Below, one piece after another: positions 1-64,000 of a DNA stretch of 64,000 nt. The stretch spans positions 55,527 through 119,526 of the forward strand of contig JBHLLU010000005.1 in assembly GCA_048938895.1 (NCBI GenBank), given 5' to 3'. Position 1 is the first letter of the stretch. Every line of letters begins with the position of its first letter. The notes under the pieces were generated by a model. It saw nothing but the letters and a program-made list of their open reading frames with translations, ran no database searches and had not been told where the DNA came from. The stretch comes from Promethearchaeota archaeon (GTDB lineage: Archaea > Asgardarchaeota > Lokiarchaeia > Sigyniarchaeales > SOKP01). The translations under genes were made by a program, and so were the position numbers.

Positions 1-1
1 T

Positions 2-1747
2 GGAATATCAGGTAAAGTCAAAGTTGGCTTTGGGAAATATCCAATATTGAATGCTATGGCATATGGATCAATTTTTGATAAAAGGATAGCTGTTATTGCT
101 GAGGATCTAAATCAAATTCCTGAAGACGAACTAAAGGGAATAGTCGCTCACGAATTAGCTCATACAAAAGGAAAACATACGCTGATATTGACATTAATTA
201 CCACATCTGATCTTATAATAAGAATGATTTTCGGGATTCCTGCAACTTATTACGATTATACTTTTGGTAATCCTTCAATTCCTTTATTCATTTTTATTCT
301 ATTAAATCTATTAATTTACTTTTTCCTCTTTATTTTTGTAAGAATTTTAGAAGGAAAGGCGGATTTAAGAACAAAAAAAGCAGGTTACGCTATTGAGCTA
401 GCAAAAGCATTATACAATTTAGAAAGTTTTTATGCCTCAGGGAGAGAAATTGGATTTAATACTATGTTATTATGTGAAGAGAAAATTTCAAGGGACAATC
501 TGTTATTAGATTATATGAACACAGCTACTTATTTATACAGTTCGATGATAAAACCTTCAAAAGCTTCTCTTTTAGGTACATTTTTAAATTCTCATCCCCC
601 AAGTTACTTTAGAATAGCCGCAGTATTAGGAGATAAATTAAAACCGGGTAAAGAGGCTATTTTACCATTTATTTGCTTAAAAAAGGCAAAACAGAAGAAG
701 TATGGCAGATTATTTGAGACTACTCGTCAGAGTTTTAAAATAATTGCTAACGACAAATTTAAAGAGTTTTTTAAAGTCAATCAAATTTCTTCATTACTAG
801 ATAATTTACAGAGAAAAGAAACCTATAAGTATGATCTCAAAAAAGATTACATTTTCATAAACAAAACAACAGACGACATTTTATTGGGACATCTCGAGGA
901 TATTGCACTGCAAGATGATATTTGTGCTAGTGATCGGTTTATCATTAGAAATTTAATTACTCATGAGGAACAAAGAATAGAAGCTATTAAATATTCACTT
1001 ACTCGAGTTAATTTAAATGAAATTTATTATTTCCAAAATGAGACTCCACTTATCTTAAAGCAAATTGATATTAATGAAAATTCAAATGATTCTAATTATG
1101 TCTTTTTAGATAAGAACAATAATCAAATTCAAAAACCAATTTTAAAAACGAAAATGCCGAATTCAATGGCAATTATAAACAACTTAAAGAACACAGAGAT
1201 ATTTCTAAAGAGTAAAGGTAAACTAAAAATATTAAAGTGTGTGGATGTTATTAAAGCTACTAAATTGGACGATTATGAAATAATCCTTTCTGAATCTGGC
1301 GTAAATAATAACCAAAATCAAAAAAAATATACAATTAAAAACTTAATTATTAAACCTCAAAGGATCTATTTACCTATAAGCAAGGATCGTCGTTACAGAA
1401 AATCAGAATTGAGAATATTTAATTGGACAAAAAATAATCATATTTTACTTTATTTATATCTAAAAAAACCAGTGAATAATTTAGAAATTGGCTACGTTCA
1501 AGATTTAGATGTATTTAATGAAGAAATTCATAATAAATCTGAATATAAAGAAAGGACAAAAACCGATTTTATCCATCTAAAAAATATTTTTGGATCCGAG
1601 ATTGATATTCCTTATGATAAGATAGAATCTATTAGCTTTAAATATAAGAGCGCTATAATACAAATCAAATCTGCAACAAGTCTTTCCAGTCGGTTAGGCT
1701 ACAAATTATTGAAGAAGGTTAAACCTGAAAGAATTATAATTACTTAA
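2..1747 (+). CDS. M48 (HtpX/Ste24-like) membrane zinc metalloprotease with long unassigned C-terminal extension; 5' end lies outside the window
   Basis: HELAH (HEXXH), downstream EGKAD and SHPP motifs, hydrophobic helices; frame is open back to position 2. Confidence 0.85.
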   Translation, partial: GISGKVKVGFGKYPILNAMAYGSIFDKRIAVIAEDLNQIPEDELKGIVAHELAHTKGKHTLILTLITTSDLIIRMIFGIPATYYDYTFGNPSIPLFIFILLNLLIYFFLFIFVRILEGKADLRTKKAGYAIELAKALYNLESFYASGREIGFNTMLLCEEKISRDNLLLDYMNTATYLYSSMIKPSKASLLGTFLNSHPPSYFRIAAVLGDKLKPGKEAILPFICLKKAKQKKYGRLFETTRQSFKIIANDKFKEFFKVNQISSLLDNLQRKETYKYDLKKDYIFINKTTDDILLGHLEDIALQDDICASDRFIIRNLITHEEQRIEAIKYSLTRVNLNEIYYFQNETPLILKQIDINENSNDSNYVFLDKNNNQIQKPILKTKMPNSMAIINNLKNTEIFLKSKGKLKILKCVDVIKATKLDDYEIILSESGVNNNQNQKKYTIKNLIIKPQRIYLPISKDRRYRKSELRIFNWTKNNHILLYLYLKKPVNNLEIGYVQDLDVFNEEIHNKSEYKERTKTDFIHLKNIFGSEIDIPYDKIESISFKYKSAIIQIKSATSLSSRLGYKLLKKVKPERIIIT

Positions 1748-1785
1748 TAATATTTAATATTTATGTCTCTTTTAAGAAGTTAATA

Positions 1786-2703
1786 ATGACGAGTAAAATT
1801 CGGAGTATTTTAAATCTCCTACGAATACGACAATATTATAAAAACACTATGATTTTTGTCGGAGTTTTTTTTAGTGAAAAATTATTTGAGACCTCTCTCT
1901 ATTTTACTCTTATACTGGGATTTATTGTACTATGTTGTGCTTCTTCATTTAATTATATTATAAATGATATTAGGGATATTGAAAACGATAGATTACACTC
2001 TGAGAAGCTGAAAAAAAAACCACTTGCTTCTGGTGAACTCACCCTTTATTTTGCTATTGTAATTTTAATTGCATTAATTTTTATAATGGTTTTTTCCCTG
2101 ATATTTCTCATTCCTAATTTAGGTTTTACGGTTATTATAATTTTAATGATTATAACCGGTCAACTCTATAATCATCTTTTTAAGAATTATTCTTTTATTG
2201 ATATAATTATTTTATCTACGGGATACATTTGGAGAGCCTTAGCAGGGTGTGCTATCATTAATGAATTTGTTTCAGCTTGGTTATTTTTGGCTATTTTTGA
2301 ATTAGCTATGTTCCTAAGTATTGCTAAAAGAAAAGGAGACTTAGAATTTCTTGGAAAAGAGAAAGCAGTGAATCATAAGAAGACCTATGACCAATATTCA
2401 CTAAAACTGCTTGATGATTTTAACATTATCATAGCAGGATCATTATTTATGACATATGCTCTGTATCTGATAATTCGTTTCAATTTAGCCGAACCAGGAA
2501 TCCCTGAGCTTTATGAATATATAGTAATAATCACTATCCCCATTTCTTTATATCTTCTTATGAGATATATGTATTTAACTTCAGCAAGACCAAAAATCGC
2601 TCGAAATACAGAAAGGGCATTTTTAGATAAAGGAATAATAATAGCAGGAGCAATATTAATGGGAATTCTCTTTTTTTCCTTTTATTTTGAATATATTTTT
2701 TAA
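1786..2703 (+). CDS. UbiA-family prenyltransferase (decaprenyl-phosphate phosphoribosyltransferase-like)
   Basis: RIRQYYKN, YIINDIRDIENDRLH, KPLASG and KRKGDL motifs; multi-TM. Confidence 0.85.
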   Translation: MTSKIRSILNLLRIRQYYKNTMIFVGVFFSEKLFETSLYFTLILGFIVLCCASSFNYIINDIRDIENDRLHSEKLKKKPLASGELTLYFAIVILIALIFIMVFSLIFLIPNLGFTVIIILMIITGQLYNHLFKNYSFIDIIILSTGYIWRALAGCAIINEFVSAWLFLAIFELAMFLSIAKRKGDLEFLGKEKAVNHKKTYDQYSLKLLDDFNIIIAGSLFMTYALYLIIRFNLAEPGIPELYEYIVIITIPISLYLLMRYMYLTSARPKIARNTERAFLDKGIIIAGAILMGILFFSFYFEYIF

Positions 2704-2987
2704 TAATGAATTTCTCAATTTATACCCATCGATTTCCCACGTTAAGAAAATTGATTCGATTCGTATAGTTAGATACATTCATTATCTTATTTACCTTTTT
2801 GACTAAAAATGAAATAAAAAAACCAACTTTTGAAAAACTATAAATAAATGCTTATGAAGCTCTAAACTTACTTTTATGATTTCAAAGAATAATGAGAAAA
2901 AAAGGATAAAACTTATAAGCTTACGAATTTAAAAACATATTTAACAAATATCTAAATAAAATTAAAAAAAATTTTAGTGAATTCAAT

Positions 2988-4808
2988 ATGGAAATGGAAA
3001 AGAAAAATTTGGCTATAATAATCTTAGCCGTTGTACTTGCCGCTTCCGGTATTGGTAATGTTATTCTTGCTGTAACTTCTGGTTTGGTTACTAAACCACC
3101 AAGTGGTACAACAGTAGTATATGGTTACGGCTCAAATCCCGCAGCTCTTGACCCTGTCGATACGTGGGATGTCCCTTCACATGTTATTCAACATCAGATT
3201 ACCGAATCTTTAGTTGAATATGATTTATCCTCATATATTAGAACAGGTATCCATAATTATACCTTAAAACCTGTATTATGTGAATATTGGATTAGGGAAT
3301 CTCCTACACGATGGTCATATAAGTTAAGAGAAAATGTATATTTCCATGATAATACAAAAATGACTGCGGAAGATGTAATGTGGAATTTTGAAAGGGTTCA
3401 ATGGTTTATTAACTCAACTGGAAATCTTCCTGCAAACGCTACATCTTGGGAAGCCTTTCCATCCTCACTTTATTTCCTAAGTAATGGTGATCCTATTTTT
3501 GACCATTTTGAGGCAAATGATGCTGTTGACCCATACAACTTCACCATAGTTACAACCGCACCTTTTGGTGCATTAAATGACCTACTCGCTTTTGGTGCAA
3601 CCAATATTTTATCCCCTGAATCTACTCCTTTCTATAAGTATTTAGATTTGGCAAAAGATAAATTAGTTGGTACTGGTCCTTATGAATATGAGCACTTTAA
3701 AAGAGATAAGGAAGTACGATTGACCAGAAGTAGTGTTTACTGGGGTTTTGCGGGATATTTTGAAACCGCAGTAATAAGAATCATTGAAGATGATACAGCT
3801 CGAATGACCGCAGGTTTAGCTGGACAATTTGATTATGTCGGCGGTGTTCCAAAGACATACATCGATACGTTTGATGCTGATCCTAATTTCCATGTAGAAG
3901 ATGTCGGCGAGGATCTATGTTATTTCTATCTAGAAATTTACTGTGGTCCACGAGACATCAATGGAGATATGATTGTACCTGGTGATTATCAATATCAGAA
4001 AAACCCAGCATACTTAAGAAGGGCTCTTGCGTTAGCTATCAACTACACATACATTTATAATGAAATTCAGAGTGGTTATGCTGTCGAAGGAACAACTGCT
4101 GTTCCTCGTGCAATGCCTGGTCATAATGCATCAGTAGTTCAGGCGAGTGCTGGAGCTTATGCAACCAATTTAGTAGCAGCAAGACAAGTTCTCTTAGATA
4201 ATGCAGGAGATATTCTAGCTCGAGGTGGTCTCGACATTAGTAGTTTTGATGTTAATACTGATTCCGACTGGACTGGGAAAAACATCATTGGCAGATCCTT
4301 AGAAATTAATAGACACTTTGGTTCTACCACTAATCTACGGATGAATCAATTAATGGAAGCTAACTTTGACTTGATTGGAATTCAAACTGTTGAGACGATA
4401 AGAGAATGGGGAGATTATCTAGATACAGGAGAGCAAACTCCATGGGAAATGGATATTGGGTATATTGGATGGTGTCCAGATTACCTCAATCCTTTCAACA
4501 TGATAGATCCTCTTTTTAACTTGGCTTCTCATTCATGCTTTTCACGGATTAACGATACTACTCCTGGTACTGGATTAACAGCATTGATGAATGCTGCCGC
4601 AGCTGCTTCAGGTCCGACACAACTTGATTTATATGGAGATATTCAATCATTAATCTATGATATAAATAGACCAATAAATCCTGCAAGTCACGCCCATATC
4701 AGTGGTTGGGTATACTTAGTACAACAAACTCATAAGACTTCCTTAAAGGGAGTTCAATACAACGTTATGACAATGGTTGAGATTTCGAAGTGGTATAGAG
4801 AAGATTAA
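2988..4808 (+). CDS. oppA: Peptide ABC transporter substrate-binding protein (family 5)
   Basis: N-terminal TM/signal, LDP, LRENVYFHD, GTGPY, GWCPDY motifs; upstream of permeases. Confidence 0.9.
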   Translation: MEMEKKNLAIIILAVVLAASGIGNVILAVTSGLVTKPPSGTTVVYGYGSNPAALDPVDTWDVPSHVIQHQITESLVEYDLSSYIRTGIHNYTLKPVLCEYWIRESPTRWSYKLRENVYFHDNTKMTAEDVMWNFERVQWFINSTGNLPANATSWEAFPSSLYFLSNGDPIFDHFEANDAVDPYNFTIVTTAPFGALNDLLAFGATNILSPESTPFYKYLDLAKDKLVGTGPYEYEHFKRDKEVRLTRSSVYWGFAGYFETAVIRIIEDDTARMTAGLAGQFDYVGGVPKTYIDTFDADPNFHVEDVGEDLCYFYLEIYCGPRDINGDMIVPGDYQYQKNPAYLRRALALAINYTYIYNEIQSGYAVEGTTAVPRAMPGHNASVVQASAGAYATNLVAARQVLLDNAGDILARGGLDISSFDVNTDSDWTGKNIIGRSLEINRHFGSTTNLRMNQLMEANFDLIGIQTVETIREWGDYLDTGEQTPWEMDIGYIGWCPDYLNPFNMIDPLFNLASHSCFSRINDTTPGTGLTALMNAAAAASGPTQLDLYGDIQSLIYDINRPINPASHAHISGWVYLVQQTHKTSLKGVQYNVMTMVEISKWYRED

Positions 4809-4846
4809 ATGTCTTCTTAATATACAAATAAAATTTTTAATTATCC

Positions 4847-4874
4847 TTTTTTTTTCTTTATTTTTTCTTATTTT
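4847..4874 (+). terminator. Oligo-T tract, probable archaeal intrinsic terminator
   Basis: T-rich run shortly after the oppA stop. Confidence 0.5.
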
Positions 4875-5155
4875 AGTAATTAGTTAATAGAGAGTAAGAC
4901 GTTAATTTCAACCTACAAGCTTATAACAAAGTACCAGCCAATTTACTTCAGAGAAAATAAGTTATGAAATATTTAGCCCAACATAAATAATTACAAATGA
5001 ACACACTAAAGTTATATTAAGCGGACTTTTCACAATAACTCAATACTTCTTAAACCAAATGGAATATTTAATAAGGGATCAAATCTAAATAATTATAATT
5101 TTCATATTACTGTAAAAATTTACGTGAAAAGATACATTTATGAAGTGAGAAAACG

Positions 5156-5629
5156 ATGAAATTTTCAAGAATTAAAATCGGGAGACAAGGCAACTTTTTA
5201 CTGGGGATTATAATGATTTTTTTTATATTTTTCGGATATATTGCTAATGAATACCCAAGAAGTTTTGAAGGAGATATTACGATTGGAAACGAGTTACTTT
5301 TCTTATATCAAGTACTTTTTAATCAAAAAACCTTTTGGTCTTTTGTTATTCTATTTGTTATCATGTTTTTCTTAGCATTGAGAGAATCATTTTACGAATA
5401 TGCAATTAGAAATAGTATTTGGTATATTCCTGTAATAATTATAATATCGTGGTTTTGGTACTGGTTACTTTTTGGATTTGATCCTTCTGTATTTTATATC
5501 TATTTTATTACTATTGAAGGTTATCTAACAATTGCAACATTGTTATGCATTAATCTCTTAGCAGCAATCTCAGCATCTGTAATCAACGAAAAACGTAAAG
5601 AGTTATTACAAATTGAAGATTTAAAATAA
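5156..5629 (+). CDS. Hypothetical four-TM membrane protein
   Basis: Four hydrophobic segments; 30 nt upstream of oppB. Confidence 0.7.
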   Translation: MKFSRIKIGRQGNFLLGIIMIFFIFFGYIANEYPRSFEGDITIGNELLFLYQVLFNQKTFWSFVILFVIMFFLALRESFYEYAIRNSIWYIPVIIIISWFWYWLLFGFDPSVFYIYFITIEGYLTIATLLCINLLAAISASVINEKRKELLQIEDLK

Positions 5630-5659
5630 AAATTTAATTAAAAAAAGGACTAAATTATC

Positions 5660-6691
5660 ATGAGTTTGCTTAAATATATAATTAGAAGATTAATTATAAT
5701 GATCCCGGTACTATTTGGAGTGTTAACTTTAACATTCATACTTTCTAGATTAATGCCAGGAGATCCTATTGCGGCACGATTAGCTGCTGCAGGAATTCAT
5801 AATCCCTCGCAAGGATTATATCATCAGATGAAATGTCAGCTCGGTTTATGTGATCCAATAATAGTTCAATATTTTAGATATATGGGAGAGTTGTTTACAG
5901 GACATTGGGGTAAATCAGTGTCGATTGTAAGAAATCAACCCGTCTGGAATCTTATTATGGATAGAATGCCCTTAACTATTGATCTTACCATATTTTCATT
6001 AACAATAGCATCCTATTTCGGAATTAAAGCAGGAGTAATTTCAGCTACTCACAGGAATAAAACACCTGATACAGTTGTAAGAGGATTTGCTTTAGTTGGA
6101 GTAGCATTACCAGTATTCTTCCTAGGCATGCTTCTTCAATACTTTCTAGGATATCAATTAAATTGGTTTGAACCGACCGGATATTTGAGTGCAAAATACC
6201 AAGATCCTGAATATACAACGGGTTTCATAATCATTGATGCATTACTATCAGGTGAGTGGTATCTAATCGGAGACTATTTATGGCATTTAATACTTCCCGT
6301 CTTCTGTCTATCATTCATTATGCTTGCTTCAATTACACGACAAACTCGTTCAAGTATGCTGGAAGTACTAGAACAAGATTTCGTTAGAACTGCCAGAGCA
6401 AAAGGTTGTAAAGAAAAATCAGTAATACATTCCCACGCTTTAAGAAATGCTATGATTCCGACTGTTACCATAATAGGAATGAGTATTGCAGGATTATTGG
6501 GAGGCGCCGTTCTAACTGAAACCACATTTGGACTAACTGGGATGGGAAAATTATTTGTTGATGCAATTTTGTTATACGATTACTGGGTGTTATCCGCATT
6601 GGTCTTTATGATTACAATATTGTTTATCTCAGCAAACTTGCTAACTGACGTAATTTATGCTGTACTTGATCCAAGAATTAGATATGGATAA
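5660..6691 (+). CDS. oppB: Peptide ABC transporter permease
   Basis: YIIRRL, MPGDP, RTARAKG EAA loop, LDPRIRY end. Confidence 0.95.
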   Translation: MSLLKYIIRRLIIMIPVLFGVLTLTFILSRLMPGDPIAARLAAAGIHNPSQGLYHQMKCQLGLCDPIIVQYFRYMGELFTGHWGKSVSIVRNQPVWNLIMDRMPLTIDLTIFSLTIASYFGIKAGVISATHRNKTPDTVVRGFALVGVALPVFFLGMLLQYFLGYQLNWFEPTGYLSAKYQDPEYTTGFIIIDALLSGEWYLIGDYLWHLILPVFCLSFIMLASITRQTRSSMLEVLEQDFVRTARAKGCKEKSVIHSHALRNAMIPTVTIIGMSIAGLLGGAVLTETTFGLTGMGKLFVDAILLYDYWVLSALVFMITILFISANLLTDVIYAVLDPRIRYG

Positions 6692-6719
6692 AAATTACTA
6701 AAAAAGATGTGATAAAAAT

Positions 6720-7730
6720 ATGGAAAAACCTTATGTAGTTGTTGAAAAAGAAATAGGAGAGGAACTATTAGAAGAAGAAAGCCATTCAAGAAATATTATA
6801 TCTTGGTTCTCTAAAAACCTTAAGTTTCTTGTACTGCCAGGGTCAAGAATAGAAGAATTAACAATCCGCGAATTTGAATATGAGAAAAATATTAGCAAAA
6901 GATCCCTCGTTAGGAGATTAAAAAATCCTTTAACAATTTTAGGCTTCTCTATAATATTTTTTATTGTGACATTAGCTATATTTGCACCTTGGATTTCACC
7001 CCAATCATTTAATTTTGCATTATTACCCCAACCAGGTTCATGGAATCCACCATCTCCCGAACACCCATTAGGACAAACAGTAATGGGGGGAGATGTCTTT
7101 TCGAGGTTAATATGGGGTGCTAGAACTTCCCTTACAATATCCCTACCATCAATTTCTATTAGTGTTATTGGAGGTGTCGCTTTTGGAGTTATTGCCGCAT
7201 ATTATGGAGGGTGGGTTGATTCCCTAATTATGAGAATTTGTGATGTATTCCTTGCATTTCCTTCACTAATCCTCTCATTGGTGTTTATTGCAATATATGG
7301 ACCTTATATTGAGATTATTTTAATGGTATGGGGATTTTTAGGAATTCCTATATATGCTCGATTAATCAGAGGAAATGTATTACAAGCTCGGGAATTACCG
7401 TATATTGAAGCAGCAAGAGTTGCTGGAGCGGGGAATTGGAGAATAATGTTTCGACATATACTACCTAATGTTATTCAACCGATTATTGTCTTCTTCACTT
7501 TCGATATAGGTGCTTACATTTTAGGTCTAGCAGGTCTGTCTTTTTTGGGCGTGAATCAATCTATATTAATTGAATGGGGAAATGATATCAATGTGGCTAG
7601 AGAAAATCCCTATGAGGCACCATGGGCGGGATTATGGCCAGGTTTTATGATATTTCTAACAGTATTAGGTTTCATGTTAGTTGGGGATGGTTTACGAGAC
7701 GCATTGGATCCAAGATTGAAAAACTTATAA
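6720..7730 (+). CDS. oppC: Peptide ABC transporter permease
   Basis: HPLG, YIEAARVAGA, RHILPN, GDGLRDALDPR. Confidence 0.95.
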   Translation: MEKPYVVVEKEIGEELLEEESHSRNIISWFSKNLKFLVLPGSRIEELTIREFEYEKNISKRSLVRRLKNPLTILGFSIIFFIVTLAIFAPWISPQSFNFALLPQPGSWNPPSPEHPLGQTVMGGDVFSRLIWGARTSLTISLPSISISVIGGVAFGVIAAYYGGWVDSLIMRICDVFLAFPSLILSLVFIAIYGPYIEIILMVWGFLGIPIYARLIRGNVLQARELPYIEAARVAGAGNWRIMFRHILPNVIQPIIVFFTFDIGAYILGLAGLSFLGVNQSILIEWGNDINVARENPYEAPWAGLWPGFMIFLTVLGFMLVGDGLRDALDPRLKNL

Positions 7731-7776
7731 TATCTTTAAATATTTTATTTTTTAACGATAGGAAATAAAAAACACA

Positions 7777-9033
7777 ATGAACATTGCTGAAAATAATAAA
7801 AGTACTATTGGTACGGACACTAAACCTGATGCATCACAAAAATTATTAGAAGTTAAAAATCTAAAGACGTACTTCTATACAGAAGAAGGTATTGTTAAGG
7901 CAGTAGATGGCGTATCTTTCGATATTTATGAAGATGAAGTACTTGGACTTGTAGGGGAAACAGGTTGTGGTAAATCAGTGACAGCATTATCAATTTTACA
8001 ATTAGTAAGAGCTCCGGGTAAAATTATTGACGGTTCAGTAATTTTTAAAGGTAAAAACCTTTTAAAAATGAAAGAATCTGAAGTAAGAAATTTTCGTGGG
8101 AAAGATATCACAATGATATTTCAAGATCCATTAAATTCACTTAATCCTGTATTTACCGTTGGAAGGCAAATTTCTGAAGTATTCTATTTGCACCAGGAAA
8201 CAGAATTAAAGAAAGAATTAGACAAACTATTATTAGAAAGAAGAACTAGATTAGAAGAAAAGAAAAATCTTGAACAAACTATAAATGATGAAGAAATTCA
8301 ATTAACTGAAGAAGAAAGAGAAGAAGTCGCTTCTAAAATAGAAGAATTAAAAGATCTTACAAGACATATCCCAACTTTAAAAGATGTTGCTCTAAAAAGA
8401 TCAGAACAAATTATTAAAGAAGTAGGGATCCCAGATGCAAAGGGGATTTTAAAAAGATATCCTCATGAATTAAGTGGTGGGATGAGGCAACGTGTTATGA
8501 TTGCTATGGGTCTTTCATGTAATCCCGCGCTTTTAATCGCGGATGAACCGACAACAGCTCTAGATGTTACTATTCAAGCTCAAATCCTTGATTTAATGAA
8601 AGACTTAATTAATAAATTCAGAACATCAATTCTTATAATTACTCACGATTTAGGAATAATAGCTGAATTGTGTGATAGGATTGCAGTTATGTATAGTGGA
8701 AATATTGTTGAATACGCTACAGCAGAGGATCTATTTAAAAATCCACGTCATCCATATACCAAAGGGCTAATTGGCGCAATACCAAGTATCGAGAAGAAGA
8801 ACCAGAAACTGCAAACTATTCGAGGGATGGTCCCTAATCTTATATATCCTCCATCAGGATGCAGATTTCACCCTCGATGTGATTATAGAATGGAAATTTG
8901 TGATAAAGTAAAACCTCAATTGACAGAAATTGCTCACAGATATTTTGTTGCATGCCATCTTTTTGATCCTAAATACAAGGATTCACCTAAGTATGTTTGG
9001 ACAAAAGAGGATGAAGTTTTATTAAAAGTATAA
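7777..9033 (+). CDS. oppD: Peptide ABC transporter ATP-binding protein with coiled-coil insertion
   Basis: GETGCGKS, LSGGMRQR, DEPTTALD, C-terminal GCRFHPRC. Confidence 0.95.
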   Translation: MNIAENNKSTIGTDTKPDASQKLLEVKNLKTYFYTEEGIVKAVDGVSFDIYEDEVLGLVGETGCGKSVTALSILQLVRAPGKIIDGSVIFKGKNLLKMKESEVRNFRGKDITMIFQDPLNSLNPVFTVGRQISEVFYLHQETELKKELDKLLLERRTRLEEKKNLEQTINDEEIQLTEEEREEVASKIEELKDLTRHIPTLKDVALKRSEQIIKEVGIPDAKGILKRYPHELSGGMRQRVMIAMGLSCNPALLIADEPTTALDVTIQAQILDLMKDLINKFRTSILIITHDLGIIAELCDRIAVMYSGNIVEYATAEDLFKNPRHPYTKGLIGAIPSIEKKNQKLQTIRGMVPNLIYPPSGCRFHPRCDYRMEICDKVKPQLTEIAHRYFVACHLFDPKYKDSPKYVWTKEDEVLLKV

Positions 9034-9054
9034 TAAATTAAGGAATTAATAAAA

Positions 9055-10311
9055 ATGACTACTCCAGAATTAAATACTAAAGAAACTGAATGGGATAAAA
9101 CTAAGCGTATAAGAAAAAGGCAGGCTATTATTCGTGTTAAAGACCTTAAGACATACTATCCAATTTTAGGAGGATTGTTTAAACGTAAAATTGGAGAAGT
9201 AAAAGCTGTTGATGGAGTGACTTTTAATCTTTACAAAAATGAAACTTTAGGATTAGTTGGAGAAAGCGGATGCGGGAAAACTACAATTGGAAATACAGTT
9301 CTAAACCTGGTGAAAAACACTGCAGGAGAAATATATTACGGAGATAGAAGGGTTGATTTAGGAAGGATAGAAGGGTTAACAGAACGGATTCTTCGCAAAT
9401 ACAAAACACTTGTTCTTAATGCAATACCTAATTTGTATAAAAAAAATGCGAAAAATATCGAAAAAGTGATATCTAATAGCCCCTCATTTATAAAGAAAAG
9501 ATTTCCTCAATACAAAAAACAATATCGACAGCTAGAAAAAGATTTTCTTATAGATAAGTTTTTACGTAAGAAAATTCAAATGGTATTTCAAGATCCTGAT
9601 GCTTCTCTAAATCCACGATGGAAAATTGTAAATATTATCGGTGAACCATTAAGAATATTGGAAGGTCTAAAAAAAAGAAGAAAAATTCGGAAAAGAGTCT
9701 TGGAACTATTAGAAACAGTTTCAATGAAACCAGAACATTTAGATCGATATCCTCATGAATTTTCTGGGGGTCAAAAACAAAGAATAGTTATTGCAAGGGC
9801 ATTAGCAAGCAACCCTGAAGTTATAATTTTAGATGAACCAACATCAGCATTAGACGTTTCAGTACAAGCTCAAATTCTTAATTTATTAAAAGATCTTCAG
9901 AAAGAATTTGATTTATCTTATTTATTTATTACCCATGATCTTAGTGTGGTACAACATATCGCGGATAGAATTGCTGTAATGTATTTGGGAAAATTTGTTG
10001 AAACTGGAACAGTTGATGAAGTATTTTACAACCCTACACACCCTTATACTAAAGCATTATTATCAGCAAGACCCACATTCGATCCTAGCTCAAAAACAAA
10101 CCGAATAATCCTAGAAGGTGATGTTCCTAGTCCAATTAATCCTCCTGAGGGATGCGCGTTTCATCCAAGGTGTCCGGAAAAGGAAAATCATATAGGATGT
10201 GGTCTAGAAAATCCTAGAAAGATCCATCTTGGTGGAGATCATTATATGGTTTGTCTTCCCTTTAAAGACGAAACCAAGTCATATGAAGGTATGAAATTTA
10301 TTTCAGATTAA
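9055..10311 (+). CDS. oppF: Peptide ABC transporter ATP-binding protein with basic insertion
   Basis: GESGCGKT, FSGGQKQR, DEPTSALD, GCAFHPRC. Confidence 0.95.
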   Translation: MTTPELNTKETEWDKTKRIRKRQAIIRVKDLKTYYPILGGLFKRKIGEVKAVDGVTFNLYKNETLGLVGESGCGKTTIGNTVLNLVKNTAGEIYYGDRRVDLGRIEGLTERILRKYKTLVLNAIPNLYKKNAKNIEKVISNSPSFIKKRFPQYKKQYRQLEKDFLIDKFLRKKIQMVFQDPDASLNPRWKIVNIIGEPLRILEGLKKRRKIRKRVLELLETVSMKPEHLDRYPHEFSGGQKQRIVIARALASNPEVIILDEPTSALDVSVQAQILNLLKDLQKEFDLSYLFITHDLSVVQHIADRIAVMYLGKFVETGTVDEVFYNPTHPYTKALLSARPTFDPSSKTNRIILEGDVPSPINPPEGCAFHPRCPEKENHIGCGLENPRKIHLGGDHYMVCLPFKDETKSYEGMKFISD

Positions 10312-10412
10312 ATTAATTAATTTTTTTATCTTTTTTATTATTAATTTTCATTAGATAATTATAGTTCCTAGTATTATTTTATACATCCCGAATAATTAGA
10401 CAACATATCTAA

Positions 10413-11585
10413 ATGATGTCAAATAACTCCAAAATATACGTAATAAAAACTTCACCAGAAACTGTTTTAGAAGATTATCATAAGTTATTGTACTTAGCAG
10501 AATATCAAAAATACTTTAGTCCTCTAAATAAAATTATAGTGAAACTAAATTTAAGTTGGTCTAAATTCTTTCCCGCGTGTTCTAGTCCTCCATGGCAGTT
10601 AGAGGGAGTTATTAAAGCGATGCTTGAAGATGGTTATGATCCCAAGAGAATTTTTACTGCTGAAAACCGAACAGTTGTGACAAATATAGAAAAAGGATTG
10701 AAAGGAAATAAATGGAATCCAATTATAGAAAAATATAATGTTTGGTTTGTCCCATTGACACGCATTCCGTTTGTATCATATGAGTCACTTAGACCTAAGT
10801 TCTTAGATCTTAAAAATAAAAAACTTCACGCTCTTGATTCAAAAATATTTCCTGATGGATTTAAAATTCCTAAATTTTATGTAGGAAAACCAATAATTCA
10901 TCTCCCAACAATGAAGACTCATGGTCATACTGGAGCAATAGGAGGGTCATTAAAAAAAACATCTGAGGAAATGAAACACGGAGGTATAACTTGTGCCATG
11001 AAGAACGCTTTTGGGGGGCTTTTGACAAAAAGAAGGCATTTTTCACACCAGTATATGTCTGAGGTCTTAGTTGATCTTTTAATTATTCAGAAACAAATTC
11101 ATCCTCAAATCTTTTCAGTGGTTGATGGAACTGTATGTGGCGACGGAGCAGGACCAAGAACAATGATCCCCCGTATAAAAAATTACATCCTAGCAGGATA
11201 TGATCAAGTTGCTGTTGATACTGTTGTAGCACGAATGTTTGGTTTTGAACCAATGGATCTCCCTGCTATCAAACTTGCTCATGATGAGGGATTAGGATGT
11301 GGTGATTTTGATCAAATTGAAATGATCGGAGAGGATGTTTCCAAAATTAATTGGGATTTTAAAGTAAAACGCAGTGTGGTAATTTGGGGAGACCAAATGG
11401 TAAGAAAAGGGCCTTTACAATTTCTTTATCCATTATTTCGCAGTGAACTCTTCTTTTTAGGACCTACTTATGCTTCTATGATATATCATGATATGATATG
11501 GTATCCAACAATAGGGAAAAGAAGAATTAAAAATTTCTATAAAACTAAGTGGGGCAATAAATTCAGAAATTATCCAGAAAAATAA
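10413..11585 (+). CDS. DUF362-domain protein
   Basis: LPTMKTH, TCAMKNAFG, DQVAVD motifs. Confidence 0.8.
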   Translation: MMSNNSKIYVIKTSPETVLEDYHKLLYLAEYQKYFSPLNKIIVKLNLSWSKFFPACSSPPWQLEGVIKAMLEDGYDPKRIFTAENRTVVTNIEKGLKGNKWNPIIEKYNVWFVPLTRIPFVSYESLRPKFLDLKNKKLHALDSKIFPDGFKIPKFYVGKPIIHLPTMKTHGHTGAIGGSLKKTSEEMKHGGITCAMKNAFGGLLTKRRHFSHQYMSEVLVDLLIIQKQIHPQIFSVVDGTVCGDGAGPRTMIPRIKNYILAGYDQVAVDTVVARMFGFEPMDLPAIKLAHDEGLGCGDFDQIEMIGEDVSKINWDFKVKRSVVIWGDQMVRKGPLQFLYPLFRSELFFLGPTYASMIYHDMIWYPTIGKRRIKNFYKTKWGNKFRNYPEK

Positions 11586-11596
11586 GAAAATGTACT

Positions 11597-12382
11597 TTAA
11601 ATTATGTCTGAAATAATTTTCATATAATCAAGATTCAATCCTGTTTCTTTTATTTTCAGATGAATTAAAAATTCAGTTGCGCCTTCTTTCCCTAATATCG
11701 GGGATTTAATTAAATTTATTGGAAAAAATTGATAATTAATAGCCCATTTAATTAGATCATCCAGAATTTGGTGAAGGTTTTGGGGATCTTGAATAAACTT
11801 TAGCTTAGATTTAGTATCCATTTCAGAATTAATTTCAAAAAAGGGTTTGATCAATGCTATTATATCTCCATTATCCTTTATTACCTGTTTTATGAGTGGT
11901 AAAATTTTCTTTAATGATACAAATGTGATATCTATAGTAGCTACATCGACTTTTTCTTTTATATTAATTAAATTACGCGCATCTACACCCAACATTGGAA
12001 CCACTCGTCCTTGATTTTTTTCACATTGTAGTGAGGGGTGGAGTAAATCAGTAGCTTTATCAATAGCATAAACCCTTTTTGCTCCATGCTTTAAAAGGCA
12101 ATCAGTAAATCCCCCGATTGAAGCACCAACATCAACGCAAATTTTTTCTTTAACATTTATAGAAAATTCTCTTAAAGCAGCTTCTAATTTTAATCCTCCT
12201 CTGCCGACATAGGGAAATTCCTTATTTAATACAATCTTGAGAGAATTATCAACTTTTTTTCCAGGTTTTAGAATTATTTTACTATTTACTTCAACAAAAC
12301 CATTAGTAATTAACCATTGAGCTTTAACTCTACTTTCAACCAACCTTCTTTCTACTAAAATAATATCTAATCTCTCTTTCAT
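11597..12382 (-). CDS. tlyA: TlyA-family rRNA 2'-O-methyltransferase (S4 domain plus MTase)
   Basis: ERLD S4 start, YVGRGGLKL, DVGASIGGFTD, LIKPFFE. Confidence 0.88.
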   Translation of the reverse strand: MKERLDIILVERRLVESRVKAQWLITNGFVEVNSKIILKPGKKVDNSLKIVLNKEFPYVGRGGLKLEAALREFSINVKEKICVDVGASIGGFTDCLLKHGAKRVYAIDKATDLLHPSLQCEKNQGRVVPMLGVDARNLINIKEKVDVATIDITFVSLKKILPLIKQVIKDNGDIIALIKPFFEINSEMDTKSKLKFIQDPQNLHQILDDLIKWAINYQFFPINLIKSPILGKEGATEFLIHLKIKETGLNLDYMKIISDII

Positions 12383-13488
12383 TTACTTATTCTCTCAATG
12401 TTATTCCTATTCAGAATTTCTTCAATTTTCATGGAAATTCTTTGGCTAAGTCTTCCAATTTGTGATTTTATAGATGCATTTCTATTCCATTTCTTAAATA
12501 TTGTCCTAAATAAAATACCTATTAAAAAGAATGCACCCATAGCAAAAAACCATATAGAAACGGGGTTCAATAGATGATAAAAAAGAAAATATAATAAATT
12601 ATGTGATAGATAGATTGTCAAAGAATAATAGGAATAATAAAAAAAGAATTTATAACTTCTCTTTGTAGTCATAATGCCCATCCTTTCAATTTGTAAGAGA
12701 ATTGAGAGTAAGACAATTTCAATTCCAAATGAATAGATTATCCATGAAAGACTTTCCCTCTTTAAAAATTCAGGAAAAAACAATAAAACTCCAGATAAGA
12801 TTAGTAAAAAACCAATTATTAATAGATAGAAAAGGGTAACCTTTAATTTTTGACTAGTAGGTTCATTAATTTTTTCATAGATAATATCACCGATAACAGT
12901 ACCAATGAGGAAAAATGGGAAGAAAATAAGAATTGGATCTTGATTAAGACCATTATAAAATACATGAAATAATAAACCAAAAAAATTTGATTGTCCTTGA
13001 AATGGAACTAATGTTGGAACAAGAAATAAATTTAGAGCTATAACTAAAATCGCAATAGTTATCCTAATCCACTTTAAAGTTTTTAATAACGGCCATGCTA
13101 AAAAAAGAGAGATTGCTGCAGTTAATAACACAAACCAAATCCAAATCATGCGAAGATCTTTAAAAGCTATTGCGGTTGGTATATTATAAATAAGAGCTAC
13201 AATGAGAATAAAAAACGCCCGCAATAGGTAAGAATTTCTAGCCATTCGATAATTATAATTTTCTGAATTTCTAGCTCTATTTAATCGTTTTCTATATGAT
13301 AATGCGATACTTACTCCAGAAACAAAAAGAAATCCTGAAGCACCAATAGAATCTACAATCATTATTCCAATTGAATGTAACCAACTAAATTCAGGTCTTA
13401 ACCACCAATCTATAATATGGGTTAAAACCATCCAAGCCATGCATAAGCCGCGAAAAATATCAATACTTTTGAGCCTTTGAACGTCCAT
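12379..13488 (-). CDS. DUF1624/HGSNAT-like membrane acyltransferase
   Basis: RLKSIDIFRGLCMAWMVLTH motif; many TM helices. Confidence 0.8.
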   Translation of the reverse strand: MDVQRLKSIDIFRGLCMAWMVLTHIIDWWLRPEFSWLHSIGIMIVDSIGASGFLFVSGVSIALSYRKRLNRARNSENYNYRMARNSYLLRAFFILIVALIYNIPTAIAFKDLRMIWIWFVLLTAAISLFLAWPLLKTLKWIRITIAILVIALNLFLVPTLVPFQGQSNFFGLLFHVFYNGLNQDPILIFFPFFLIGTVIGDIIYEKINEPTSQKLKVTLFYLLIIGFLLILSGVLLFFPEFLKRESLSWIIYSFGIEIVLLSILLQIERMGIMTTKRSYKFFFYYSYYSLTIYLSHNLLYFLFYHLLNPVSIWFFAMGAFFLIGILFRTIFKKWNRNASIKSQIGRLSQRISMKIEEILNRNNIERISK

Positions 13489-13543
13489 CCTAATAGATGA
13501 TTAGTAAAATTTTATATTAAAATACCTAAGGTCTTTAAAAAAT

Positions 13544-14425
13544 TTATTCCTTTCTATTTTTTTCTAAAAATCCATGATTAGAAACCTTGTTAACCAATTC
13601 AGAAGATTCACTTAAGGAGATCTCATTTTTTAATATTTTTTCTACAAATTCTTGAAAATTACTAAAATTTTCAATGCTATTTCGAATATTTTTAAATTCC
13701 ATAATATAATTTGAATTTTGCATTTTAGCTTTCTTATATATCTCCAAAGAATTCCTATAATCTATTTTTATCCCTTTCCTCAGAGCTAAGATTAGAGCAG
13801 ATAGTTCATGTTTCGTTTTGAATTTCTTTTTTAAGTTTTGGATTTTGAGTTTTGAAGATTTAGATTCATTAATTAGAAAAATGTTTAGATAATCTCCGTT
13901 TCGAAAAAGTTCCGAAATTCTTTCAATCAACTCAATTGTCATTGTCAAGAGACCACTTCCGAATTTAAAAGTTAATTTCAATGGATTAGGATTATCTGAT
14001 TGAAAGCAATTAATATAATCCTTAACTATGGTAATAATTCCTTCTCTATCATAAAAAGTATGTGAAACAAGATAATAATCATCCAAAAAAACAACCATTC
14101 CTATTTTTTTCGAACCAGGGTCGATAGAAAATACCAATTCAGAATAAAATTCTTTATAGCCGATTCTATAGGCTGCTAGGATTTTATTTACGTAATGATT
14201 AAAATTTTCATGTTTACCATATGCTAGTAATTTTAATTTTTTATAACTTCCTTTTAAATTACGAATATCTTCTAAAGTTGTAAGAAGTACTACACGAAGA
14301 TCTGGGATTTTTGAAGTACCACTTAGAATTTTGAATTGAATATTTTTCTTTTTTAATTCCCTATTTAATTTATAAAAAAAATTAAGATCCTCGGTATATA
14401 GATATAAAATTTTTTTATTACTCAA
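13544..14425 (-). CDS. Hypothetical protein with RNase H-like (YqgF/RuvC-like) domain
   Basis: FSIDPGSKKIGMVV and LINESKSS motifs. Confidence 0.55.
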   Translation of the reverse strand: MSNKKILYLYTEDLNFFYKLNRELKKKNIQFKILSGTSKIPDLRVVLLTTLEDIRNLKGSYKKLKLLAYGKHENFNHYVNKILAAYRIGYKEFYSELVFSIDPGSKKIGMVVFLDDYYLVSHTFYDREGIITIVKDYINCFQSDNPNPLKLTFKFGSGLLTMTIELIERISELFRNGDYLNIFLINESKSSKLKIQNLKKKFKTKHELSALILALRKGIKIDYRNSLEIYKKAKMQNSNYIMEFKNIRNSIENFSNFQEFVEKILKNEISLSESSELVNKVSNHGFLEKNRKE

Positions 14426-14469
14426 ATTATAATTATTAATATTAAGTAAAATTAATAATTTTTAATTAG

Positions 14470-15159
14470 ATGATATTCCCAACTTCAATATTAAATACAT
14501 ACTTTGAAAAGATTCCTCATTTTAACGGTATTATTTCGGTGTGGGGAGATTTTGGGGTTGGAAAAACAACATATGCACTCCAAACTACATTTAATACAAT
14601 TGGAAATGAAACCAAGTCGATTTACATTTATACCAAACCTAGTTTCCCCTATTATAAAATTAGCAATATTATTAAAACATCAAAAAAGGATCTAGATTCT
14701 ATTAGTTTCATAACCCTTGGAGAATTTAATGAATTACATAGCTTAGTTTTCAATCTAGAGTTTTTAATTTTAAACAATTTAAAAAGAAGGGCAATTCCTT
14801 ATAAATTAATAGTTATTGATTCCTTAACCGATCTCTATAGGCTAGCATTGAATCGTGAGAAGAAAGATAAAAACTATAATCTTAATTATAATCTAAATCA
14901 AATTTTAGCAAATCTTCATTATTTAAATGAAACTTACAACGTCGAAATCTTAGTAATTAATGAAAAAGTTCAATCAAGAATAAATGATACAATTGTCGAA
15001 CTCCAGAGTGGTGGAAAAGTAATGGACTACTGGGTCTCATTAGATATAAAAATTGAACGAACGGGAGTCTTGAAAGAGAGGAAATTTGCTCTCACAAATC
15101 ATATAAATAATGATACTTTTGAATTTCTGTCTAATATGACTGAAAAGGGATTTCAATAA
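14470..15159 (+). CDS. RecA-superfamily ATPase, RadB/Rad51-paralog-like
   Basis: Walker A GDFGVGKT, Walker B LIVIDS, SGGKVMDYW; no N-terminal HhH domain. Confidence 0.75.
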   Translation: MIFPTSILNTYFEKIPHFNGIISVWGDFGVGKTTYALQTTFNTIGNETKSIYIYTKPSFPYYKISNIIKTSKKDLDSISFITLGEFNELHSLVFNLEFLILNNLKRRAIPYKLIVIDSLTDLYRLALNREKKDKNYNLNYNLNQILANLHYLNETYNVEILVINEKVQSRINDTIVELQSGGKVMDYWVSLDIKIERTGVLKERKFALTNHINNDTFEFLSNMTEKGFQ

Positions 15160-15249
15160 TAATAGCAAAAAAGTATAGCAAAAAAATATCAGATTTAAAT
15201 CAATCTTTATAGTATTATTTAATAGATGGATAAAATATGAGGAAAATTA

Positions 15250-16479
15250 ATGAATTTTGATTTAACAACAATTCAGGAAGGAGGATTAAAGTTCTTAATC
15301 AATTCTGTTGATAAAGACTCAATTCCTTCAAAATCTATGGGAGTATTTTATAATCGGAAAATGGAAATTAATAGAGATATTACTAGTTTAGCAATTAATG
15401 CATATAACAAAACTATAAACCAAGATCCTCTTATAATAGTAGATTCTATGGCGGCATCAGGAATAAGTTCTATAAGAATACTGAAAGAATGTAATAACAT
15501 TAAGAAAATGTATATTAATGACATTAATCCCTACGCAGTTGAACTTATTCACAAAAATTTATTATTAAACGAATTAAATAATCACCCTGCTGAAATAGAG
15601 GTATCCAGAAAGGATTCAAATTTCTTATTTTCTGAAATTGGACAAAATATTCTTAATTGCACTAAGTACGATTTACAAAAGCCAAATATAATCTCAATAG
15701 ATCCATTTGGCACTCCTAATCTATACTTAGATGCTGCTTTTAAAGCAATACAAAGAGTAAACGGCTTATTATGTATTACTGCTACTGATACAGCAGTACT
15801 TTTTGGAGTAAGACCATTAAGCTGTATTCGCAAGTATATGTCAAAACCCTTACATACAGAGTATTGTAAAGAAATAGGTGCACGCATCTTATTATACTTT
15901 ATCTCAAGAATTGCGAATATAAATAACCTGGGGATTATTCCTCTCCTTACATTTTATTCTTCACATTTTATTCGAGTCTATTGTCTAACTTTTAAAAATA
16001 GAAAAAGAATTGCTGAATTTTTTAAAGATTACAGGTATTTTTTACATTGCAATTACTGTGGATATCGCACAATTCTTTCGGATAATAATATTGAATTATC
16101 TAGAAATTGCCCAATTTGTGAAAAAAGTGGTGGTATCAACTATGCGGGGCCTATCTGGAATAATGAACTCCATAATGATGATTTTCTCAAAAAAATGATT
16201 GAAATAAATAGTCAATATCATTATAATAACAAGAATCGAATTCATAAGTTATTACACATCATTAAAGGAGAAATAGGTAAACCTCCATTCTATTATAATA
16301 TTCATAAATTAAGTAAAGTATTAAAAATCTCAAATACTCCGAAGTTAGATGATATAATTACCCGCATTAAAGAAAAGGGTTATAGAGTTTCAAGGACTCA
16401 TTTTGATTTCATATCAATTAAAACCAATATTGATATAATTTCGATTAAAAATATATTATTACAATTAGGAAAGAATTAG
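15250..16479 (+). CDS. trm1: tRNA (guanine-26,N2)-dimethyltransferase
   Basis: VFYNRKMEINRD, IDPFGTP, ITATDTA, zinc-ribbon CxxC pairs, SRTHF. Confidence 0.93.
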   Translation: MNFDLTTIQEGGLKFLINSVDKDSIPSKSMGVFYNRKMEINRDITSLAINAYNKTINQDPLIIVDSMAASGISSIRILKECNNIKKMYINDINPYAVELIHKNLLLNELNNHPAEIEVSRKDSNFLFSEIGQNILNCTKYDLQKPNIISIDPFGTPNLYLDAAFKAIQRVNGLLCITATDTAVLFGVRPLSCIRKYMSKPLHTEYCKEIGARILLYFISRIANINNLGIIPLLTFYSSHFIRVYCLTFKNRKRIAEFFKDYRYFLHCNYCGYRTILSDNNIELSRNCPICEKSGGINYAGPIWNNELHNDDFLKKMIEINSQYHYNNKNRIHKLLHIIKGEIGKPPFYYNIHKLSKVLKISNTPKLDDIITRIKEKGYRVSRTHFDFISIKTNIDIISIKNILLQLGKN

Positions 16480-16485
16480 AGTGAA

Positions 16486-17121
16486 TTGACGAACAATAAA
16501 ACAAGCCATAAGCAAGATCCCCATTATCAAAAAGCTAAAAAAGAAGGCTATAGAGCAAGATCAGCATATAAATTACTAGAAATTCAAAAAAGATACAACA
16601 TTTTTAAACGTGCGTTCTATATTTTGGATCTAGGATGCGCACCCGGCTCCTGGCTTCAAATTTCAAAAAAATTTGCTGAAGATAATTTAATTAAGTATGA
16701 TGATCAATATTACCATCGTAATGAATATAAAATACTAGGTGTGGATTTAAAGAAAGTATCCCCTATTGAAAATATTGTTACTTTGCAAATGGATTTTACT
16801 AATCCTACGTTTCAAAACAAAATTGAATCTTTTTTTCATGATAAAATAGATTTGATTTTATCTGATTCCTCAATAAACAAAACTGGTAATAAATTTTCTG
16901 ATCAAATAAAACAGATTAATCTTTGTTATAAAATTCTTGAGTTGGCAAAGATTTATTTGAAATTTAAGGGAGTATTAGTAATGAAAGCATTTCAAGGAAC
17001 TGATTTTAACAGTTTTGTAGCAAAAATGAAATCTGAATTTAGATTATTAAAAACTTTTAAACCTAGTTCATCTAAAAAAAAAAGTAATGAAATTTATCTT
17101 ATTGGGAAGCAAAAAAAGTAA
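16486..17121 (+). CDS. rlmE: RlmE/FtsJ 23S rRNA 2'-O-methyltransferase
   Basis: AKKEGYRARSAYKL, LDLGCAPGSW, SNEIY. Confidence 0.93.
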   Translation: MTNNKTSHKQDPHYQKAKKEGYRARSAYKLLEIQKRYNIFKRAFYILDLGCAPGSWLQISKKFAEDNLIKYDDQYYHRNEYKILGVDLKKVSPIENIVTLQMDFTNPTFQNKIESFFHDKIDLILSDSSINKTGNKFSDQIKQINLCYKILELAKIYLKFKGVLVMKAFQGTDFNSFVAKMKSEFRLLKTFKPSSSKKKSNEIYLIGKQKK

Positions 17122-17733
17122 TTAGATGTCTTGTAGGCGTTCTTCTATTTCATCAAAATTTATATTATATTCTTTTCCATATGAAGTAATTTCAATCCAT
17201 TCTGTTAGCCATGGGCAATGTAAGGGATTGAATTGATCCATATTAGTATCATTACACTTACTACGAAATGGACAGATAAAACATGGTTGTCTGGAAAACA
17301 TATTCCATACAAAATCTTTCCGAGTCTTATCAATTTTAACACTTTTCACTTTTACTTCAATTTCTTCAATTGAATAAATTAGTTTCGTCCAAGACGCATC
17401 AATTAATTCGCGTTTGATTTTTACTTTTGATTGAAGTGCTAAAACATCCAGAATTTCTTCTAATTCATTAGATTCGATTTTGCTTAATTTTAGAAGATCA
17501 TTAAAATAAATCTCCTTTTCTCGATTAATAATATTTAATACATTTTTCTCGTTTTTATGCAATGAACGCTTAAATTCTCTCTTTTTTTCTTCTATCCTTT
17601 CAATCCTTCGTTCGACGTCAGATTTTTCATCTACTGGACCTTCAATCCTTTCCTTTATTTTACATTTATGACGTGATAAATAAGCAAAACTCTTCCCGCA
17701 ATAAGGACAAGTCTCTTTTTTCTTCTTAGCCAT
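17122..17733 (-). CDS. TFEbeta / RPC34-like protein (winged helix plus C-terminal 4Fe-4S motif) with an N-terminal zinc-finger-like motif
   Basis: PCFICP..C..NPLHCPWLTEW matches the RPC34/RPC39 C-terminal PCxxCP..C..PxxCxxxxxW pattern. Confidence 0.75.
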   Translation of the reverse strand: MAKKKKETCPYCGKSFAYLSRHKCKIKERIEGPVDEKSDVERRIERIEEKKREFKRSLHKNEKNVLNIINREKEIYFNDLLKLSKIESNELEEILDVLALQSKVKIKRELIDASWTKLIYSIEEIEVKVKSVKIDKTRKDFVWNMFSRQPCFICPFRSKCNDTNMDQFNPLHCPWLTEWIEITSYGKEYNINFDEIEERLQDI

Positions 17734-17927
17734 TGTTTTTAGTTACACAAATATTTTTTCATAAGAAATATGGACTGTTAATTCCATTTTAAGCACTATG
17801 ATAATAATTTTATGTTTATTTTTAAATTAATTTTTCTATTTTAATTCAACTTTTCGAAGTAATATTTTATTGTTTAAGATGGTTTTTGCAAACTATATTT
17901 AAAGTTGATAAAACTTAATACATATAG

Positions 17928-18746
17928 ATGTCACTCCATAAAATTTTAAAAATTAAAGAAAACCAAATCATTCCACATGATCAAATTATTTTAGGATCTG
18001 AAAATTTAAAGAAAGACAGGAAAAAACTTCATATAGGTTCTAAAAATTTTAATGATGCAATAGGAGGTGGGTTTTCCCCAGGAACGAAATATTTAATATT
18101 TGGTGCGAACAAAACTGGTAAAACCCAATTATGTCACCAAATTTGTATCCAAGGATATAAATTTTTTAGTAGGATTGTTAAAAAGCAAAATATCAAATTC
18201 ATATTTTATTTTGATACAGAAAACACTTTTCGACCTGAACGACTAAGGGAATTGTTAAATTCATCTGATCCTAAGATTAATAGTGTTTTTAAAACCATTT
18301 TGGTGTCTAAAATTATGAGCACTTCAGCACTCAACCTTGCTCTAAAGGACTTTGATACTTTAGCTAAAAAGGTTGAAGGAGGTTTGTTAATAATAGATTC
18401 AATTAATAACCACTTTAGATCTGATTTAGGTAATAAAAAAATTTCATTTAATGAGAGCAAAAACATTTTTTTGAGCATCTTAAATAAAATAAATGAACTT
18501 ACTGAAACTTCTAATCTAATTACAATAGTGACTTCTCAAGTTACAGCCAATTTCTCAAAAAAAGGGAATATTAAAGAAATACCTGTTGGAAATCAATTTT
18601 TAAATCACTTCTTCTCAGAATATATTTATTTGAGTAAAAAGGATAGTGAAACTAACCATGTACAATTAGTTAATTCATTGAACTACCCTGAAAAAAAGCT
18701 TTTGTATAAAATAACCTCTAATGGGATTCAAGATTATAAGATTTGA
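17928..18746 (+). CDS. RadA/Rad51 paralog lacking the N-terminal domain
   Basis: GANKTGKTQLCHQ, FDTENTFRPERL, LLIIDS. Confidence 0.85.
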   Translation: MSLHKILKIKENQIIPHDQIILGSENLKKDRKKLHIGSKNFNDAIGGGFSPGTKYLIFGANKTGKTQLCHQICIQGYKFFSRIVKKQNIKFIFYFDTENTFRPERLRELLNSSDPKINSVFKTILVSKIMSTSALNLALKDFDTLAKKVEGGLLIIDSINNHFRSDLGNKKISFNESKNIFLSILNKINELTETSNLITIVTSQVTANFSKKGNIKEIPVGNQFLNHFFSEYIYLSKKDSETNHVQLVNSLNYPEKKLLYKITSNGIQDYKI

Positions 18747-19579
18747 TGCTTTACAATTTGTAGAAAGTGTTCAATCGATATATAATTGAATTTCTTAGAT
18801 ATTTTCTTAGAATTCACAAAATATATTTCATTTTTTATTTTGGGAATAATCCACTCCAATAACATAATTCCATATTGAAGTTTCTTCTTCTTAATCATTG
18901 TCCCTTCTAGATTTTCTTGAAATTCTAACTTAGAATATTTTCCAATAATATTCTGAAAATCCATTCCAATAAGAAATAATTTCTGTGAAGGATTAATTAA
19001 TTTATGTAAAAAATAAATAATTCTATCTCCATCTGTAAACCCTCCTGGATTTATTACATTATCTAGGGGTTCTACTTGAGTTGTGCCTATAATATTGTGA
19101 AAATTTATAATATCATTCCCAAAAATCTTGAGTTTATCAATATTGTCACCGTGGGCATGAACAATATTAAAATCTGAATAATTAAATTCTTTTTTAGTAA
19201 TTCCATCTAGATCTGTGAATATAGCATCAATTTTTATCCCTAGTTCCCGTAAAAAGACAGCAGCTCCGTCAGCTGTGATATTTATAAAACTATTAAAAAA
19301 AACTTCTTCCTGTTCTCTCAATATTTTGTTTACAGTTTCCTCTAATGAAGGACCACACCCATAAATCAAAATATCTGTTTTTTTTGTGAGTTGTTCTTGA
19401 AAAGATTTTATAACATTTTCTAAATTCCATATTTGACTTTTATTAGTAAGTATTTGAGAAAGATAATTACGCGATTTACAATCTTCTTGATAATCGAATC
19501 CAAAATCGCTTATAATCTGAAAATATAATTCTTTAAATTCATGAAAGTAATTTAGGTTATTCTTTAGGCTAGAAACCAT
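18734..19579 (-). CDS. mptE: 6-hydroxymethyl-7,8-dihydropterin pyrophosphokinase (DUF115)
   Basis: GCGPSL, ADGA, TDLDG, VHAHGDN, GGFTDGDR, GMDF. Confidence 0.85.
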   Translation of the reverse strand: MVSSLKNNLNYFHEFKELYFQIISDFGFDYQEDCKSRNYLSQILTNKSQIWNLENVIKSFQEQLTKKTDILIYGCGPSLEETVNKILREQEEVFFNSFINITADGAAVFLRELGIKIDAIFTDLDGITKKEFNYSDFNIVHAHGDNIDKLKIFGNDIINFHNIIGTTQVEPLDNVINPGGFTDGDRIIYFLHKLINPSQKLFLIGMDFQNIIGKYSKLEFQENLEGTMIKKKKLQYGIMLLEWIIPKIKNEIYFVNSKKISKKFNYISIEHFLQIVKHQIL

Positions 19580-19708
19580 ATCATCTGATAAACTTAATTG
19601 TAAATCGCAATAATAAAATTTTATATTCTTACCTTAATTAATAAAAACATACTATTTAATTCAATATTATTTTAAGTCATAAACAAATTAAATAGGAGTT
19701 AGTTAAAA

Positions 19709-20101
19709 ATGGTTAAATGGTTTACTAAAACACACCAATGGTTTGATGATGGAACAAAAGAAGTAGGAATTACACCTTATGCTGCTGAGCAGTTAGGTGA
19801 GATTTCTTTTGTTGATGTTGAAGGTCTTGAAGGTGCTGAGCTTGAACAGGTAAAAATGGATGGTGATGAACCTACTAGCGACCCTATTGATTGTACTGTA
19901 GAGAGTAGTAAAGCTGTTGGAGACATTTATAGTCCCGTCTCAGGTACAGTCACTGCAGTTAATTCTGATTTAATGGATGAACCAGAAAAGATTAATGAAA
20001 ATGCTTTTGGAGCCTGGCTCTACAAAATTGATCCATCAAACTGGGAAGCTGAAAAAGGTAACTTATTAGACGAAGCAGCTTATAACGCTTTTATTGGTTA
20101 A
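19709..20101 (+). CDS. gcvH: Glycine cleavage H protein (lipoyl carrier)
   Basis: FTKTHQW, VGITPYA, VESSKA lipoyl-Lys motif, SPVSG. Confidence 0.92.
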   Translation: MVKWFTKTHQWFDDGTKEVGITPYAAEQLGEISFVDVEGLEGAELEQVKMDGDEPTSDPIDCTVESSKAVGDIYSPVSGTVTAVNSDLMDEPEKINENAFGAWLYKIDPSNWEAEKGNLLDEAAYNAFIG

Positions 20102-20114
20102 TCTCTTTAAAATA

Positions 20115-20146
20115 TTTTATTTTTTTTTTTAATCTTTTAATTTTTT
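20115..20146 (+). terminator. Oligo-T tract after gcvH
   Basis: T11 run at 20120-20130 plus further T tracts. Confidence 0.5.
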
Positions 20147-20194
20147 GAATTATATGTGAACTAATATATTTCATTTTAGATCTGAAAGCAAATT

Positions 20195-20701
20195 TTACTG
20201 CTTTAAAACTCCTGTTTTTACTGCTATTATATACTGAAGTCCTATAAAGCAGATTAATATAAGCAAAACACCTACAACTAGATACGTGACTGCCATTTTT
20301 CGATTATAAACATGTTTAGAAGCTTGAAACAATAATACAAATCCCGTAGAGCATAATAAAATTAGGATTGAAGCCACAATGCTTTCGATAATAAAAGCTT
20401 CATTAATATCGGTAAGAATAAAAATGGGATCACCTTGTTGTGTTGCTCCTAGTGCGGGGGGTTCCCTAACAATTAAATAGGCTATACCCGTTTGTAGAAT
20501 AAATAAAATTATAAATATTGTGATTACACTTATTGCTCTTGATGGCATCGGAAGTGATAATCTTGGAAGTCTAAATTTAGGAAAATTTAACCTTGGCTTT
20601 CTAAATGATTTTCCAAAAATCCACGGTGTTTTACTTTTTAATTTCTCAAACACCGTCTCAGAACCAATTATTTCTTCTTTCTTTAATGGTTGTTTTTGCA
20701 T
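20195..20701 (-). CDS. OST3/OST6-family oligosaccharyltransferase accessory subunit, OSTC/DC2-like
   Basis: Three TM; GIAYLIVREPPALG and NEAFIIES align by eye with DC2 GIIYDVIVEPPSVG and NGQYIMEG. Confidence 0.75.
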   Translation of the reverse strand: MQKQPLKKEEIIGSETVFEKLKSKTPWIFGKSFRKPRLNFPKFRLPRLSLPMPSRAISVITIFIILFILQTGIAYLIVREPPALGATQQGDPIFILTDINEAFIIESIVASILILLCSTGFVLLFQASKHVYNRKMAVTYLVVGVLLILICFIGLQYIIAVKTGVLKQ

Positions 20702-20772
20702 AATCTACAATAAAAGAATTATTAATTACAATTTAATAATTTTTTCAAATCATAATATCTTTTGTTAATATT

Positions 20773-22278
20773 CTAATTTAGCTTTCCTAATAAGGTTATT
20801 AAGAACTTCCAAATTTTTTCGACAGATTTTACTGACAGTCTCTCGTCGGGTGAGTGGGCGCCTACATTTGCAGGGCCGATTGATATCATATCCATATTAG
20901 GAAACTTTTTCTTCAAAATTCCGCATTCCAAACCTGCATGAATTGCTTTTACCTCAATATTTTTATTAAATTCCTCTTTAAATGTCTCTTTTGTTGATTT
21001 TAAAAGATTCGAATCGAAATTTGGCTGCCATCCAGGATAATCAGAATCAATTATAATATCTATCTCCAAATCTGTTAAATTAAACAAAGATACAGCTTTC
21101 TCCCAGATGATTTCTTTAAAATATTCACTCAAACTCCGTTGACTTAACTTGATCTCAATTTTTTCATCATCAGTATTTATTACACCTAAATTTGATGAAC
21201 TAAAGACAAGGCCCCTGATTTGTGGATGCATAGAGAGGGGACCATTAGGTATTGTATATAATATATTAAGGATATTATCTTGAATTTTTTTTGTAAAGAC
21301 ATTGTTCTCCTCAAATGTTTTCAATTTTTGAATAGAAATATTTATATCAGGATCAATTCCATTAAAAAGAACTGTGATTTTTGAAACAAGTTCCTCAATA
21401 AATCCCACTATTTTTGAAATTTCGTCTGTTTGGATAAATAAATTTGCACTAGCTTCCCTAGGTATCGCGTTAGTTCTATTACCTCCATTTATAGAAGAAA
21501 TAAAAACTTTAAACTTCCTATTTAGTTTCCAAAGTATCTCACCCATAATTTTTAATGCATTTCCTCTACCTAGATGGATATCTGCTCCTGAATGCCCTCC
21601 ATTCAAGCCAGATATAAAGATTCTTAATGGAATCAGATTTTCTTCCTTATTTATCTTAAAGGTTTGTTTTTTTATTTGAAACAAAGTCACTCTTCCTCCC
21701 GCACAACCAATTGTTACAGAATTTTCGTCTTCTGCATCTAAGTTAATAAGATATTTTCCGGATATTAAGTTTTCATCAATTTTAAATGCCCCTCTTAAAC
21801 CCATTTCTTCATCAACAGTAAATAAAAGGTCAAATCCAAATTTGAAGGATAATTCTCTTTCAAATATCTTTTTCATTAATGTGAGTATGTATGCTATACC
21901 GACTCCGTTGTCAGCGCCTAGTGTCGTTCCAACGGCAGTGACCCATTTTTGATTGTCAATTTCTAAGATTTCTAATTTTAAAGGATCTTTAAAAAAATCA
22001 TGAGAAATCCCATCATTTTTTTCGCAAACCATATCTAGATGGCATTGTAGAACAACTTTTACACCTTGGTTATCTTTTTTAGGAATTCTTACGACAAGAT
22101 TTCCTGTATTATCTACCTTTGTATTAAAACCTAATCTTTCTGCTTCTTCCTTTACATATGATCTAACTCTTTCCTCATGCTCTGAACAACGAGGAATTTT
22201 AGTAATTTGTTCAAAATACTCCCAAAATTCAGAAGGTTTTCCTAACTCATTTAATTTTGACAAAAACTTCCCTTCCAC
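20773..22278 (-). CDS. pepD: Aminoacyl-histidine dipeptidase (M20C)
   Basis: QCHLDMV, TTLGADNG, TVDEE, GGHSG, IHAGLECG, HSPDE. Confidence 0.93.
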   Translation of the reverse strand: MEGKFLSKLNELGKPSEFWEYFEQITKIPRCSEHEERVRSYVKEEAERLGFNTKVDNTGNLVVRIPKKDNQGVKVVLQCHLDMVCEKNDGISHDFFKDPLKLEILEIDNQKWVTAVGTTLGADNGVGIAYILTLMKKIFERELSFKFGFDLLFTVDEEMGLRGAFKIDENLISGKYLINLDAEDENSVTIGCAGGRVTLFQIKKQTFKINKEENLIPLRIFISGLNGGHSGADIHLGRGNALKIMGEILWKLNRKFKVFISSINGGNRTNAIPREASANLFIQTDEISKIVGFIEELVSKITVLFNGIDPDINISIQKLKTFEENNVFTKKIQDNILNILYTIPNGPLSMHPQIRGLVFSSSNLGVINTDDEKIEIKLSQRSLSEYFKEIIWEKAVSLFNLTDLEIDIIIDSDYPGWQPNFDSNLLKSTKETFKEEFNKNIEVKAIHAGLECGILKKKFPNMDMISIGPANVGAHSPDERLSVKSVEKIWKFLITLLGKLN

Positions 22279-22359
22279 TTAAAATATATATAGTATTTAT
22301 TTTATAATAATTATAAAATAACACTAAATTCCTTATAATATTATTTAAAGGCTGTTTAA

Positions 22360-23472
22360 ATGAGTTTGAAAGATATTTATTCAGAAGTAAAGAAGCGCAA
22401 GATGGAAGCTCTGAATAAAAAGGATGTTGTTGAAGCAGTAGAAAAACATGGGAAAATTTTAGCAATTAGTGGACGGTATGAAAAACCTAAAAAAGTTGTA
22501 GAACATATGTATGCTTCGGTGAAAAAGGTTGTAAAAGAAAGAGAAATTATGAAAGAAAATTTATCACAGTATGATGTTGTGCTTATAGGCTGTCCAGGTA
22601 GCGATATTCCTCATGCTTCCTATCCAAAAGTCAAGGATTTTGTCACAAACGGAGGATGGTTAATAACTACTGATTGGGCCCTTCAGAGCATTATAGAAAA
22701 TATTTTTCCCGGATATATAAGGTGGAATCGGGCAAAAACAGCTGATGCTGTTGTTCCATGTCAAATAATCCAACCAGATCATCCCTTTTTAGAAGGAGTT
22801 TTAAGTGAAATTCAACAGAGCAAATGGCAAAAACAAACTGTAAAAAATACGAAGAAAAGTGAATTCCGTTGGTGGTTAGAAACGCGATCATTCCCAATCC
22901 AGATCATCAATCATGAAGCAGTAAGAGTATTAATTAATTCTTGGGAGATTCAAAATAAATGGGGAGAATCCCCTGTACTGGTTGAATTTGATTACGGTAA
23001 AATGGGGGGGCGAATTATTCACATGATAAGTCACACTCATTTACAGAAAGGAGGTGCAAAAGGTAAATATGCATCAGCGTTAATTCTTACAAATATCCTA
23101 GATGAAAAGGTTTCTCAAAGAATGGGATTTTCAAAAAAACCTACATCTGGATATGTATCTGATTGGGAAACACCTCAAACTCAACCACAATATTTTCAAT
23201 CAACTACAGATACACAACAGAATGACTATATTACTCCAACATCGAGTGGTGCAGGACTCACCGGAACTTCTCAAATTATTGAATTAGACGTGAATAATTC
23301 TGCCGGATTTTCCTACACTAGTACTTGTATATATTGCGGATATGATTTTACAGAGCATATGGGAAAGATATTTTTATGTAAAGAATGCAAAGCTCCATAC
23401 CATGAAAGCTGTATTAATATGCAAATAAATGAAGGTACTTGTAAGAACTGTGGCAGAATTTTATTATGGTAA
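22360..23472 (+). CDS. Class-I GATase-like domain, S/T/Q linker and C-terminal C4HC3 RING/PHD finger
   Basis: YDVVLIGCPG and FVTNGGWLITTDWAL; C-terminus CIYC..CKEC...HESC..CKNC. Confidence 0.65.
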   Translation: MSLKDIYSEVKKRKMEALNKKDVVEAVEKHGKILAISGRYEKPKKVVEHMYASVKKVVKEREIMKENLSQYDVVLIGCPGSDIPHASYPKVKDFVTNGGWLITTDWALQSIIENIFPGYIRWNRAKTADAVVPCQIIQPDHPFLEGVLSEIQQSKWQKQTVKNTKKSEFRWWLETRSFPIQIINHEAVRVLINSWEIQNKWGESPVLVEFDYGKMGGRIIHMISHTHLQKGGAKGKYASALILTNILDEKVSQRMGFSKKPTSGYVSDWETPQTQPQYFQSTTDTQQNDYITPTSSGAGLTGTSQIIELDVNNSAGFSYTSTCIYCGYDFTEHMGKIFLCKECKAPYHESCINMQINEGTCKNCGRILLW

Positions 23473-23559
23473 ATTACTTTGCAATGCTTTTTCATAAAAA
23501 TTAAATTATATTAGACCTTTTCCTTGATATTAAGATTCAAATCATAATGGCTTTAAAAT

Positions 23560-24849
23560 TTGATAGATTTCAACCAAATTTTTACTGAGGTAGATAATTT
23601 AGACAGAGATAAAGTTTTGGAGATGTTCCAGACTCTTATTAATATAGATACCACCAATCCTCCCGGAAATACTTATCGTAATTATGTAGATGCAATTTCA
23701 TCATACTTTAAAGATTTAAATTATGAATTAGAAGAAGTAGTCGTTCCTAATGAGTTAATAGAAAAAATTCCATATCCTCTTGAAGGTCCTCGAGTAAATC
23801 TCGTTGCTTCAAAAAATTTTAGACAGAATAAAGAAATAACTTTTTGTGGACATATGGATGTAGTAGCTGCACCAAACAAAGGAAGCGATAAATGGAGATT
23901 TCCCCCATTTGAAGCGACCATGATAAAAAGTGGAAAGATCTATGGTCGAGGCGTTGGTGATAATAAAGGAGCAATGATTTGTTTAATTCTTGCTCTTAAA
24001 ATAATAGAAAAATTGGGTCTTACTCCTAAATATAATATTAACATTCTTAATTGTACTGATGAAGAGATTGGTTTTTATCCCGGTATTCGCTATTTGACAG
24101 AACAAGGATATGTGAAAGGAACAATATACTCCATAGATTATTCCATAGAGCCCATCATTTTAATGGGGACTGCAGGTGATTTAGAAGTTGAAGTTGAAAC
24201 TATCGGTAGAAGCTCTCATTCCGGACTTAGTATTTTAGGTGTTAATGCCTTAGAAGAAATGATCCCAATTTTAGTAGAACTTAAGAAACTTAAGGAAGAG
24301 GTTGAAATACGTCAAAGTAACGATATTCCTGGTTTTCCAGATCCTAAAACCAAGGAAAAAAGAAATCTTAATCCTCTATTCAACTTAGATGTTATTAGAT
24401 CTGGTGAAAAATCAAACATTATCCCAGATCTTTGCACTCTCATAATCAATAGACGAGTAATACCGGATGAGAGTATTGAGGATGTTAAGCAAGAAATACT
24501 TAATGCAGTCGATAGGGGAAAAATAAAAAGCAATGCATTAGATGTAAAAACAACCTTTAAATACTCTTACCCTCCTTTAAAAGCAGATATTAATAGCCCA
24601 GAGATCCAGCGAATGAAAAGAGTTATACAACTGGTACATAATATCCCAGAAGAAAGGATTAAGATAACAGGAATGTCGATGACATTTGATGTGGGTTTTG
24701 TAGCACAAATTCTAAATACTAAAGAAATTATTCTTCGCGGGGTAGCTACTGGGGGTTCAAATACTCACGGTGTAAATGAGACAATTCGATTAAAAGATAT
24801 TAAAAAATTTATAAAGGAAATAATCGTCTTTCTATGTGTTGATATGTAA
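23560..24849 (+). CDS. M20 ArgE/DapE-family amidohydrolase
   Basis: GHMDVV, YGRGVGDNKG, DEE, HGVNE. Confidence 0.9.
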   Translation: MIDFNQIFTEVDNLDRDKVLEMFQTLINIDTTNPPGNTYRNYVDAISSYFKDLNYELEEVVVPNELIEKIPYPLEGPRVNLVASKNFRQNKEITFCGHMDVVAAPNKGSDKWRFPPFEATMIKSGKIYGRGVGDNKGAMICLILALKIIEKLGLTPKYNINILNCTDEEIGFYPGIRYLTEQGYVKGTIYSIDYSIEPIILMGTAGDLEVEVETIGRSSHSGLSILGVNALEEMIPILVELKKLKEEVEIRQSNDIPGFPDPKTKEKRNLNPLFNLDVIRSGEKSNIIPDLCTLIINRRVIPDESIEDVKQEILNAVDRGKIKSNALDVKTTFKYSYPPLKADINSPEIQRMKRVIQLVHNIPEERIKITGMSMTFDVGFVAQILNTKEIILRGVATGGSNTHGVNETIRLKDIKKFIKEIIVFLCVDM

Positions 24850-24995
24850 TCTATATTCTCCAAAATAATTTAACTAGACAAATCTTAATAGATTTATATG
24901 GTTTATTTTGCAAACCTAAAGATTTTACCAAATAATTGGCAATTAAAGAAATAAAATAATAAAAAAAATAAAAATAATTTGCCCTTTTTCGAAAT

Positions 24996-25193
24996 TCAGT
25001 TCTCTATAATCTCTATCGCTTCTTCTGGGCATTGTGTTTCACATGCCCTACATCCTACACAGTCTTCTCTGTTTTCTTCTATAACGTTTACTTTTCCACC
25101 CTCAGGTTCCCCAAAACATTCAGAAGGGCATACTTCATAGCATGTGCCACATCCCGTGCATGCATCTTTATCTATATTAATATCAAAACTCAT
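24996..25193 (-). CDS. 2x[4Fe-4S] ferredoxin
   Basis: Two CxxCxxCxxxCP motifs. Confidence 0.95.
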   Translation of the reverse strand: MSFDINIDKDACTGCGTCYEVCPSECFGEPEGGKVNVIEENREDCVGCRACETQCPEEAIEIIEN

Positions 25194-25657
25194 TTCCGTT
25201 AACCTCTTTAACCAATTTTAAATCATCATTAAATATATAAAACCTTAAACCAGTCTGGTAAATTATTTTATAAATTTAATTTATTTTTCTTCTTATCTAG
25301 TTTGATTATTTTTAAATAATCCTATGTGTGATAATAGTATAAAAAATATAAATTTCGTTTTTATTTACATAAGTTATCATTAAAAGATTTATTTTAATTT
25401 TTAATTTTTTTATCAAATTAGTACCATAAAAAGTACCAAGAAAAGCGTATGGCGAAACAAAGAACTGCGATCATCTCTTTTAACTCCTAAACTTTGAATA
25501 AAAATATTCTTTTTGAATATTAGACAACAATTTTTAATACAATAGAATGGTTTTAATTGAATAATTTTTTAACAATTAATATTAATCTTATTTATTATAA
25601 AATTTATAATTAAAACAATAAATAGATAGAAAGGAAAAATTAAGGAGTTGAACCCTA

Positions 25658-25972
25658 TTGGCAAAAGATAAAGTCATCGGAGCAATCGTTATGATTGTTG
25701 GGCTCGCTATTGCTGTAATTTATACAATGGGAAGTATCATAGATCTGTTGATGAATACCCTCTGGAACGATCCTCATTGGGATGATTGGAGCAATATACT
25801 CGATATTGATTGGTTAGATTGGCGACTCTTCACGGTTGCACCACTTTGGCTGCTCGTAATCCTAATTTCTATTATAGCAATCTGGATAGGTTATAGTATG
25901 TTGACAACCCCTGCGCCTGTTCCTCTAGAAGAGTTAGAAGAGGAATTAGCAGGGGAGGAAGATTCTGACTGA
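25658..25972 (+). CDS. Small two-TM protein, DPM2/PIG-P-like
   Basis: TTG start with GGAG SD; D-x-V-I-G...YT and P...IGYSML pattern resembling DPM2. Confidence 0.5.
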   Translation: MAKDKVIGAIVMIVGLAIAVIYTMGSIIDLLMNTLWNDPHWDDWSNILDIDWLDWRLFTVAPLWLLVILISIIAIWIGYSMLTTPAPVPLEELEEELAGEEDSD

Positions 25973-26143
25973 GCAGTAATTAAAATTATTATTTTTTTTC
26001 CATTTTTCATTTTTTTCTTAATCCTTTTACCACATTAATTTCATCAACCATTAGTTAACAATAACTAAAATATAATGTTCCCCAAAATAATTATATACAT
26101 ATAAGAAAAATCATATTTCTTCACAAAAATTAGTTGATTTAGT

Positions 26144-27112
26144 GTGCACCAAAAACTCAATTATGTTTTGATAATTGGTTCAAGTAATATGGATTTAAAT
26201 ATTTATTCCAAACGATTCCCAAATCCCGGAGAGACAGTCACGGGAGGAACATTTAAACAATTTTTAGGAGGTAAAGGTGCTAATCAAGCTGTTGCAGCAG
26301 TAAGATCAGGAGCAAATACTATTTTTATAGGTAAAATTGGTATGGATATTTTTGGGAATCAAATGGTTTCTCAGTTGACTAAAGAAGGGATTAATACAAA
26401 ACACGTCATAAGGGATAATGAAAATGCAAGTGGTGTAGCCTTCATACTAATAGATGAAAAGGGAGAAAATATGATTAGTGTAGCCCCAGGAGCGAATTAT
26501 CAGTTAACTGCAGAAGATGTAAACTCTAGAGCTGATATCATTAAAAATTCAAGAGTATTGGTCGTTCAAATGGAAATCCCCATCAAAACTATTGAAGAAG
26601 TGTTTAAAATCGCATCAGAGGGAGAAGTTTTAAAAATTCTAAACCCTGCTCCCTTGAAGCCTATTCCAATAGGAGTTTTGGAACAGGTTGATATACTAAT
26701 ACCAAATGAAGGAGAGTTATTTCGCTTATATTCTTTTTTAAGACCTCACGAGGAAACTAAAGATAACAATACAAAAATTAAGTACATTTCAAAAGAACTT
26801 GTTAAGTTAGGAATAAAAAATATTATAACAACCTTAGGAGATAAAGGATGTTTAATTTATCTTGGAAAAGAAGATAGATTTGTAGAAGTATCTTCGCCAA
26901 AAGTTAATACCGTGGATACAGTTGGAGCAGGAGACTGCTTCATTGGAGTTTTAGCTAGTAAACTTAGTCAAGGTGAAAAAATTATTAATTGTGTAAAATT
27001 CGCAACGATAGCAGCTTCTATTGCTGTTACTCGAAAAGGAGCTCAGGATTCTATGCCCAGATTAAAAGAAATTGAAGAAAAACTTAAGAAATTAAACATT
27101 GAGATAAACTGA
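26144..27112 (+). CDS. rbsK: Ribokinase (PfkB family)
   Basis: GSSNMD, GGKGANQAVA, LNPAP, DTVGAGD. Confidence 0.92.
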   Translation: MHQKLNYVLIIGSSNMDLNIYSKRFPNPGETVTGGTFKQFLGGKGANQAVAAVRSGANTIFIGKIGMDIFGNQMVSQLTKEGINTKHVIRDNENASGVAFILIDEKGENMISVAPGANYQLTAEDVNSRADIIKNSRVLVVQMEIPIKTIEEVFKIASEGEVLKILNPAPLKPIPIGVLEQVDILIPNEGELFRLYSFLRPHEETKDNNTKIKYISKELVKLGIKNIITTLGDKGCLIYLGKEDRFVEVSSPKVNTVDTVGAGDCFIGVLASKLSQGEKIINCVKFATIAASIAVTRKGAQDSMPRLKEIEEKLKKLNIEIN

Positions 27113-27123
27113 ATGGAGGAATC

Positions 27124-27801
27124 ATGATCTTCAAAGAGAAAATATTGTCAGGAAGAAGTACTTATCTTAGAAAGAATAATTCTGAAAAATTGATTCTTAC
27201 CATAAATTCTAAATCCTTAGATAACATTTTTCTCATAAATGGAAATTCGTTCAAAACTGAAGAAATAAAAGATTCTGATTTAAAAATCAAATCTTATGAT
27301 TATTATATGATTTTTAATAATGGAAAAGAATCAATTGATATTTCTTATTATCTTGATATTTCAAATCACGAAATTGTTTATGATCCTTATGTATACGAAA
27401 ATTCGGAGAAAATTCTTTATACGGAAGACCAGTTCATTAAAAACTATGATATTCCAAAAGGCTATATTGACATTCTTTCTAAGTGGTATAGCTTTAAGTT
27501 TACTTACCCAGATTATAATCTGATCTTTGTAAGACCAGAATTTGGATTATCCATTCAAATTCATAAGAATAGAAATGAATTTTGGGAAATTTTAGAGGGC
27601 AACCCTATTATCATTAATGGGAATAAAGTTTATTATTATGTTGAAAGTGGTTCTAAATTCCAAAATAAAATAAATATGTTTCATACCGTTATCAATCCTA
27701 ATAAAGAAGCAGGTAAATTTGTTTTAATAAAAGAAAGATGGAACGGTGAATTTGATGAAAATGATATTATTCGTGTTTTTAATCCTAATCAATACTTTTG
27801 A
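27124..27801 (+). CDS. Cupin protein, type II mannose-6-phosphate isomerase-like C-terminal domain
   Basis: LSIQIHKNRNEFW and ENDIIR motifs. Confidence 0.7.
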   Translation: MIFKEKILSGRSTYLRKNNSEKLILTINSKSLDNIFLINGNSFKTEEIKDSDLKIKSYDYYMIFNNGKESIDISYYLDISNHEIVYDPYVYENSEKILYTEDQFIKNYDIPKGYIDILSKWYSFKFTYPDYNLIFVRPEFGLSIQIHKNRNEFWEILEGNPIIINGNKVYYYVESGSKFQNKINMFHTVINPNKEAGKFVLIKERWNGEFDENDIIRVFNPNQYF

Positions 27802-28019
27802 GATATAGGATTATGTAAAAAATACCTTATAAAACTTGAAAAGAAATGAGAATCCAAGATTCTCTTGAAAACTACATCTAAAGCTTATAAGTTTTATGAT
27901 TTTCACTTCCTTAACCTAAAAGTTAAAATTAAAAGCAACACTAAAATCCTTACCGTATGAAGTTATATCAGAAAAAATTAACAGAATTAAATTAAAGAAC
28001 TAAGCAGATTGATTGAAAA

Positions 28020-28553
28020 ATGGCTCCTAATGAAGATACCAATGAAGAGTTGGAAGAAGAATTAGAAGAGGAAGAACCTTCTGAGGAAATAGTTGAAGAA
28101 GTAGAAGAAGAAGAAGGTGATGAGGAATTAGATGCCGAAAAAGAGTTAGATAGATTAAGATTTCATTATCGAGGATATACATTAGAAGAACTTAAGAAAA
28201 TGAATATGGATACGCTTATACAATTATTTCCCGCCAGAGCAAGACGATCATTGAAACGAGGGCTTCCTCCAAGGCAAAAAAAATTGCTAGAACGACTTAG
28301 AAGGGCTTATCGTGCAAAAAAACGCGGTAAAGATCTCATTACTAGAACTCATGTCAGAGATATGATCATTTTTCCAGATTTTGTTGGACTAAAAATTGGT
28401 GTTTATAACGGAAGAACATTTGAAGTGATTGATATTAAACCAGAAATGATAGGCCATTACCTTGGTGAATTTGCCTTAACACGGAAGCGAGTATCTCACG
28501 GTTCTCCTGGAATTGGGGCCACAAGAAGTTCAAAATATGTGCCATTAAAGTAA
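28020..28553 (+). CDS. rps19p: 30S ribosomal protein S19 (uS19) with acidic N-terminal extension
   Basis: [30 protein letters not shown]. Confidence 0.97.
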
Positions 28554-28586
28554 TTTATGATAATAAAATTAATGAGATGAAAAAAT

Positions 28587-29066
28587 ATGCCTAACTGGGG
28601 TTATTCATTCATAGAACAAAAATATGATACTGAAAGACTCGCAAAAGCTTCTGGAAGAGATTTAAGAATTAAACCAAAGCACGCTAGAGAGATATGTGCT
28701 GTAATCAAGGGAATGAAAGTAGAAAGAGCAAAAGAATTTCTCGAAAATGTTATTCAAATAAAACAATCAGTCCCTTTTAGAAGATATAAGAAAAAAGCAC
28801 CACATAGAAAAGATTTAAAAGAATTTAAGTGGTATGCTGGGAAATTTCCTCAAAAAGCAGCTGCTCGAATCTATGAGATTCTCTCTTCAGTAGAAGCCAA
28901 TGGAGAATATAAAGGATTAGATATTGAGAGTTGCAGAGTTATTCATGCTGCCGCCCATCGAGGAAGAATAATAAAAAGATATACTGAACGAGCCCGAGGT
29001 CGTAGTACGGCAAAATTTAAGCATCTCACTCATGTAGAAATTGTAATTTATGAATTTCCAAGTTAA
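28587..29066 (+). CDS. rpl22: 50S ribosomal protein L22 (uL22)
   Basis: KHAREIC, VPFRRY, RARGR; operon order. Confidence 0.96.
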   Translation: MPNWGYSFIEQKYDTERLAKASGRDLRIKPKHAREICAVIKGMKVERAKEFLENVIQIKQSVPFRRYKKKAPHRKDLKEFKWYAGKFPQKAAARIYEILSSVEANGEYKGLDIESCRVIHAAAHRGRIIKRYTERARGRSTAKFKHLTHVEIVIYEFPS

Positions 29067-29113
29067 GTTAAAAATAGAAGTGTTAATATAAATAATTAAA
29101 TAAGTGAAACAGA

Positions 29114-29890
29114 ATGTCCCCCTTAGTTAAAAATTTCATTGAACAGGGTATTAAATTGATGCAAATCAACGAGTACTTGCGATCAGAGTTAGTAAGAGCA
29201 GGATTTGCAGGTGTAGATGTTCAGAAGACACCATTAGGAGTCAGAATTACATTAAAAACGAGTAGACCAGGGCTTGTCATCGGAAAAGGCGGAAAGCGAA
29301 TCCAAGAAATAACAGATGTACTTCAGGATAGATTTGGATTAGAAATGCCGCAGATTGAGGTTGAAGAGGTGGCTAATCCAGATCTTAATGCACAAATAAT
29401 GGCAGAACGGTTGGCGTATAGTTTGGACAGAGGTCGCCACTATAGGAGAGCTGGTTATTATATACTTAGAAAAATCATGGACTCTGGGGGAGCACTTGGA
29501 GCAGAAATTAGGATTTCAGGAAAAGTAACCAGCCAAAGGGCCAGAACGCAAATTTTTCGCGCTGGGACAATGACAAAAAGCGGTCATCCTTCACAAGAAG
29601 GTGTTGATAAGGGTGTAGCACAATGCATTCAAAAATCTGGTGTTTTAGGTGTGGTAGTAAAAATTCAACATGCTGATACAAGGATGGGTGATGAGGTTAA
29701 GATTAAAAATGATCTATTAACTAAAGCTCAAAAACAAGCCGAAGCAAAATTAGCTAAAACTAAGGCTGAATATGTTATTGAGGAAGAAACTGCAGATATC
29801 ATTAAAGAGGATAAGAAAATTATTGATGAAGTAGATGAAGAGGCAATATCTGAAATTTCATTAACTCCGGAGGAAGAAGAAGAAAATTAG
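29114..29890 (+). CDS. rps3: 30S ribosomal protein S3 (uS3)
   Basis: RPGLVIGKGG KH motif, GAEIRISGK. Confidence 0.97.
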   Translation: MSPLVKNFIEQGIKLMQINEYLRSELVRAGFAGVDVQKTPLGVRITLKTSRPGLVIGKGGKRIQEITDVLQDRFGLEMPQIEVEEVANPDLNAQIMAERLAYSLDRGRHYRRAGYYILRKIMDSGGALGAEIRISGKVTSQRARTQIFRAGTMTKSGHPSQEGVDKGVAQCIQKSGVLGVVVKIQHADTRMGDEVKIKNDLLTKAQKQAEAKLAKTKAEYVIEEETADIIKEDKKIIDEVDEEAISEISLTPEEEEEN

Positions 29891-29903
29891 GATGTGAAAT
29901 AAA

Positions 29904-30107
29904 ATGGGAGATATATTAAAAGCAAAAATGATAAGAGAAATGGATGAAAGAGAACGAGAGAGAGCTTTGTTAAATTTACGAGAAGAATTAATGATGTTAT
30001 ATTCAAATCAAACTGGTGGGGGTGTTTCTGACAACCCTGGAAAAGCTAAGTTATTAAGAAAGCAGATCGCGAGAATTTTAACAGTATATAATGAGGAAAA
30101 AGAGTGA
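29904..30107 (+). CDS. rpl29: 50S ribosomal protein L29 (uL29)
   Basis: NPGKAKLLRKQIARILTV; operon order. Confidence 0.93.
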   Translation: MGDILKAKMIREMDERERERALLNLREELMMLYSNQTGGGVSDNPGKAKLLRKQIARILTVYNEEKE

Positions 30108-30418
30108 TAGATCCAAAATATTTAATTTACCATGATTTAATCGGGATAAAAGCTTATGCGAAACTTGAATCAAAAAAAGATAAATCCGGATTTTCGGATA
30201 TTGGAATCATTATTGATGATACAAAAAACATGTTAATTGCCCAAAAAGAAAATAAAGTTAAAAAATATATAAAAAAAAATTATGTGTTTCGGTTTGATTT
30301 ACCAAATTACTCGGAAAATAATGAGGAGAATTATATAGAAGTACAAGGGGATGATATTGTTGGTTTCCCCGTAAATAGATTAAGAAGTTTAAAGAAGAAG
30401 AGATGGTATAAAAAATGA
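30104..30418 (+). CDS. rnp1: RNase P protein subunit Rpp29/Pop4
   Basis: HDLIG, GIIIDDTKNML; conserved position between L29 and S17. Confidence 0.85.
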   Translation: MIDPKYLIYHDLIGIKAYAKLESKKDKSGFSDIGIIIDDTKNMLIAQKENKVKKYIKKNYVFRFDLPNYSENNEENYIEVQGDDIVGFPVNRLRSLKKKRWYKK

Positions 30419-30768
30419 GCAGAAATATAGGAATTCCAGGTATAGTTCCCCCTAAAGCAAAAGCTGAAGATTGTAATGATGAATCTTGCCCTTTCCATGG
30501 AAAAACAAGAATTAGGGGAAAAATTACCCAAGGAGTTATTGTAAGTAAGAATTCTAAAAATACAGTTATAATTAAAAGAGATTATGTTCAATTTGTTAAG
30601 AAATATCAACGATATGAGCGTCGAAATACTCGACTTGCATGTCATTTACCAGAATGTTTAACTCATGAGATAGAAATTGGAGACCTAGTTCGGGTTGGAG
30701 AATCCCGAAAAATTTCTAAAACAAAGGCGTTTATTGTATTAAATAAAATAGCAAGCGGAGGGATCTAA
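30415..30768 (+). CDS. rps17p: 30S ribosomal protein S17 (uS17)
   Basis: CPFHG, KKYQRYERR, RKISKTK. Confidence 0.96.
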   Translation: MSRNIGIPGIVPPKAKAEDCNDESCPFHGKTRIRGKITQGVIVSKNSKNTVIIKRDYVQFVKKYQRYERRNTRLACHLPECLTHEIEIGDLVRVGESRKISKTKAFIVLNKIASGGI

Positions 30769-31194
30769 ATGGGTACTAGACGAAAGATGGGAAGAAAACG
30801 AATGACAAGGCACAAAACAAGTTATGGATTGTGTAATGGGTCAAGAATTCAGATTACAGATAATTCTGGGGCAAAAGTGGCCCAAATCATTAATGTAGAC
30901 CACTTTAAGACAAGACAAAGAAGATTACCAAAAGCTACAGTAGGCAGTATTTGCACTGTCACGATTAAAAGAGGAAGACCTGAAATGAGAGGAAACATCC
31001 TTAAGGCTGTAATCGTCAGACAAAAAAGGATATTTCGTCGATTAGATGGTACACGACTTTGTTTTGAAGATAATGCGGGTGTAATTGTAACAAAAGAAGG
31101 TGAACCCCGTGGAACAGAAGTGAGAGGTCCTATCGCTCGAGAAGCTGCTGAATTATTTCCTAGGTTAGCATCAATTTCTTCATTAATAATCTAA
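30769..31194 (+). CDS. rpl14: 50S ribosomal protein L14 (uL14)
   Basis: DNSGAK, FEDNAGVIV, GPIAREAA. Confidence 0.97.
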   Translation: MGTRRKMGRKRMTRHKTSYGLCNGSRIQITDNSGAKVAQIINVDHFKTRQRRLPKATVGSICTVTIKRGRPEMRGNILKAVIVRQKRIFRRLDGTRLCFEDNAGVIVTKEGEPRGTEVRGPIAREAAELFPRLASISSLII

Positions 31195-31217
31195 TATTAA
31201 AAGAAAAGGAATTAAAT

Positions 31218-31652
31218 ATGAAAGTACAATCAAAACAACCCCGGAAGCAAAGAAGAGCACTATATAATTATAAGAACCATGAGCGTTCAAAATTGTTCAC
31301 TACAAGGGTAGTTGATTTTCTTCGAGATGAATACGGGATAAAAAAACTCCCAGTTAGGGTTGGAGATCAGGTTCGAGTTTGTAAGGGAGAATATAAAGAC
31401 TTCGAAGGTGAAGTTTTGGAAATTACAAAAGATTTAAGATGTAAAATAAAGGAAGCTCAATTTGAAAAATCAGACGGGACACAATTTCATCCTGCGATAC
31501 ATGTTTCCAATTTAATTATTACCAAACTTGCTAAGGAAAAAAAGTTGGATCCTTGGCGAGCAAAAATAATAGAAAGAAAAGCTTTATATGGTTTTTATGA
31601 GGAAGAATTAACTGGACCAAAGAAAGGAAAGGAGGTAGAACAGATTGACTAG
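31218..31652 (+). CDS. rpl24: 50S ribosomal protein L24 (uL24)
   Basis: SKQPRKQR, PVRVGDQV, IHVSNL. Confidence 0.95.
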   Translation: MKVQSKQPRKQRRALYNYKNHERSKLFTTRVVDFLRDEYGIKKLPVRVGDQVRVCKGEYKDFEGEVLEITKDLRCKIKEAQFEKSDGTQFHPAIHVSNLIITKLAKEKKLDPWRAKIIERKALYGFYEEELTGPKKGKEVEQID

Positions 31653-32397
31653 ACACGGAGGTCAAAAAATCCTAAAGAGACTTAATACACCGGCATTTTT
31701 ACAAATCAAGAGGAAACATGGTAAATTTTTTGTTAAACCATCGCCTGGACCTCATCCAAGTAGATTTTGTTTACCACTCCTTCACATTGTTAGAGATTTA
31801 TTACAAGTTGTAGATTCTCATAGAGAAGCAAAGAAATTAATTGGTTTGGGATATTTTAAGGTTGATGGAAAAGTTGTAAGAGATAAAGCATTCCCTGTAG
31901 GATTAATGGACGTATTATCAATAGAAAAAATGAAAAAATATTACCGAATACTCCCAGACTCCCATTATGGATTAAAATTGCATGAAATTGGTGAAGATGA
32001 GAGTTTATTTAAGTTATGTAGGATCACTAACAAAACTAATGTAAAAGGGGGTCATATACAGCTAAACTTACATGATGGCAAAAATATTTTAATTAGAGTT
32101 AATGATCCAAGAAATCCAAAAGAAGATGTCTATAAGCGAATGGATGTTTTAAAAATTTCGATTCCTGAACAAGAAATCAAGAAAATCCTAAAATTTAAGG
32201 AAAACAACCTAGCAATTATTATGTCAGGAAAAAATATAGGACAAACAGGGAAAATTATTAATATTTTAAAACGATTTGGTCCAAAAGCAAGTACAGTTTC
32301 AATTCAACATAATGGAAGCCATACAGAAACACTATATGATTATACATTTATTATTGGAGAAGATCAATCCGAAATTGATTTACCCAATTTAAATTAA
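31645..32397 (+). CDS. rps4e: 30S ribosomal protein S4e (eS4)
   Basis: PSPGPH, VDGKV, PVGLMDV, QLNLHDG. Confidence 0.96.
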   Translation: MTRHGGQKILKRLNTPAFLQIKRKHGKFFVKPSPGPHPSRFCLPLLHIVRDLLQVVDSHREAKKLIGLGYFKVDGKVVRDKAFPVGLMDVLSIEKMKKYYRILPDSHYGLKLHEIGEDESLFKLCRITNKTNVKGGHIQLNLHDGKNILIRVNDPRNPKEDVYKRMDVLKISIPEQEIKKILKFKENNLAIIMSGKNIGQTGKIINILKRFGPKASTVSIQHNGSHTETLYDYTFIIGEDQSEIDLPNLN

Positions 32398-32419
32398 AAA
32401 TAATTAGGAGGTAAATAAA

Positions 32420-33013
32420 TTGTCAGCCACATCCAAAAGGAATGCAACAAGCGCCCAACAAAAGGAATTTGATGAAAAATGGGAAAATCCAATGAAAAGG
32501 CCATTCCTAGAGAAGTTAGTTTTGAATATAGGAGTTGGTGCAGGGGGAGAAGAATTAGAAAAGGCAGTAACCGTATTAGAGCAAATAACGGGAAGAACTC
32601 CTGTCAAAACTCTATCTAAAGTTAATGTGAAAGAGTTTAATCTTAGAAAAGGGCGTCCTATTGGCTGTAAAATTACTATTAGAGGTAAAGACGCAGAAAG
32701 ATTATTAAAAAGATTATTGATAGTAAATAACAATAAAATTTTACAAAAAAGTTTTGATAATTTTGGTAATTTTGCATTTGGTATAGATGAACATATTAAA
32801 ATTCCTCAGACTGAATATGAAGCCAGTATTGGTTTGTGGGGATTAGATATATGTGGAAGGATCGCAAGACCAGGAATGAGAGTGAGATATCGAAGAAAAG
32901 GAAGAACGAAAATTCCCAGACATCACTATATATCCCGAGCAGAAGCCCAATATTTTTTGAAACAAAATTTTGGAGTTGATATTGTAAAAAAATTAGATTT
33001 AGAATATATTTAA
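32420..33013 (+). CDS. rpl5: 50S ribosomal protein L5 (uL5)
   Basis: NPM, KLVLNIGVG, GNFAFGIDEHI; TTG start with GGAGG SD. Confidence 0.96.
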   Translation: MSATSKRNATSAQQKEFDEKWENPMKRPFLEKLVLNIGVGAGGEELEKAVTVLEQITGRTPVKTLSKVNVKEFNLRKGRPIGCKITIRGKDAERLLKRLLIVNNNKILQKSFDNFGNFAFGIDEHIKIPQTEYEASIGLWGLDICGRIARPGMRVRYRRKGRTKIPRHHYISRAEAQYFLKQNFGVDIVKKLDLEYI

Positions 33014-33033
33014 TGAATTTAAGGTGATAAAGT

Positions 33034-33183
33034 ATTCCACAAGGAAAGCGTTATGGTAAAGGACAGAGAGAATGTCGAAGATGTCACACTCATAGAGGTC
33101 TAATTAGAAGATACGGTTTGTACATTTGTAGACGTTGTTTTTACGAAATAGGACAAAATATTGGATTTAAAAGATATGAATAA
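33034..33183 (+). CDS. rps14: 30S ribosomal protein S14 (uS14, zinc type), not in the ORF track; ATT start
   Basis: Translates (M)PQGKRYGKGQRECRRCHTHRGLIRRYGLYICRRCFYEIGQNIGFKRYE; lies between L5 and S8. Confidence 0.93.
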   Translation: MPQGKRYGKGQRECRRCHTHRGLIRRYGLYICRRCFYEIGQNIGFKRYE

Positions 33184-33219
33184 GAAAAATTAAAGAATAT
33201 AATAAGGATGTGAAAGAAT

Positions 33220-33603
33220 TTGGTAAATATACTAGCAGACGCTTGCTGTGCTCTTAAGAATGCTGAAAGAGCGCGTAAAAAGGAAGTTGTTATAAGTCCT
33301 GCATCGAAAGAACTTCAGCAAATCCTCCGTATCTTCCAAAGACATGCCTATATCGGTGAATTTGAAAGGTATGACGATGGTCGTCAAGGAAAGTTCAAAA
33401 TAGCATTACAAGGGAAAATTAATGAATGTGCTGGCTTAATAAGATTAAATTATAAAGTAAATCAATATGAATTCTTGGAAAGACGTTTATTACCCGCACC
33501 CGGTTTAGGATTAATTATAATGACAACAAACCAAGGAATTATGACTATGAAAGAAGCTGAAGAAAAAAATATAGGGGGACATACTCTATGCTATATATAT
33601 TAA
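33220..33603 (+). CDS. rps8: 30S ribosomal protein S8 (uS8)
   Basis: YIGEFE, DGRQGK, TTNQGIM, GG..LCYIY. Confidence 0.96.
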   Translation: MVNILADACCALKNAERARKKEVVISPASKELQQILRIFQRHAYIGEFERYDDGRQGKFKIALQGKINECAGLIRLNYKVNQYEFLERRLLPAPGLGLIIMTTNQGIMTMKEAEEKNIGGHTLCYIY

Positions 33604-33626
33604 TAAAACTTAGAGGTAAATAAGAA

Positions 33627-34205
33627 ATGGTAAAGATTGCTTTCTTTAAAGAGGAATTGGATATACCTGAAGGAGTTAAAGTAACATTAGAAGGAGGACA
33701 TCATATAAGAGTCAAAGGTCCTGAAGGAGATATCATAAAAGATTTTTCTCATGTGAGGGGTATAAAAGTAGCGATAGAGAAGAATAAAGTCATCTTTTCA
33801 ACTAATTTCCCTAAAAGTGGTACATTGGCATTGATCAAGACTATTGTAAGCATAATTAACAATTTGATTATAGGAGTGCAGACAAATTATACGTATATTT
33901 CCAAAATAGCCTATTCTCATTTTCCATGTAGTGTTCGAGTGGATGAGAAAGACAGATTCATTTATGTTGAAAACTTCCTTGGAGAAAGAGCACCAAGAAA
34001 AGCAAAGTATCCTAATAATGTTAAAGTTGAAGTGAAGGGTGATGATGTTTATTTTATTGGCCCAGATAAAGAAGCTCTTGGTCAGAGCGCCGCAAATGTC
34101 AAAAGAGCTTGTCGGATAAGAAAAAAAGATCCCAGAGTATTCCAAGACGGAGTTTATTTGTATCGAAAACAATTAGGAGAACAAGTAATCTGGGAAATTA
34201 AGTAA
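33627..34205 (+). CDS. rpl6: 50S ribosomal protein L6 (uL6)
   Basis: YSHFP, NFLGERAPR, DPRVFQDGVY. Confidence 0.96.
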   Translation: MVKIAFFKEELDIPEGVKVTLEGGHHIRVKGPEGDIIKDFSHVRGIKVAIEKNKVIFSTNFPKSGTLALIKTIVSIINNLIIGVQTNYTYISKIAYSHFPCSVRVDEKDRFIYVENFLGERAPRKAKYPNNVKVEVKGDDVYFIGPDKEALGQSAANVKRACRIRKKDPRVFQDGVYLYRKQLGEQVIWEIK

Positions 34206-34220
34206 AATGGGGTTATCATT

Positions 34221-34706
34221 ATGGTAAATGACAAAAGATTGATGGAACTTAGAAAAAAAATTGAAAAAAAAAGACCCTCCTTCAGACGGGTCGAATCCTG
34301 GAGATATAAAAGAGTACAAGACTCTTGGAGGAAGGCAAGAGGGATAGATTCAAAAACTCGAAAAAAAAAGAAATCAGGAGTTAAATCTCCAACGATTGGT
34401 TATAGAACTCCAAAAAAAGTTAGAGGTCTACATCCTTCTGGGTATAGAGAAGTTTTAGTCTCTACTATTGATGATTTAAAAAATTTAAATAAAAAAAACC
34501 ACGCTCTTAAAATTTCTGGAAAACTAGGAGCTAAGAAGCGGATTGCTCTAACCGATTACTGTCAAAGAAGAGGATTTAAAATCTTGAATCTAGGAGTTTC
34601 TCAAAAAGAAATTGAATTATTAGAACAGATGGCAGAAGCACCAATCGCGGATATAGAAAGTGATGAATTTATCGATATAGATGAGTTAGAAGATTCTATT
34701 GAATAA
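34221..34706 (+). CDS. rpl32e: 50S ribosomal protein L32e with acidic tail
   Basis: WRKARGIDSK, RGLHPSG. Confidence 0.96.
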   Translation: MVNDKRLMELRKKIEKKRPSFRRVESWRYKRVQDSWRKARGIDSKTRKKKKSGVKSPTIGYRTPKKVRGLHPSGYREVLVSTIDDLKNLNKKNHALKISGKLGAKKRIALTDYCQRRGFKILNLGVSQKEIELLEQMAEAPIADIESDEFIDIDELEDSIE

Positions 34707-34739
34707 GATAATGATAATTAAGAAAAGAGGTATAAAATA

Positions 34740-35195
34740 ATGAATTTAAAACCACAGAGAAGAATGGCTGCTGAGATTTTAAAATGTGGAGAAAATCGAG
34801 TATATTTTGATCCATATTTAATTGAAGATATTTCATTAGCTATTACCCGTGAAGATGTTCGCAATTTAATAAAGCAAGGTATAATCCAAAAAAAATATAA
34901 ACAAGGAAACTCCAAATATAGGAAAAATGTACGACATGAACGAAAGAAAAAGGGAAGAGCAAGAGGATTAGGGAAAAGAAAGGGGACAAAATATGCTAGA
35001 ACTCCGAAAAAGAAAACCTGGATTAAGAGGATTCGTCCAATAAGAAGAGAACTTAAAAAGCTAAGAGATAGAAAACAAATTACAGTTGCAAATTATCGAA
35101 AATTATATAAAAATGCTAAAGGTGGAATGTTTACTAGTGTTGCTCAATTGAATCGTTATATAAAAGAAAAAGAATTAATAAGACGAGGTAGATAA
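34740..35195 (+). CDS. rpl19e: 50S ribosomal protein L19e
   Basis: QRRMAAEILKCG, GKRKG, KGGMF. Confidence 0.96.
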   Translation: MNLKPQRRMAAEILKCGENRVYFDPYLIEDISLAITREDVRNLIKQGIIQKKYKQGNSKYRKNVRHERKKKGRARGLGKRKGTKYARTPKKKTWIKRIRPIRRELKKLRDRKQITVANYRKLYKNAKGGMFTSVAQLNRYIKEKELIRRGR

Positions 35196-35198
35196 AAA

Positions 35199-35792
35199 AT
35201 GGCTCATGGTCCAAGATATAGAAGACCCCCAAGACGTAGATTTGAAGGAAAGACAAACTATCATAAGAGAATAAAATTATTAAAATCGAGAAGACTAAGA
35301 GTTGTTATCAGAATTTCTAATAACCATACAAGAGTACAAATCGTCCAATCTAAACTGAGTGGTGATATGGTCTTGGTTTCAGCTTTCTCAAAAGAATTAC
35401 CTTTAAAATATAGTTGGAATGCAAGTACGGGAAATATCCCCGCATCCTATTTAACCGGTTATTTAGCAGGTTTAAGAGCAAAAAATAAAAATATTCAAGA
35501 TGCGATATTTGATCTTGGTATCTTTTACCATAGAAATCGAGTACTCGCAGCTTGCAAAGGAATAATAGACTCAGGATTGCAAGTTCCCTATCATGAAGAA
35601 TTTTTCCCTGATGATTTAGATGAAAGAGTAAAAGGTACACATATAGAAAATTACGCTAAAAAATTAAAATCAGAAGACCCTGAAAACTATGAGCATTTAT
35701 TTTCTGGGTATATCAAGAAAAATAAGATTAATCCTCTAAAGATTAGTCAGGCATTTTCAGATTCAATTAAGAAAATAGAAAGTAAAGCTTAA
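35199..35792 (+). CDS. rpl18: 50S ribosomal protein L18 (uL18)
   Basis: MAHGPRY, EGKTNY, YLTGYLAG. Confidence 0.96.
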   Translation: MAHGPRYRRPPRRRFEGKTNYHKRIKLLKSRRLRVVIRISNNHTRVQIVQSKLSGDMVLVSAFSKELPLKYSWNASTGNIPASYLTGYLAGLRAKNKNIQDAIFDLGIFYHRNRVLAACKGIIDSGLQVPYHEEFFPDDLDERVKGTHIENYAKKLKSEDPENYEHLFSGYIKKNKINPLKISQAFSDSIKKIESKA

Positions 35793-35806
35793 AAATTGGG
35801 ATTGAA

Positions 35807-36421
35807 ATGAGTAGATTAAGAGAAATTGAAGAAGAATGGATCCCTAAAACTCGTTTAGGAGAATTAGTTAAACAAGGACTCATCACATTAGACAAGATCT
35901 ATCAGAATAATTTAGTAGTTAAGGAAAAAGAAATTATAAATACTTTACTCCCACAGGTTAAAGAAGACGTTATACATATAGCAATGGTTCAACAAATGAC
36001 AGCAAGTGGTCAACGCAGCAGATTCAAAGCTGTAGTAATTGTAGGAACAGATGGTTTTATCGGGATTGGATCTGGAAAAAGTCGAGAGGTTGGACCTGCA
36101 ATAAGGAAGGCAATTGATAAAGCAAAACTTTCAATTGTACCTGTACTTAGAGGCTGCGGAAGTAAGGAGTGTGGTTGCGGAGGAACTCACAGTGTTCCTT
36201 TTAAAATAGAAGGAAAATGTGGATCTGTAAGAATTCAACTTATTCCTGCCCCAGTTGGAGTGGGTTTAGCCTGTGCTGACAAAGTAAAGCAAGTACTAAA
36301 ATTATGTGGTGTCGAAGATGTCTGGAGTAAGACTTTCGGTGATACTCGTACGAGTGAGAATCTTGTGAAGGCAACTTTTGATGCTATAAAAAACGCTCAT
36401 AAATATAACTTCAATCTATAA
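35807..36421 (+). CDS. rps5: 30S ribosomal protein S5 (uS5)
   Basis: WIPKTRLG, GQRSRF, HSVPFK, GDTRT. Confidence 0.97.
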   Translation: MSRLREIEEEWIPKTRLGELVKQGLITLDKIYQNNLVVKEKEIINTLLPQVKEDVIHIAMVQQMTASGQRSRFKAVVIVGTDGFIGIGSGKSREVGPAIRKAIDKAKLSIVPVLRGCGSKECGCGGTHSVPFKIEGKCGSVRIQLIPAPVGVGLACADKVKQVLKLCGVEDVWSKTFGDTRTSENLVKATFDAIKNAHKYNFNL

Positions 36422-36434
36422 GAAATCGAGTGGT

Positions 36435-36965
36435 GTGAATATGGCAATGGCAAAAAAGAAAATTAAATCAAAAGAAATAGAATATATACCTAAGCTCTAT
36501 TTTGCAGTTCGTGTTAGAGGAGCACCAGGTATGAAACGTAAGATTCTTGATACCCTTAAAATGCTAAGAATGCATAAAGTAAATCATGGGGTTCTTATTT
36601 GGGCAACGAAAAGCTATAATGGAATGTTAGTAAAGTGTAAAGATTACATAAGTTATGGAGAAATTGACGAAAAGACTCTAATTAGATTATTGCGAGTAAG
36701 AGGAAGAGTTGAAGGAAATAAGCCACTCACGGAGGAATATTTGAAAACATTAACTAATTTCAAGACTTTTAAAGAACTTTCTAAGGCATTATTAAGTGGA
36801 GAAACTCAATATCGACCACAAGATCTATATAAAATCAAACCTGTATTTCGATTGCATCCTCCAAGAAAAGGATATCGAGGGAGTATAAAACATCATTATT
36901 CAGAAGGCGGCACTTTAGGGTACGTTGGTGTTTATATTAATGAATTAATTCATAAAATGTTATGA
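36435..36965 (+). CDS. rpl30: 50S ribosomal protein L30 (uL30, long archaeal form)
   Basis: AVRVRG, KPVFRLHPPRKG. Confidence 0.95.
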   Translation: MNMAMAKKKIKSKEIEYIPKLYFAVRVRGAPGMKRKILDTLKMLRMHKVNHGVLIWATKSYNGMLVKCKDYISYGEIDEKTLIRLLRVRGRVEGNKPLTEEYLKTLTNFKTFKELSKALLSGETQYRPQDLYKIKPVFRLHPPRKGYRGSIKHHYSEGGTLGYVGVYINELIHKML

Positions 36966-36979
36966 TTTAAGGTGATTAA

Positions 36980-37459
36980 ATGAGAAATCATCCCAAAAAA
37001 GTAAGAAAAATGAGAGGAAGGAGAACTCATGGGTATGGCAGAGTAGGGCAGCATAGAAAAACAGGACAACGCGCAGGGAGAGGAAAAACAACTCAATGGA
37101 AAAAGAGTAAAAAAAGTTATTACCTAAAACAAAAAGAATTAGGATTTCCTGATCCTGACTGGGATATTGGAAAAAAAGGTTTTAAAAGACCACAAGATAT
37201 CACTCGCATTTATCAAGTTAATACTCTTAATGTCAAAGATTTAGACCATAAGATTGACTCTTTTGTGTTAAATAATAAAGCTACTAAATCAGGAAATACA
37301 TATACTATTAATTTAAACGATCTTAATATTCAGAAAATATTAGGACGTGGGGAACTTAATAAAAAAATTAATATCACCGTTAATAGCGCTTCTAAGAAAG
37401 CAATTGAGAAAGTAGAAGCTGCGGGTGGAAAAATCGAGTTACTTGCAAAGATTACTTAG
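36980..37459 (+). CDS. rpl15: 50S ribosomal protein L15 (uL15)
   Basis: RGRRTHGYG, KILGRG, AIEKVEAAGG. Confidence 0.96.
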   Translation: MRNHPKKVRKMRGRRTHGYGRVGQHRKTGQRAGRGKTTQWKKSKKSYYLKQKELGFPDPDWDIGKKGFKRPQDITRIYQVNTLNVKDLDHKIDSFVLNNKATKSGNTYTINLNDLNIQKILGRGELNKKINITVNSASKKAIEKVEAAGGKIELLAKIT

Positions 37460-37526
37460 ACTAGGAAATTAGGTTTTTTGCTACTTCTTCATTAAAATTC
37501 TATAATTACTTTATATCAGAACAAGT

Positions 37527-37679
37527 ATGGACTCTAATCAAAATAACGGACCGGACGAAATTGATTCAAAGACAAGCAACAATAATAAGAAAAGACGGAA
37601 TAAATGCCTAATCATTTTTCTAGTAATTTTAATTGTAATGATGCTTCCTTCTACTTTAGCTTTCCTTGCTATATTTTAA
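37527..37679 (+). CDS. Putative 50-aa tail-anchored membrane microprotein (not in the ORF track)
   Basis: MDSNQNNGPDEIDSKTSNNNKKRRNKCLIIFLVILIVMMLPSTLAFLAIF; TTTATA box about 12-17 nt upstream. Confidence 0.55.
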   Translation: MDSNQNNGPDEIDSKTSNNNKKRRNKCLIIFLVILIVMMLPSTLAFLAIF

Positions 37680-38329
37680 TAGATCATTTTTTGGACTAGT
37701 TGGATTAATCCCGGCAGAATGAAAATAAATCCGAGGGTATTTCCTACAAGATGTATAATTGTAAATGGAAAAGCAACAGGATTAAAAAAATAAGGTATAA
37801 ATGCTTTAATTGTCCCATAATTCGTTAGAACATCCACTAATGCTGCAAAAACTTGATAACTTGTAGTAATCATAAACCCAAGAGAACCGAAAAAAATCAT
37901 CTTTGAAACCGTATAGAATTCCTCTTTTTCTTTTAACGCCTTTCGATCTCTTAAGAATTGCTTTGAAAGTGCTCCTAATAATCCTGTTATTGTATAATGT
38001 ACTAATTGAAATGCATATAAAGGTAAGTAGTAACCATATGGGTTGAAAAAACAAAATATTGATGAACTCAGAAAGCCTACTATCATTCCATCTCTTCTTC
38101 CCATTATAAATCCTGATAAAAAGATCATTAATGTTACAAGCTCAATGTTGGTAAGTTCAATTAAAATATATCCCAATATTATCGATAAAGCTGAGAAAAT
38201 ACTAATCAAAGTCAATCGAAATGATTTTCTCTCCAACCAAACTGAGTGATTTTCTGTCTCTCTTTCTAAATCTACAATTTCAACAGATACTTTGTCTTTT
38301 TTTATTGATTGTGCTTCCAATTTCTCCAA
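37676..38329 (-). CDS. ECF transporter S component (CbrT/cobalamin-type possible)
   Basis: TNIELVT, FNPYG, HLVGN; multi-TM. Confidence 0.75.
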   Translation of the reverse strand: MEKLEAQSIKKDKVSVEIVDLERETENHSVWLERKSFRLTLISIFSALSIILGYILIELTNIELVTLMIFLSGFIMGRRDGMIVGFLSSSIFCFFNPYGYYLPLYAFQLVHYTITGLLGALSKQFLRDRKALKEKEEFYTVSKMIFFGSLGFMITTSYQVFAALVDVLTNYGTIKAFIPYFFNPVAFPFTIIHLVGNTLGFIFILPGLIQLVQKMIY

Positions 38330-38487
38330 TATAAATCTCTGAAAAATAGTAATCTTCTATGGTTACAATAAGGAAGGAACCTATTTAAAGATATGGAAAC
38401 TTATCCTACGAGACTAGAGCTCCTAATCATAATAAAATAAGTCAAGGGAAAGATAAGGTTTAAGGAAAATAATACTTAAACTAATTT

Positions 38488-38901
38488 TCAATAATCAACT
38501 TTGAAATATTTCTTTAGGTTCTTAATATCAGTTTCTGTAGATTTTGGTTTTTTATTATAAACTTCATTAGGATAATTTTTTAAAGAATATTCAGCTAATT
38601 GAAAAAGAACCTTGTTAAGAGCTTCCCCTTTTTTTGTTAAAGAATAATAAATCTCTACTGGGGTTGTAGAATAAATTTTTTTCTCAATTAATCCTGAATT
38701 TTTTAATTCTTTTAACCGTAATGAGAGCATTTTTGTGCTAATTTGAGGATTTGAATCTAAGAATTCTGAAAACCTTTTTTTACCTTTAAATAAATCTCGG
38801 ATTATCTGCATCGTCCATTTTTTACCTAAAAATCTCATTGCTACTTCTATAGGGCATTTCTTCATATTTTCTAAATCTTCCCAGACTTCCATTTTTCTCA
38901 C
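38488..38901 (-). CDS. HxlR-family winged-helix transcription regulator
   Basis: CPIE..LGKKW, RFSE, ISTKMLSLRLKEL, YSLTKKG. Confidence 0.92.
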   Translation of the reverse strand: MRKMEVWEDLENMKKCPIEVAMRFLGKKWTMQIIRDLFKGKKRFSEFLDSNPQISTKMLSLRLKELKNSGLIEKKIYSTTPVEIYYSLTKKGEALNKVLFQLAEYSLKNYPNEVYNKKPKSTETDIKNLKKYFKVDY

Positions 38902-39009
38902 AATATTACTTATTAGTATCTATTTAGTTTAAATAGTATAAAAGTTTGTTACTTTATCATACTTTATAACCTTTTGTAATATAGAAAATTACCTTATAAG
39001 TGTTTAAAA

Positions 39010-39474
39010 TTGGAAAATATTATTCTGATAAAAGAAGAACTAGATTGTACTACCAATATAGCTTTTGAAATGTTTACTAAAAATACGTTTTTGGAGAGAT
39101 GGTTAACTGAAAAAGCTGATGTAATACCGAGAGTTGGTGGCAAATATGAACTCTATTGGGAACCGGAAAATAGAGACAATAATAGTACTATTGGTTGTAA
39201 AATTACTGGAATTGAGAAAGGTAGATTTTTATCATTTAACTGGAAAGGTCCAGTTCAATTTAAATCTTTTATGAATTTTGTTGATCCTTTAACTCATGTA
39301 ATTGTATTTTTTACTCAAATTTTTTCTAATCCAAAAAAAACTACCATTAATCTATTCCATACAGGATGGAGAAAGAACCCAGAATGGCAAGAGGCTCGAA
39401 ATTATTTTGAAAAAGCTTGGACAAATGCATTAAAGAAATTACAGGAAAAAATTAAAAACAAAACACTACCCTAA
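39010..39474 (+). CDS. SRPBCC/AHSA1-like domain protein
   Basis: LERW, PRVGGKY, LFHTGW and C-terminal W..AL helix; divergent from the HxlR gene. Confidence 0.82.
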   Translation: MENIILIKEELDCTTNIAFEMFTKNTFLERWLTEKADVIPRVGGKYELYWEPENRDNNSTIGCKITGIEKGRFLSFNWKGPVQFKSFMNFVDPLTHVIVFFTQIFSNPKKTTINLFHTGWRKNPEWQEARNYFEKAWTNALKKLQEKIKNKTLP

Positions 39475-39553
39475 TTTACTACGCTTCTTTTTATTAAAAT
39501 TAACTAAAACATTAAACAAATTTATTTAGTTTATATCATAGTGTATACATTAT

Positions 39554-40660
39554 ATGATTAATGATCTGTTAATTATTAACGAATCTGGAGCGTTACTGTA
39601 TAGTTGGCACCCACAAGGTCATGAAAGTAATGGTAAGGAGGATTTACTTAGTGGATTTTTAACTGCGTTGAACAGTTTTGCAACTATTGAACGTGGAGAA
39701 GATATCAAATCCCTTCAATTAAAAGAAACCAAGATCATATTTGAGAAATATGATAAGTTATTCCAGCAACTTACTTTTGTCATAACGACAAAAAACGAAG
39801 AATTAATTGAACTTCTACACGCTTTACTCCATCAAATAATGAATAGTTTTACTGCTAAGTTTATGGATAATTTAAACAAGGAATTTACTGGATCTATTAC
39901 AGAATTTCGAAATTTTGACCAAGTTATGGAAAGTATCGTAAGTTCATATGGTTTGGATGTAATTAATGGTCTCATAAAGCAAGTTGATGAGGGAGGGGTC
40001 TTAAAATCAGTTATTTTTCTAGATGGAAAAGGAGGAAATATATTCTATATCTATGCTAAACATTATGTAAACAAGGATAAAATAAGTTTTCTCATACCAT
40101 TAATTATGAGTTCTGCAAAATTACTCTATCAAACAAATTTAAATGAAAAATTGAACTGGATTCTACTTACTACGGTTCATAATGAAAACTTATTAGTAGA
40201 ACCGAGAGATAGAATACTTATTGTGAAACAATATCAGCTAATGGAAGATATTGAAGAAGATCTTTTATCTTTGGATTTTTTCAAACAGAATGAAAAATAT
40301 CTTAAGAAACCCAAAAAAATTGTAGAAAAATTTGAGATTTTAAAATATGATCCAAAAATTAAGCAAATTTCTCTTGTAGATCTATTGGGAAAAGTTTTAT
40401 ATACTTCTATTTTTGATGCCAATTATGATTGTTCAGAATTTATACCAGAAACAATAAGTTTTTTAACTTCTTCTAAAAAAGCCAGTGAAGAAATTTATAA
40501 TAAAGTACTTTTTAACGGTACCATTGGTGGTAATAAAATTACAACTATTTGCATAAATTTTAATAATTTCTGTCTAGTACTAATAGGAAGTGTCCAAGAT
40601 TTGCATGATTTTAACATGATCCAGTCTATCTGTATGGATATCTCTAAACAATTGAAATAA
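39554..40660 (+). CDS. Longin-domain protein followed by two roadblock/longin-like modules
   Basis: LLIINESGALLY and LLSGFLTALNSFA longin signature; later SVIFLDGKGG and QISLVDLLGKVL hairpin motifs. Confidence 0.65.
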   Translation: MINDLLIINESGALLYSWHPQGHESNGKEDLLSGFLTALNSFATIERGEDIKSLQLKETKIIFEKYDKLFQQLTFVITTKNEELIELLHALLHQIMNSFTAKFMDNLNKEFTGSITEFRNFDQVMESIVSSYGLDVINGLIKQVDEGGVLKSVIFLDGKGGNIFYIYAKHYVNKDKISFLIPLIMSSAKLLYQTNLNEKLNWILLTTVHNENLLVEPRDRILIVKQYQLMEDIEEDLLSLDFFKQNEKYLKKPKKIVEKFEILKYDPKIKQISLVDLLGKVLYTSIFDANYDCSEFIPETISFLTSSKKASEEIYNKVLFNGTIGGNKITTICINFNNFCLVLIGSVQDLHDFNMIQSICMDISKQLK

Positions 40661-40760
40661 TTCTACATTTTTTTAATTCTATACATTTAAAATATAAATG
40701 ATATATTAATATTCAAAAGATAATGATTTTCTTTAGTTATATAATCTGGAATATACACAT

Positions 40761-41822
40761 GTGATTTATATGGGAATGGAATTATGGATAGAATTTATGA
40801 TATTACAGACAATTATTGGATATTGTTTTGCCCTAGCAAATGAGTTTATAGGATTATACAATATCAAAGATTTGAATTTAATGAAAGGGGATTTTACTAT
40901 TGTAAAATTTCATAAGAGGTTTGGTTGGGTAGAAATTTTTATATTCTATGCTATAACAATTCAATGTCTTTATATGTTCTATCTTCATGTAGATGCTTTA
41001 GATCCAAATTTATACCGACCTTCTGGAGTGTGGGCTCATTCTTGGATTGGTGGATTTATAGGATTTGTTCTAGTATCTATAAAATTTGTAATAGCAAGAT
41101 TTAAAAAAGATCAGATCTATAAATATGGACAATATCTTGGACCTATCGGTTTTTTAGGATGGAGTGTAGCACATTGGACAAGCCTTTTTAATTTCTACAC
41201 GGTAGTAGTACCTAATTGGAGATCAGGTGGGTATAATGCCCTTTTTGCACCAATAACCTTTTTATGGGCAGCTATTATTCCTTTTATAGGGGGTGGGACA
41301 CTTTTTCTAATGGTACTTCTCAAAAGAGGATCAACAATGAAAGAAAGAACTCGTTTTACCTTTAATCAACTCGCTTTTGTTCTCCATGGAATTACTTTTG
41401 GATATGAAAAATCTGCAAAAGAATTACTCGGTACTCCGACATTATTCAAATATGTTGTCCCCCAAACTTATGAATTCATCACAAAAATGATGACGATGTC
41501 AGGATTTGATATGGACGATTTTGAAAAATTGAGCCTTTCCGATGCGATGAAAGAGTTTAAAAAGATGGCAGAAAAAATTGGGATGGCTGAAAAAATTCAG
41601 ATCAATTGGGAATCTGATAAAACTTTTACAATCGAATCTGTAAATTGCTCTACTTCCCAAGTTAGAAGTGTAATGACTAAAAAAGAACTAACTAATGCAA
41701 TTTGCCCTTGGGCAATAATCGTTGCTTCAATTGTAAACAAAATAACTGGGAAGGAATTAAAAATGGAACCATCTGAGTTTAATGAAATCGGTGCTATAAC
41801 TAAGCTTACTCTGGTAGATTAG
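40761..41822 (+). CDS. His-containing multi-TM domain fused to a V4R/Bet3-like C-terminal domain
   Basis: About five TM with FHKR, AHSW, AHW; C-terminal VNC...ICPW pattern. Confidence 0.5.
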   Translation: MIYMGMELWIEFMILQTIIGYCFALANEFIGLYNIKDLNLMKGDFTIVKFHKRFGWVEIFIFYAITIQCLYMFYLHVDALDPNLYRPSGVWAHSWIGGFIGFVLVSIKFVIARFKKDQIYKYGQYLGPIGFLGWSVAHWTSLFNFYTVVVPNWRSGGYNALFAPITFLWAAIIPFIGGGTLFLMVLLKRGSTMKERTRFTFNQLAFVLHGITFGYEKSAKELLGTPTLFKYVVPQTYEFITKMMTMSGFDMDDFEKLSLSDAMKEFKKMAEKIGMAEKIQINWESDKTFTIESVNCSTSQVRSVMTKKELTNAICPWAIIVASIVNKITGKELKMEPSEFNEIGAITKLTLVD

Positions 41823-42042
41823 AAAGCAGAATTCATACCTTGGGTTCTAACTTTTATATATTTTGATTCTTGTAATGACAGATGATTATCTGTTCTTAAA
41901 TTGAACAAAATAATTTTTAAAACGTTAAGATTCAAAAATATTTCGAAATCTTAATAAATAGAGGTGTTTTTTTTATTATAGGAATATTATCCTAATCAAA
42001 CGTTTATTTCTTTAAATAAACAAATATCTAAGTAAAAACAAA

Positions 42043-42864
42043 ATGAAAAAGATGAAATTATTTAGAACATTCACAGGTATCATCATTTATTTGTTTCTTC
42101 TTCAAGGCATTATTCTCTTTATAAGCCCAACTGTAAAAGCGAATGATGATATTCCCAACAATTTCAATAGAAACTTGAATTTAGAGGAGGTTTATGTGTA
42201 TAATGTCACTGCGTTCAATACCTCAAAACCTCTTCAGTGGTTAGATGTCGATTGGTTAGCTCCCCCTAAAGGTTATGCTAATACATCAAAAGGAGGTCAG
42301 ATTAAAGTTAACTTCACAGGATTTTATGATAAAGATCCAAATGATTTTTTCAACATTTTTAGCAGTCCGATGCCTTATATGGATATTGAATTCGTCGAAA
42401 ATAGATCAGGGATCTTAGTATCTAATGCTACTTTTTATAACGTTTCAAATGGTGAAGCAGATCTCAATTTATTATTTGGATACAACCAGTTTAAATCTGG
42501 TTTTTTGATCCCAACTAACAATTTTACCTGGTTAAAACAGCAAGCCTATGCTCAGGATCAACCTCCTTTTATGAATGCTACTGTTACAATTCAAGAAACA
42601 GCTGAACGTATAACATTCGAATTTCAACAGAAGACATTCCTCCAACAAACAACAAAATCAATATATGATAAAATCTCTGGGCTGCTTGTTTATACAAATA
42701 CCACATTTGGAAACTACACCCTTGAAATGACAATTTATAATCTCCCAACATTCCCTACAGCAGAGACAATTTCTTCCTTTCAAGTCTACATCATTTACGG
42801 AGTCATTAGTATTATAACACTAGTATCAATTTTAAAAATAAAAAAACGAATAAAACACAATTAA
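42043..42864 (+). CDS. Secreted/cell-surface protein with C-terminal membrane anchor
   Basis: Signal peptide, many N-x-S/T sequons, C-terminal TM followed by KIKKRIK. Confidence 0.7.
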   Translation: MKKMKLFRTFTGIIIYLFLLQGIILFISPTVKANDDIPNNFNRNLNLEEVYVYNVTAFNTSKPLQWLDVDWLAPPKGYANTSKGGQIKVNFTGFYDKDPNDFFNIFSSPMPYMDIEFVENRSGILVSNATFYNVSNGEADLNLLFGYNQFKSGFLIPTNNFTWLKQQAYAQDQPPFMNATVTIQETAERITFEFQQKTFLQQTTKSIYDKISGLLVYTNTTFGNYTLEMTIYNLPTFPTAETISSFQVYIIYGVISIITLVSILKIKKRIKHN

Positions 42865-42901
42865 ATACTTATATTTTTTTTTCAACAATCTCCAATAAGC
42901 A

Positions 42902-43330
42902 ATGAAGAAAACTAAAAAGTATATCTTAATTGGTATTCTCGGTATTTCAAGTTTTACAGGTCTTTTATTATTCAATTTCATTATCCTTCCAAATTTAGTA
43001 TCAAAGGGTAATCAAATCAATTATAATCGGGAGTTACAATTTGAAGTTGTAAATATTTCTTTGTCTATTGACTATTCTGGAGAAATGACTAATGATTTAT
43101 TTCAAAATATAAATTTGACAAATTTTAAGACAACAGCATATCACGTCTTATTGAATTGCTGTGATATACAAATTAGAAATGATCCCATGGGTATCTATGT
43201 CAAAAAAATAAATGGTGTGGGAGAAGGTTGGATCTATTGGATTAATGATGATCCCCTCCCAAATATCCCATCAAACTTTTTTTATCTATTGGATAATGAT
43301 ACTGTGTATTGGAAATATGTTGGGAGATAA
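42902..43330 (+). CDS. Membrane-anchored DUF4430 (transcobalamin C-terminal-like) protein
   Basis: YVKKING, WIYWIN, DNDTVYWKY. Confidence 0.72.
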   Translation: MKKTKKYILIGILGISSFTGLLLFNFIILPNLVSKGNQINYNRELQFEVVNISLSIDYSGEMTNDLFQNINLTNFKTTAYHVLLNCCDIQIRNDPMGIYVKKINGVGEGWIYWINDDPLPNIPSNFFYLLDNDTVYWKYVGR

Positions 43331-43367
43331 TTTGGACTAATTTAATATCGTAAATATCACAAAAATC

Positions 43368-43802
43368 TTAATAATTCCTTTCTTTTGCCTGGATTTTTTT
43401 TAAAATGGGTTCTATATCTCTAAAGGATTTTCGTATTTTATGAAAATAATACCCTAATTTATAACCCTTTTTACAATTGGTAAATAACATAAAATCATTA
43501 TCTGCATCACCGACTAATATAATCGTATACCCCTTTGCCCCTCTAATAACTGCATCTCTAAGCTCACCTTGTTGTAGGCCTTGGCTAATTTTTTCACCAA
43601 GAGAGATTAATGTTGCAGGACTTGCACTGTAAATATCTGCGATAACATCTGCAGTTTCTGAACTAGCAATTCTTAAACCAGTTTTCGATACAATAGCAGT
43701 TCCTTCTAAATCAGTAGAACTTTCTAAGTGTTCTAAGGATCTCATTAACTCATCTAAGATTTCTTGACTAATTTCAATTTCAGAATCTTTAACATTTTCC
43801 AA
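43368..43802 (-). CDS. Roadblock/LC7-domain protein
   Basis: EGTAIVSKTGLRIAS and IRGAKGYTII motifs. Confidence 0.85.
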   Translation of the reverse strand: MENVKDSEIEISQEILDELMRSLEHLESSTDLEGTAIVSKTGLRIASSETADVIADIYSASPATLISLGEKISQGLQQGELRDAVIRGAKGYTIILVGDADNDFMLFTNCKKGYKLGYYFHKIRKSFRDIEPILKKIQAKERNY

Positions 43803-43842
43803 TTTTCACACCTATGTTATAATTATTATGAATTTTAAAAAT

Positions 43843-45261
43843 TTAAATATTTTTTAGATGAAAACTTCGCAATTCTTTTAGATAAACTGGATCTCCCCTT
43901 TTCACATCCTTTTTATTGTTTTGACATCCAATAATTACAGCTCCTTTAGTACCAAATGTATTCAAAACTTTAGTAAAAGGATCTACTAATTTTTTCCCTA
44001 CTATTTTTTTTGCCCCAGTACTACTCTGAGCTAAACCAGTACATATTATACCTTGGGAGTGATCAGGATTCTTAATAATTCCTTTCTTAATTTTATATTT
44101 ATAAAAAATAGGATAATCTTTGTGAATCTTTAAAATTTTTGCTGACCCTAATATTCTAAGAGATGAAGGTGGTAAATCTAATCGACTTATAAGTATTGTC
44201 ATTTTATTCTTTCTGATCAAAACCTTCTCTTTTAAGACTAATATGGCTTTAAATCCAATATTTTTATTTGAGATACTAGTTTGAATTTTCTTTTGTTCCT
44301 GTTCATAAAATGGGAAAATATTTCCAACAACGGTTAACATTCCAATCGTAATGTGTACTTGTGTCCCAAAATCGGTTTTGGCTTTAAATAACCTATTATT
44401 ATTAACCTCTACTTCAATAATGTCAGAAAAATCAAAAACACTAGGATTATTTGTTGCATAGCATCCTCGATATACTTTTTTAACATCTATACCTTTTACA
44501 TTAACTCCTATTCTATCACCAGCTTTCGCAGATTCTACATTTTGATGAAAAATCTGAATGCTTTTTACACGTCCGGAAACATTTATAGGCAAAATGTCTA
44601 AATTTTGATTTAATTTTAATGTACCACTTAATAATGTCCCTGTCAAGATTGCTCCCATACCTTTAATTGGGAAATGATGATCTATAGGCATTATGATATC
44701 TTCTTCAGTATTTCTTGTAATTTCTATTGAATTTATTATTTCTAATATTCCTTTTTTCAATTCCTCAAATCCAGATTTTTTTTTCGCAGAAACAGCATAG
44801 ATTGGTATATTCGAACCATATGATGTAGAATCAAAAAAAATTTTTGTTTTTTCTATTTCCTCTTCAATCTTACCTGAGAAAAGATCGATTTTATTTAAAA
44901 TCACAATAATTTTCTTAATTCCAAGTGATTCAACCATAATGATATGTTCACCAGTTTGTACTTGAGGCCCTTTATTGATATCAATTACAATTAAGGCACA
45001 ATCGATAATCTCTATTGATGAAGCACTAATTTTAATAAGATCAGCATGCCCAGGACCATCAACTAAAGTAACTAAGTAATTTTCCAGTATGAAACTTGTA
45101 AACCCTATATCTATTGTAATTCCCCTTTCTTTACTTTGAGGATGAGCGTCAATACCTGCTGTAGAAATAATATCACTTAGACCTTCAGCAATTTTAGTCT
45201 TCCCAGAATCAATATGTCCGAATAGACCGATATGAACAGGAATTTTATTGATAATATCCAT
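43843..45261 (-). CDS. selB: Selenocysteine-specific elongation factor SelB (archaeal/eEFSec type)
   Basis: GHIDSGKT, QSKERGITIDIGF, DGPGHADL, QTGEH, NKID, SRLDLPP..LRI; tRNA-Sec and SepSecS nearby. Confidence 0.9.
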   Translation of the reverse strand: MDIINKIPVHIGLFGHIDSGKTKIAEGLSDIISTAGIDAHPQSKERGITIDIGFTSFILENYLVTLVDGPGHADLIKISASSIEIIDCALIVIDINKGPQVQTGEHIIMVESLGIKKIIVILNKIDLFSGKIEEEIEKTKIFFDSTSYGSNIPIYAVSAKKKSGFEELKKGILEIINSIEITRNTEEDIIMPIDHHFPIKGMGAILTGTLLSGTLKLNQNLDILPINVSGRVKSIQIFHQNVESAKAGDRIGVNVKGIDVKKVYRGCYATNNPSVFDFSDIIEVEVNNNRLFKAKTDFGTQVHITIGMLTVVGNIFPFYEQEQKKIQTSISNKNIGFKAILVLKEKVLIRKNKMTILISRLDLPPSSLRILGSAKILKIHKDYPIFYKYKIKKGIIKNPDHSQGIICTGLAQSSTGAKKIVGKKLVDPFTKVLNTFGTKGAVIIGCQNNKKDVKRGDPVYLKELRSFHLKNI

Positions 45262-45408
45262 ATTTTTCTAATTTAGTATATGATGTAGTATATTAATTCC
45301 TTATTTTTTGAATTTTAAAACAAATAGACATTTTGGATGAAAACATCTAAATTTAATTATAGCTTTTTTCATCCTAGTTATTATTTTTTAAATATAATAA
45401 ATGAATAA

Positions 45409-46221
45409 TTGGAAAATACTATGAAATATAAAGAAAATTTCATGGAATGGGAAGATCCTGGTGTTGCATTGATCACAGGTGCTTCTTCTGGAATAGGAGC
45501 AGAATTCGCACGACAATTAGCTTCTCAAGGATTTGATTTAATTCTGATCGCTAGACGAGAAGAGAGACTAGAAACATTGAGTAGACAATTACAAGAAAGA
45601 TTTTCAGTCATCGCAGAAGTATTTGTTGGAGATTTATCAAAGATGGATAATAATTATAATATTGTTTCAAAAATAAAAGAAACTAACAATCTTGATATTC
45701 TTATAAATAACGCGGGTTATGGGATTAATAATACCTTTTTAAAAATAGAAGTTTCGGAGCATATTGACATGATAAATGTCCATTTTACTAGCGCTGTAAT
45801 GTTTTGTCATGCTGCTCTTCCAGGAATGATGAAAAGAGAAAGAGGAGTCATTATCAATACATCTTCGACAGCTGCGATTCACAAAAGTCCTATGAGTGTT
45901 ATGTACACGAGTACAAAATCTGCTCTCACTGTTTTTAGTGAAATTTTGCAGGAAAAAGTAAAAAATTCTAATATCTATATACAAAGCTTATGTCCTGGAT
46001 TCACTTATTCCGAGTTTCATGACACAGACTCGATGCGTGGTTTTCAACGTAGTTGGTTTCCTAAAGAATCTTGGATGGCATCAGAGGATGTTGTACGCTT
46101 ATCTCTAAATGCTGTAAAAAATGGGGATATTGTGTTTGTCCCAGGAGATTTAAATCAAAATTACACCAAAAAAGTGCGCGAATCCACAGTAGAGCAATAT
46201 CTAAATGGAAAAAGATTATAA
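45409..46221 (+). CDS. Short-chain dehydrogenase/reductase
   Basis: TGASSGIG, NNAG, YxxxK (YTSTK), LCPGF. Confidence 0.93.
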   Translation: MENTMKYKENFMEWEDPGVALITGASSGIGAEFARQLASQGFDLILIARREERLETLSRQLQERFSVIAEVFVGDLSKMDNNYNIVSKIKETNNLDILINNAGYGINNTFLKIEVSEHIDMINVHFTSAVMFCHAALPGMMKRERGVIINTSSTAAIHKSPMSVMYTSTKSALTVFSEILQEKVKNSNIYIQSLCPGFTYSEFHDTDSMRGFQRSWFPKESWMASEDVVRLSLNAVKNGDIVFVPGDLNQNYTKKVRESTVEQYLNGKRL

Positions 46222-46326
46222 ATTGGCTTAGAAGTTTCCTTGAATCTATAAAAATTGGACTCGGTTAATTTTATTTATTACATTCATTATAAATATAATA
46301 TAGTAAAAATTTCATATGTGAAGTTT

Positions 46327-47202
46327 ATGGCTAAGTTTTGTCCCTATTGTGGTTCACCTGTTAAAGCAACCGATAAATTCTGTATTATTTGCGGTAAGCC
46401 TCTTCTTACAGATATCCCAAAACAGGAAAGTGACTCTAAAATTAAAGTAACTAAGATAGAAGTAGAAAGAGAGAAAGTTGAAGAGAAATCAAAAGATGAT
46501 GTAGCAAAGGAAGAAGTTGATAAAGACATACTTGAGCTTGAAGAAGCAAGGCAGGAGAAAAAGAAAATAAGGAAACCAAAAGGTTTAAAAGATGCAAAAC
46601 CACTTCCTGAAGATGTTAAGGAACAGATGGTATTTTATATTGAATATAATGATATTCAATTAAATAAGAAAGTTTTGCTGGAAAGGTTAAATGAAATTTC
46701 GAAATTAACTAAAGATCCAAGATATGAATATGAATTAGAATATAAAAAAGAAGTTAATATAAAACTTGAAGCTATTAAAACTCTAATTGATGAAATGAAA
46801 CAAAAGGAAACTGTGATTAAGCAAAACTTAGAAGAACCATTCATTGTTCAACGAATAAATTCAGATATCGAGACTAAGATATTCCAGCTTGAGAATTTGA
46901 CTCGTGAACATAAATTACACAAAGTGGATAGAGAAACATTTGAAAAATTGCGAGAGAAATATAAACAAGAGAAATTAGAACTGGAAACCGATAGAGAAGA
47001 TTTATTAGAAGGAATGAAATTATGGATACAGGATTTGAAATTAGAAAAAGCAGAAATATCTGGTGAACGCAAACTCAATAAAGGACAATTTCATTCAAAA
47101 GAAATCTCAGAAGAGGAATATGATAATCGAGATAAAGATTTAGATTTAAAAATTAAGAAAATTGATACTAAGATTAAAACCTTAGAAAAATTAACAAATT
47201 AA
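46327..47202 (+). CDS. Zinc-ribbon plus CdvA-like coiled-coil protein
   Basis: MAKFCPYCG..FCIICG ribbon (likely true start 46327); two CdvA-type helical repeats (KVDRETFEKLREKY, EISEEEY). Confidence 0.6.
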   Translation: MAKFCPYCGSPVKATDKFCIICGKPLLTDIPKQESDSKIKVTKIEVEREKVEEKSKDDVAKEEVDKDILELEEARQEKKKIRKPKGLKDAKPLPEDVKEQMVFYIEYNDIQLNKKVLLERLNEISKLTKDPRYEYELEYKKEVNIKLEAIKTLIDEMKQKETVIKQNLEEPFIVQRINSDIETKIFQLENLTREHKLHKVDRETFEKLREKYKQEKLELETDREDLLEGMKLWIQDLKLEKAEISGERKLNKGQFHSKEISEEEYDNRDKDLDLKIKKIDTKIKTLEKLTN

Positions 47203-47252
47203 AAATATCCTAAAACTATTTTTATAAAGAAATATTTTTACATTCAATAATC

Positions 47253-47378
47253 ATGAGAAACAAGATAATCGGTATTATAATACTTCTAATAGCGTTTTCC
47301 TTATTAACAATAGGGATAGCTCAAGGGCAACAAAATATTATTAATCTTCTCTATGATAAAATGGTAAGTATCCCTTAA
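47253..47378 (+). CDS. Putative 41-aa single-TM microprotein (not in the ORF track)
   Basis: MRNKIIGIIILLIAFSLLTIGIAQGQQNIINLLYDKMVSIP; TTTATAAA box about 25-32 nt upstream. Confidence 0.5.
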   Translation: MRNKIIGIIILLIAFSLLTIGIAQGQQNIINLLYDKMVSIP

Positions 47379-47638
47379 ATCTCCCATTTTCCCTTTTTAG
47401 AAGCGGTTGTGTTATCTAAAAAGCCCTTCTTCTGCAAATTCTTTTCTTGGGATTTTCGAAATTTATTAGATTGACTATAATGTTCCTTACATAAGTAAAT
47501 TCTACGATTAGAGCTGTTTTTAAGTTTTAATCCTGCTTTTTCAATATATTTCTCCCAAGCATTCTCTGAAAGAGAACGAATTGCATTCTCATTACAAGTT
47601 TTTACTGAACACTTTCGAGTTTTAGTATTGCCCCCCAT
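47375..47638 (-). CDS. Small basic C2CH zinc-binding archaeal protein
   Basis: CSVKTC...YLCKEHY; likely start MGGNTK at 47638. Confidence 0.6.
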   Translation of the reverse strand: MGGNTKTRKCSVKTCNENAIRSLSENAWEKYIEKAGLKLKNSSNRRIYLCKEHYSQSNKFRKSQEKNLQKKGFLDNTTASKKGKWEI

Positions 47639-47748
47639 TTCTCTTTTATCTCTTAGTTCCTTCGGAAGTTTCATCGATATACACTTGGTAAAAACTTTAT
47701 TAGGATTAAATATTATGTAGAGTAAAATAAACAATATCTTAAAATTCT

Positions 47749-48444
47749 TTGCTAAAACAGATGGATAAGGTTAACTTAATTTTCGATGAAAGTTTAATAA
47801 AGACCAAAATTTTTCCTTGCGATTCTGCTTCAAGGACTTCCCTTGATGATAATTTTTTTACGAAAGCAGCTGTTCTTTTCTCAATAGTCCCCCACGTAAA
47901 TAAGCCCTATGAGCTTATATTAATTCACCGCTCAAATGAGGGTAACAGACATAGGGGAGAAATGTCTTTTCCTGGAGGGAAATTTGAACCGAAATTTGAC
48001 AAATCTTTAGAAGACACAGCTTTAAGAGAAACGGAGGAAGAAATTGGTGTACCAAGAGACAAAATTAGAATCATAGGTTGTTTGGATGATTTTCCTACTA
48101 TTTCGAAATTTATTGTCACTCCTTATCTTGGACTTATAAATAAAGAACAAAAACTCATAAGAGATGAAAGAGAAGTTCAAAAAATCTTGAAAGTCCCGAT
48201 TGATTTTTTTATAAATAAAGTGAATTTCACTGAGCAAGACTTTAGTGTAGCCGATGAAAGATTCCCTGTTTTTTATTATAACTATTTTAACGAAGAAAAT
48301 GGGCAATTCTATACTATTTGGGGGGCTACTGCCTTTTTAATAACACATTTTCTTGAGCGAGTCTATAATATTCAAATCGGGACAAATAAGGCAAGACGAC
48401 CTTCTCTGGAAGATATAATCAGAAGACATCAATATTTAAAATAA
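47749..48444 (+). CDS. Nudix CoA pyrophosphatase (NudL/PCD1 family)
   Basis: HRGEMSFPGG, TALRETEEEIG, IWGATA. Confidence 0.9.
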   Translation: MLKQMDKVNLIFDESLIKTKIFPCDSASRTSLDDNFFTKAAVLFSIVPHVNKPYELILIHRSNEGNRHRGEMSFPGGKFEPKFDKSLEDTALRETEEEIGVPRDKIRIIGCLDDFPTISKFIVTPYLGLINKEQKLIRDEREVQKILKVPIDFFINKVNFTEQDFSVADERFPVFYYNYFNEENGQFYTIWGATAFLITHFLERVYNIQIGTNKARRPSLEDIIRRHQYLK

Positions 48445-48848
48445 GAGATTCTCAATTCTTGGAGCTAGAATTGTCATATTTTATTCTTACCAATTTACTT
48501 CCATATTCGGAACAATTTTTGCATTCGGGAATTTTACATAAAAAACTAATTTTTGGGAGTGAACAAGTTTGATAAAATGGACACTCAGATAAGATAAGAA
48601 TCCTTGAAAGTATTGAATCACTAATCAAAATTCAATCTCTTTTTTTGTGATTTTACACAAAGTAACTTTTGTTTATTTAAAAAAAGAAAAACAGTTCAAA
48701 ATTAGTAAATCACTATCCAAATTAGTCTTATTTAAAGGAAAAAGAATCATAAGACAATATAATTTCTAGAAAATATCTTTTTTTGATAAAAATTAAGAAT
48801 AAAGTTCAATTAAAATTATAAATTTAGTGTATTTATTACATTGAAATA

Positions 48849-50081
48849 TTGAAGGTATTTAATATGAAATATAGAAAAATGGGTTCACTTGAATGGGAAG
48901 TTTCTGCTCTTGGTTTTGGAGCAATGAGGCTTCCAGTGAATCAAATGATGCAAGTAGATGAAGAAGAATCGATTAAAATGATACGCTATGCAATTGATCA
49001 CGGAGTAAATTATGTTGACACAGCTTATCCTTATCATAATGGTGTTAGCGAAGTAGTAGTGGGTAAAGCCTTAAAAGATGGGTATCGTGAAAAGGTTCAT
49101 CTTACTACAAAATCACCAGTCTGGATGATTAAAAAACCAGAAGATTTTGATACTTTTCTGAATGAACAGATTGAGAGATTACAAACAAATCCCGATATTT
49201 ATCTTTTTCATGGGTTAAACAAAAATAGACTTGAGAAAATTAAAAATTTAAATCTAATTGCAAAAATGGAAGAAGCTAAAACCAAGGGATTGATCAAATA
49301 TATTGGATTTTCATTTCATGATAATTTAGAAGCGTTCAAAGAAATTATAGACTATTACAACTGGGATTGTTGCCAAATCCAATATAATTATCTTGATATT
49401 GAGTATCAAGCTGGAACAAAAGGAGTAGAATATGCTGGCTCTAAGGGTATTGCATTAATAATTATGGAGCCAATTCGCGGTGGAAAGCTAGCTATTCCAG
49501 ATAATGTTTTAGATAGAAAACCCGAAATAAAAGAAGTTCTTGATAAATCTGAAATAAAAAGAAGTATGCCTGATTGGGCATTACAGTTCGTTTGGAATCA
49601 TCCAGAAGTTTCAGTAGTATTAAGTGGAATGAGTAATATGCAACAAGTTGTTGAAAATGTTAAATCTGCAGAAAATTCAGGGATAGGTATATTAACAAAG
49701 GAAGAATTAAAATCTATTTCTGAATTACGTGAGTCTTATAGCAAATATATTATCATCCCATGTACTAGTTGTAGTTATTGTCTTCCCTGTCCTAACGAAG
49801 TCAACATCCCCCAAGTTCTTAGATTGGTAAATGATCTCTATTACTGGGGTGATCGAGGTAAGCCTAGAATTGCTTTCTTCTATAGTAGAATGGCAAAAAC
49901 AGAAGAAGATTATGAAAAAAGGAAGGCTCAAGGAGAAGAAGTTGAAGGTGCGGCAGCATTATGTATACAATGTGGAGAATGCCTCGATAAATGTCCTCAG
50001 CAGATTGATATTCCACATTGGATGGAAAAAGCTAATGAATTGTTTGAAGAACAAAAAAGTGTATCAGAAGTATTTGACTAG
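48849..50081 (+). CDS. Aldo/keto reductase with C-terminal Fe-S dicluster
   Basis: LGFGAMRLP, DTAYPYH, IGFSFH, CTSCSYCLPCP, CIQCGECLDKCP. Confidence 0.92.
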   Translation: MKVFNMKYRKMGSLEWEVSALGFGAMRLPVNQMMQVDEEESIKMIRYAIDHGVNYVDTAYPYHNGVSEVVVGKALKDGYREKVHLTTKSPVWMIKKPEDFDTFLNEQIERLQTNPDIYLFHGLNKNRLEKIKNLNLIAKMEEAKTKGLIKYIGFSFHDNLEAFKEIIDYYNWDCCQIQYNYLDIEYQAGTKGVEYAGSKGIALIIMEPIRGGKLAIPDNVLDRKPEIKEVLDKSEIKRSMPDWALQFVWNHPEVSVVLSGMSNMQQVVENVKSAENSGIGILTKEELKSISELRESYSKYIIIPCTSCSYCLPCPNEVNIPQVLRLVNDLYYWGDRGKPRIAFFYSRMAKTEEDYEKRKAQGEEVEGAAALCIQCGECLDKCPQQIDIPHWMEKANELFEEQKSVSEVFD

Positions 50082-50088
50082 TATTATT

Positions 50089-50181
50089 GGCCCTTGACGG
50101 TTGGAGTGGTCTCTGACGCTGGGCTTCAAACCCAGTTATCCTGCGGAGGGATAGGGGTTCGATTCCCCTCGAGGGCCGCCA
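50089..50181 (+). tRNA. selC: tRNA-Sec (anticodon UCA), 9/4 fold, CCA encoded
   Basis: 9-bp acceptor GGCCCTTGA/TCGAGGGCC, 7-bp D stem with TGGT loop, anticodon TCA at 50126-50128, long variable arm, 4-bp T stem, G73-CCA. Confidence 0.96.
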
Positions 50182-50314
50182 ATTTGATTCCAAAAAACTA
50201 AATTTTTTTTCATTATTTTATTTAACTTTATCCTATGTAAAAATAGCAAAAGAATTATTTGAAAAATGCTTTATTAATTTTATTTAGCTTGTATCATTTG
50301 ATAAGTGATTTAAA

Positions 50315-51679
50315 GTGGTTGATTTTAATAAGATTAGTGAATTTTTTAAAAATACTCCTATACCTCAGAATATGTTAGATAGAGGGCAAATTGTTCTTAA
50401 AAATTTCATGAAACCAATAAAAAATTTATTCGAACAAAAGTGCGTTCCACAGAATGCATGGAAAGATGAACAAATTGAATTCCTGTTAGAAACACTTTCA
50501 AATATGGATACTGACAAAGATAGTGACGCGGCTAGAGTAGGAGAAAGAGAAGCTAGAATCGCATCGAAACTACATTTGAAAACATCAGCAGGATTCTGCC
50601 ACGGAGTTGGACGGAGTGGATTTCTTACTGCCCCTCAACCGAAAGCTCCGGGAGCCTCAATTATGTATGAGCTTTCTAACTATTTAGCAAGAGACATTTT
50701 AAGAAATTTTGGTTTACCAAATATTACAGAAGCAATAGTGGTTCCATTATGCACAGGGATGTCTCTATCTTTAGTACTAGGGGCTTTAAGACCAGAGGAG
50801 GAAAATAATTCAAATATTAAAAGAACTGTTTTAGTTCCTCAAATTGACCATAAATCACTGTTAAAATCGATAGAATTTATGGGATTAAATCCTAAAATTA
50901 TAAACGGCAGAATATTTGGGGATGCTGTAAGGATCCCTATTGAGGAAATAGAAACTAATATCGATAACAATTGTTATGCAATTATTTCAGTTACAAGTTT
51001 TTTTCCACCTCGAGAACCTGATAACGTTAAAGAAATAAGTAAATTAGCTAAAAAAAATAAGCTCATTCATATTATCATCAATGCATATGGTGTTCAAAGC
51101 CCAGAATGGATGAATTTAATACGTTCAGCAATAGATGCGGGGAGAGTTGATGCAATCATTCAATCAACTGATAAAAATTTTCTTACGCCTGTAGGAGGTG
51201 CTCTAATCGCTTCACCAATTAAAGAAAATATAAAAAAAATTAGTCAAACATATGCTGGACGAGCGTCTGCTACTCCTGTTGTGAACTTTTTAATCTCTAT
51301 GCTCTCTTTAGGGATTAAGGGTTATCAGAAACTAATTGAAGAACAAAAAGAAAATCGAAAATTACTAGAACAAAAACTATCGATTGTAGCAAAAAATATA
51401 GATGAACAAATATTAGAAATTTTTAATCCTGTAGCGGTGGCATTATCTCTAAAAAATCTAAAAGAAGAACATTTATATGCCATAGGAGGTGCATTATATA
51501 ATTTAAGAGTTACTGGTCCAAGAGTATATAATCCTAAAGAAAGTGAATTTGGTACATGCTGTAAAAATTATCCCATTCCTTACATTGTTATGAATGCTGC
51601 AATAGGGTCAAAAAAGGAAGATATTGTCTCTGCTGTTGAAAGATTTGAAAAAGCATATAATCAAATAACTCAAAAGTAG
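50315..51679 (+). CDS. spcS: O-phosphoseryl-tRNA(Sec) selenium transferase (SepSecS)
   Basis: GEREAR, HGVGRSG, QPKAPG, DHKS, QSTDKNF PLP lysine, YAGRAS. Confidence 0.95.
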   Translation: MVDFNKISEFFKNTPIPQNMLDRGQIVLKNFMKPIKNLFEQKCVPQNAWKDEQIEFLLETLSNMDTDKDSDAARVGEREARIASKLHLKTSAGFCHGVGRSGFLTAPQPKAPGASIMYELSNYLARDILRNFGLPNITEAIVVPLCTGMSLSLVLGALRPEEENNSNIKRTVLVPQIDHKSLLKSIEFMGLNPKIINGRIFGDAVRIPIEEIETNIDNNCYAIISVTSFFPPREPDNVKEISKLAKKNKLIHIIINAYGVQSPEWMNLIRSAIDAGRVDAIIQSTDKNFLTPVGGALIASPIKENIKKISQTYAGRASATPVVNFLISMLSLGIKGYQKLIEEQKENRKLLEQKLSIVAKNIDEQILEIFNPVAVALSLKNLKEEHLYAIGGALYNLRVTGPRVYNPKESEFGTCCKNYPIPYIVMNAAIGSKKEDIVSAVERFEKAYNQITQK

Positions 51680-51800
51680 AAAACCTCTACAATTTTAAAA
51701 TTTCTAATATAACAGAAATAAAAATAATTAAAAACTAGAAGTACTATATTTTAATAAAATTTGTTCTAACTTATCACATACAAATTTTTAGCGATTAGTT

Positions 51801-52481
51801 ATGGAAAACCGACTTTTATCACAATTTAACGGAGTTATTACTTCACAGTGGCTCTCTAAGTATATAGAGGAACCTTATGGTTCTTTAATCCCAAGAGAGT
51901 TGTTTGAAATCGCGTATCACACCTGCAATTCCGTGGCTATGAGGAATATTTATATAAAATTAGCATCTAGTGAAGAACAAGCAGGTTCTAAAGCTGTTTT
52001 TTACTCAAATACAAAAAAATTTACCTCTATAGAAGCCTTAGAAAAGGGAGTAAGAATTACAAAATACTTTAATCAAGGGGAAACCGGGGATAAAGTTGAA
52101 ACTGAAATTCATCCAAGTCTTAAAAAAAGAAAAGAGGTTTATAATTCGAAAGATCAAGACTTAAAGACCCAATTATTAAAAAGTATTTTAGTTGAGCGAA
52201 AACTTGATGAATGTGCTAATTTAGTAATGTTAAAGGGTAATAATCGAAAAGTATATTTTGCCATTGGGGATGCTAGAGAATCTGCTGCTGTGATCCCAAT
52301 CTTTATGGAAGCGGAAGGTGCTAGTTTGGTTCAATTGGCACTGAATAAATGGATGGAAACAGCCCAAAGATTGAATCACGAACAAAATTTCCCGGAGAAT
52401 CTAATCCCTGGTATTATTAAAAACCTTACTCAAATAAAAAGATGGCTTCTTGACCTAATTAGTGCTAATTTAGATAAGTAA
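51801..52481 (+). CDS. Hypothetical soluble protein
   Basis: 226-aa ORF with host-like codon usage; no motif recognised. Confidence 0.7.
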   Translation: MENRLLSQFNGVITSQWLSKYIEEPYGSLIPRELFEIAYHTCNSVAMRNIYIKLASSEEQAGSKAVFYSNTKKFTSIEALEKGVRITKYFNQGETGDKVETEIHPSLKKRKEVYNSKDQDLKTQLLKSILVERKLDECANLVMLKGNNRKVYFAIGDARESAAVIPIFMEAEGASLVQLALNKWMETAQRLNHEQNFPENLIPGIIKNLTQIKRWLLDLISANLDK

Positions 52482-52614
52482 ACTACTTTTTCAAATTATA
52501 ATTGATGCATCATATGCAAATATGAATGGAGAGAATATTCTTAGATATATAAAAAACCGTGAAATTGCGGTTTCACGAAGTTTTTGAATCTTGAAAATAA
52601 AAAGAATATAAATA

Positions 52615-52822
52615 TGGGCCATCGGGGATTTGTTCTGATGAGGGGAATCCCAATCATCAATTGAACCCCGGATTTCCTAGTCAAAAGGGATAATCCCTTT
52701 TTATCTCAGGTTTTTACTATCTCGGACAGTTCTTTTTATTGTATGTCCGATGATCATTTATAAGACCTGCGCTTGTTGACCAAGCTTTTAAAACCTTGTT
52801 AACCAGGCTAAGCAAATGGCCC
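52615..52822 (-). tRNA. tRNA-Ile (UAU) with four BHB-type introns
   Basis: Removing 52775-52799, 52712-52757, 52674-52704 and 52630-52660 gives a 75-nt cloverleaf GGGCCAT TT GCTT AGCCTGGTTA AAGC G CAGGT CTTATAA ACCTG AGATC CGGGG TTCAAAT CCCCG ATGGCCC A with all four stems fully paired. Confidence 0.88.
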
Positions 52823-53062
52823 TAATTATTACAAACACTAATTTACATTTTCTTATATCTTTTAATATTAATCTACTATTTATTTTAGTTAATTGTATAG
52901 CTATTAATCTTGTATGTGTTTATATTCTAATTAAATAAGAAAAAAGATAAATATTTTTTTATTGGTTATTTTTTTATTGATGTAATCTGTTATATTTATA
53001 ATTAAAGTAACAAAAAGAGACAATAGAAAATATTAGTTAAATTTTGGAAAAGCTGATTATCC

Positions 53063-53476
53063 ATGGCTGAAATGTTAACCGATCTTTTACAAAATATCTA
53101 TAAGCGTATAGCCCAGTTAGGCCAAAGCATCCAACAGTTGAATGAAAGCTTAAATTCACTCAACAAAAACATTGAAGATAAGATATCTAATTTAACACAG
53201 AAATTAGAGGAATTTTCTAATGAAATTAATGTTACCCAGACTAAGCATATAGATGCTGTGAAGGAAATTGGTGGGGAAACTACAAAAGAATTAAAGATAA
53301 TACAAGAAGGATTAGGATTAGAAGCACTCAAAACTCTTATTAAGAAACTAGAAGAATTTTCTAATCTTTCAGAAGGGATACTTAATCAAGACACCGTGAA
53401 TTTATTATTATCAGAAGCTATCGATTCCGTTAAAATTTTAAAAGAATCAGTCAATAAGGAAGAGGTCATAGAATAA
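53063..53476 (+). CDS. All-helical coiled-coil protein
   Basis: Heptad pattern throughout; no Pro, Cys or Trp. Confidence 0.75.
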   Translation: MAEMLTDLLQNIYKRIAQLGQSIQQLNESLNSLNKNIEDKISNLTQKLEEFSNEINVTQTKHIDAVKEIGGETTKELKIIQEGLGLEALKTLIKKLEEFSNLSEGILNQDTVNLLLSEAIDSVKILKESVNKEEVIE

Positions 53477-53510
53477 ATCTAATTAAATAAAAATATAAAG
53501 GTGAAAAAAG

Positions 53511-53933
53511 ATGGCAGAACAATTATTAGATGAGATGATTCAGAAGATTAATCAAATTATGAGTTCATTAGACGGTACAATAGCTCAAATTAACCAAATG
53601 AGCCAATCTATTACCCAGATGAGCCAAAACTTCTCTGAACAAACCGTTTCAATGACTGAAAACATTAGATTAATTGTAGAAGTTTTAAAACAATTCAGAA
53701 TTCAATCAAGCAACAGTTTAAAAGAATTATCTGATGATTTTAATAATAAAGTAAAAGAACTCTGGGATAAAAAAGCAATTGAATCAATTACAGAAGAAGA
53801 AAAAAAAGCTATTGAGACCATTAAACAGGCATCAAAAGCCGTTACAGATAACCTTTATTTTGCTCAGTTACTTAACATAATTCAAAGCATTAGAGAAGAA
53901 ACTAATAGAATAATAAGTAGCCAACAATCCTAA
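53511..53933 (+). CDS. All-helical coiled-coil protein, probable paralog of the upstream gene
   Basis: Similar length and MAE-x-L start; heptads; GGTGA SD. Confidence 0.75.
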   Translation: MAEQLLDEMIQKINQIMSSLDGTIAQINQMSQSITQMSQNFSEQTVSMTENIRLIVEVLKQFRIQSSNSLKELSDDFNNKVKELWDKKAIESITEEEKKAIETIKQASKAVTDNLYFAQLLNIIQSIREETNRIISSQQS

Positions 53934-53994
53934 ATTATAAGTATTTTTACATAACTTATTTTATAGTAAAAAAAATAGAAGGTGCTAATTTAAG

Positions 53995-54897
53995 ATGCCA
54001 AATGGATGTTTTGTAGTATTAATCCCAACTGATGCAGATTATAAAGTTATGGGATATTATTTCAAGGAAGGAGAATCGAACTTTGAAATAACTAATGATC
54101 TGTTCTTAAGACTTAATCTTGATCACTCGAAGAATGATTATAACTTGCTTAAATTAAAAGAAGAGAGAATTCTTTCATATATTTATAAATTAAAGGGAAA
54201 ACTTGCAAGAAGAGCTTCTGGAATTATAATTGGTTTGTTGATGACAGAAGAAGATGAAGTAGATAAATTCAGATCCGCTCTTAAGGAGGCAGCTGAAGCG
54301 CTTGAGATGCCAAGTCTTAATATTTTAACCAAATCAAGAGAAGAATTTGAAATAATATTAAAAGATATTTATTTTGAACATCTGGAACCTTTAATTGATA
54401 TTCTTCAACCTGAAGCCTTGAAAAATAATATTATTAATATAACCAAGTTTATGTTAAGTGGTGGAAAAAAAGAAAGAAAAATAGCTCAAGATTTGTTAAT
54501 AAAAGTTGAAAATGGTGAACACGTAAAAATCTCTGATTTTTATAAAATAGCTGAATCTGCTATAAAATCTTTAGATTATGAAAAGGCTGCAAAATCATAT
54601 AAAAAGGCAGCTGAATTAGCAGAAGAATTATATATAATGGATATAGCAGCTTCTTTGAAAGAAAAAGGACAATTCTCTCAAAATATTCCAGAATTATCGA
54701 GAGAAAGAGAAAAAATAGTACAAGAAGCCCGTAACGCCCTAAGAAACGAAGATTTTCATACAGCTTATACTTCTTACAGAAAAGCTAGTGAAATCTCTAA
54801 AAAATTAGTACAATTTGATAAAGAAGAGGAATTTCGGTTAAAATCTAAAGCTCTAGAAGATTTTTATAAAATAGATCAGAAATATAAAGCAGAATAA
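53995..54897 (+). CDS. Longin/uDENN-like N-terminal domain plus tandem MIT/TPR-like helical repeats
   Basis: Alpha/beta N-terminus; repeats YEKAAKSYKKAAELAEEL and FHTAYTSYRKASEISKKL. Confidence 0.5.
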   Translation: MPNGCFVVLIPTDADYKVMGYYFKEGESNFEITNDLFLRLNLDHSKNDYNLLKLKEERILSYIYKLKGKLARRASGIIIGLLMTEEDEVDKFRSALKEAAEALEMPSLNILTKSREEFEIILKDIYFEHLEPLIDILQPEALKNNIINITKFMLSGGKKERKIAQDLLIKVENGEHVKISDFYKIAESAIKSLDYEKAAKSYKKAAELAEELYIMDIAASLKEKGQFSQNIPELSREREKIVQEARNALRNEDFHTAYTSYRKASEISKKLVQFDKEEEFRLKSKALEDFYKIDQKYKAE

Positions 54898-54991
54898 TTA
54901 TCATAAATTTTATCTGTTAAAACTGCTTGATCTGTTCATAAAGTAGCATTATAATATTCTCTTAAGTAAATTCAATTACACTTTTAAAAAA

Positions 54992-55819
54992 ATGGGAAGA
55001 ATAATAGGGTTAGTAACTGATTTTGGGCAAAAAGGTCAGCATTACGTAGCTGCAATGAAAGCTGTTATTCTGAAAATTAACCCTCTTGTAAAGATAATAG
55101 ATATCTCTCATATGATTACTCCATATTCAATAATCGAGGCATCATATATTTTGAAATCAACTTATACATTTTTCCCCCATGGAAGTATATTTATAACTGT
55201 AATAGATCCCGGTGTAGGGAGCTCTAGGGAAATTATAGCATTAAAAACAAAATCAAATCATTACTTTATTGGACCTGATAACGGGATTTTTCCAAACTTC
55301 CTAAGTGCTCAAGAAATATCAGATTGTAGAAGAATTCAAAATAAAGATTATTTTAATAATCCGATTTCTCCTACGTTTCATGGACGAGATATTATGGCTC
55401 CAGTAGGAGCATATATAGCAAAAAATGAAGATTTTCCCTTATCTGATCTTGGATCAATAGTTGAGTTTAACAATCTAATTAAAACACCAGTAATTTATGA
55501 ACTAGATTTGGAGAATAGTATAATAACTTGCTCAATTCAGTACATAGATTCTTTTGGTAATGGAACAACCACTATCCAAGTAGTAGATGATAAAATTGGA
55601 TATTTAAACAAAACAATAGTAGAGGGTGCAACAATCAAATTATTTATTAAAGGGGAAAAACATGAGGGAATTTTTACTTCCCATTTTTCAAGCGTTCCTA
55701 TAAATACCTTACTATTCCTTGTTGGATCCTCAGGGTTTCTTGAAATCTCCTTAAACCAAGGAAATGCTTCAAAAAAATTAGGTTTTAAATCAGGAGAAAC
55801 TATATCTGTACAAATATAA
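54992..55819 (+). CDS. SAM hydroxide adenosyltransferase (DUF62, chlorinase/fluorinase family)
   Basis: TDFG, VIDPGVG, GPDNG, TFHGRDI, IDSFGN. Confidence 0.92.
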   Translation: MGRIIGLVTDFGQKGQHYVAAMKAVILKINPLVKIIDISHMITPYSIIEASYILKSTYTFFPHGSIFITVIDPGVGSSREIIALKTKSNHYFIGPDNGIFPNFLSAQEISDCRRIQNKDYFNNPISPTFHGRDIMAPVGAYIAKNEDFPLSDLGSIVEFNNLIKTPVIYELDLENSIITCSIQYIDSFGNGTTTIQVVDDKIGYLNKTIVEGATIKLFIKGEKHEGIFTSHFSSVPINTLLFLVGSSGFLEISLNQGNASKKLGFKSGETISVQI

Positions 55820-56977
55820 TTGGAGATACATACTATGAAAAATGAATTATTGGCTTGTATCAAAGATAGAGATATAAAATATTTACATTCAGGTCATATT
55901 TCGAAATATGTATTTCCAATGGATAGAAAGGAAGCACATGAGAAAAATATAAGTCACCTCATTACCCGATTTTTTATATTCACTATTTCCCCTTCGGGAG
56001 AAGTTTATTATTTAGTACAAAAAAGAAATAGTAAAAAAAGTTCATATCCTGATTATTTCACAGATTCCTCTTCTGGACATGTTCTATGGGCAGAAAATTT
56101 AAATCTCAGTAAAATTAAAAAGGATGCTCTAAGAGAATTAGAAGAGGAATTTGGAATCCCACCTAAAGCAATTCAAAAAATTAAATTTTATGAGTTAATT
56201 GATGAAGAAGATAATAAAACAAAAGAAATAGCTTATGTCTTTTTTGGATTAGTGGAATATGGAATATCCCTAAATCCCGATCCTGATGAGTTAGATCCTA
56301 AGTTTAGTAGATTTTATAACAAGAATGAACTGGAAAAGTTATTAGAAAATGAAAAGTCAGTAGATTATAGTAAAGAAATATGGAGATTTATCCTAGATAA
56401 TAAAATTACCTCACTTTTTAAAAATTCAAAAGATTTCAACAAATCTTTTAATCATGAGATAGCATTATTCATAGGTAGGTTTCAACCCTTACATCATGGA
56501 CATATATATGTGCTACAGAATATTTTGAAATCATACGATAAAGTAAAAATTGGGATAGGAAGTTCCCAGTTATCAAGTACGCCTAATGATCCATTTACTG
56601 GAGATGAAAGAGAAGAGTTCTTAACTGCTGCATTGAAGATGCGCAATGTCCCCTCAAATAGATACCAGATTTATAAAATCCCTGATATATTTAATGCAAC
56701 TAAATGGGTTGAGCATGTTATCAATATTGTAGGAAAATTCAGTGTTGTTGTGTCAAATAGCGATTGGATAAGAGAACTTTTTCAAAAGGAGGGTTATAAA
56801 ATAGAAAAAAAAATCGAAATCTTCAAAAAAAAATACAACGGCAATAATATAAGACAGTTAATCGTAAAAAATGGTAAATGGAAATCATTACTACCAAAGG
56901 AAGTGGTTGATTTAATTGTTAAATTTGATGGAATAAATAGAATAAAATCCCTCTCAACTACATCTTATAAGTCATGA
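55820..56977 (+). CDS. Nudix (IDI-like) domain fused to C-terminal NMN adenylyltransferase
   Basis: QKR..K..YP, RELEEEFG; IGRFQPLHHGH, GSSQ, NDPFT..ER. Confidence 0.85.
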   Translation: MEIHTMKNELLACIKDRDIKYLHSGHISKYVFPMDRKEAHEKNISHLITRFFIFTISPSGEVYYLVQKRNSKKSSYPDYFTDSSSGHVLWAENLNLSKIKKDALRELEEEFGIPPKAIQKIKFYELIDEEDNKTKEIAYVFFGLVEYGISLNPDPDELDPKFSRFYNKNELEKLLENEKSVDYSKEIWRFILDNKITSLFKNSKDFNKSFNHEIALFIGRFQPLHHGHIYVLQNILKSYDKVKIGIGSSQLSSTPNDPFTGDEREEFLTAALKMRNVPSNRYQIYKIPDIFNATKWVEHVINIVGKFSVVVSNSDWIRELFQKEGYKIEKKIEIFKKKYNGNNIRQLIVKNGKWKSLLPKEVVDLIVKFDGINRIKSLSTTSYKS

Positions 56978-58047
56978 TTGAGAAAAAGTTTTTAGAAATT
57001 GATGGTTCTTTTGGAGAAGGAGGAGGGGCTATACTAAGACTCTCCGCAGGTTTAGCTTTTCTATTTAATTGTCCAATTAAAATTACAAAAATCCGTGCCA
57101 ATCGTCCTAAACCAGGACTAAGAACTCAACATCTACTTGGTCTCAGAACAATCACTGAGTTAACAAAAAGCCAATTGAGTGATTGTAATATAGGATCTGA
57201 GCAAATCAAGTTCATTCCTAACCCAAAGAAAGAAATTATGAATCAAATTCACGTGAATATCAATACCGCAGCAAGCATTGGACTTTTATTACAACCAGTT
57301 CAAATAGCAAGCTTAGGGATTAAAAATTCTGAGAAAATTAGACTTTCTTTAAATGGTGGTGGTACGTTTGGTAAATGGGCACCAAGCCTTAATTACCTTC
57401 AAGAAGTTACTTTTAAGCTTTTTAATCAATCAGGGATTAATATTAATATTGAAATAAATAGACATGGATTTTACCCTAAAGGGGGCGCTCAAGTGTTATG
57501 CACTATAAGTCCTTCGAATACAACATTGAATCCAATAATTCTAACAGAGCTAGGTACTGTAGATTTAATACAAGGAGAAATTGTGATAACAAAGCAACTT
57601 ATGCGAAATCGAGAAAATATAGGAACTAGAATTGGAAAATCTATTAAACAACAACTAAAAAAAAATTTGAACCTTGAAAGTGAAATAAAATGTACCTGGG
57701 TAAATTCAGCAAGTCCGGGAGTGGGTCTTTCTTTATGGGCTCATTCAGATACAGGGGCTATAATTTCTACTGGAACAATACTAGGTGAACAAAAAATAAG
57801 ATCCGAAGAATTAGGGAAAATCGCTGCAGACAAGATTATAGCATACCTCAATAATGATATTCCCGTTGATAATTATCTAAGTGATCAATTAATTCCTTTA
57901 ATGGGCTTTATCAAAAAATCTTCTAGAATTAGAGTATCCCAAATAACAAGTCACACCCAAACAAACCTGAAATTGGTCAAATTATTTACTCAACGTGAGT
58001 ACCTTATAACTAAAGAAAAAAATAGTTTTATCATAGAATTTCCTTAA
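56974..58047 (+). CDS. rtcA: RNA 3'-terminal phosphate cyclase
   Basis: DGSFGEGGG, IRANRPKPGL..QH, GFYPKGG, DQL, catalytic His in SHTQTN. Confidence 0.93.
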   Translation: MIEKKFLEIDGSFGEGGGAILRLSAGLAFLFNCPIKITKIRANRPKPGLRTQHLLGLRTITELTKSQLSDCNIGSEQIKFIPNPKKEIMNQIHVNINTAASIGLLLQPVQIASLGIKNSEKIRLSLNGGGTFGKWAPSLNYLQEVTFKLFNQSGININIEINRHGFYPKGGAQVLCTISPSNTTLNPIILTELGTVDLIQGEIVITKQLMRNRENIGTRIGKSIKQQLKKNLNLESEIKCTWVNSASPGVGLSLWAHSDTGAIISTGTILGEQKIRSEELGKIAADKIIAYLNNDIPVDNYLSDQLIPLMGFIKKSSRIRVSQITSHTQTNLKLVKLFTQREYLITKEKNSFIIEFP

Positions 58048-58166
58048 GAATTTGGCATTAAATAGCTAAGACCAATTAATAAAAATTGTTAAAATTTGAA
58101 AGAAATTTTTATAAGATTAATTTATTATATGTTTATTATAATTAATTTTAGAATGTTGTAAAAATA

Positions 58167-59093
58167 ATGTCTCAAACAGTAGCGGCATTTCAACGTTGCC
58201 CTAGATGTGGAAATGAGAATACTGCTGACAGTTTTGCTTGCAATTTCTGTGGATTTCGACTTAAAATTGAGAAAATTGAAACAATTCGGTTTTTTAGAAG
58301 ATATGAGGCAGAATGGATAAATCCTTACCCTTGGTATTTAAAAATACTGTATCTTTTTATTAATGTACCAAAAGCTTTTTGGGATATCAATCATAAAAGA
58401 AGTAAAGCTCCTGGTTGGCTAATCTTATTATTTTCTTCATTACTTTATGGGCTTATGGGTTTGGCTTTTTTTTCTCATTTTCGTTTAGTGAATGTAGATA
58501 TCTATTCTTTCCAACGATTTCTCTATAATACAAGTGTCTTTGCGACTTTTTTCGCATTTGGATTTATTTCTCAATTAGTATTTTTTGCTGTTTTAATCTG
58601 GTTATTTACTAAGGGAGCAAATGCTGCAGTCGGATTCACTCAAAGATTAGAATCTCGTTTTGGGGGTGTGAAAGAAACCCAAGAGAAGTATAAAGAAGCA
58701 GAAATTAGCCCTTTCAGTATCTATAAAGGCGGTACCATGCTGGAACTGGAAGGTTCTTATAAATTTAGAATGATGTTATGTGCTTTTACTCCTTTCTTAT
58801 TAATTAATGCAATAAAAATTCTTATTGTTCTTGCTGGATTTCCAAATGTAACTGCTTCTACTACGGAGCCTTATGATTTTTCTGTTTTTGACCAAATGTT
58901 TTCTTCAAACACCTGGGCAGTTTTAGATGTTCTAGATGCAATAACTATTGCTATTTGGGTACCTATCTTAATGACAATAGCAATTAGGGAATTAAGTAAT
59001 TCTTCTACTAGTCGTGTATTAATTCCTACAATTATTATAGGTGTCGTTGTTGCTATTTTATTTTACTTCTTAAGACCAAACCTATTTGGTTAA
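58167..59093 (+). CDS. Zinc-ribbon plus Yip1-domain membrane protein
   Basis: CPRCG..CNFCG; PKAFWDI amphipathic motif followed by five TM helices. Confidence 0.7.
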   Translation: MSQTVAAFQRCPRCGNENTADSFACNFCGFRLKIEKIETIRFFRRYEAEWINPYPWYLKILYLFINVPKAFWDINHKRSKAPGWLILLFSSLLYGLMGLAFFSHFRLVNVDIYSFQRFLYNTSVFATFFAFGFISQLVFFAVLIWLFTKGANAAVGFTQRLESRFGGVKETQEKYKEAEISPFSIYKGGTMLELEGSYKFRMMLCAFTPFLLINAIKILIVLAGFPNVTASTTEPYDFSVFDQMFSSNTWAVLDVLDAITIAIWVPILMTIAIRELSNSSTSRVLIPTIIIGVVVAILFYFLRPNLFG

Positions 59094-59143
59094 AGGTTGT
59101 GATTATAACTTCAGAATTTAAAATTAATTAAGATAAAATAAAG

Positions 59144-59779
59144 ATGGTAAAAGAAGATAAATTAGATATTGAATCTGAACTATTTGCTTTAATAACTACA
59201 ATTCTAAATGCATATAGCAAGTTTAAAGAAGGTATACTTAAAGAAAGTTTTTTTCAGAAGAAAGTACGGACCACTATTAAAGATTTAGTTAAATTCAATA
59301 TCTCTCTAGACGAAAATAATATCAACCTCACTGAACTTCTTGAGATTATGAATTTTAATGAACAATACTACAAAGCTATTGAAATAATAAATAATTTATC
59401 TGCATTAGAACTCTCAGATACCTTAAATGAAGAAAAATCCCAGGATGAGACTATATCCAGAATTACAAGTTCAACGGTATTAGAACTACCAAGCATCACC
59501 TTAGAAATTACTTCAAATTTTATAACATTAATGGATATTCTAAAATTAAAAGGTTTCCATGAAATTGAACTAGTTGATAAATTATTTAATGATTTAAATC
59601 TTAGCTTAGAGAAATTTCCGGGTATTGATGATCTCAGAGAAAAGGTTAAAAAAATTTATAAACGAGCATCTAGTCAATATAAGGTTGAAGAAAATGGTAA
59701 TCGTTTTATTGAGGAAATTGTAGATGAAATCTATCAAGCATTTCAAGAATTCCAGAATAAATTAAATCTAGAAGTCTAA
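59144..59779 (+). CDS. Vps28-like ESCRT-I subunit
   Basis: SELFALITT (Vps28 N-terminal ELFA), EITSNFITLMDILKL (FITxMDxLKL) and terminal AFQEF helix. Confidence 0.8.
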   Translation: MVKEDKLDIESELFALITTILNAYSKFKEGILKESFFQKKVRTTIKDLVKFNISLDENNINLTELLEIMNFNEQYYKAIEIINNLSALELSDTLNEEKSQDETISRITSSTVLELPSITLEITSNFITLMDILKLKGFHEIELVDKLFNDLNLSLEKFPGIDDLREKVKKIYKRASSQYKVEENGNRFIEEIVDEIYQAFQEFQNKLNLEV

Positions 59780-59868
59780 TTAAAACAATAAACTTAATAT
59801 TATTTCTATGCTTTAAAATTATATTAGCTTAACGTGATCACTAAAATTAAAGTTAGAAGGTAGTCAAT

Positions 59869-60138
59869 ATGCCACGACCAGGATTACGATCTAAAGCACA
59901 AGCTAGGAAAATAATAAGAACTCCTGGAAATGAAAATGTAACCCATTATTGGAGAAAGAAACCTACTAGAGCACAATGTGCTATGTGTAAAAAACCCCTC
60001 CAATCAATTCCGCGATTACGTCCTTCCGATATGAGAAAAACAAATAAGACCGCTAGAAGAGCAAATAGAATAGAAAGCGGTAGATATTGTGCAAAATGCC
60101 TTCAAAACTTGATTAGGGAAGAAGTCTGGAATCAATAA
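59869..60138 (+). CDS. rpl34e: 50S ribosomal protein L34e
   Basis: MPRPGLRS, RTPG, CAMC..CAKC. Confidence 0.93.
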   Translation: MPRPGLRSKAQARKIIRTPGNENVTHYWRKKPTRAQCAMCKKPLQSIPRLRPSDMRKTNKTARRANRIESGRYCAKCLQNLIREEVWNQ

Positions 60139-60230
60139 GCTATTTCTCATTTAATCTTGTTTCTTCATTTAAATACAATACTTTCATTAATTGATTTGAA
60201 ATATACTTAATTTATTGATTTAACATAATT

Positions 60231-60761
60231 ATGATATTAACGATCTCTGGTCTCCATGGAACTGGTAAAAGCACTATTGGAAAGCTTGTAGCTAAAAAAT
60301 TAAGGATCGATTACTATAGCACAGGCGATGCTTTTAGAGATCTCGCAAAGGAAATGGATTTAACTCTTGAAGAATTTACCAGTTATGTAGAAAAAAATCC
60401 TGAAATAGACAAAAAATTAGACATTAGGATCAATAAAATTGCTCAAAAAGGTAATATCATTATTGACAGTCAACTTAGTGCTTTCATATTGAAATCGATT
60501 GCAGATTTAAAAATTTTGTTAACCTGCCCGTTAGAAATACGTGTTCAAAGAATGAGCGAGAGAGATGAAGCTACATTTGATGAAAAGTTAAAGGAAACTA
60601 ATGTCAGAGAAGAATCAGAATTAAACAGATTCAAGAACCTCTACAATTTTAATCTAAATGATTCAAATGCATACAATTTGGTTATTGATACCAGCAATTT
60701 AAGTATTGAAGAGATAGTTAATATCATCCTTACAGAGATAAAAAAAAGAAACTTGAAGTAA
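60231..60761 (+). CDS. cmk: Archaeal cytidylate kinase
   Basis: ISGLHGTGKST, GDAFRDLAKE; lies between L34e and L14e. Confidence 0.92.
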   Translation: MILTISGLHGTGKSTIGKLVAKKLRIDYYSTGDAFRDLAKEMDLTLEEFTSYVEKNPEIDKKLDIRINKIAQKGNIIIDSQLSAFILKSIADLKILLTCPLEIRVQRMSERDEATFDEKLKETNVREESELNRFKNLYNFNLNDSNAYNLVIDTSNLSIEEIVNIILTEIKKRNLK

Positions 60762-60881
60762 GTTTCACTAAAATCAAAAATAATTTATTTTTGATTTAAT
60801 TAAATATCATACTAAAAAATGGAATTGTTTACTGGTGTAATACATACCAGTAATAAATTAAATAGTTTGGTGACAAATTAT

Positions 60882-61154
60882 ATGAGCGTATATGATATAG
60901 GACGAGTCTGTGTTAAGACTATGGGAAGAGAGGCGGGTCACTATTGCATTATTGTTGACGTTGTTGATAAAAATTATTTATTAATCGATGGTTTAAAAGT
61001 TAAAAGAAGAAGAGTTAATTACAGACACATAGAACCATTAGCTGAAACTATTGAAATCAAAAAAGGAGCAAAACACGAGGATGTTGAAGCTGCAATCAAA
61101 AAAGCTAAATTAGATAAAAAATTGAAGGAAGCCATCTCCATTCCTGTAAAATAA
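60882..61154 (+). CDS. rpl14e: 50S ribosomal protein L14e
   Basis: IGRVCVKTMGREAG, VKRRRVN..HIEP; ATG at 60882 with GGTGA SD. Confidence 0.95.
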   Translation: MSVYDIGRVCVKTMGREAGHYCIIVDVVDKNYLLIDGLKVKRRRVNYRHIEPLAETIEIKKGAKHEDVEAAIKKAKLDKKLKEAISIPVK

Positions 61155-61160
61155 AAGATA

Positions 61161-61195
61161 TTTTTTATATTTTCTTTTTTTCTTTAATTTTTTCT
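61161..61195 (+). terminator. Oligo-T tract after rpl14e
   Basis: Multiple T runs directly after the stop. Confidence 0.5.
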
Positions 61196-61391
61196 TAACT
61201 AAGAATTATATCTATTCTAAAACCTGAATGAATGAACTTATATTTAACATTTAACGTAGAGACTTCTAAGTTTATCATGCTCGAGTATGTCAAATGGTTA
61301 GAGCAAAAGATATGGAAAATTTAAATCTTTCATTTTTTTTTATAAAAATTAAATCAAGATACTGAAAGTCTTTAAATAGTAGAATAGATAT

Positions 61392-61742
61392 GTGGTTATT
61401 GTGAAAAGGAAAAAAACCATCGTGATAAAAAATCCTAAATTAAAAAAAGTACGAGATAATCTAAGATATGTCCTTTCAGAAGCTTTAATTGCTGAGACAG
61501 GAAAATTAGTCCGTGAAAAAGCTAAAACTGATATTAATGATAAAAATCGACCGTTATTAGCTGATAAAAGGGATAAACTTGATACAGCTTGGAAAAAATC
61601 GATTTGCGTCTGTCCCCTGTGCGGATCTCGAACCAGCGACATGACTTACAATCCCTATGATAATTATTGGTATTGTGTTAAATGCTATGGCGAGAATCAG
61701 GAGTTTTTTAGGGATCGCAACGAAGGTTTTAAATATCCATGA
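61392..61742 (+). CDS. Small basic protein with C-terminal C4 zinc finger
   Basis: CPLC...WYCVKC. Confidence 0.65.
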   Translation: MVIVKRKKTIVIKNPKLKKVRDNLRYVLSEALIAETGKLVREKAKTDINDKNRPLLADKRDKLDTAWKKSICVCPLCGSRTSDMTYNPYDNYWYCVKCYGENQEFFRDRNEGFKYP

Positions 61743-61789
61743 AATCCAGTGCTTCTAATTATAAAACATCTTGAAATTTTTCAAAAAAA

Positions 61790-61888
61790 CGCAGACGGAG
61801 GGATTCGAACCCTCGAGTGCATTCACACACTGGCTTTCTGGGAATGTCCGCTCCAAGCCAGCGCCGTACCAGGCTAGGCAACATCTGC
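61790..61888 (-). tRNA. tRNA-Ser (GGA) with a 15-nt canonical 37/38 intron (61836-61850)
   Basis: Acceptor GCAGATG/CGTCTGC, G73, long variable arm, TTCGAAT loop; BHB central helix TTGG/CCAG. Confidence 0.92.
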
Positions 61889-62255
61889 TGAGCATTTCGG
61901 TTAATCCTGGAGAAGATAGAAAGCAGTACCTACTCCTTTTTTTACCTTTTTTATATTTTTAATATAAGGAACCAAAATTTTAATACTTTATTACAAATAA
62001 CTTTCAAAAGAATTAGAAAAGAATACGCAAAAATAGTTGATACAATTGCATAATTATTAATGCTTACTTTTTTAAATAGCGTCTAGCCATGAGAGGATCC
62101 CTATAATGAGCCCATCCATCAATCGATAATACTCCTTAAAGAAAGGGATATCTGTAAAAAAAATTATGATGAATTAACTTTTTTTAGACTATGCTTGTAC
62201 AAAAACGTTAAATATAATTATAGTATATTTGTTCTTCGATCCAATGCAATTAAAA

Positions 62256-62858
62256 TCATACATCAGGAAATTCCAAGGATTTCGCTTTAGAGGTACCCAT
62301 CATCTGTCCCATTCCTCCAGATGCTTGAGTTTGAAGTTTAAGAATTCTTTGAATTAAAGTATTAATCCCCAATGAACATAAAAAATACCATGAGGTAAAA
62401 TTTAGCCACACATTTCCAGCTCTTATGAAATTACCTATAAGCGGTATATCATTTGCATTCATAGGACTTAAAGCTACAGTTGCTCCGCTAAAAATCATAT
62501 TCAATAAAGCAAATATAACAATCATTGGAAGAAAAGTTACGCATGTAGGTTTTAATCGTTGAAGAGCCATCTTTTGTTGAGTTTGCTTCAACATCTCATC
62601 CTTACGCTCCCATTTTTTCCTTTGTTTTCTGTAACGGTCTGGATCAACCTCTGCTAAATCAATTATTTTTTGCTTTTCTTCTCCATGTGCCTTAATTTGT
62701 GTTTGTTTACGCGCAACCTCTTCAGTATCGACTAACCATTTTGTTAAACCTGCACTAATTAATGCTGTAGTTGTTGCTAACAATAACACAAAAAGCATTG
62801 AACCTGGAGGGGTAGAAATCAACTCCTCAAAAGCATTTTTAAAAATTAATAACAACAT
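62256..62858 (-). CDS. DUF106 / EMC3-TMCO1 (Oxa1-superfamily) membrane insertase
   Basis: TM, coiled coil, LKP..VTFLP, WYFLCS; downstream of secY. Confidence 0.88.
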   Translation of the reverse strand: MLLLIFKNAFEELISTPPGSMLFVLLLATTTALISAGLTKWLVDTEEVARKQTQIKAHGEEKQKIIDLAEVDPDRYRKQRKKWERKDEMLKQTQQKMALQRLKPTCVTFLPMIVIFALLNMIFSGATVALSPMNANDIPLIGNFIRAGNVWLNFTSWYFLCSLGINTLIQRILKLQTQASGGMGQMMGTSKAKSLEFPDV

Positions 62859-63019
62859 GTCTATAATTACATTATATTGAAAACATTTTAAACTTTTTTT
62901 GAAGGAGATTAAGAACAGATGAAATCATTACCCGTATCAAACTTAAAAAAATAAGATGAATTTTATCTTATTCATAATATTTAATGGTTAAGATTGTCCT
63001 GGATCCCTTGTAATTATCA

Positions 63020-64000
63020 CTAGTCCATTCCAAGCAGTCCTCTGAGTCCTGGATACTGTGCGGCTGCCATCTCTTTTGCGAGAGTTTCTCCATATTGGTG
63101 AATAATCCCAATGCTAATCAAAAGTCCAGTGCCAGAGGTGAGTGCCCCCAAACTATCTGCACAGAAGCTGAGGAATGCAATTAGAATACCATTAATGATT
63201 ACTAGTGTCGGAATATAACGTTTGAGAATGCGCTCCAATATTTTCTCGGAGCTTCGAAAACCTGGAACCTGCATCTGTGAATCGATTATCTGTCCTGCGA
63301 TATCGCGCGGAGCAAGCCCACTTACTTCGACCCAGACCCGTCCAAGCATTATACATAAGCCGATAAAAATGAGTAAATAAAACACCGCCCTAAATGGATC
63401 TGAAACTAATTGATTGAGCCCTAGAGGCGGTGTAAGAAGATAGATAATACCCGACTTAGGGATTAATTGTTGCCCCAAACCACTCGCTTCATTCGGTGTA
63501 TCAAACGTTCCAATCAAATTGATCCAAAAATCATACCCATGACCCCGTAGAGCCGAATCTGGTCCAGCTAGTAATTGCCCAAAGAACAGGATATTTGCAT
63601 ACAACGCGTTTACCAATATCACAGGGATATTGGATACATACAGCAGTTTCATTGGATATTTCCCTTTGTAACCTCGATAGCCTCTGTAAGTAAGTGGGAT
63701 TTCAACGCGCGTTGACTCAAACCATACAACAGCGAAGAGAATAACAACGGTTGTGACTATCCCCAACAACGATGGAAGTTGTTGCCGTACAAGGATATCC
63801 CCTATATTTGTATCGGGCTTACCATCAAATAGTACTGAAAAGAAGGCTATGATAACTCCTCTAGGGATTCCATCCGGACCCTCAATCATACTGAATGTAT
63901 TCCAAAAGATTTGACCTGCAACACCAGCAGCTATAAATAAGGATACACCACTACCAAGCCCCCATCCTTTTTGGAGTAATTCGTCAAGAAGAATGATAAC
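63020..64000 (-). CDS. secY: Preprotein translocase SecY/Sec61alpha (5' part outside the window)
   Basis: LDELLQKGWGLGSGVSLFIA, YPMKLLYVSNIPVIL, VPGFR, SGTGLL; frame open to the window end. Confidence 0.97.
   Translation of the reverse strand, partial: VIILLDELLQKGWGLGSGVSLFIAAGVAGQIFWNTFSMIEGPDGIPRGVIIAFFSVLFDGKPDTNIGDILVRQQLPSLLGIVTTVVILFAVVWFESTRVEIPLTYRGYRGYKGKYPMKLLYVSNIPVILVNALYANILFFGQLLAGPDSALRGHGYDFWINLIGTFDTPNEASGLGQQLIPKSGIIYLLTPPLGLNQLVSDPFRAVFYLLIFIGLCIMLGRVWVEVSGLAPRDIAGQIIDSQMQVPGFRSSEKILERILKRYIPTLVIINGILIAFLSFCADSLGALTSGTGLLISIGIIHQYGETLAKEMAAAQYPGLRGLLGMD

Follow-up and report, generated by a model that had tools for sequence, protein, structure and literature searches.

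The question raised by this locus is whether a stretch of 208 nt, 133 nt of which would have to be cut out of its transcript, can be a working tRNA gene, and which tRNA it would supply. In the window, which is the whole 64,000-nt stretch of DNA that was analysed, it occupied the minus strand in a 580-nt gap between two plus-strand open reading frames (51801-52481 and 53063-53476). A preliminary description, made from the letters of the window, had proposed a tRNA gene split by four introns. Our results indicate that the locus is very probably a functional, single-copy tRNA-Ile(UAU) gene of a Loki-type Asgard archaeon, with four introns that would be excised by EndA and five exons that would be joined by RtcB.

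The gene was read from 52822 down to 52615 as five exons and four inserts, and the coordinates were checked (Table 1). ARAGORN, applied to the exons joined by coordinate, named the 75-nt product tRNA-Ile(tat) and found 21 of 21 stem pairs formed. The anticodon loop CTTATAA had the regular length of 7 nt, with a UAU anticodon between U33 and a purine at position 37. The G+C content of the gene was 53%, against 31% for the genome. The positions and lengths of the inserts, their share of the gene and the perfectly paired cloverleaf left after their removal were all as the preliminary description had given them.

The AT-rich box GATATAAG upstream of the gene is a possible archaeal promoter. About 25-32 nt 5' of the orthologous genes described below, a box was read by eye as TTTATAAT or TTTATATT in nine cases and as ATTATAAT in one more. 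The T-rich tract on the other side is a likely transcription stop; such a tract began within the first bases 3' of the gene in 21 of 21 orthologues, although only 3 nt were visible for one of them (L010). Further downstream, about 25-60 nt 3' of the gene (window positions about 52553-52590, minus strand), a T run was preceded by a hairpin CGTGAAA...TTTCACG. Within 30 nt downstream of 9 of the 21 orthologues, GAT, TAT or GTT was followed by a CGTGAAACAT motif.

Table 1. Features of the interrupted tRNA-Ile(UAU) gene and its flanks, in window coordinates, with sequences read 5' to 3' on the minus strand (H helix, central helix of the BHB motif).
Feature	Positions	Strand	Description
Whole gene tRNA-Ile(UAU)	52615-52822	-	208 nt; position 1 to discriminator A73; CCA not encoded
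TATA-like AT-rich box GATATAAG	52852-52860	-	about 30-37 nt upstream of position 1
Exon 1	52800-52822	-	23 nt: acceptor 5' strand, nt 8-9, D-stem 5' strand, D-loop to nt 21; conserved in 21 orthologues
Intron 1	52775-52799	-	25 nt at 21/22; H helix TGGT/GTCA; bulges TA/A and AC/A (slash, cut); inner helix CAAG/CTTG
Exon 2	52758-52774	-	17 nt: D-stem 3' strand, nt 26, anticodon stem 5' strand, loop CTTATAA (TAT)
Intron 2	52712-52757	-	46 nt at 38/39 (from the helix register); H helix U33-U36 TTAT/GTAA; inner helix TCGGACA/TGTCCGA
Exon 3	52705-52711	-	7 nt: anticodon stem 3' strand ACCTG and nt 44-45
Intron 3	52674-52704	-	31 nt at 45/46; H helix CCTG (nt 40-43)/TAGG; internal 8-bp hairpin AAAAGGGA/TCCCTTTT
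Exon 4	52661-52673	-	13 nt: nt 46-48, T-stem 5' strand, T-loop to nt 58
Intron 4	52630-52660	-	31 nt at 58/59, T-loop; H helix GTTC/GAAC; inner helix TGATGA/TCATCA; outer helix 3 bp
Exon 5	52615-52629	-	15 nt: T-loop nt 59-60, T-stem 3' strand, acceptor 3' strand, discriminator A
T-rich tract	52593-52614	-	directly after the discriminator; putative transcription stop

To be a BHB motif, an insert must place exon nucleotides -6 to -3 before the 5' cut opposite intron nucleotides n-5 to n-2, with a 3-nt bulge after each strand. This register matches the definition in section 4.8 of the methods of a preprint on Asgard tRNA genes (bioRxiv 10.64898/2026.10.13.758758). All four inserts formed four of four central pairs in exactly this register, in agreement with the helices drawn earlier. 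The central helix of intron 4 was made of four Watson-Crick pairs, those of introns 2 and 3 of three Watson-Crick pairs and one G-U pair each, and that of intron 1 of two Watson-Crick and two G-U pairs. The chance of a full helix was 0.049, 0.091, 0.072 and 0.096 for introns 1-4 (joint 3.1e-5) in a model with random boundaries in the window, equal lengths and an equal number of product-preserving registers. These registers, which shift the cuts and leave the spliced product unchanged, numbered 2, 4, 3 and 4 for introns 1-4, and only those of Table 1 reached four of four central pairs. The cut of intron 2 was ambiguous in sequence because of runs of A; it could fall at 36/37, 37/38, 38/39 or 39/40, and the helix register alone selected 38/39. 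A cut at 38/39 gave the same product as one at 37/38. The statement that all four positions are non-canonical holds only formally, as intron 2 corresponds to the common anticodon-loop intron and lies one nucleotide off its canonical site.

The helices next to the central one were uneven. Intron 1 had an inner flanking helix (h') of 4 bp, and intron 4 had an outer one (h) of 3 bp and an inner one of 6 bp. In intron 2, an inner helix of 2 bp was followed by a one-base bulge and then by a 7-bp helix. In intron 3, the directly adjacent helices amounted to 1 bp (h) and 0 bp (h'), and the 8-bp hairpin was offset by 1 nt and 3 nt on its two sides. The precursor folded better than its shuffled versions (z = -5.26; none of 200 shuffles was as good), and its minimum-energy fold held none of the four central helices. 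Enforcing the central helix of introns 1, 2, 3 and 4 cost 10.2, 3.4, 1.6 and 2.1 kcal/mol, respectively, and the four together required 16.5 kcal/mol. Intron 1, with its two G-U pairs and the highest cost, is the weakest BHB motif of the gene, and the support that this folding model lends to the four BHB sites is lukewarm.

A real gene whose intron map is partly wrong, with other boundaries, structures or registers and hence another number or placement of introns, would also fit the choice of registers, the poor energetics of intron 1 and the lack of adjacent flanking helices at intron 3. The T-loop intron was found at 59/60 (TTCA/TGAA) instead of 58/59 in orthologues, and a permissive solver returned seven alternative splicings of the locus that ARAGORN accepted, one of them of 74 nt. 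We consider such an error improbable, since the presence and absence of inserts in relatives fixed how long they are and, apart from product-preserving shifts, where they lie; in addition, full central helices were obtained at the registers of Table 1 only, and the count of four inserts is independent of the register.

As had been expected, standard finders missed the gene. Unspliced, it received no ARAGORN call in a run on the whole window or in a run with -i on the locus, and the Rfam tRNA model gave no match at the gathering score or at E<=10 on 52450-53000. The sole ARAGORN call in the whole window was a tRNA-Sec gene at 50089-50181 on the plus strand (Rfam RF01852, 61.1 bits), from which the organism is expected to use selenocysteine. 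The only other tRNA in the window matched by the Rfam tRNA model was a tRNA-Ser(GGA) gene with one 15-nt intron at 61790-61888 on the minus strand. Over the genome, which is 98.7% complete, this model found only 26 tRNA genes, each with no intron or one. The same model could see the Ile gene itself where it carried fewer introns: the one-intron versions L120, L122, L124 and L137 and the two-intron version L133 from other members of the order were matched over their full length at 44.8-49.8 bits.

A cloverleaf recovered by free removal of inserts may also arise by chance. The genome was searched with acceptor-stem seeds and cloverleaf anchors while BHB-like inserts could be removed freely, a permissive procedure in which the choice among alternative splicings was unreliable. 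Of 437 anchor triples, 134 gave formal cloverleaves, and ARAGORN accepted 17 of these, 16 with a mature G+C content of at least 0.50 and one decoy. Among the 117 in silico solutions with three or more inserts, this decoy was the only one besides the Ile gene to pass. About one chance cloverleaf per genome is therefore to be expected under such a search, and the cloverleaf alone is no proof of a gene. However, the decoy had 35% G+C, inserts of up to 109 nt (four in all) and 3098 alternative solutions, unlike the G+C-rich Ile gene, and the latter recurred in 20 genomes. Contigs from two independent studies spanned positions 52300-52783 and 52300-52780 with no gap, so misassembly does not explain the layout. 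The genome bin consisted of 174 contigs with an estimated contamination of 7.5%; the locus was nonetheless present in 22 of 24 congeners. An origin by chance or by misassembly is next to impossible in our judgement and, as far as the sequence data reach, refuted.

The same search gave a partial census of the tRNA genes of the genome. It accepted 32 genes, 10 of which had at least two inserts, while most had none to two. These counts are lower bounds because introns within nt 1-13, nt 61-73 and the anticodon stem were precluded by the design of the search. Many anticodons were still unaccounted for, and further split genes are therefore likely. As most genes contained few inserts, heavy interruption appears to be specific to certain genes, namely those for Ile(UAU) and Phe(GAA), and not genome-wide. 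The tRNA-Phe(GAA) gene (contig C144, 4063-4266, minus strand; positions 114-317 of locus L097) was the second four-intron gene of this genome. Its inserts of 39, 28, 30 and 31 nt were located in the D-loop, at 31/32, in the T-stem at 51/52 and in the T-loop at 59/60, with 4, 4, 3 and 3 of four central pairs, and its 76-nt product was accepted by ARAGORN. Matches to it were found in 15 of 24 congeners, and 12 full genes from 11 genomes carried differing sets of inserts. A solver solution with five inserts and another anticodon was ruled out for this gene, because the relatives showed four inserts and GAA.

Copies of the four Ile introns elsewhere in the genome were searched for with BLAST, and only short chance matches were found. 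The best one, a match of 21 of 23 nt to intron 1 on contig C37, was rejected as it lay inside a coding-like stretch. A tRNA-Arg(GCG)-like gene on contig C90 (about 27150-27330, plus strand; L098) contained two inserts, one in the variable region and one of 31 nt at 58/59. The latter was identical to Ile intron 4 at 21 of 31 positions and shared with it a GGGATTCCCC core, and paired changes preserved the inner helix, while BLAST alone linked the two by only an 11-mer. The two inserts may belong to a shared intron family, or the likeness may be due to chance.

The strongest evidence for the gene and its introns came from its relatives. A DNA search of 40 related genomes matched 22 of 24 from the same genus and none of 16 from other families. 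Twenty-five loci were fetched and yielded 21 full genes from 20 genomes; L020 and L023-L025 were partial and were left out. All 21 spliced in silico to 75 nt, with few differences, which were restricted to the D-arm or the T-loop, so that the products were almost identical while the loci were 72-93% identical. The inserts occupied five positions, at 16/17, 21/22, 38/39, 45/46 and 58/59 or 59/60. Two inserts were found in 3 genes, three in 13 genes and four in 5 genes, where the three-insert class takes in L018, whose two D-loop inserts were merged by the aligner. Four of the four-intron genes (L001, L004, L005 and L006) had one set of positions, and L013 had another. The introns at 21/22 and 38/39 were present in all 21 genes. 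The intron at 45/46 was present in 10 and cleanly absent from the others, the T-loop intron was present in 7, and the intron at 16/17 in 6. Introns 3 and 4 were missing to the nucleotide in close relatives; for example, intron 4 was exactly absent from genome G002, the match to which was 93% identical over query positions 3-180 of 241.

The helices of the introns were maintained across these genes to different degrees. The central helix of intron 1 was complete in 20 of 20 scored orthologues, with GTCA or GCCA as the partner strand. That of intron 3 scored 3 of 4 in four genes and 2 of 4 in three genes with the boundaries as drawn. The intron at 16/17 in L015, L017 and L022 scored 1 of 4 at the boundaries given by the aligner, but a TTAG/CTGG helix was seen by eye one nucleotide away. 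Its exon-intron helix was TTAG/CTAA in L013 and TCAG/CTGA in L019, which is a compensatory change. In intron 2, the inner helix covaried at successive pairs (T-A, A-T or G-C; C-G or T-A; G-C or A-T). These pairs were counted by anchoring on the conserved ACA/TGT, as the MAFFT rows were partly out of register. In G004 and G018 the helix was read by eye as ACAGACA/TGTCTGT, fully paired. The hairpin of intron 3 was retained among the orthologues with unrelated sequences.

The genome encoded the proteins that such a transcript would need. Two EndA-family proteins of about 200 aa each were found, both with PF01974 and PF02778. The first paralogue kept the catalytic Tyr, His and Lys and, when aligned to 3p1z_B, also the Lys of the 'EKPR' loop, a residue that may widen the range of substrates of EndA. 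It was most similar to the crenarchaeal chains 3p1z_B (7e-35), 3ajv_B, 2cv8 and 2zyz_B. The second was closest to 1a79 and had Ser at the position of the catalytic His. Judged by these similarities, the pair represents the pattern of an (alpha-beta)2 EndA with a predicted catalytic subunit of crenarchaeal type. Enzymes of this architecture, like those of the epsilon2 type, are described as cutting non-canonical introns (PMC5829648). RtcB was also encoded (566 bits). The relatives of the EndA proteins at 70-90% identity were nearly all labelled Promethearchaeota or Promethearchaeia, i.e. Loki-type.

In the proposed pathway, transcription would start at the TATA-like box and stop at the T-rich tract to give a precursor of about 210 nt. 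The two-subunit EndA would excise the four short inserts by cutting both 3-nt bulges beside each 4-bp helix, and RtcB would ligate the five exons into the 75-nt tRNA. The central helices use separate exon nucleotides (17a-20, 33-36, 40-43 and 53-56), and all four BHB sites can therefore coexist. Because the helix of intron 3 occupies the 3' strand of the anticodon stem, formation of the mature stem should have to await the removal of intron 3. Likewise, the outer helix of intron 4 is a register-shifted T-stem, so the mature T-arm should need the prior removal of intron 4. These overlaps suggest, as a conjecture, that the introns are removed in an order.

The decoding role of the tRNA was approached through the enzyme on which the alternative way of reading AUA depends. 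In that alternative archaeal system, the agmatidine synthase TiaS acts together with a tRNA-Ile(CAU). The TiaS_FLD domain (PF08489) was found in none of 41 genomes of the order, five of them single contigs, whereas all four archaeal control genomes were matched. It was not found in the genome studied here either, although a domain missing from draft genomes is no proof of its loss. No second locus in this genome matched the mature Ile tRNA sequence, and ATA accounted for 431 of 12,439 codons (3.5%) in the long open frames of the window. As no TiaS was found in the order, the Ile tRNA probably decodes AUA, and with no second copy it is probably the sole AUA decoder of the genome, in a eukaryote-like arrangement. 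AUA appears to be read in this eukaryotic way, with a UAU anticodon and without TiaS, across the order. Among the papers searched, none mentioned TiaS together with Asgard.

The locus could alternatively be a decaying or inactive pseudogene that has collected insertions while another tRNA reads AUA. The gene is undetected by standard finders, and in a bin of so many contigs another decoder could have remained unassembled. Such decay is hard to reconcile with exons that are nearly invariant while the introns diverge, with helices that covary, with the lack of a second copy, with the failure to find TiaS in 41 genomes, and with the retention of the gene in 39 of 41 genomes of the family as judged by a 17-mer of exon 2. 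We regard a pseudogene as highly improbable and a functional AUA decoder as the far better account.

This 17-mer also traced the gene beyond the genus. Of 61 genomes of the order, 47 contained it with up to two mismatches, among them 7 of 14 in the sister family. Spliced alignment of 30 exon-2 loci gave 23 ARAGORN-valid tRNA-Ile(tat) genes, and for the other seven (L118, L119, L121, L123 and L125-L127) it gave no ARAGORN-valid product. An anticodon-loop intron was present in all 23 validated genes. The three genes from the sister family contained this intron alone, with a length of 47-49 nt, and the genes from other genera of the family contained two to four introns. As the sister family has one intron, the series runs from one to four. 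Four-intron versions were additionally found in G075 and in another genus (G069), and six relatives in total carried them. The genomes G012 (L137) and G070 (L138) contained a diverged tRNA-Ile(UAU), which was identical at 60 of 75 exon positions and in which one insert of 81 nt interrupted the anticodon loop in place of the two to four short introns; this gene may be an allele of different origin.

In yeast, the intron of tRNA-Ile(UAU) guides the modification of U34 and U36. By analogy, one could imagine an order without the agmatidine system that reads AUA with tRNA-Ile(UAU) and keeps the anticodon-pairing intron because the precursor needs it, for example to guide modification of U34 and U36, with up to three further introns gained on top. 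We consider this scenario rather unlikely as a whole. If it were true, the order would offer a dated natural series from which the origin of archaeal tRNA introns could be worked out.

The preliminary description had also suggested that four introns in one tRNA gene might be unprecedented. Such genes had already been reported in other Asgard archaea, and the suggestion fails. In the tRNA genes of three Asgard families, a mean of 2.2 intervening sequences and 'up to five in a single gene' have been described (bioRxiv 10.64898/2026.10.13.758758), besides the tRNA-Phe(GAA) gene and the four-intron relatives reported here. According to the same preprint (October 2026), not one of the intervening sequences newly identified there has been demonstrated to undergo splicing in an Asgard cell. 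Another study of three Asgard genomes, which covered Atabeyarchaeia and Freyarchaeia, is reported to have found introns in 92-95% of the tRNA genes and several introns in more than half (PMC11291895). Like the Asgard genes described in the preprint, the Ile gene contains several BHB inserts of about 20-50 nt, many such inserts lie in the D-arm or T-arm and are partly missed by annotators, two EndA paralogues are present, and repeated gain is seen as presence or absence among relatives. The genome studied here is of Loki type, and the main text of the preprint names neither 'Lokiarchae' nor 'Promethearchae'.

Similar genes are found outside the Asgard archaea. The Thermoproteales share with the present lineage BHB introns at non-canonical positions and an (alpha-beta)2 EndA with an extra loop in the catalytic subunit; their multi-intron tRNA genes reportedly carry up to three introns. 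Four were found here, in a mesophile-like genome of low G+C content, and unlike in the Thermoproteales no intron copies were evident elsewhere, except for the weak likeness between intron 4 and the tRNA-Arg insert. The nuclear tRNA-Ile(UAU) gene of the red alga Cyanidioschyzon merolae is described as having three BHB introns, which lie in the D-arm, anticodon loop and T-loop and were shown by RT-PCR to be removed stepwise (PMC3728597), a mode of processing like the ordered one conjectured above. It is the same isoacceptor with introns in the same three regions, but it is eukaryotic, has three introns and is proven to be spliced, whereas the archaeal gene has four and is known here from sequence. 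A survey of 2018 listed UAU in 2 of 167 archaeal genomes, those of Korarchaeum cryptofilum and Nanoarchaeum equitans (PMC6000648). These two also use UAU and not an agmatidine-modified CAU as the AUA decoder, and the Korarchaeum gene has an intron as well; in the present case, the trait spans a whole order and the introns number up to four.

What is new here is modest and consists of the Loki-type lineage and the series from one to four introns in a single essential AUA decoder. Current understanding is not overturned, as EndA, the BHB motif and RtcB constitute the textbook mechanism. Because the only apparent AUA decoder is invisible to finders, these genomes seem to lack an essential tRNA, and inferences on completeness and codon usage are skewed. 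The findings extend the heavy interruption of tRNA genes to a Loki-type family, in which one essential gene with one, two, three or four introns in close relatives provides raw material for the study of intron gain and loss. They also point to a eukaryote-like reading of AUA, with a UAU anticodon and apparently no TiaS, in the archaeal group nearest to the eukaryotes.

Follow-up and report, generated by a model that had tools for sequence, protein, structure and literature searches.

A tRNA-Ile(UAU) gene with four predicted introns as the probable decoder of AUA in an Asgard archaeon in which TiaS was not found

Decoding AUA as isoleucine while sparing AUG is a classic difficulty in the genetic code, to which three solutions are known. 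A tRNA-Ile with the anticodon UAU in an organism devoid of TiaS has been described in a small number of archaea. According to the consulted part of a survey of 167 genomes, only Nanoarchaeum equitans and Korarchaeum cryptofilum combine a tRNA-Ile(UAU) with the lack of TiaS, and the gene of Korarchaeum contains one intron (PMC6000648). The same tRNA is named tRNA-Ile3 in the portion seen of another article (PMC8450103). Furthermore, the consulted sections of a study of three ARMAN lineages (ARMAN-2, ARMAN-4 and ARMAN-5) report a tRNA-Ile(UAU) without TiaS, for which its authors drew a parallel with eukaryotes; in ARMAN-2 the gene carries a 25-nt intron at 37/38, and its precursor was cut in vitro (PMC3239211). 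In yeast, Pus1 depends on the intron of this tRNA to form pseudouridines 34 and 36, and the intron also shields U34 from the Elp complex (PMC6582322).

With regard to Asgard archaea, a recent preprint (10.64898/2026.10.13.758758, 2026) describes heavily interrupted tRNA genes with multiple bulge-helix-bulge introns, many of them in the D-arm, that are missed by standard annotators. Its main text makes no mention of UAU, TAT, TiaS, agmatidine, isoleucine or Ile. A search of full-text literature, a scope outside which most subscription journals fall, returned no report linking TiaS, agmatidine or a UAU tRNA with Asgard archaea, and database annotations may already list the gene. As far as these searches reach, a type of system that is already known in other archaea appears to be noted for Asgard for the first time here. 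The gene in question lies in a window of 64,000 nucleotides (the whole stretch of DNA that was analysed) from contig JBHLLU010000005.1 of a Promethearchaeota genome. Once expressed and spliced, its product is probably the decoder of the abundant AUA codons of this organism, which would have lost TiaS.

The initial annotation had read a UAU anticodon, an acceptor starting with GGGCC and an A73 at this locus, and its observation proved correct, as the gene is genuine and all these elements are present (Table 1). G1 is found at 52822 and A73 at 52615, and the stretch 52756-52769, read on the minus strand, covers the anticodon stem's 5' strand, followed by the loop CUUAUAA of 7 nt (52764..52758), in which U34, A35 and U36 occupy 52762..52760, and by the two opening bases of an intron. 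In its unspliced form the gene is not visible to standard tools. ARAGORN called a single gene in the window, a tRNA-Sec, and left this locus uncalled, and Rfam at gathering scores gave two matches in the window (the tRNA-Sec and a tRNA at 61790-61888), none of them at 52615-52822. Even a permissive Rfam search of 52560-52880 returned no match at E<=10. Both programs miss the gene because four introns interrupt the cloverleaf. The predicted fold of the precursor has a free energy of -69.8 kcal/mol (z = -5.14), a value that none of 200 shuffled sequences equalled or bettered, and its centroid structure displays the acceptor, anticodon and T stems, with hairpins between them. When the five exons are joined in silico, a product of 75 nt is obtained, for which ARAGORN draws a full cloverleaf and calls tRNA-Ile(tat). 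This product has the features by which a class I tRNA was defined, namely a 7-bp acceptor, a 4-bp D stem, a 5-bp anticodon stem with a 7-nt loop containing U33, a 5-bp T stem with a 7-nt T-loop, and a short variable loop. Neither the four introns nor the blindness of ARAGORN and Rfam to the gene had been mentioned in the initial annotation.

Table 1. Positions in the window of the tRNA-Ile(UAU) gene and of its predicted exons and introns
Feature	Position	Strand	Description
Whole tRNA-Ile(UAU) gene	52615..52822	minus	208 nt; no encoded CCA; 159.1 bits with covariance model R1
Exon 1	52800..52822	minus	5' acceptor strand, positions 8-9, 5' D-stem strand, D-loop to A21; conserved across the loci of the genus
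Intron 1	52775..52799	minus	25 nt, in the D-loop between A21 and position 22; central helix 4/4, 3-nt bulges, inner 4-bp helix
Exon 2	52758..52774	minus	3' D-stem strand, G26, 5' anticodon-stem strand, loop CUUAUAA
Intron 2	52712..52757	minus	46 nt, at 38/39; only register with 4/4; inner hairpin with compensatory changes among orthologues
Exon 3	52705..52711	minus	3' anticodon-stem strand and first two variable-loop bases; register cut after precursor base 118
Intron 3	52674..52704	minus	31 nt, in the variable loop at 45/46; central helix 4/4
Exon 4	52661..52673	minus	last three variable-loop bases, 5' T-stem strand, T-loop to A58
Intron 4	52630..52660	minus	31 nt, in the T-loop at 58/59; strict motif, central helix 4/4, inner helix 5/5
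Exon 5	52615..52629	minus	last two T-loop bases, 3' T-stem strand, 3' acceptor strand, A73

In the bulge-helix-bulge motif, a central helix of 4 bp has a 3-nt bulge at either end, one on each strand, and each bulge is cut two bases in. All equivalent cuts of each intron were scored against this rule, and each of the four introns presented exactly one register with 4/4 central-helix pairs, in which the core of the motif is present. Outer and inner helices are formed as well by the T-loop intron, and the remaining three introns are relaxed on one side. For the anticodon intron, seven cuts within the loop were tested, and the 38/39 register proposed in the initial annotation is the only one with a 4/4 helix (UUAU with GUAA) between 3-nt bulges; the canonical 37/38 cut would leave an identical mature loop, but it reaches 1/4 central pairs. 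In the predicted structure of the precursor, U33-U36 pair with the GUAA at the 3' end of intron 2, and the anticodon would thus be base-paired before splicing. The splice junctions, as well as the expression of the gene, are predictions made from the DNA. The short variable loop that had been described initially holds for the mature RNA, since a loop of 5 nt is found in 11 of 20 orthologous loci, but not for the gene itself, in which it is split by a 31-nt intron.

The gene appears to be under constraint well beyond this genome. A BLAST search with the 208-nt gene found a match in 22 of the 24 other genomes of the genus (G015 and G019 being the exceptions) and in none of 16 genomes from three other families of the order. 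In the 20 loci of the genus that were fetched, the loop CTTATAA is identical throughout, and the introns at 21/22 and 38/39 are always present. The remaining introns are unevenly distributed: nine loci have the variable-loop intron and 11 lack it, the T-loop intron occurs in seven, and a further D-loop intron occurs in six. In relatives without the variable-loop and T-loop introns, the 5-nt variable loop and the 7-nt T-loop can therefore be seen directly as DNA. The exons are near-invariant among these loci and the intron sequences vary, with paired substitutions in the hairpin inside the anticodon intron.

For a wider search, a covariance model (R1) was built from seven of these 20 loci, a selection that lets the unevenly distributed introns be handled as insertions. 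Among 151 genomes of the phylum, R1 found a match in 24 of the 25 genomes of the family (G079 had none), and the anticodon columns were read in the 29 best loci and in 40 further fetched regions. This revealed 27 additional UAU genes, 22 of them in the family of the organism (f1, five genera), one in family f2 and four in family f5, in four of its four genomes. The loop CTTATAA is present in 22 of the 23 further loci of f1 and f2, and the remaining one, from f2, splices to the identical loop. The anticodon-loop intron lies at 38/39 in f1 and at the canonical 37/38 in f2 and f5, there with a 4/4 central helix, and compensatory variants of the anticodon stem are found between genera and between families. 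Counting the 20 loci of the genus and the 27 further ones, less two genomes that were counted twice, an anticodon-loop intron is found in 45 of 45 UAU genes. The D-loop intron, by contrast, is absent from eight of the 27 further genes, in which the D-loop has 10 nt. No UAU tRNA was present among the R1 hits (n=23) from 11 families with TiaS, where the best match was often tRNA-Ile(GAU); one of these families, f7, yielded a CAU tRNA with two introns. The same genus-derived model found no UAU gene in four families that lack TiaS (f14, f15, f18 and f23), its hits being Arg, Pro, Lys, Thr, Leu, Ile(GAU) and CAU tRNAs and a few unparsed loci. Either the model fails to detect the gene in these families or AUA is read there by another route, and the absence of TiaS is thus not always paired with a detectable UAU gene.

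The genome has a completeness of 98.74% and a contamination of 7.49%, and the synteny in orthologous loci argues that the contig does belong to the organism. The Asgard origin suggested in the initial annotation is supported by a SepSecS gene located about 1 kb from the tRNA, whose relatives (63-79% identical) are mostly labelled Promethearchaeota or Promethearchaeia, together with a few other Asgard labels and one bacterial label. The search for tiaS that had been suggested with that annotation was carried out in four ways, and the gene was not found in this genome. The Pfam domains TiaS_FLD and TiaS_TCKD each had 0 matches and were both positive in the same four of four archaeal control genomes; a four-domain TiaS protein from another genome of the phylum, used as query, had 0 matches at E<=10; and tblastn of two TiaS proteins against the genome gave a best E of 0.13 over 58 residues, compared with 1e-131 or better at four control loci. 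At the level of the phylum, TiaS_FLD was detected in 111 of 201 genomes and its distribution follows families. It is missing from f1 (0/40), f2 (0/3), f5 (0/4), f14 (0/19), f15 (0/3), f18 (0/5) and f23 (0/3), and present, for example, in f9 (40/43), f7 (17/21) and f24 (10/10); a full four-domain TiaS was seen in two examples from the phylum. The three families in which UAU genes were found are thus all TiaS-negative. As most other families keep the enzyme, a lineage-specific change is favoured, and a switch within particular Asgard lineages seems more probable than inheritance of the trait from the ancestor of the phylum.

With regard to tRNAs that could serve the agmatidine route, a non-exhaustive screen that considered 19,053 different candidate CAU anticodon arms, with and without splicing, found two in a tRNA-like context. 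One of them (G000:C39:9458-9558) is of the initiator type, judged by its A1-U72 pair and by an anticodon stem with three G-C pairs, both taken as initiator features. The other (G000:C107:13674-13781) is of the elongator type and has no paralogue in the genome; nor does the CAU tRNA of family f7 have a relative there, only chance matches of 15-17 nt being found in both cases. When the screen was run for TAT as a control, it did not recover the tRNA-Ile(UAU) gene itself, because its introns sit within a few bases of the anticodon arm, and a heavily interrupted third CAU tRNA could thus have been missed. The census of tRNAs is likewise partial. ARAGORN with introns allowed listed 32 tRNA genes in the genome, several with wrong anticodons, Rfam gave at least 34 matches with 150 of 369 candidates scored, and scans for T-arms and acceptors combined with nhmmer profiles yielded a partial list; the genes for Thr(GGU), Asn(GUU), Arg(GCG), Leu(CAA) and Gln(UUG) were found only by eye. 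A second apparent UAU candidate (G000:C138:7049-7150) was discarded: read with its intron placed ahead of position 32, it has the anticodon CGC and a G3-U70 pair, which is typical of tRNA-Ala.

The demand for an AUA decoder is considerable. In agreement with the frequent ATA codons reported initially, ATA accounts for 33.9 per 1000 codons in 40 open reading frames of the window and for 33.6 per 1000 in 1780 long open reading frames of the genome, where it ranks ninth and makes up one third of the isoleucine codons; ATG stands at 21.3 per 1000 in the same 1780 frames. Elp3 is present in the genome (682 bits), and since its U34 product would favour the reading of G, U34 may need protection. Only one gene of the TruA/Pus1 family was found (G000:C65:86799-87104), so that there is no dedicated paralogue. 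Two genes of the EndA family, located at G000:C83:69740-69964 and G000:C123:60606-60854 and scoring 101.5 and 68.1 bits, fit a two-subunit splicing endonuclease, and endonucleases of the (alpha-beta)2 type are described in the consulted part of PMC5829648 as having a broad specificity.

Compared with ten other tRNAs of the same genome, the spliced tRNA is closest to tRNA-Ile(GAU), an intronless gene, with 56 of 75 positions identical, the others sharing 43-51. This closeness, together with the best matches of R1 elsewhere, which include tRNA-Ile(GAU), fits an isoleucine identity, and from A73, the UAU anticodon and the nearness to tRNA-Ile(GAU) we infer that the spliced tRNA would be charged with isoleucine. 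Another splice register could in principle create a UAA loop and hence a tRNA-Leu, as do four of the cuts (32/33 to 35/36), three of which share one 7-nt loop. These cuts, however, reach 0 to 3 of the 4 central-helix pairs that are complete at 38/39, and tRNA-Leu carries a long extra arm, so that the short mature variable loop of 5 nt, seen in 11 of 20 loci, excludes the tRNA-Leu reading. A brute-force removal of introns followed by ARAGORN had accepted UAA 197 times and UAU 128 times, but this enumeration of 358,152 intron sets was unscored and allowed dozens of anticodons, and was dropped as non-discriminating. The near-invariant exons, the changing introns and the compensatory changes in the intron hairpin also speak against a decaying pseudogene, and overall it is extremely improbable that the locus is either of these two things. 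It is also very unlikely that the UAU gene is redundant or minor and that the actual reader of AUA is an undetected tRNA-Ile2(CAU) whose modifying enzyme has no relation to TiaS. The incomplete census and the four TiaS-negative families in which R1 found no UAU gene leave some room for such a tRNA, but only two CAU tRNAs emerged from the candidate arms, the elongator has no paralogue, the f7 tRNA has no relative here, and the exons of the UAU gene are clearly constrained across the whole family. Given that TiaS was not found in the genome or in the family, and that the two CAU tRNAs were the only ones recovered by a non-exhaustive screen, direct decoding by UAU instead of agmatidine, as the initial annotation had put it, is the best reading.

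Under direct decoding by UAU, the 208-nt precursor would be transcribed with its four bulge-helix-bulge introns, which an archaeal splicing endonuclease, possibly the product of the EndA-family genes, would remove, and a ligase would join the exons into the 75-nt class I tRNA. IleRS would then charge it with isoleucine. With TiaS lost, no agmatidine would be made on a CAU tRNA, and AUA would be read through the pairing of U34 with A instead. How AUG would be spared allows for more than one answer. The more likely guard, in our view, is that U34 is masked or modified for as long as intron and anticodon stay paired, an attractive idea because the predicted precursor has its anticodon base-paired, every UAU gene seen retains the intron and Elp3 is present; competition with tRNA-Met or discrimination by the ribosome would be the alternative. 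A specific version, in which a modifying enzyme, for example a pseudouridine synthase, targets U34, U36 or both solely in their intron-paired state, in the manner of yeast Pus1, and so confers AUA specificity, is tentative and, taken by itself, unlikely. It would account for the pairing of U33-U36 with the 3' end of the intron in the only 4/4 register and for an anticodon-loop intron that is universal among the UAU genes, when the other introns are patchy and tRNA-Ile(GAU) has none, and it would give the intron a role in the presence of Elp3. The precedents point the same way, as the yeast intron is required for both pseudouridines and blocks ncm5U in the passages seen of PMC6582322, and the UAU tRNAs of Korarchaeum and ARMAN-2 bear introns too in the parts consulted of their descriptions. 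On the other hand, any bulge-helix-bulge intron at this site pairs with positions 32-36, these lineages are intron-rich in any case according to the available part of the preprint (10.64898/2026.10.13.758758), the single TruA/Pus1-family gene provides no dedicated enzyme, and loss of the yeast intron caused no detectable misreading of AUG in the same passages of PMC6582322. This eukaryote-like route refines the reading of direct UAU decoding and does not exclude it. It is possible, if still somewhat unlikely, that U34 is instead unmodified, that the ribosome, the tRNA body and competition with tRNA-Met limit the misreading of AUG, and that the intron has no role in decoding. Such a state is known for the tRNA-Ile(UAU) of Mycoplasma mobile, whose unmodified U34 is AUA-specific only on its own ribosome in the part seen of PMC3575796, and it would agree with the lack of any extra candidate for a modification enzyme in the genome. 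Nevertheless, an exposed U34 would then need to escape Elp3, and the retention of the intron in all 45 genes would be left unexplained.

Taken together, the replacement of agmatidine by a UAU tRNA in this lineage is well supported by the genomic evidence, and an intron-dependent, eukaryote-like mechanism is a reasonable but tentative idea. Family f1 and genomes of two further Asgard families appear to have dropped agmatidine in favour of a UAU tRNA with an anticodon-loop intron that is never lost, which is the arrangement used by eukaryotes. It is a speculative and rather improbable extension that the intron of the Asgard tRNA-Ile(UAU) is an obligatory handle for the modification of U34 and U36 in the precursor, with TiaS lost on that path; if true, the eukaryotic reading of AUA could be an inheritance from Asgard archaea or a deep parallel within them. 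Cultured members of the class exist, so that U34 and what the intron does for it are open to direct study. At a more practical level, standard tRNA finders miss an essential decoder in such genomes, and annotation-based inference on codon reading can mislead.

Comparison with the described systems places this gene closest to those of Nanoarchaeum, Korarchaeum and ARMAN. They share the UAU anticodon and the lack of TiaS, and in the parts consulted of their descriptions they are devoid of a tRNA-Ile2(CAU), of which none was found here in a non-exhaustive screen. Given these archaeal precedents, the arrangement is not a specifically eukaryotic trait, and the initial label of eukaryote-style decoding cannot be kept in that sense. 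The present case differs from them in its Asgard host, with a 4.6-Mb genome that is neither reduced nor deep-branching, in its four introns (up to five sites in the genus) with the anticodon intron at 38/39, in the extent of the TiaS loss, which spans whole families (0/40 genomes of f1), and in the rank of AUA as a top-ten codon. The archaeal pair of tRNA-Ile2(CAU) and TiaS, used in other families of the phylum, performs the same task of reading AUA but not AUG; here, however, the enzyme was not found and the decoder has U, not C, at position 34. The tRNA-Ile2(UAU) of Mycoplasma mobile resembles the one described here in reading AUA directly after the loss of a C34-modifying enzyme, yet it is bacterial and intronless, with a U34 shown to be unmodified and with adaptations of IleRS and the ribosome, as reported in the part seen of PMC3575796. 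Finally, the cytosolic tRNA-Ile(UAU) of eukaryotes, in the portion of its literature consulted, has in common with the Asgard gene the anticodon, an ever-present intron that pairs with it and the lack of a C34-modification route, whereas the Asgard system has one TruA-family gene, a bulge-helix-bulge intron at 38/39 and three further introns without eukaryotic counterpart, in a phylum in which most families keep TiaS.

Several tRNA genes of the source genome (G000) are obscured by introns. With regard to anticodon assignment, ARAGORN in intron mode returned wrong anticodons at four G000 loci, including 'Stop tta', 'Lys ttt' and an oddly placed 'Ala cgc', and these loci were reread by hand, which gave the probable identities listed in the table. 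Additionally, five further tRNA genes of this genome (Thr, Asn, Arg, Leu and Gln), masked by introns in the T-loop and/or the D-loop, were identified by eye. None of the five was listed for G000 by ARAGORN in intron mode, and the Rfam matches, at three of the five sites, were all below threshold. The window itself holds a second interrupted tRNA, assigned as Ser(GGA) by ARAGORN with introns, in which the Rfam alignment places insertions of 18 nt in the anticodon loop and 13 nt in the variable region.

Features of the window, of the source genome (G000:Cn:x-y, position on its contig n) and of family f7
Feature	Location	Strand	Basis or remark
tRNA-Sec gene	window 50089-50181	+	Rfam 61.1 bits
SepSecS gene	window 50315-51679	+	Pfam 393 bits
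Hairpin CGTGAAA...TTTCACG	window about 52557-52580		~35-60 nt downstream of tRNA-Ile 3' end
AT-rich block, ~50 nt	window about 52925-52995		between tRNA-Ile gene and divergent ORF 53063-53476
Interrupted tRNA	window 61790-61888	-	Rfam 41.5 bits
Arg(UCU), probable	G000:C67:2751-2855		hand reading
Ala(UGC), probable	G000:C39:41754-41856		hand reading
Ala(CGC), probable, intron before position 32	G000:C138:7049-7150		hand reading
CAU elongator tRNA, probable	G000:C107:13674-13781		hand reading
tRNA-Thr(GGU)	G000:C107:13554-13660		read by eye
tRNA-Asn(GUU)	G000:C39:34044-34160		read by eye
tRNA-Arg(GCG)	G000:C90:27155-27290		read by eye
tRNA-Leu(CAA)	G000:C39:23722-23870		read by eye
tRNA-Gln(UUG)	G000:C51:51790-51930		read by eye
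CAU tRNA	loci L080-L084		genomes G043, G178, G107, G164, G181 (TiaS-positive family f7)

In family f7, the CAU tRNA is interrupted twice, by an intron in the D-loop and by a canonical anticodon intron of 24 nt. The UAU-derived covariance model gives it 45-54 bits, and it may be the tRNA-Ile2 on which TiaS, the agmatidine enzyme, acts in this family. No match to the TiaS_FLD domain was found in families f14 (0/19 genomes), f15 (0/3), f18 (0/5) and f23 (0/3), and the UAU-derived model found no UAU tRNA in these four families (for example in G082, G099, G062, G080 and G083). Two f15 genomes (G051 and G062; loci L076 and L101) share a conserved tRNA-like gene, ~160 nt long and heavily interrupted.

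As for the flanks of the tRNA-Ile(UAU) gene, the downstream hairpin occupies the same position in nearly all orthologous loci, and may act as a terminator for both the tRNA and the convergent ORF 51801-52481, or may instead be a small RNA. The upstream AT-rich block, near letter-identical in the six orthologous loci with printed upstream sequence (L014 and L016-L020), is probably a promoter region common to the tRNA-Ile gene and the divergent ORF. Furthermore, the SepSecS gene lies immediately 3' of the tRNA-Sec gene on the same strand, so the tRNA-Ile gene has the archaeal/eukaryotic selenocysteine pathway encoded beside it.
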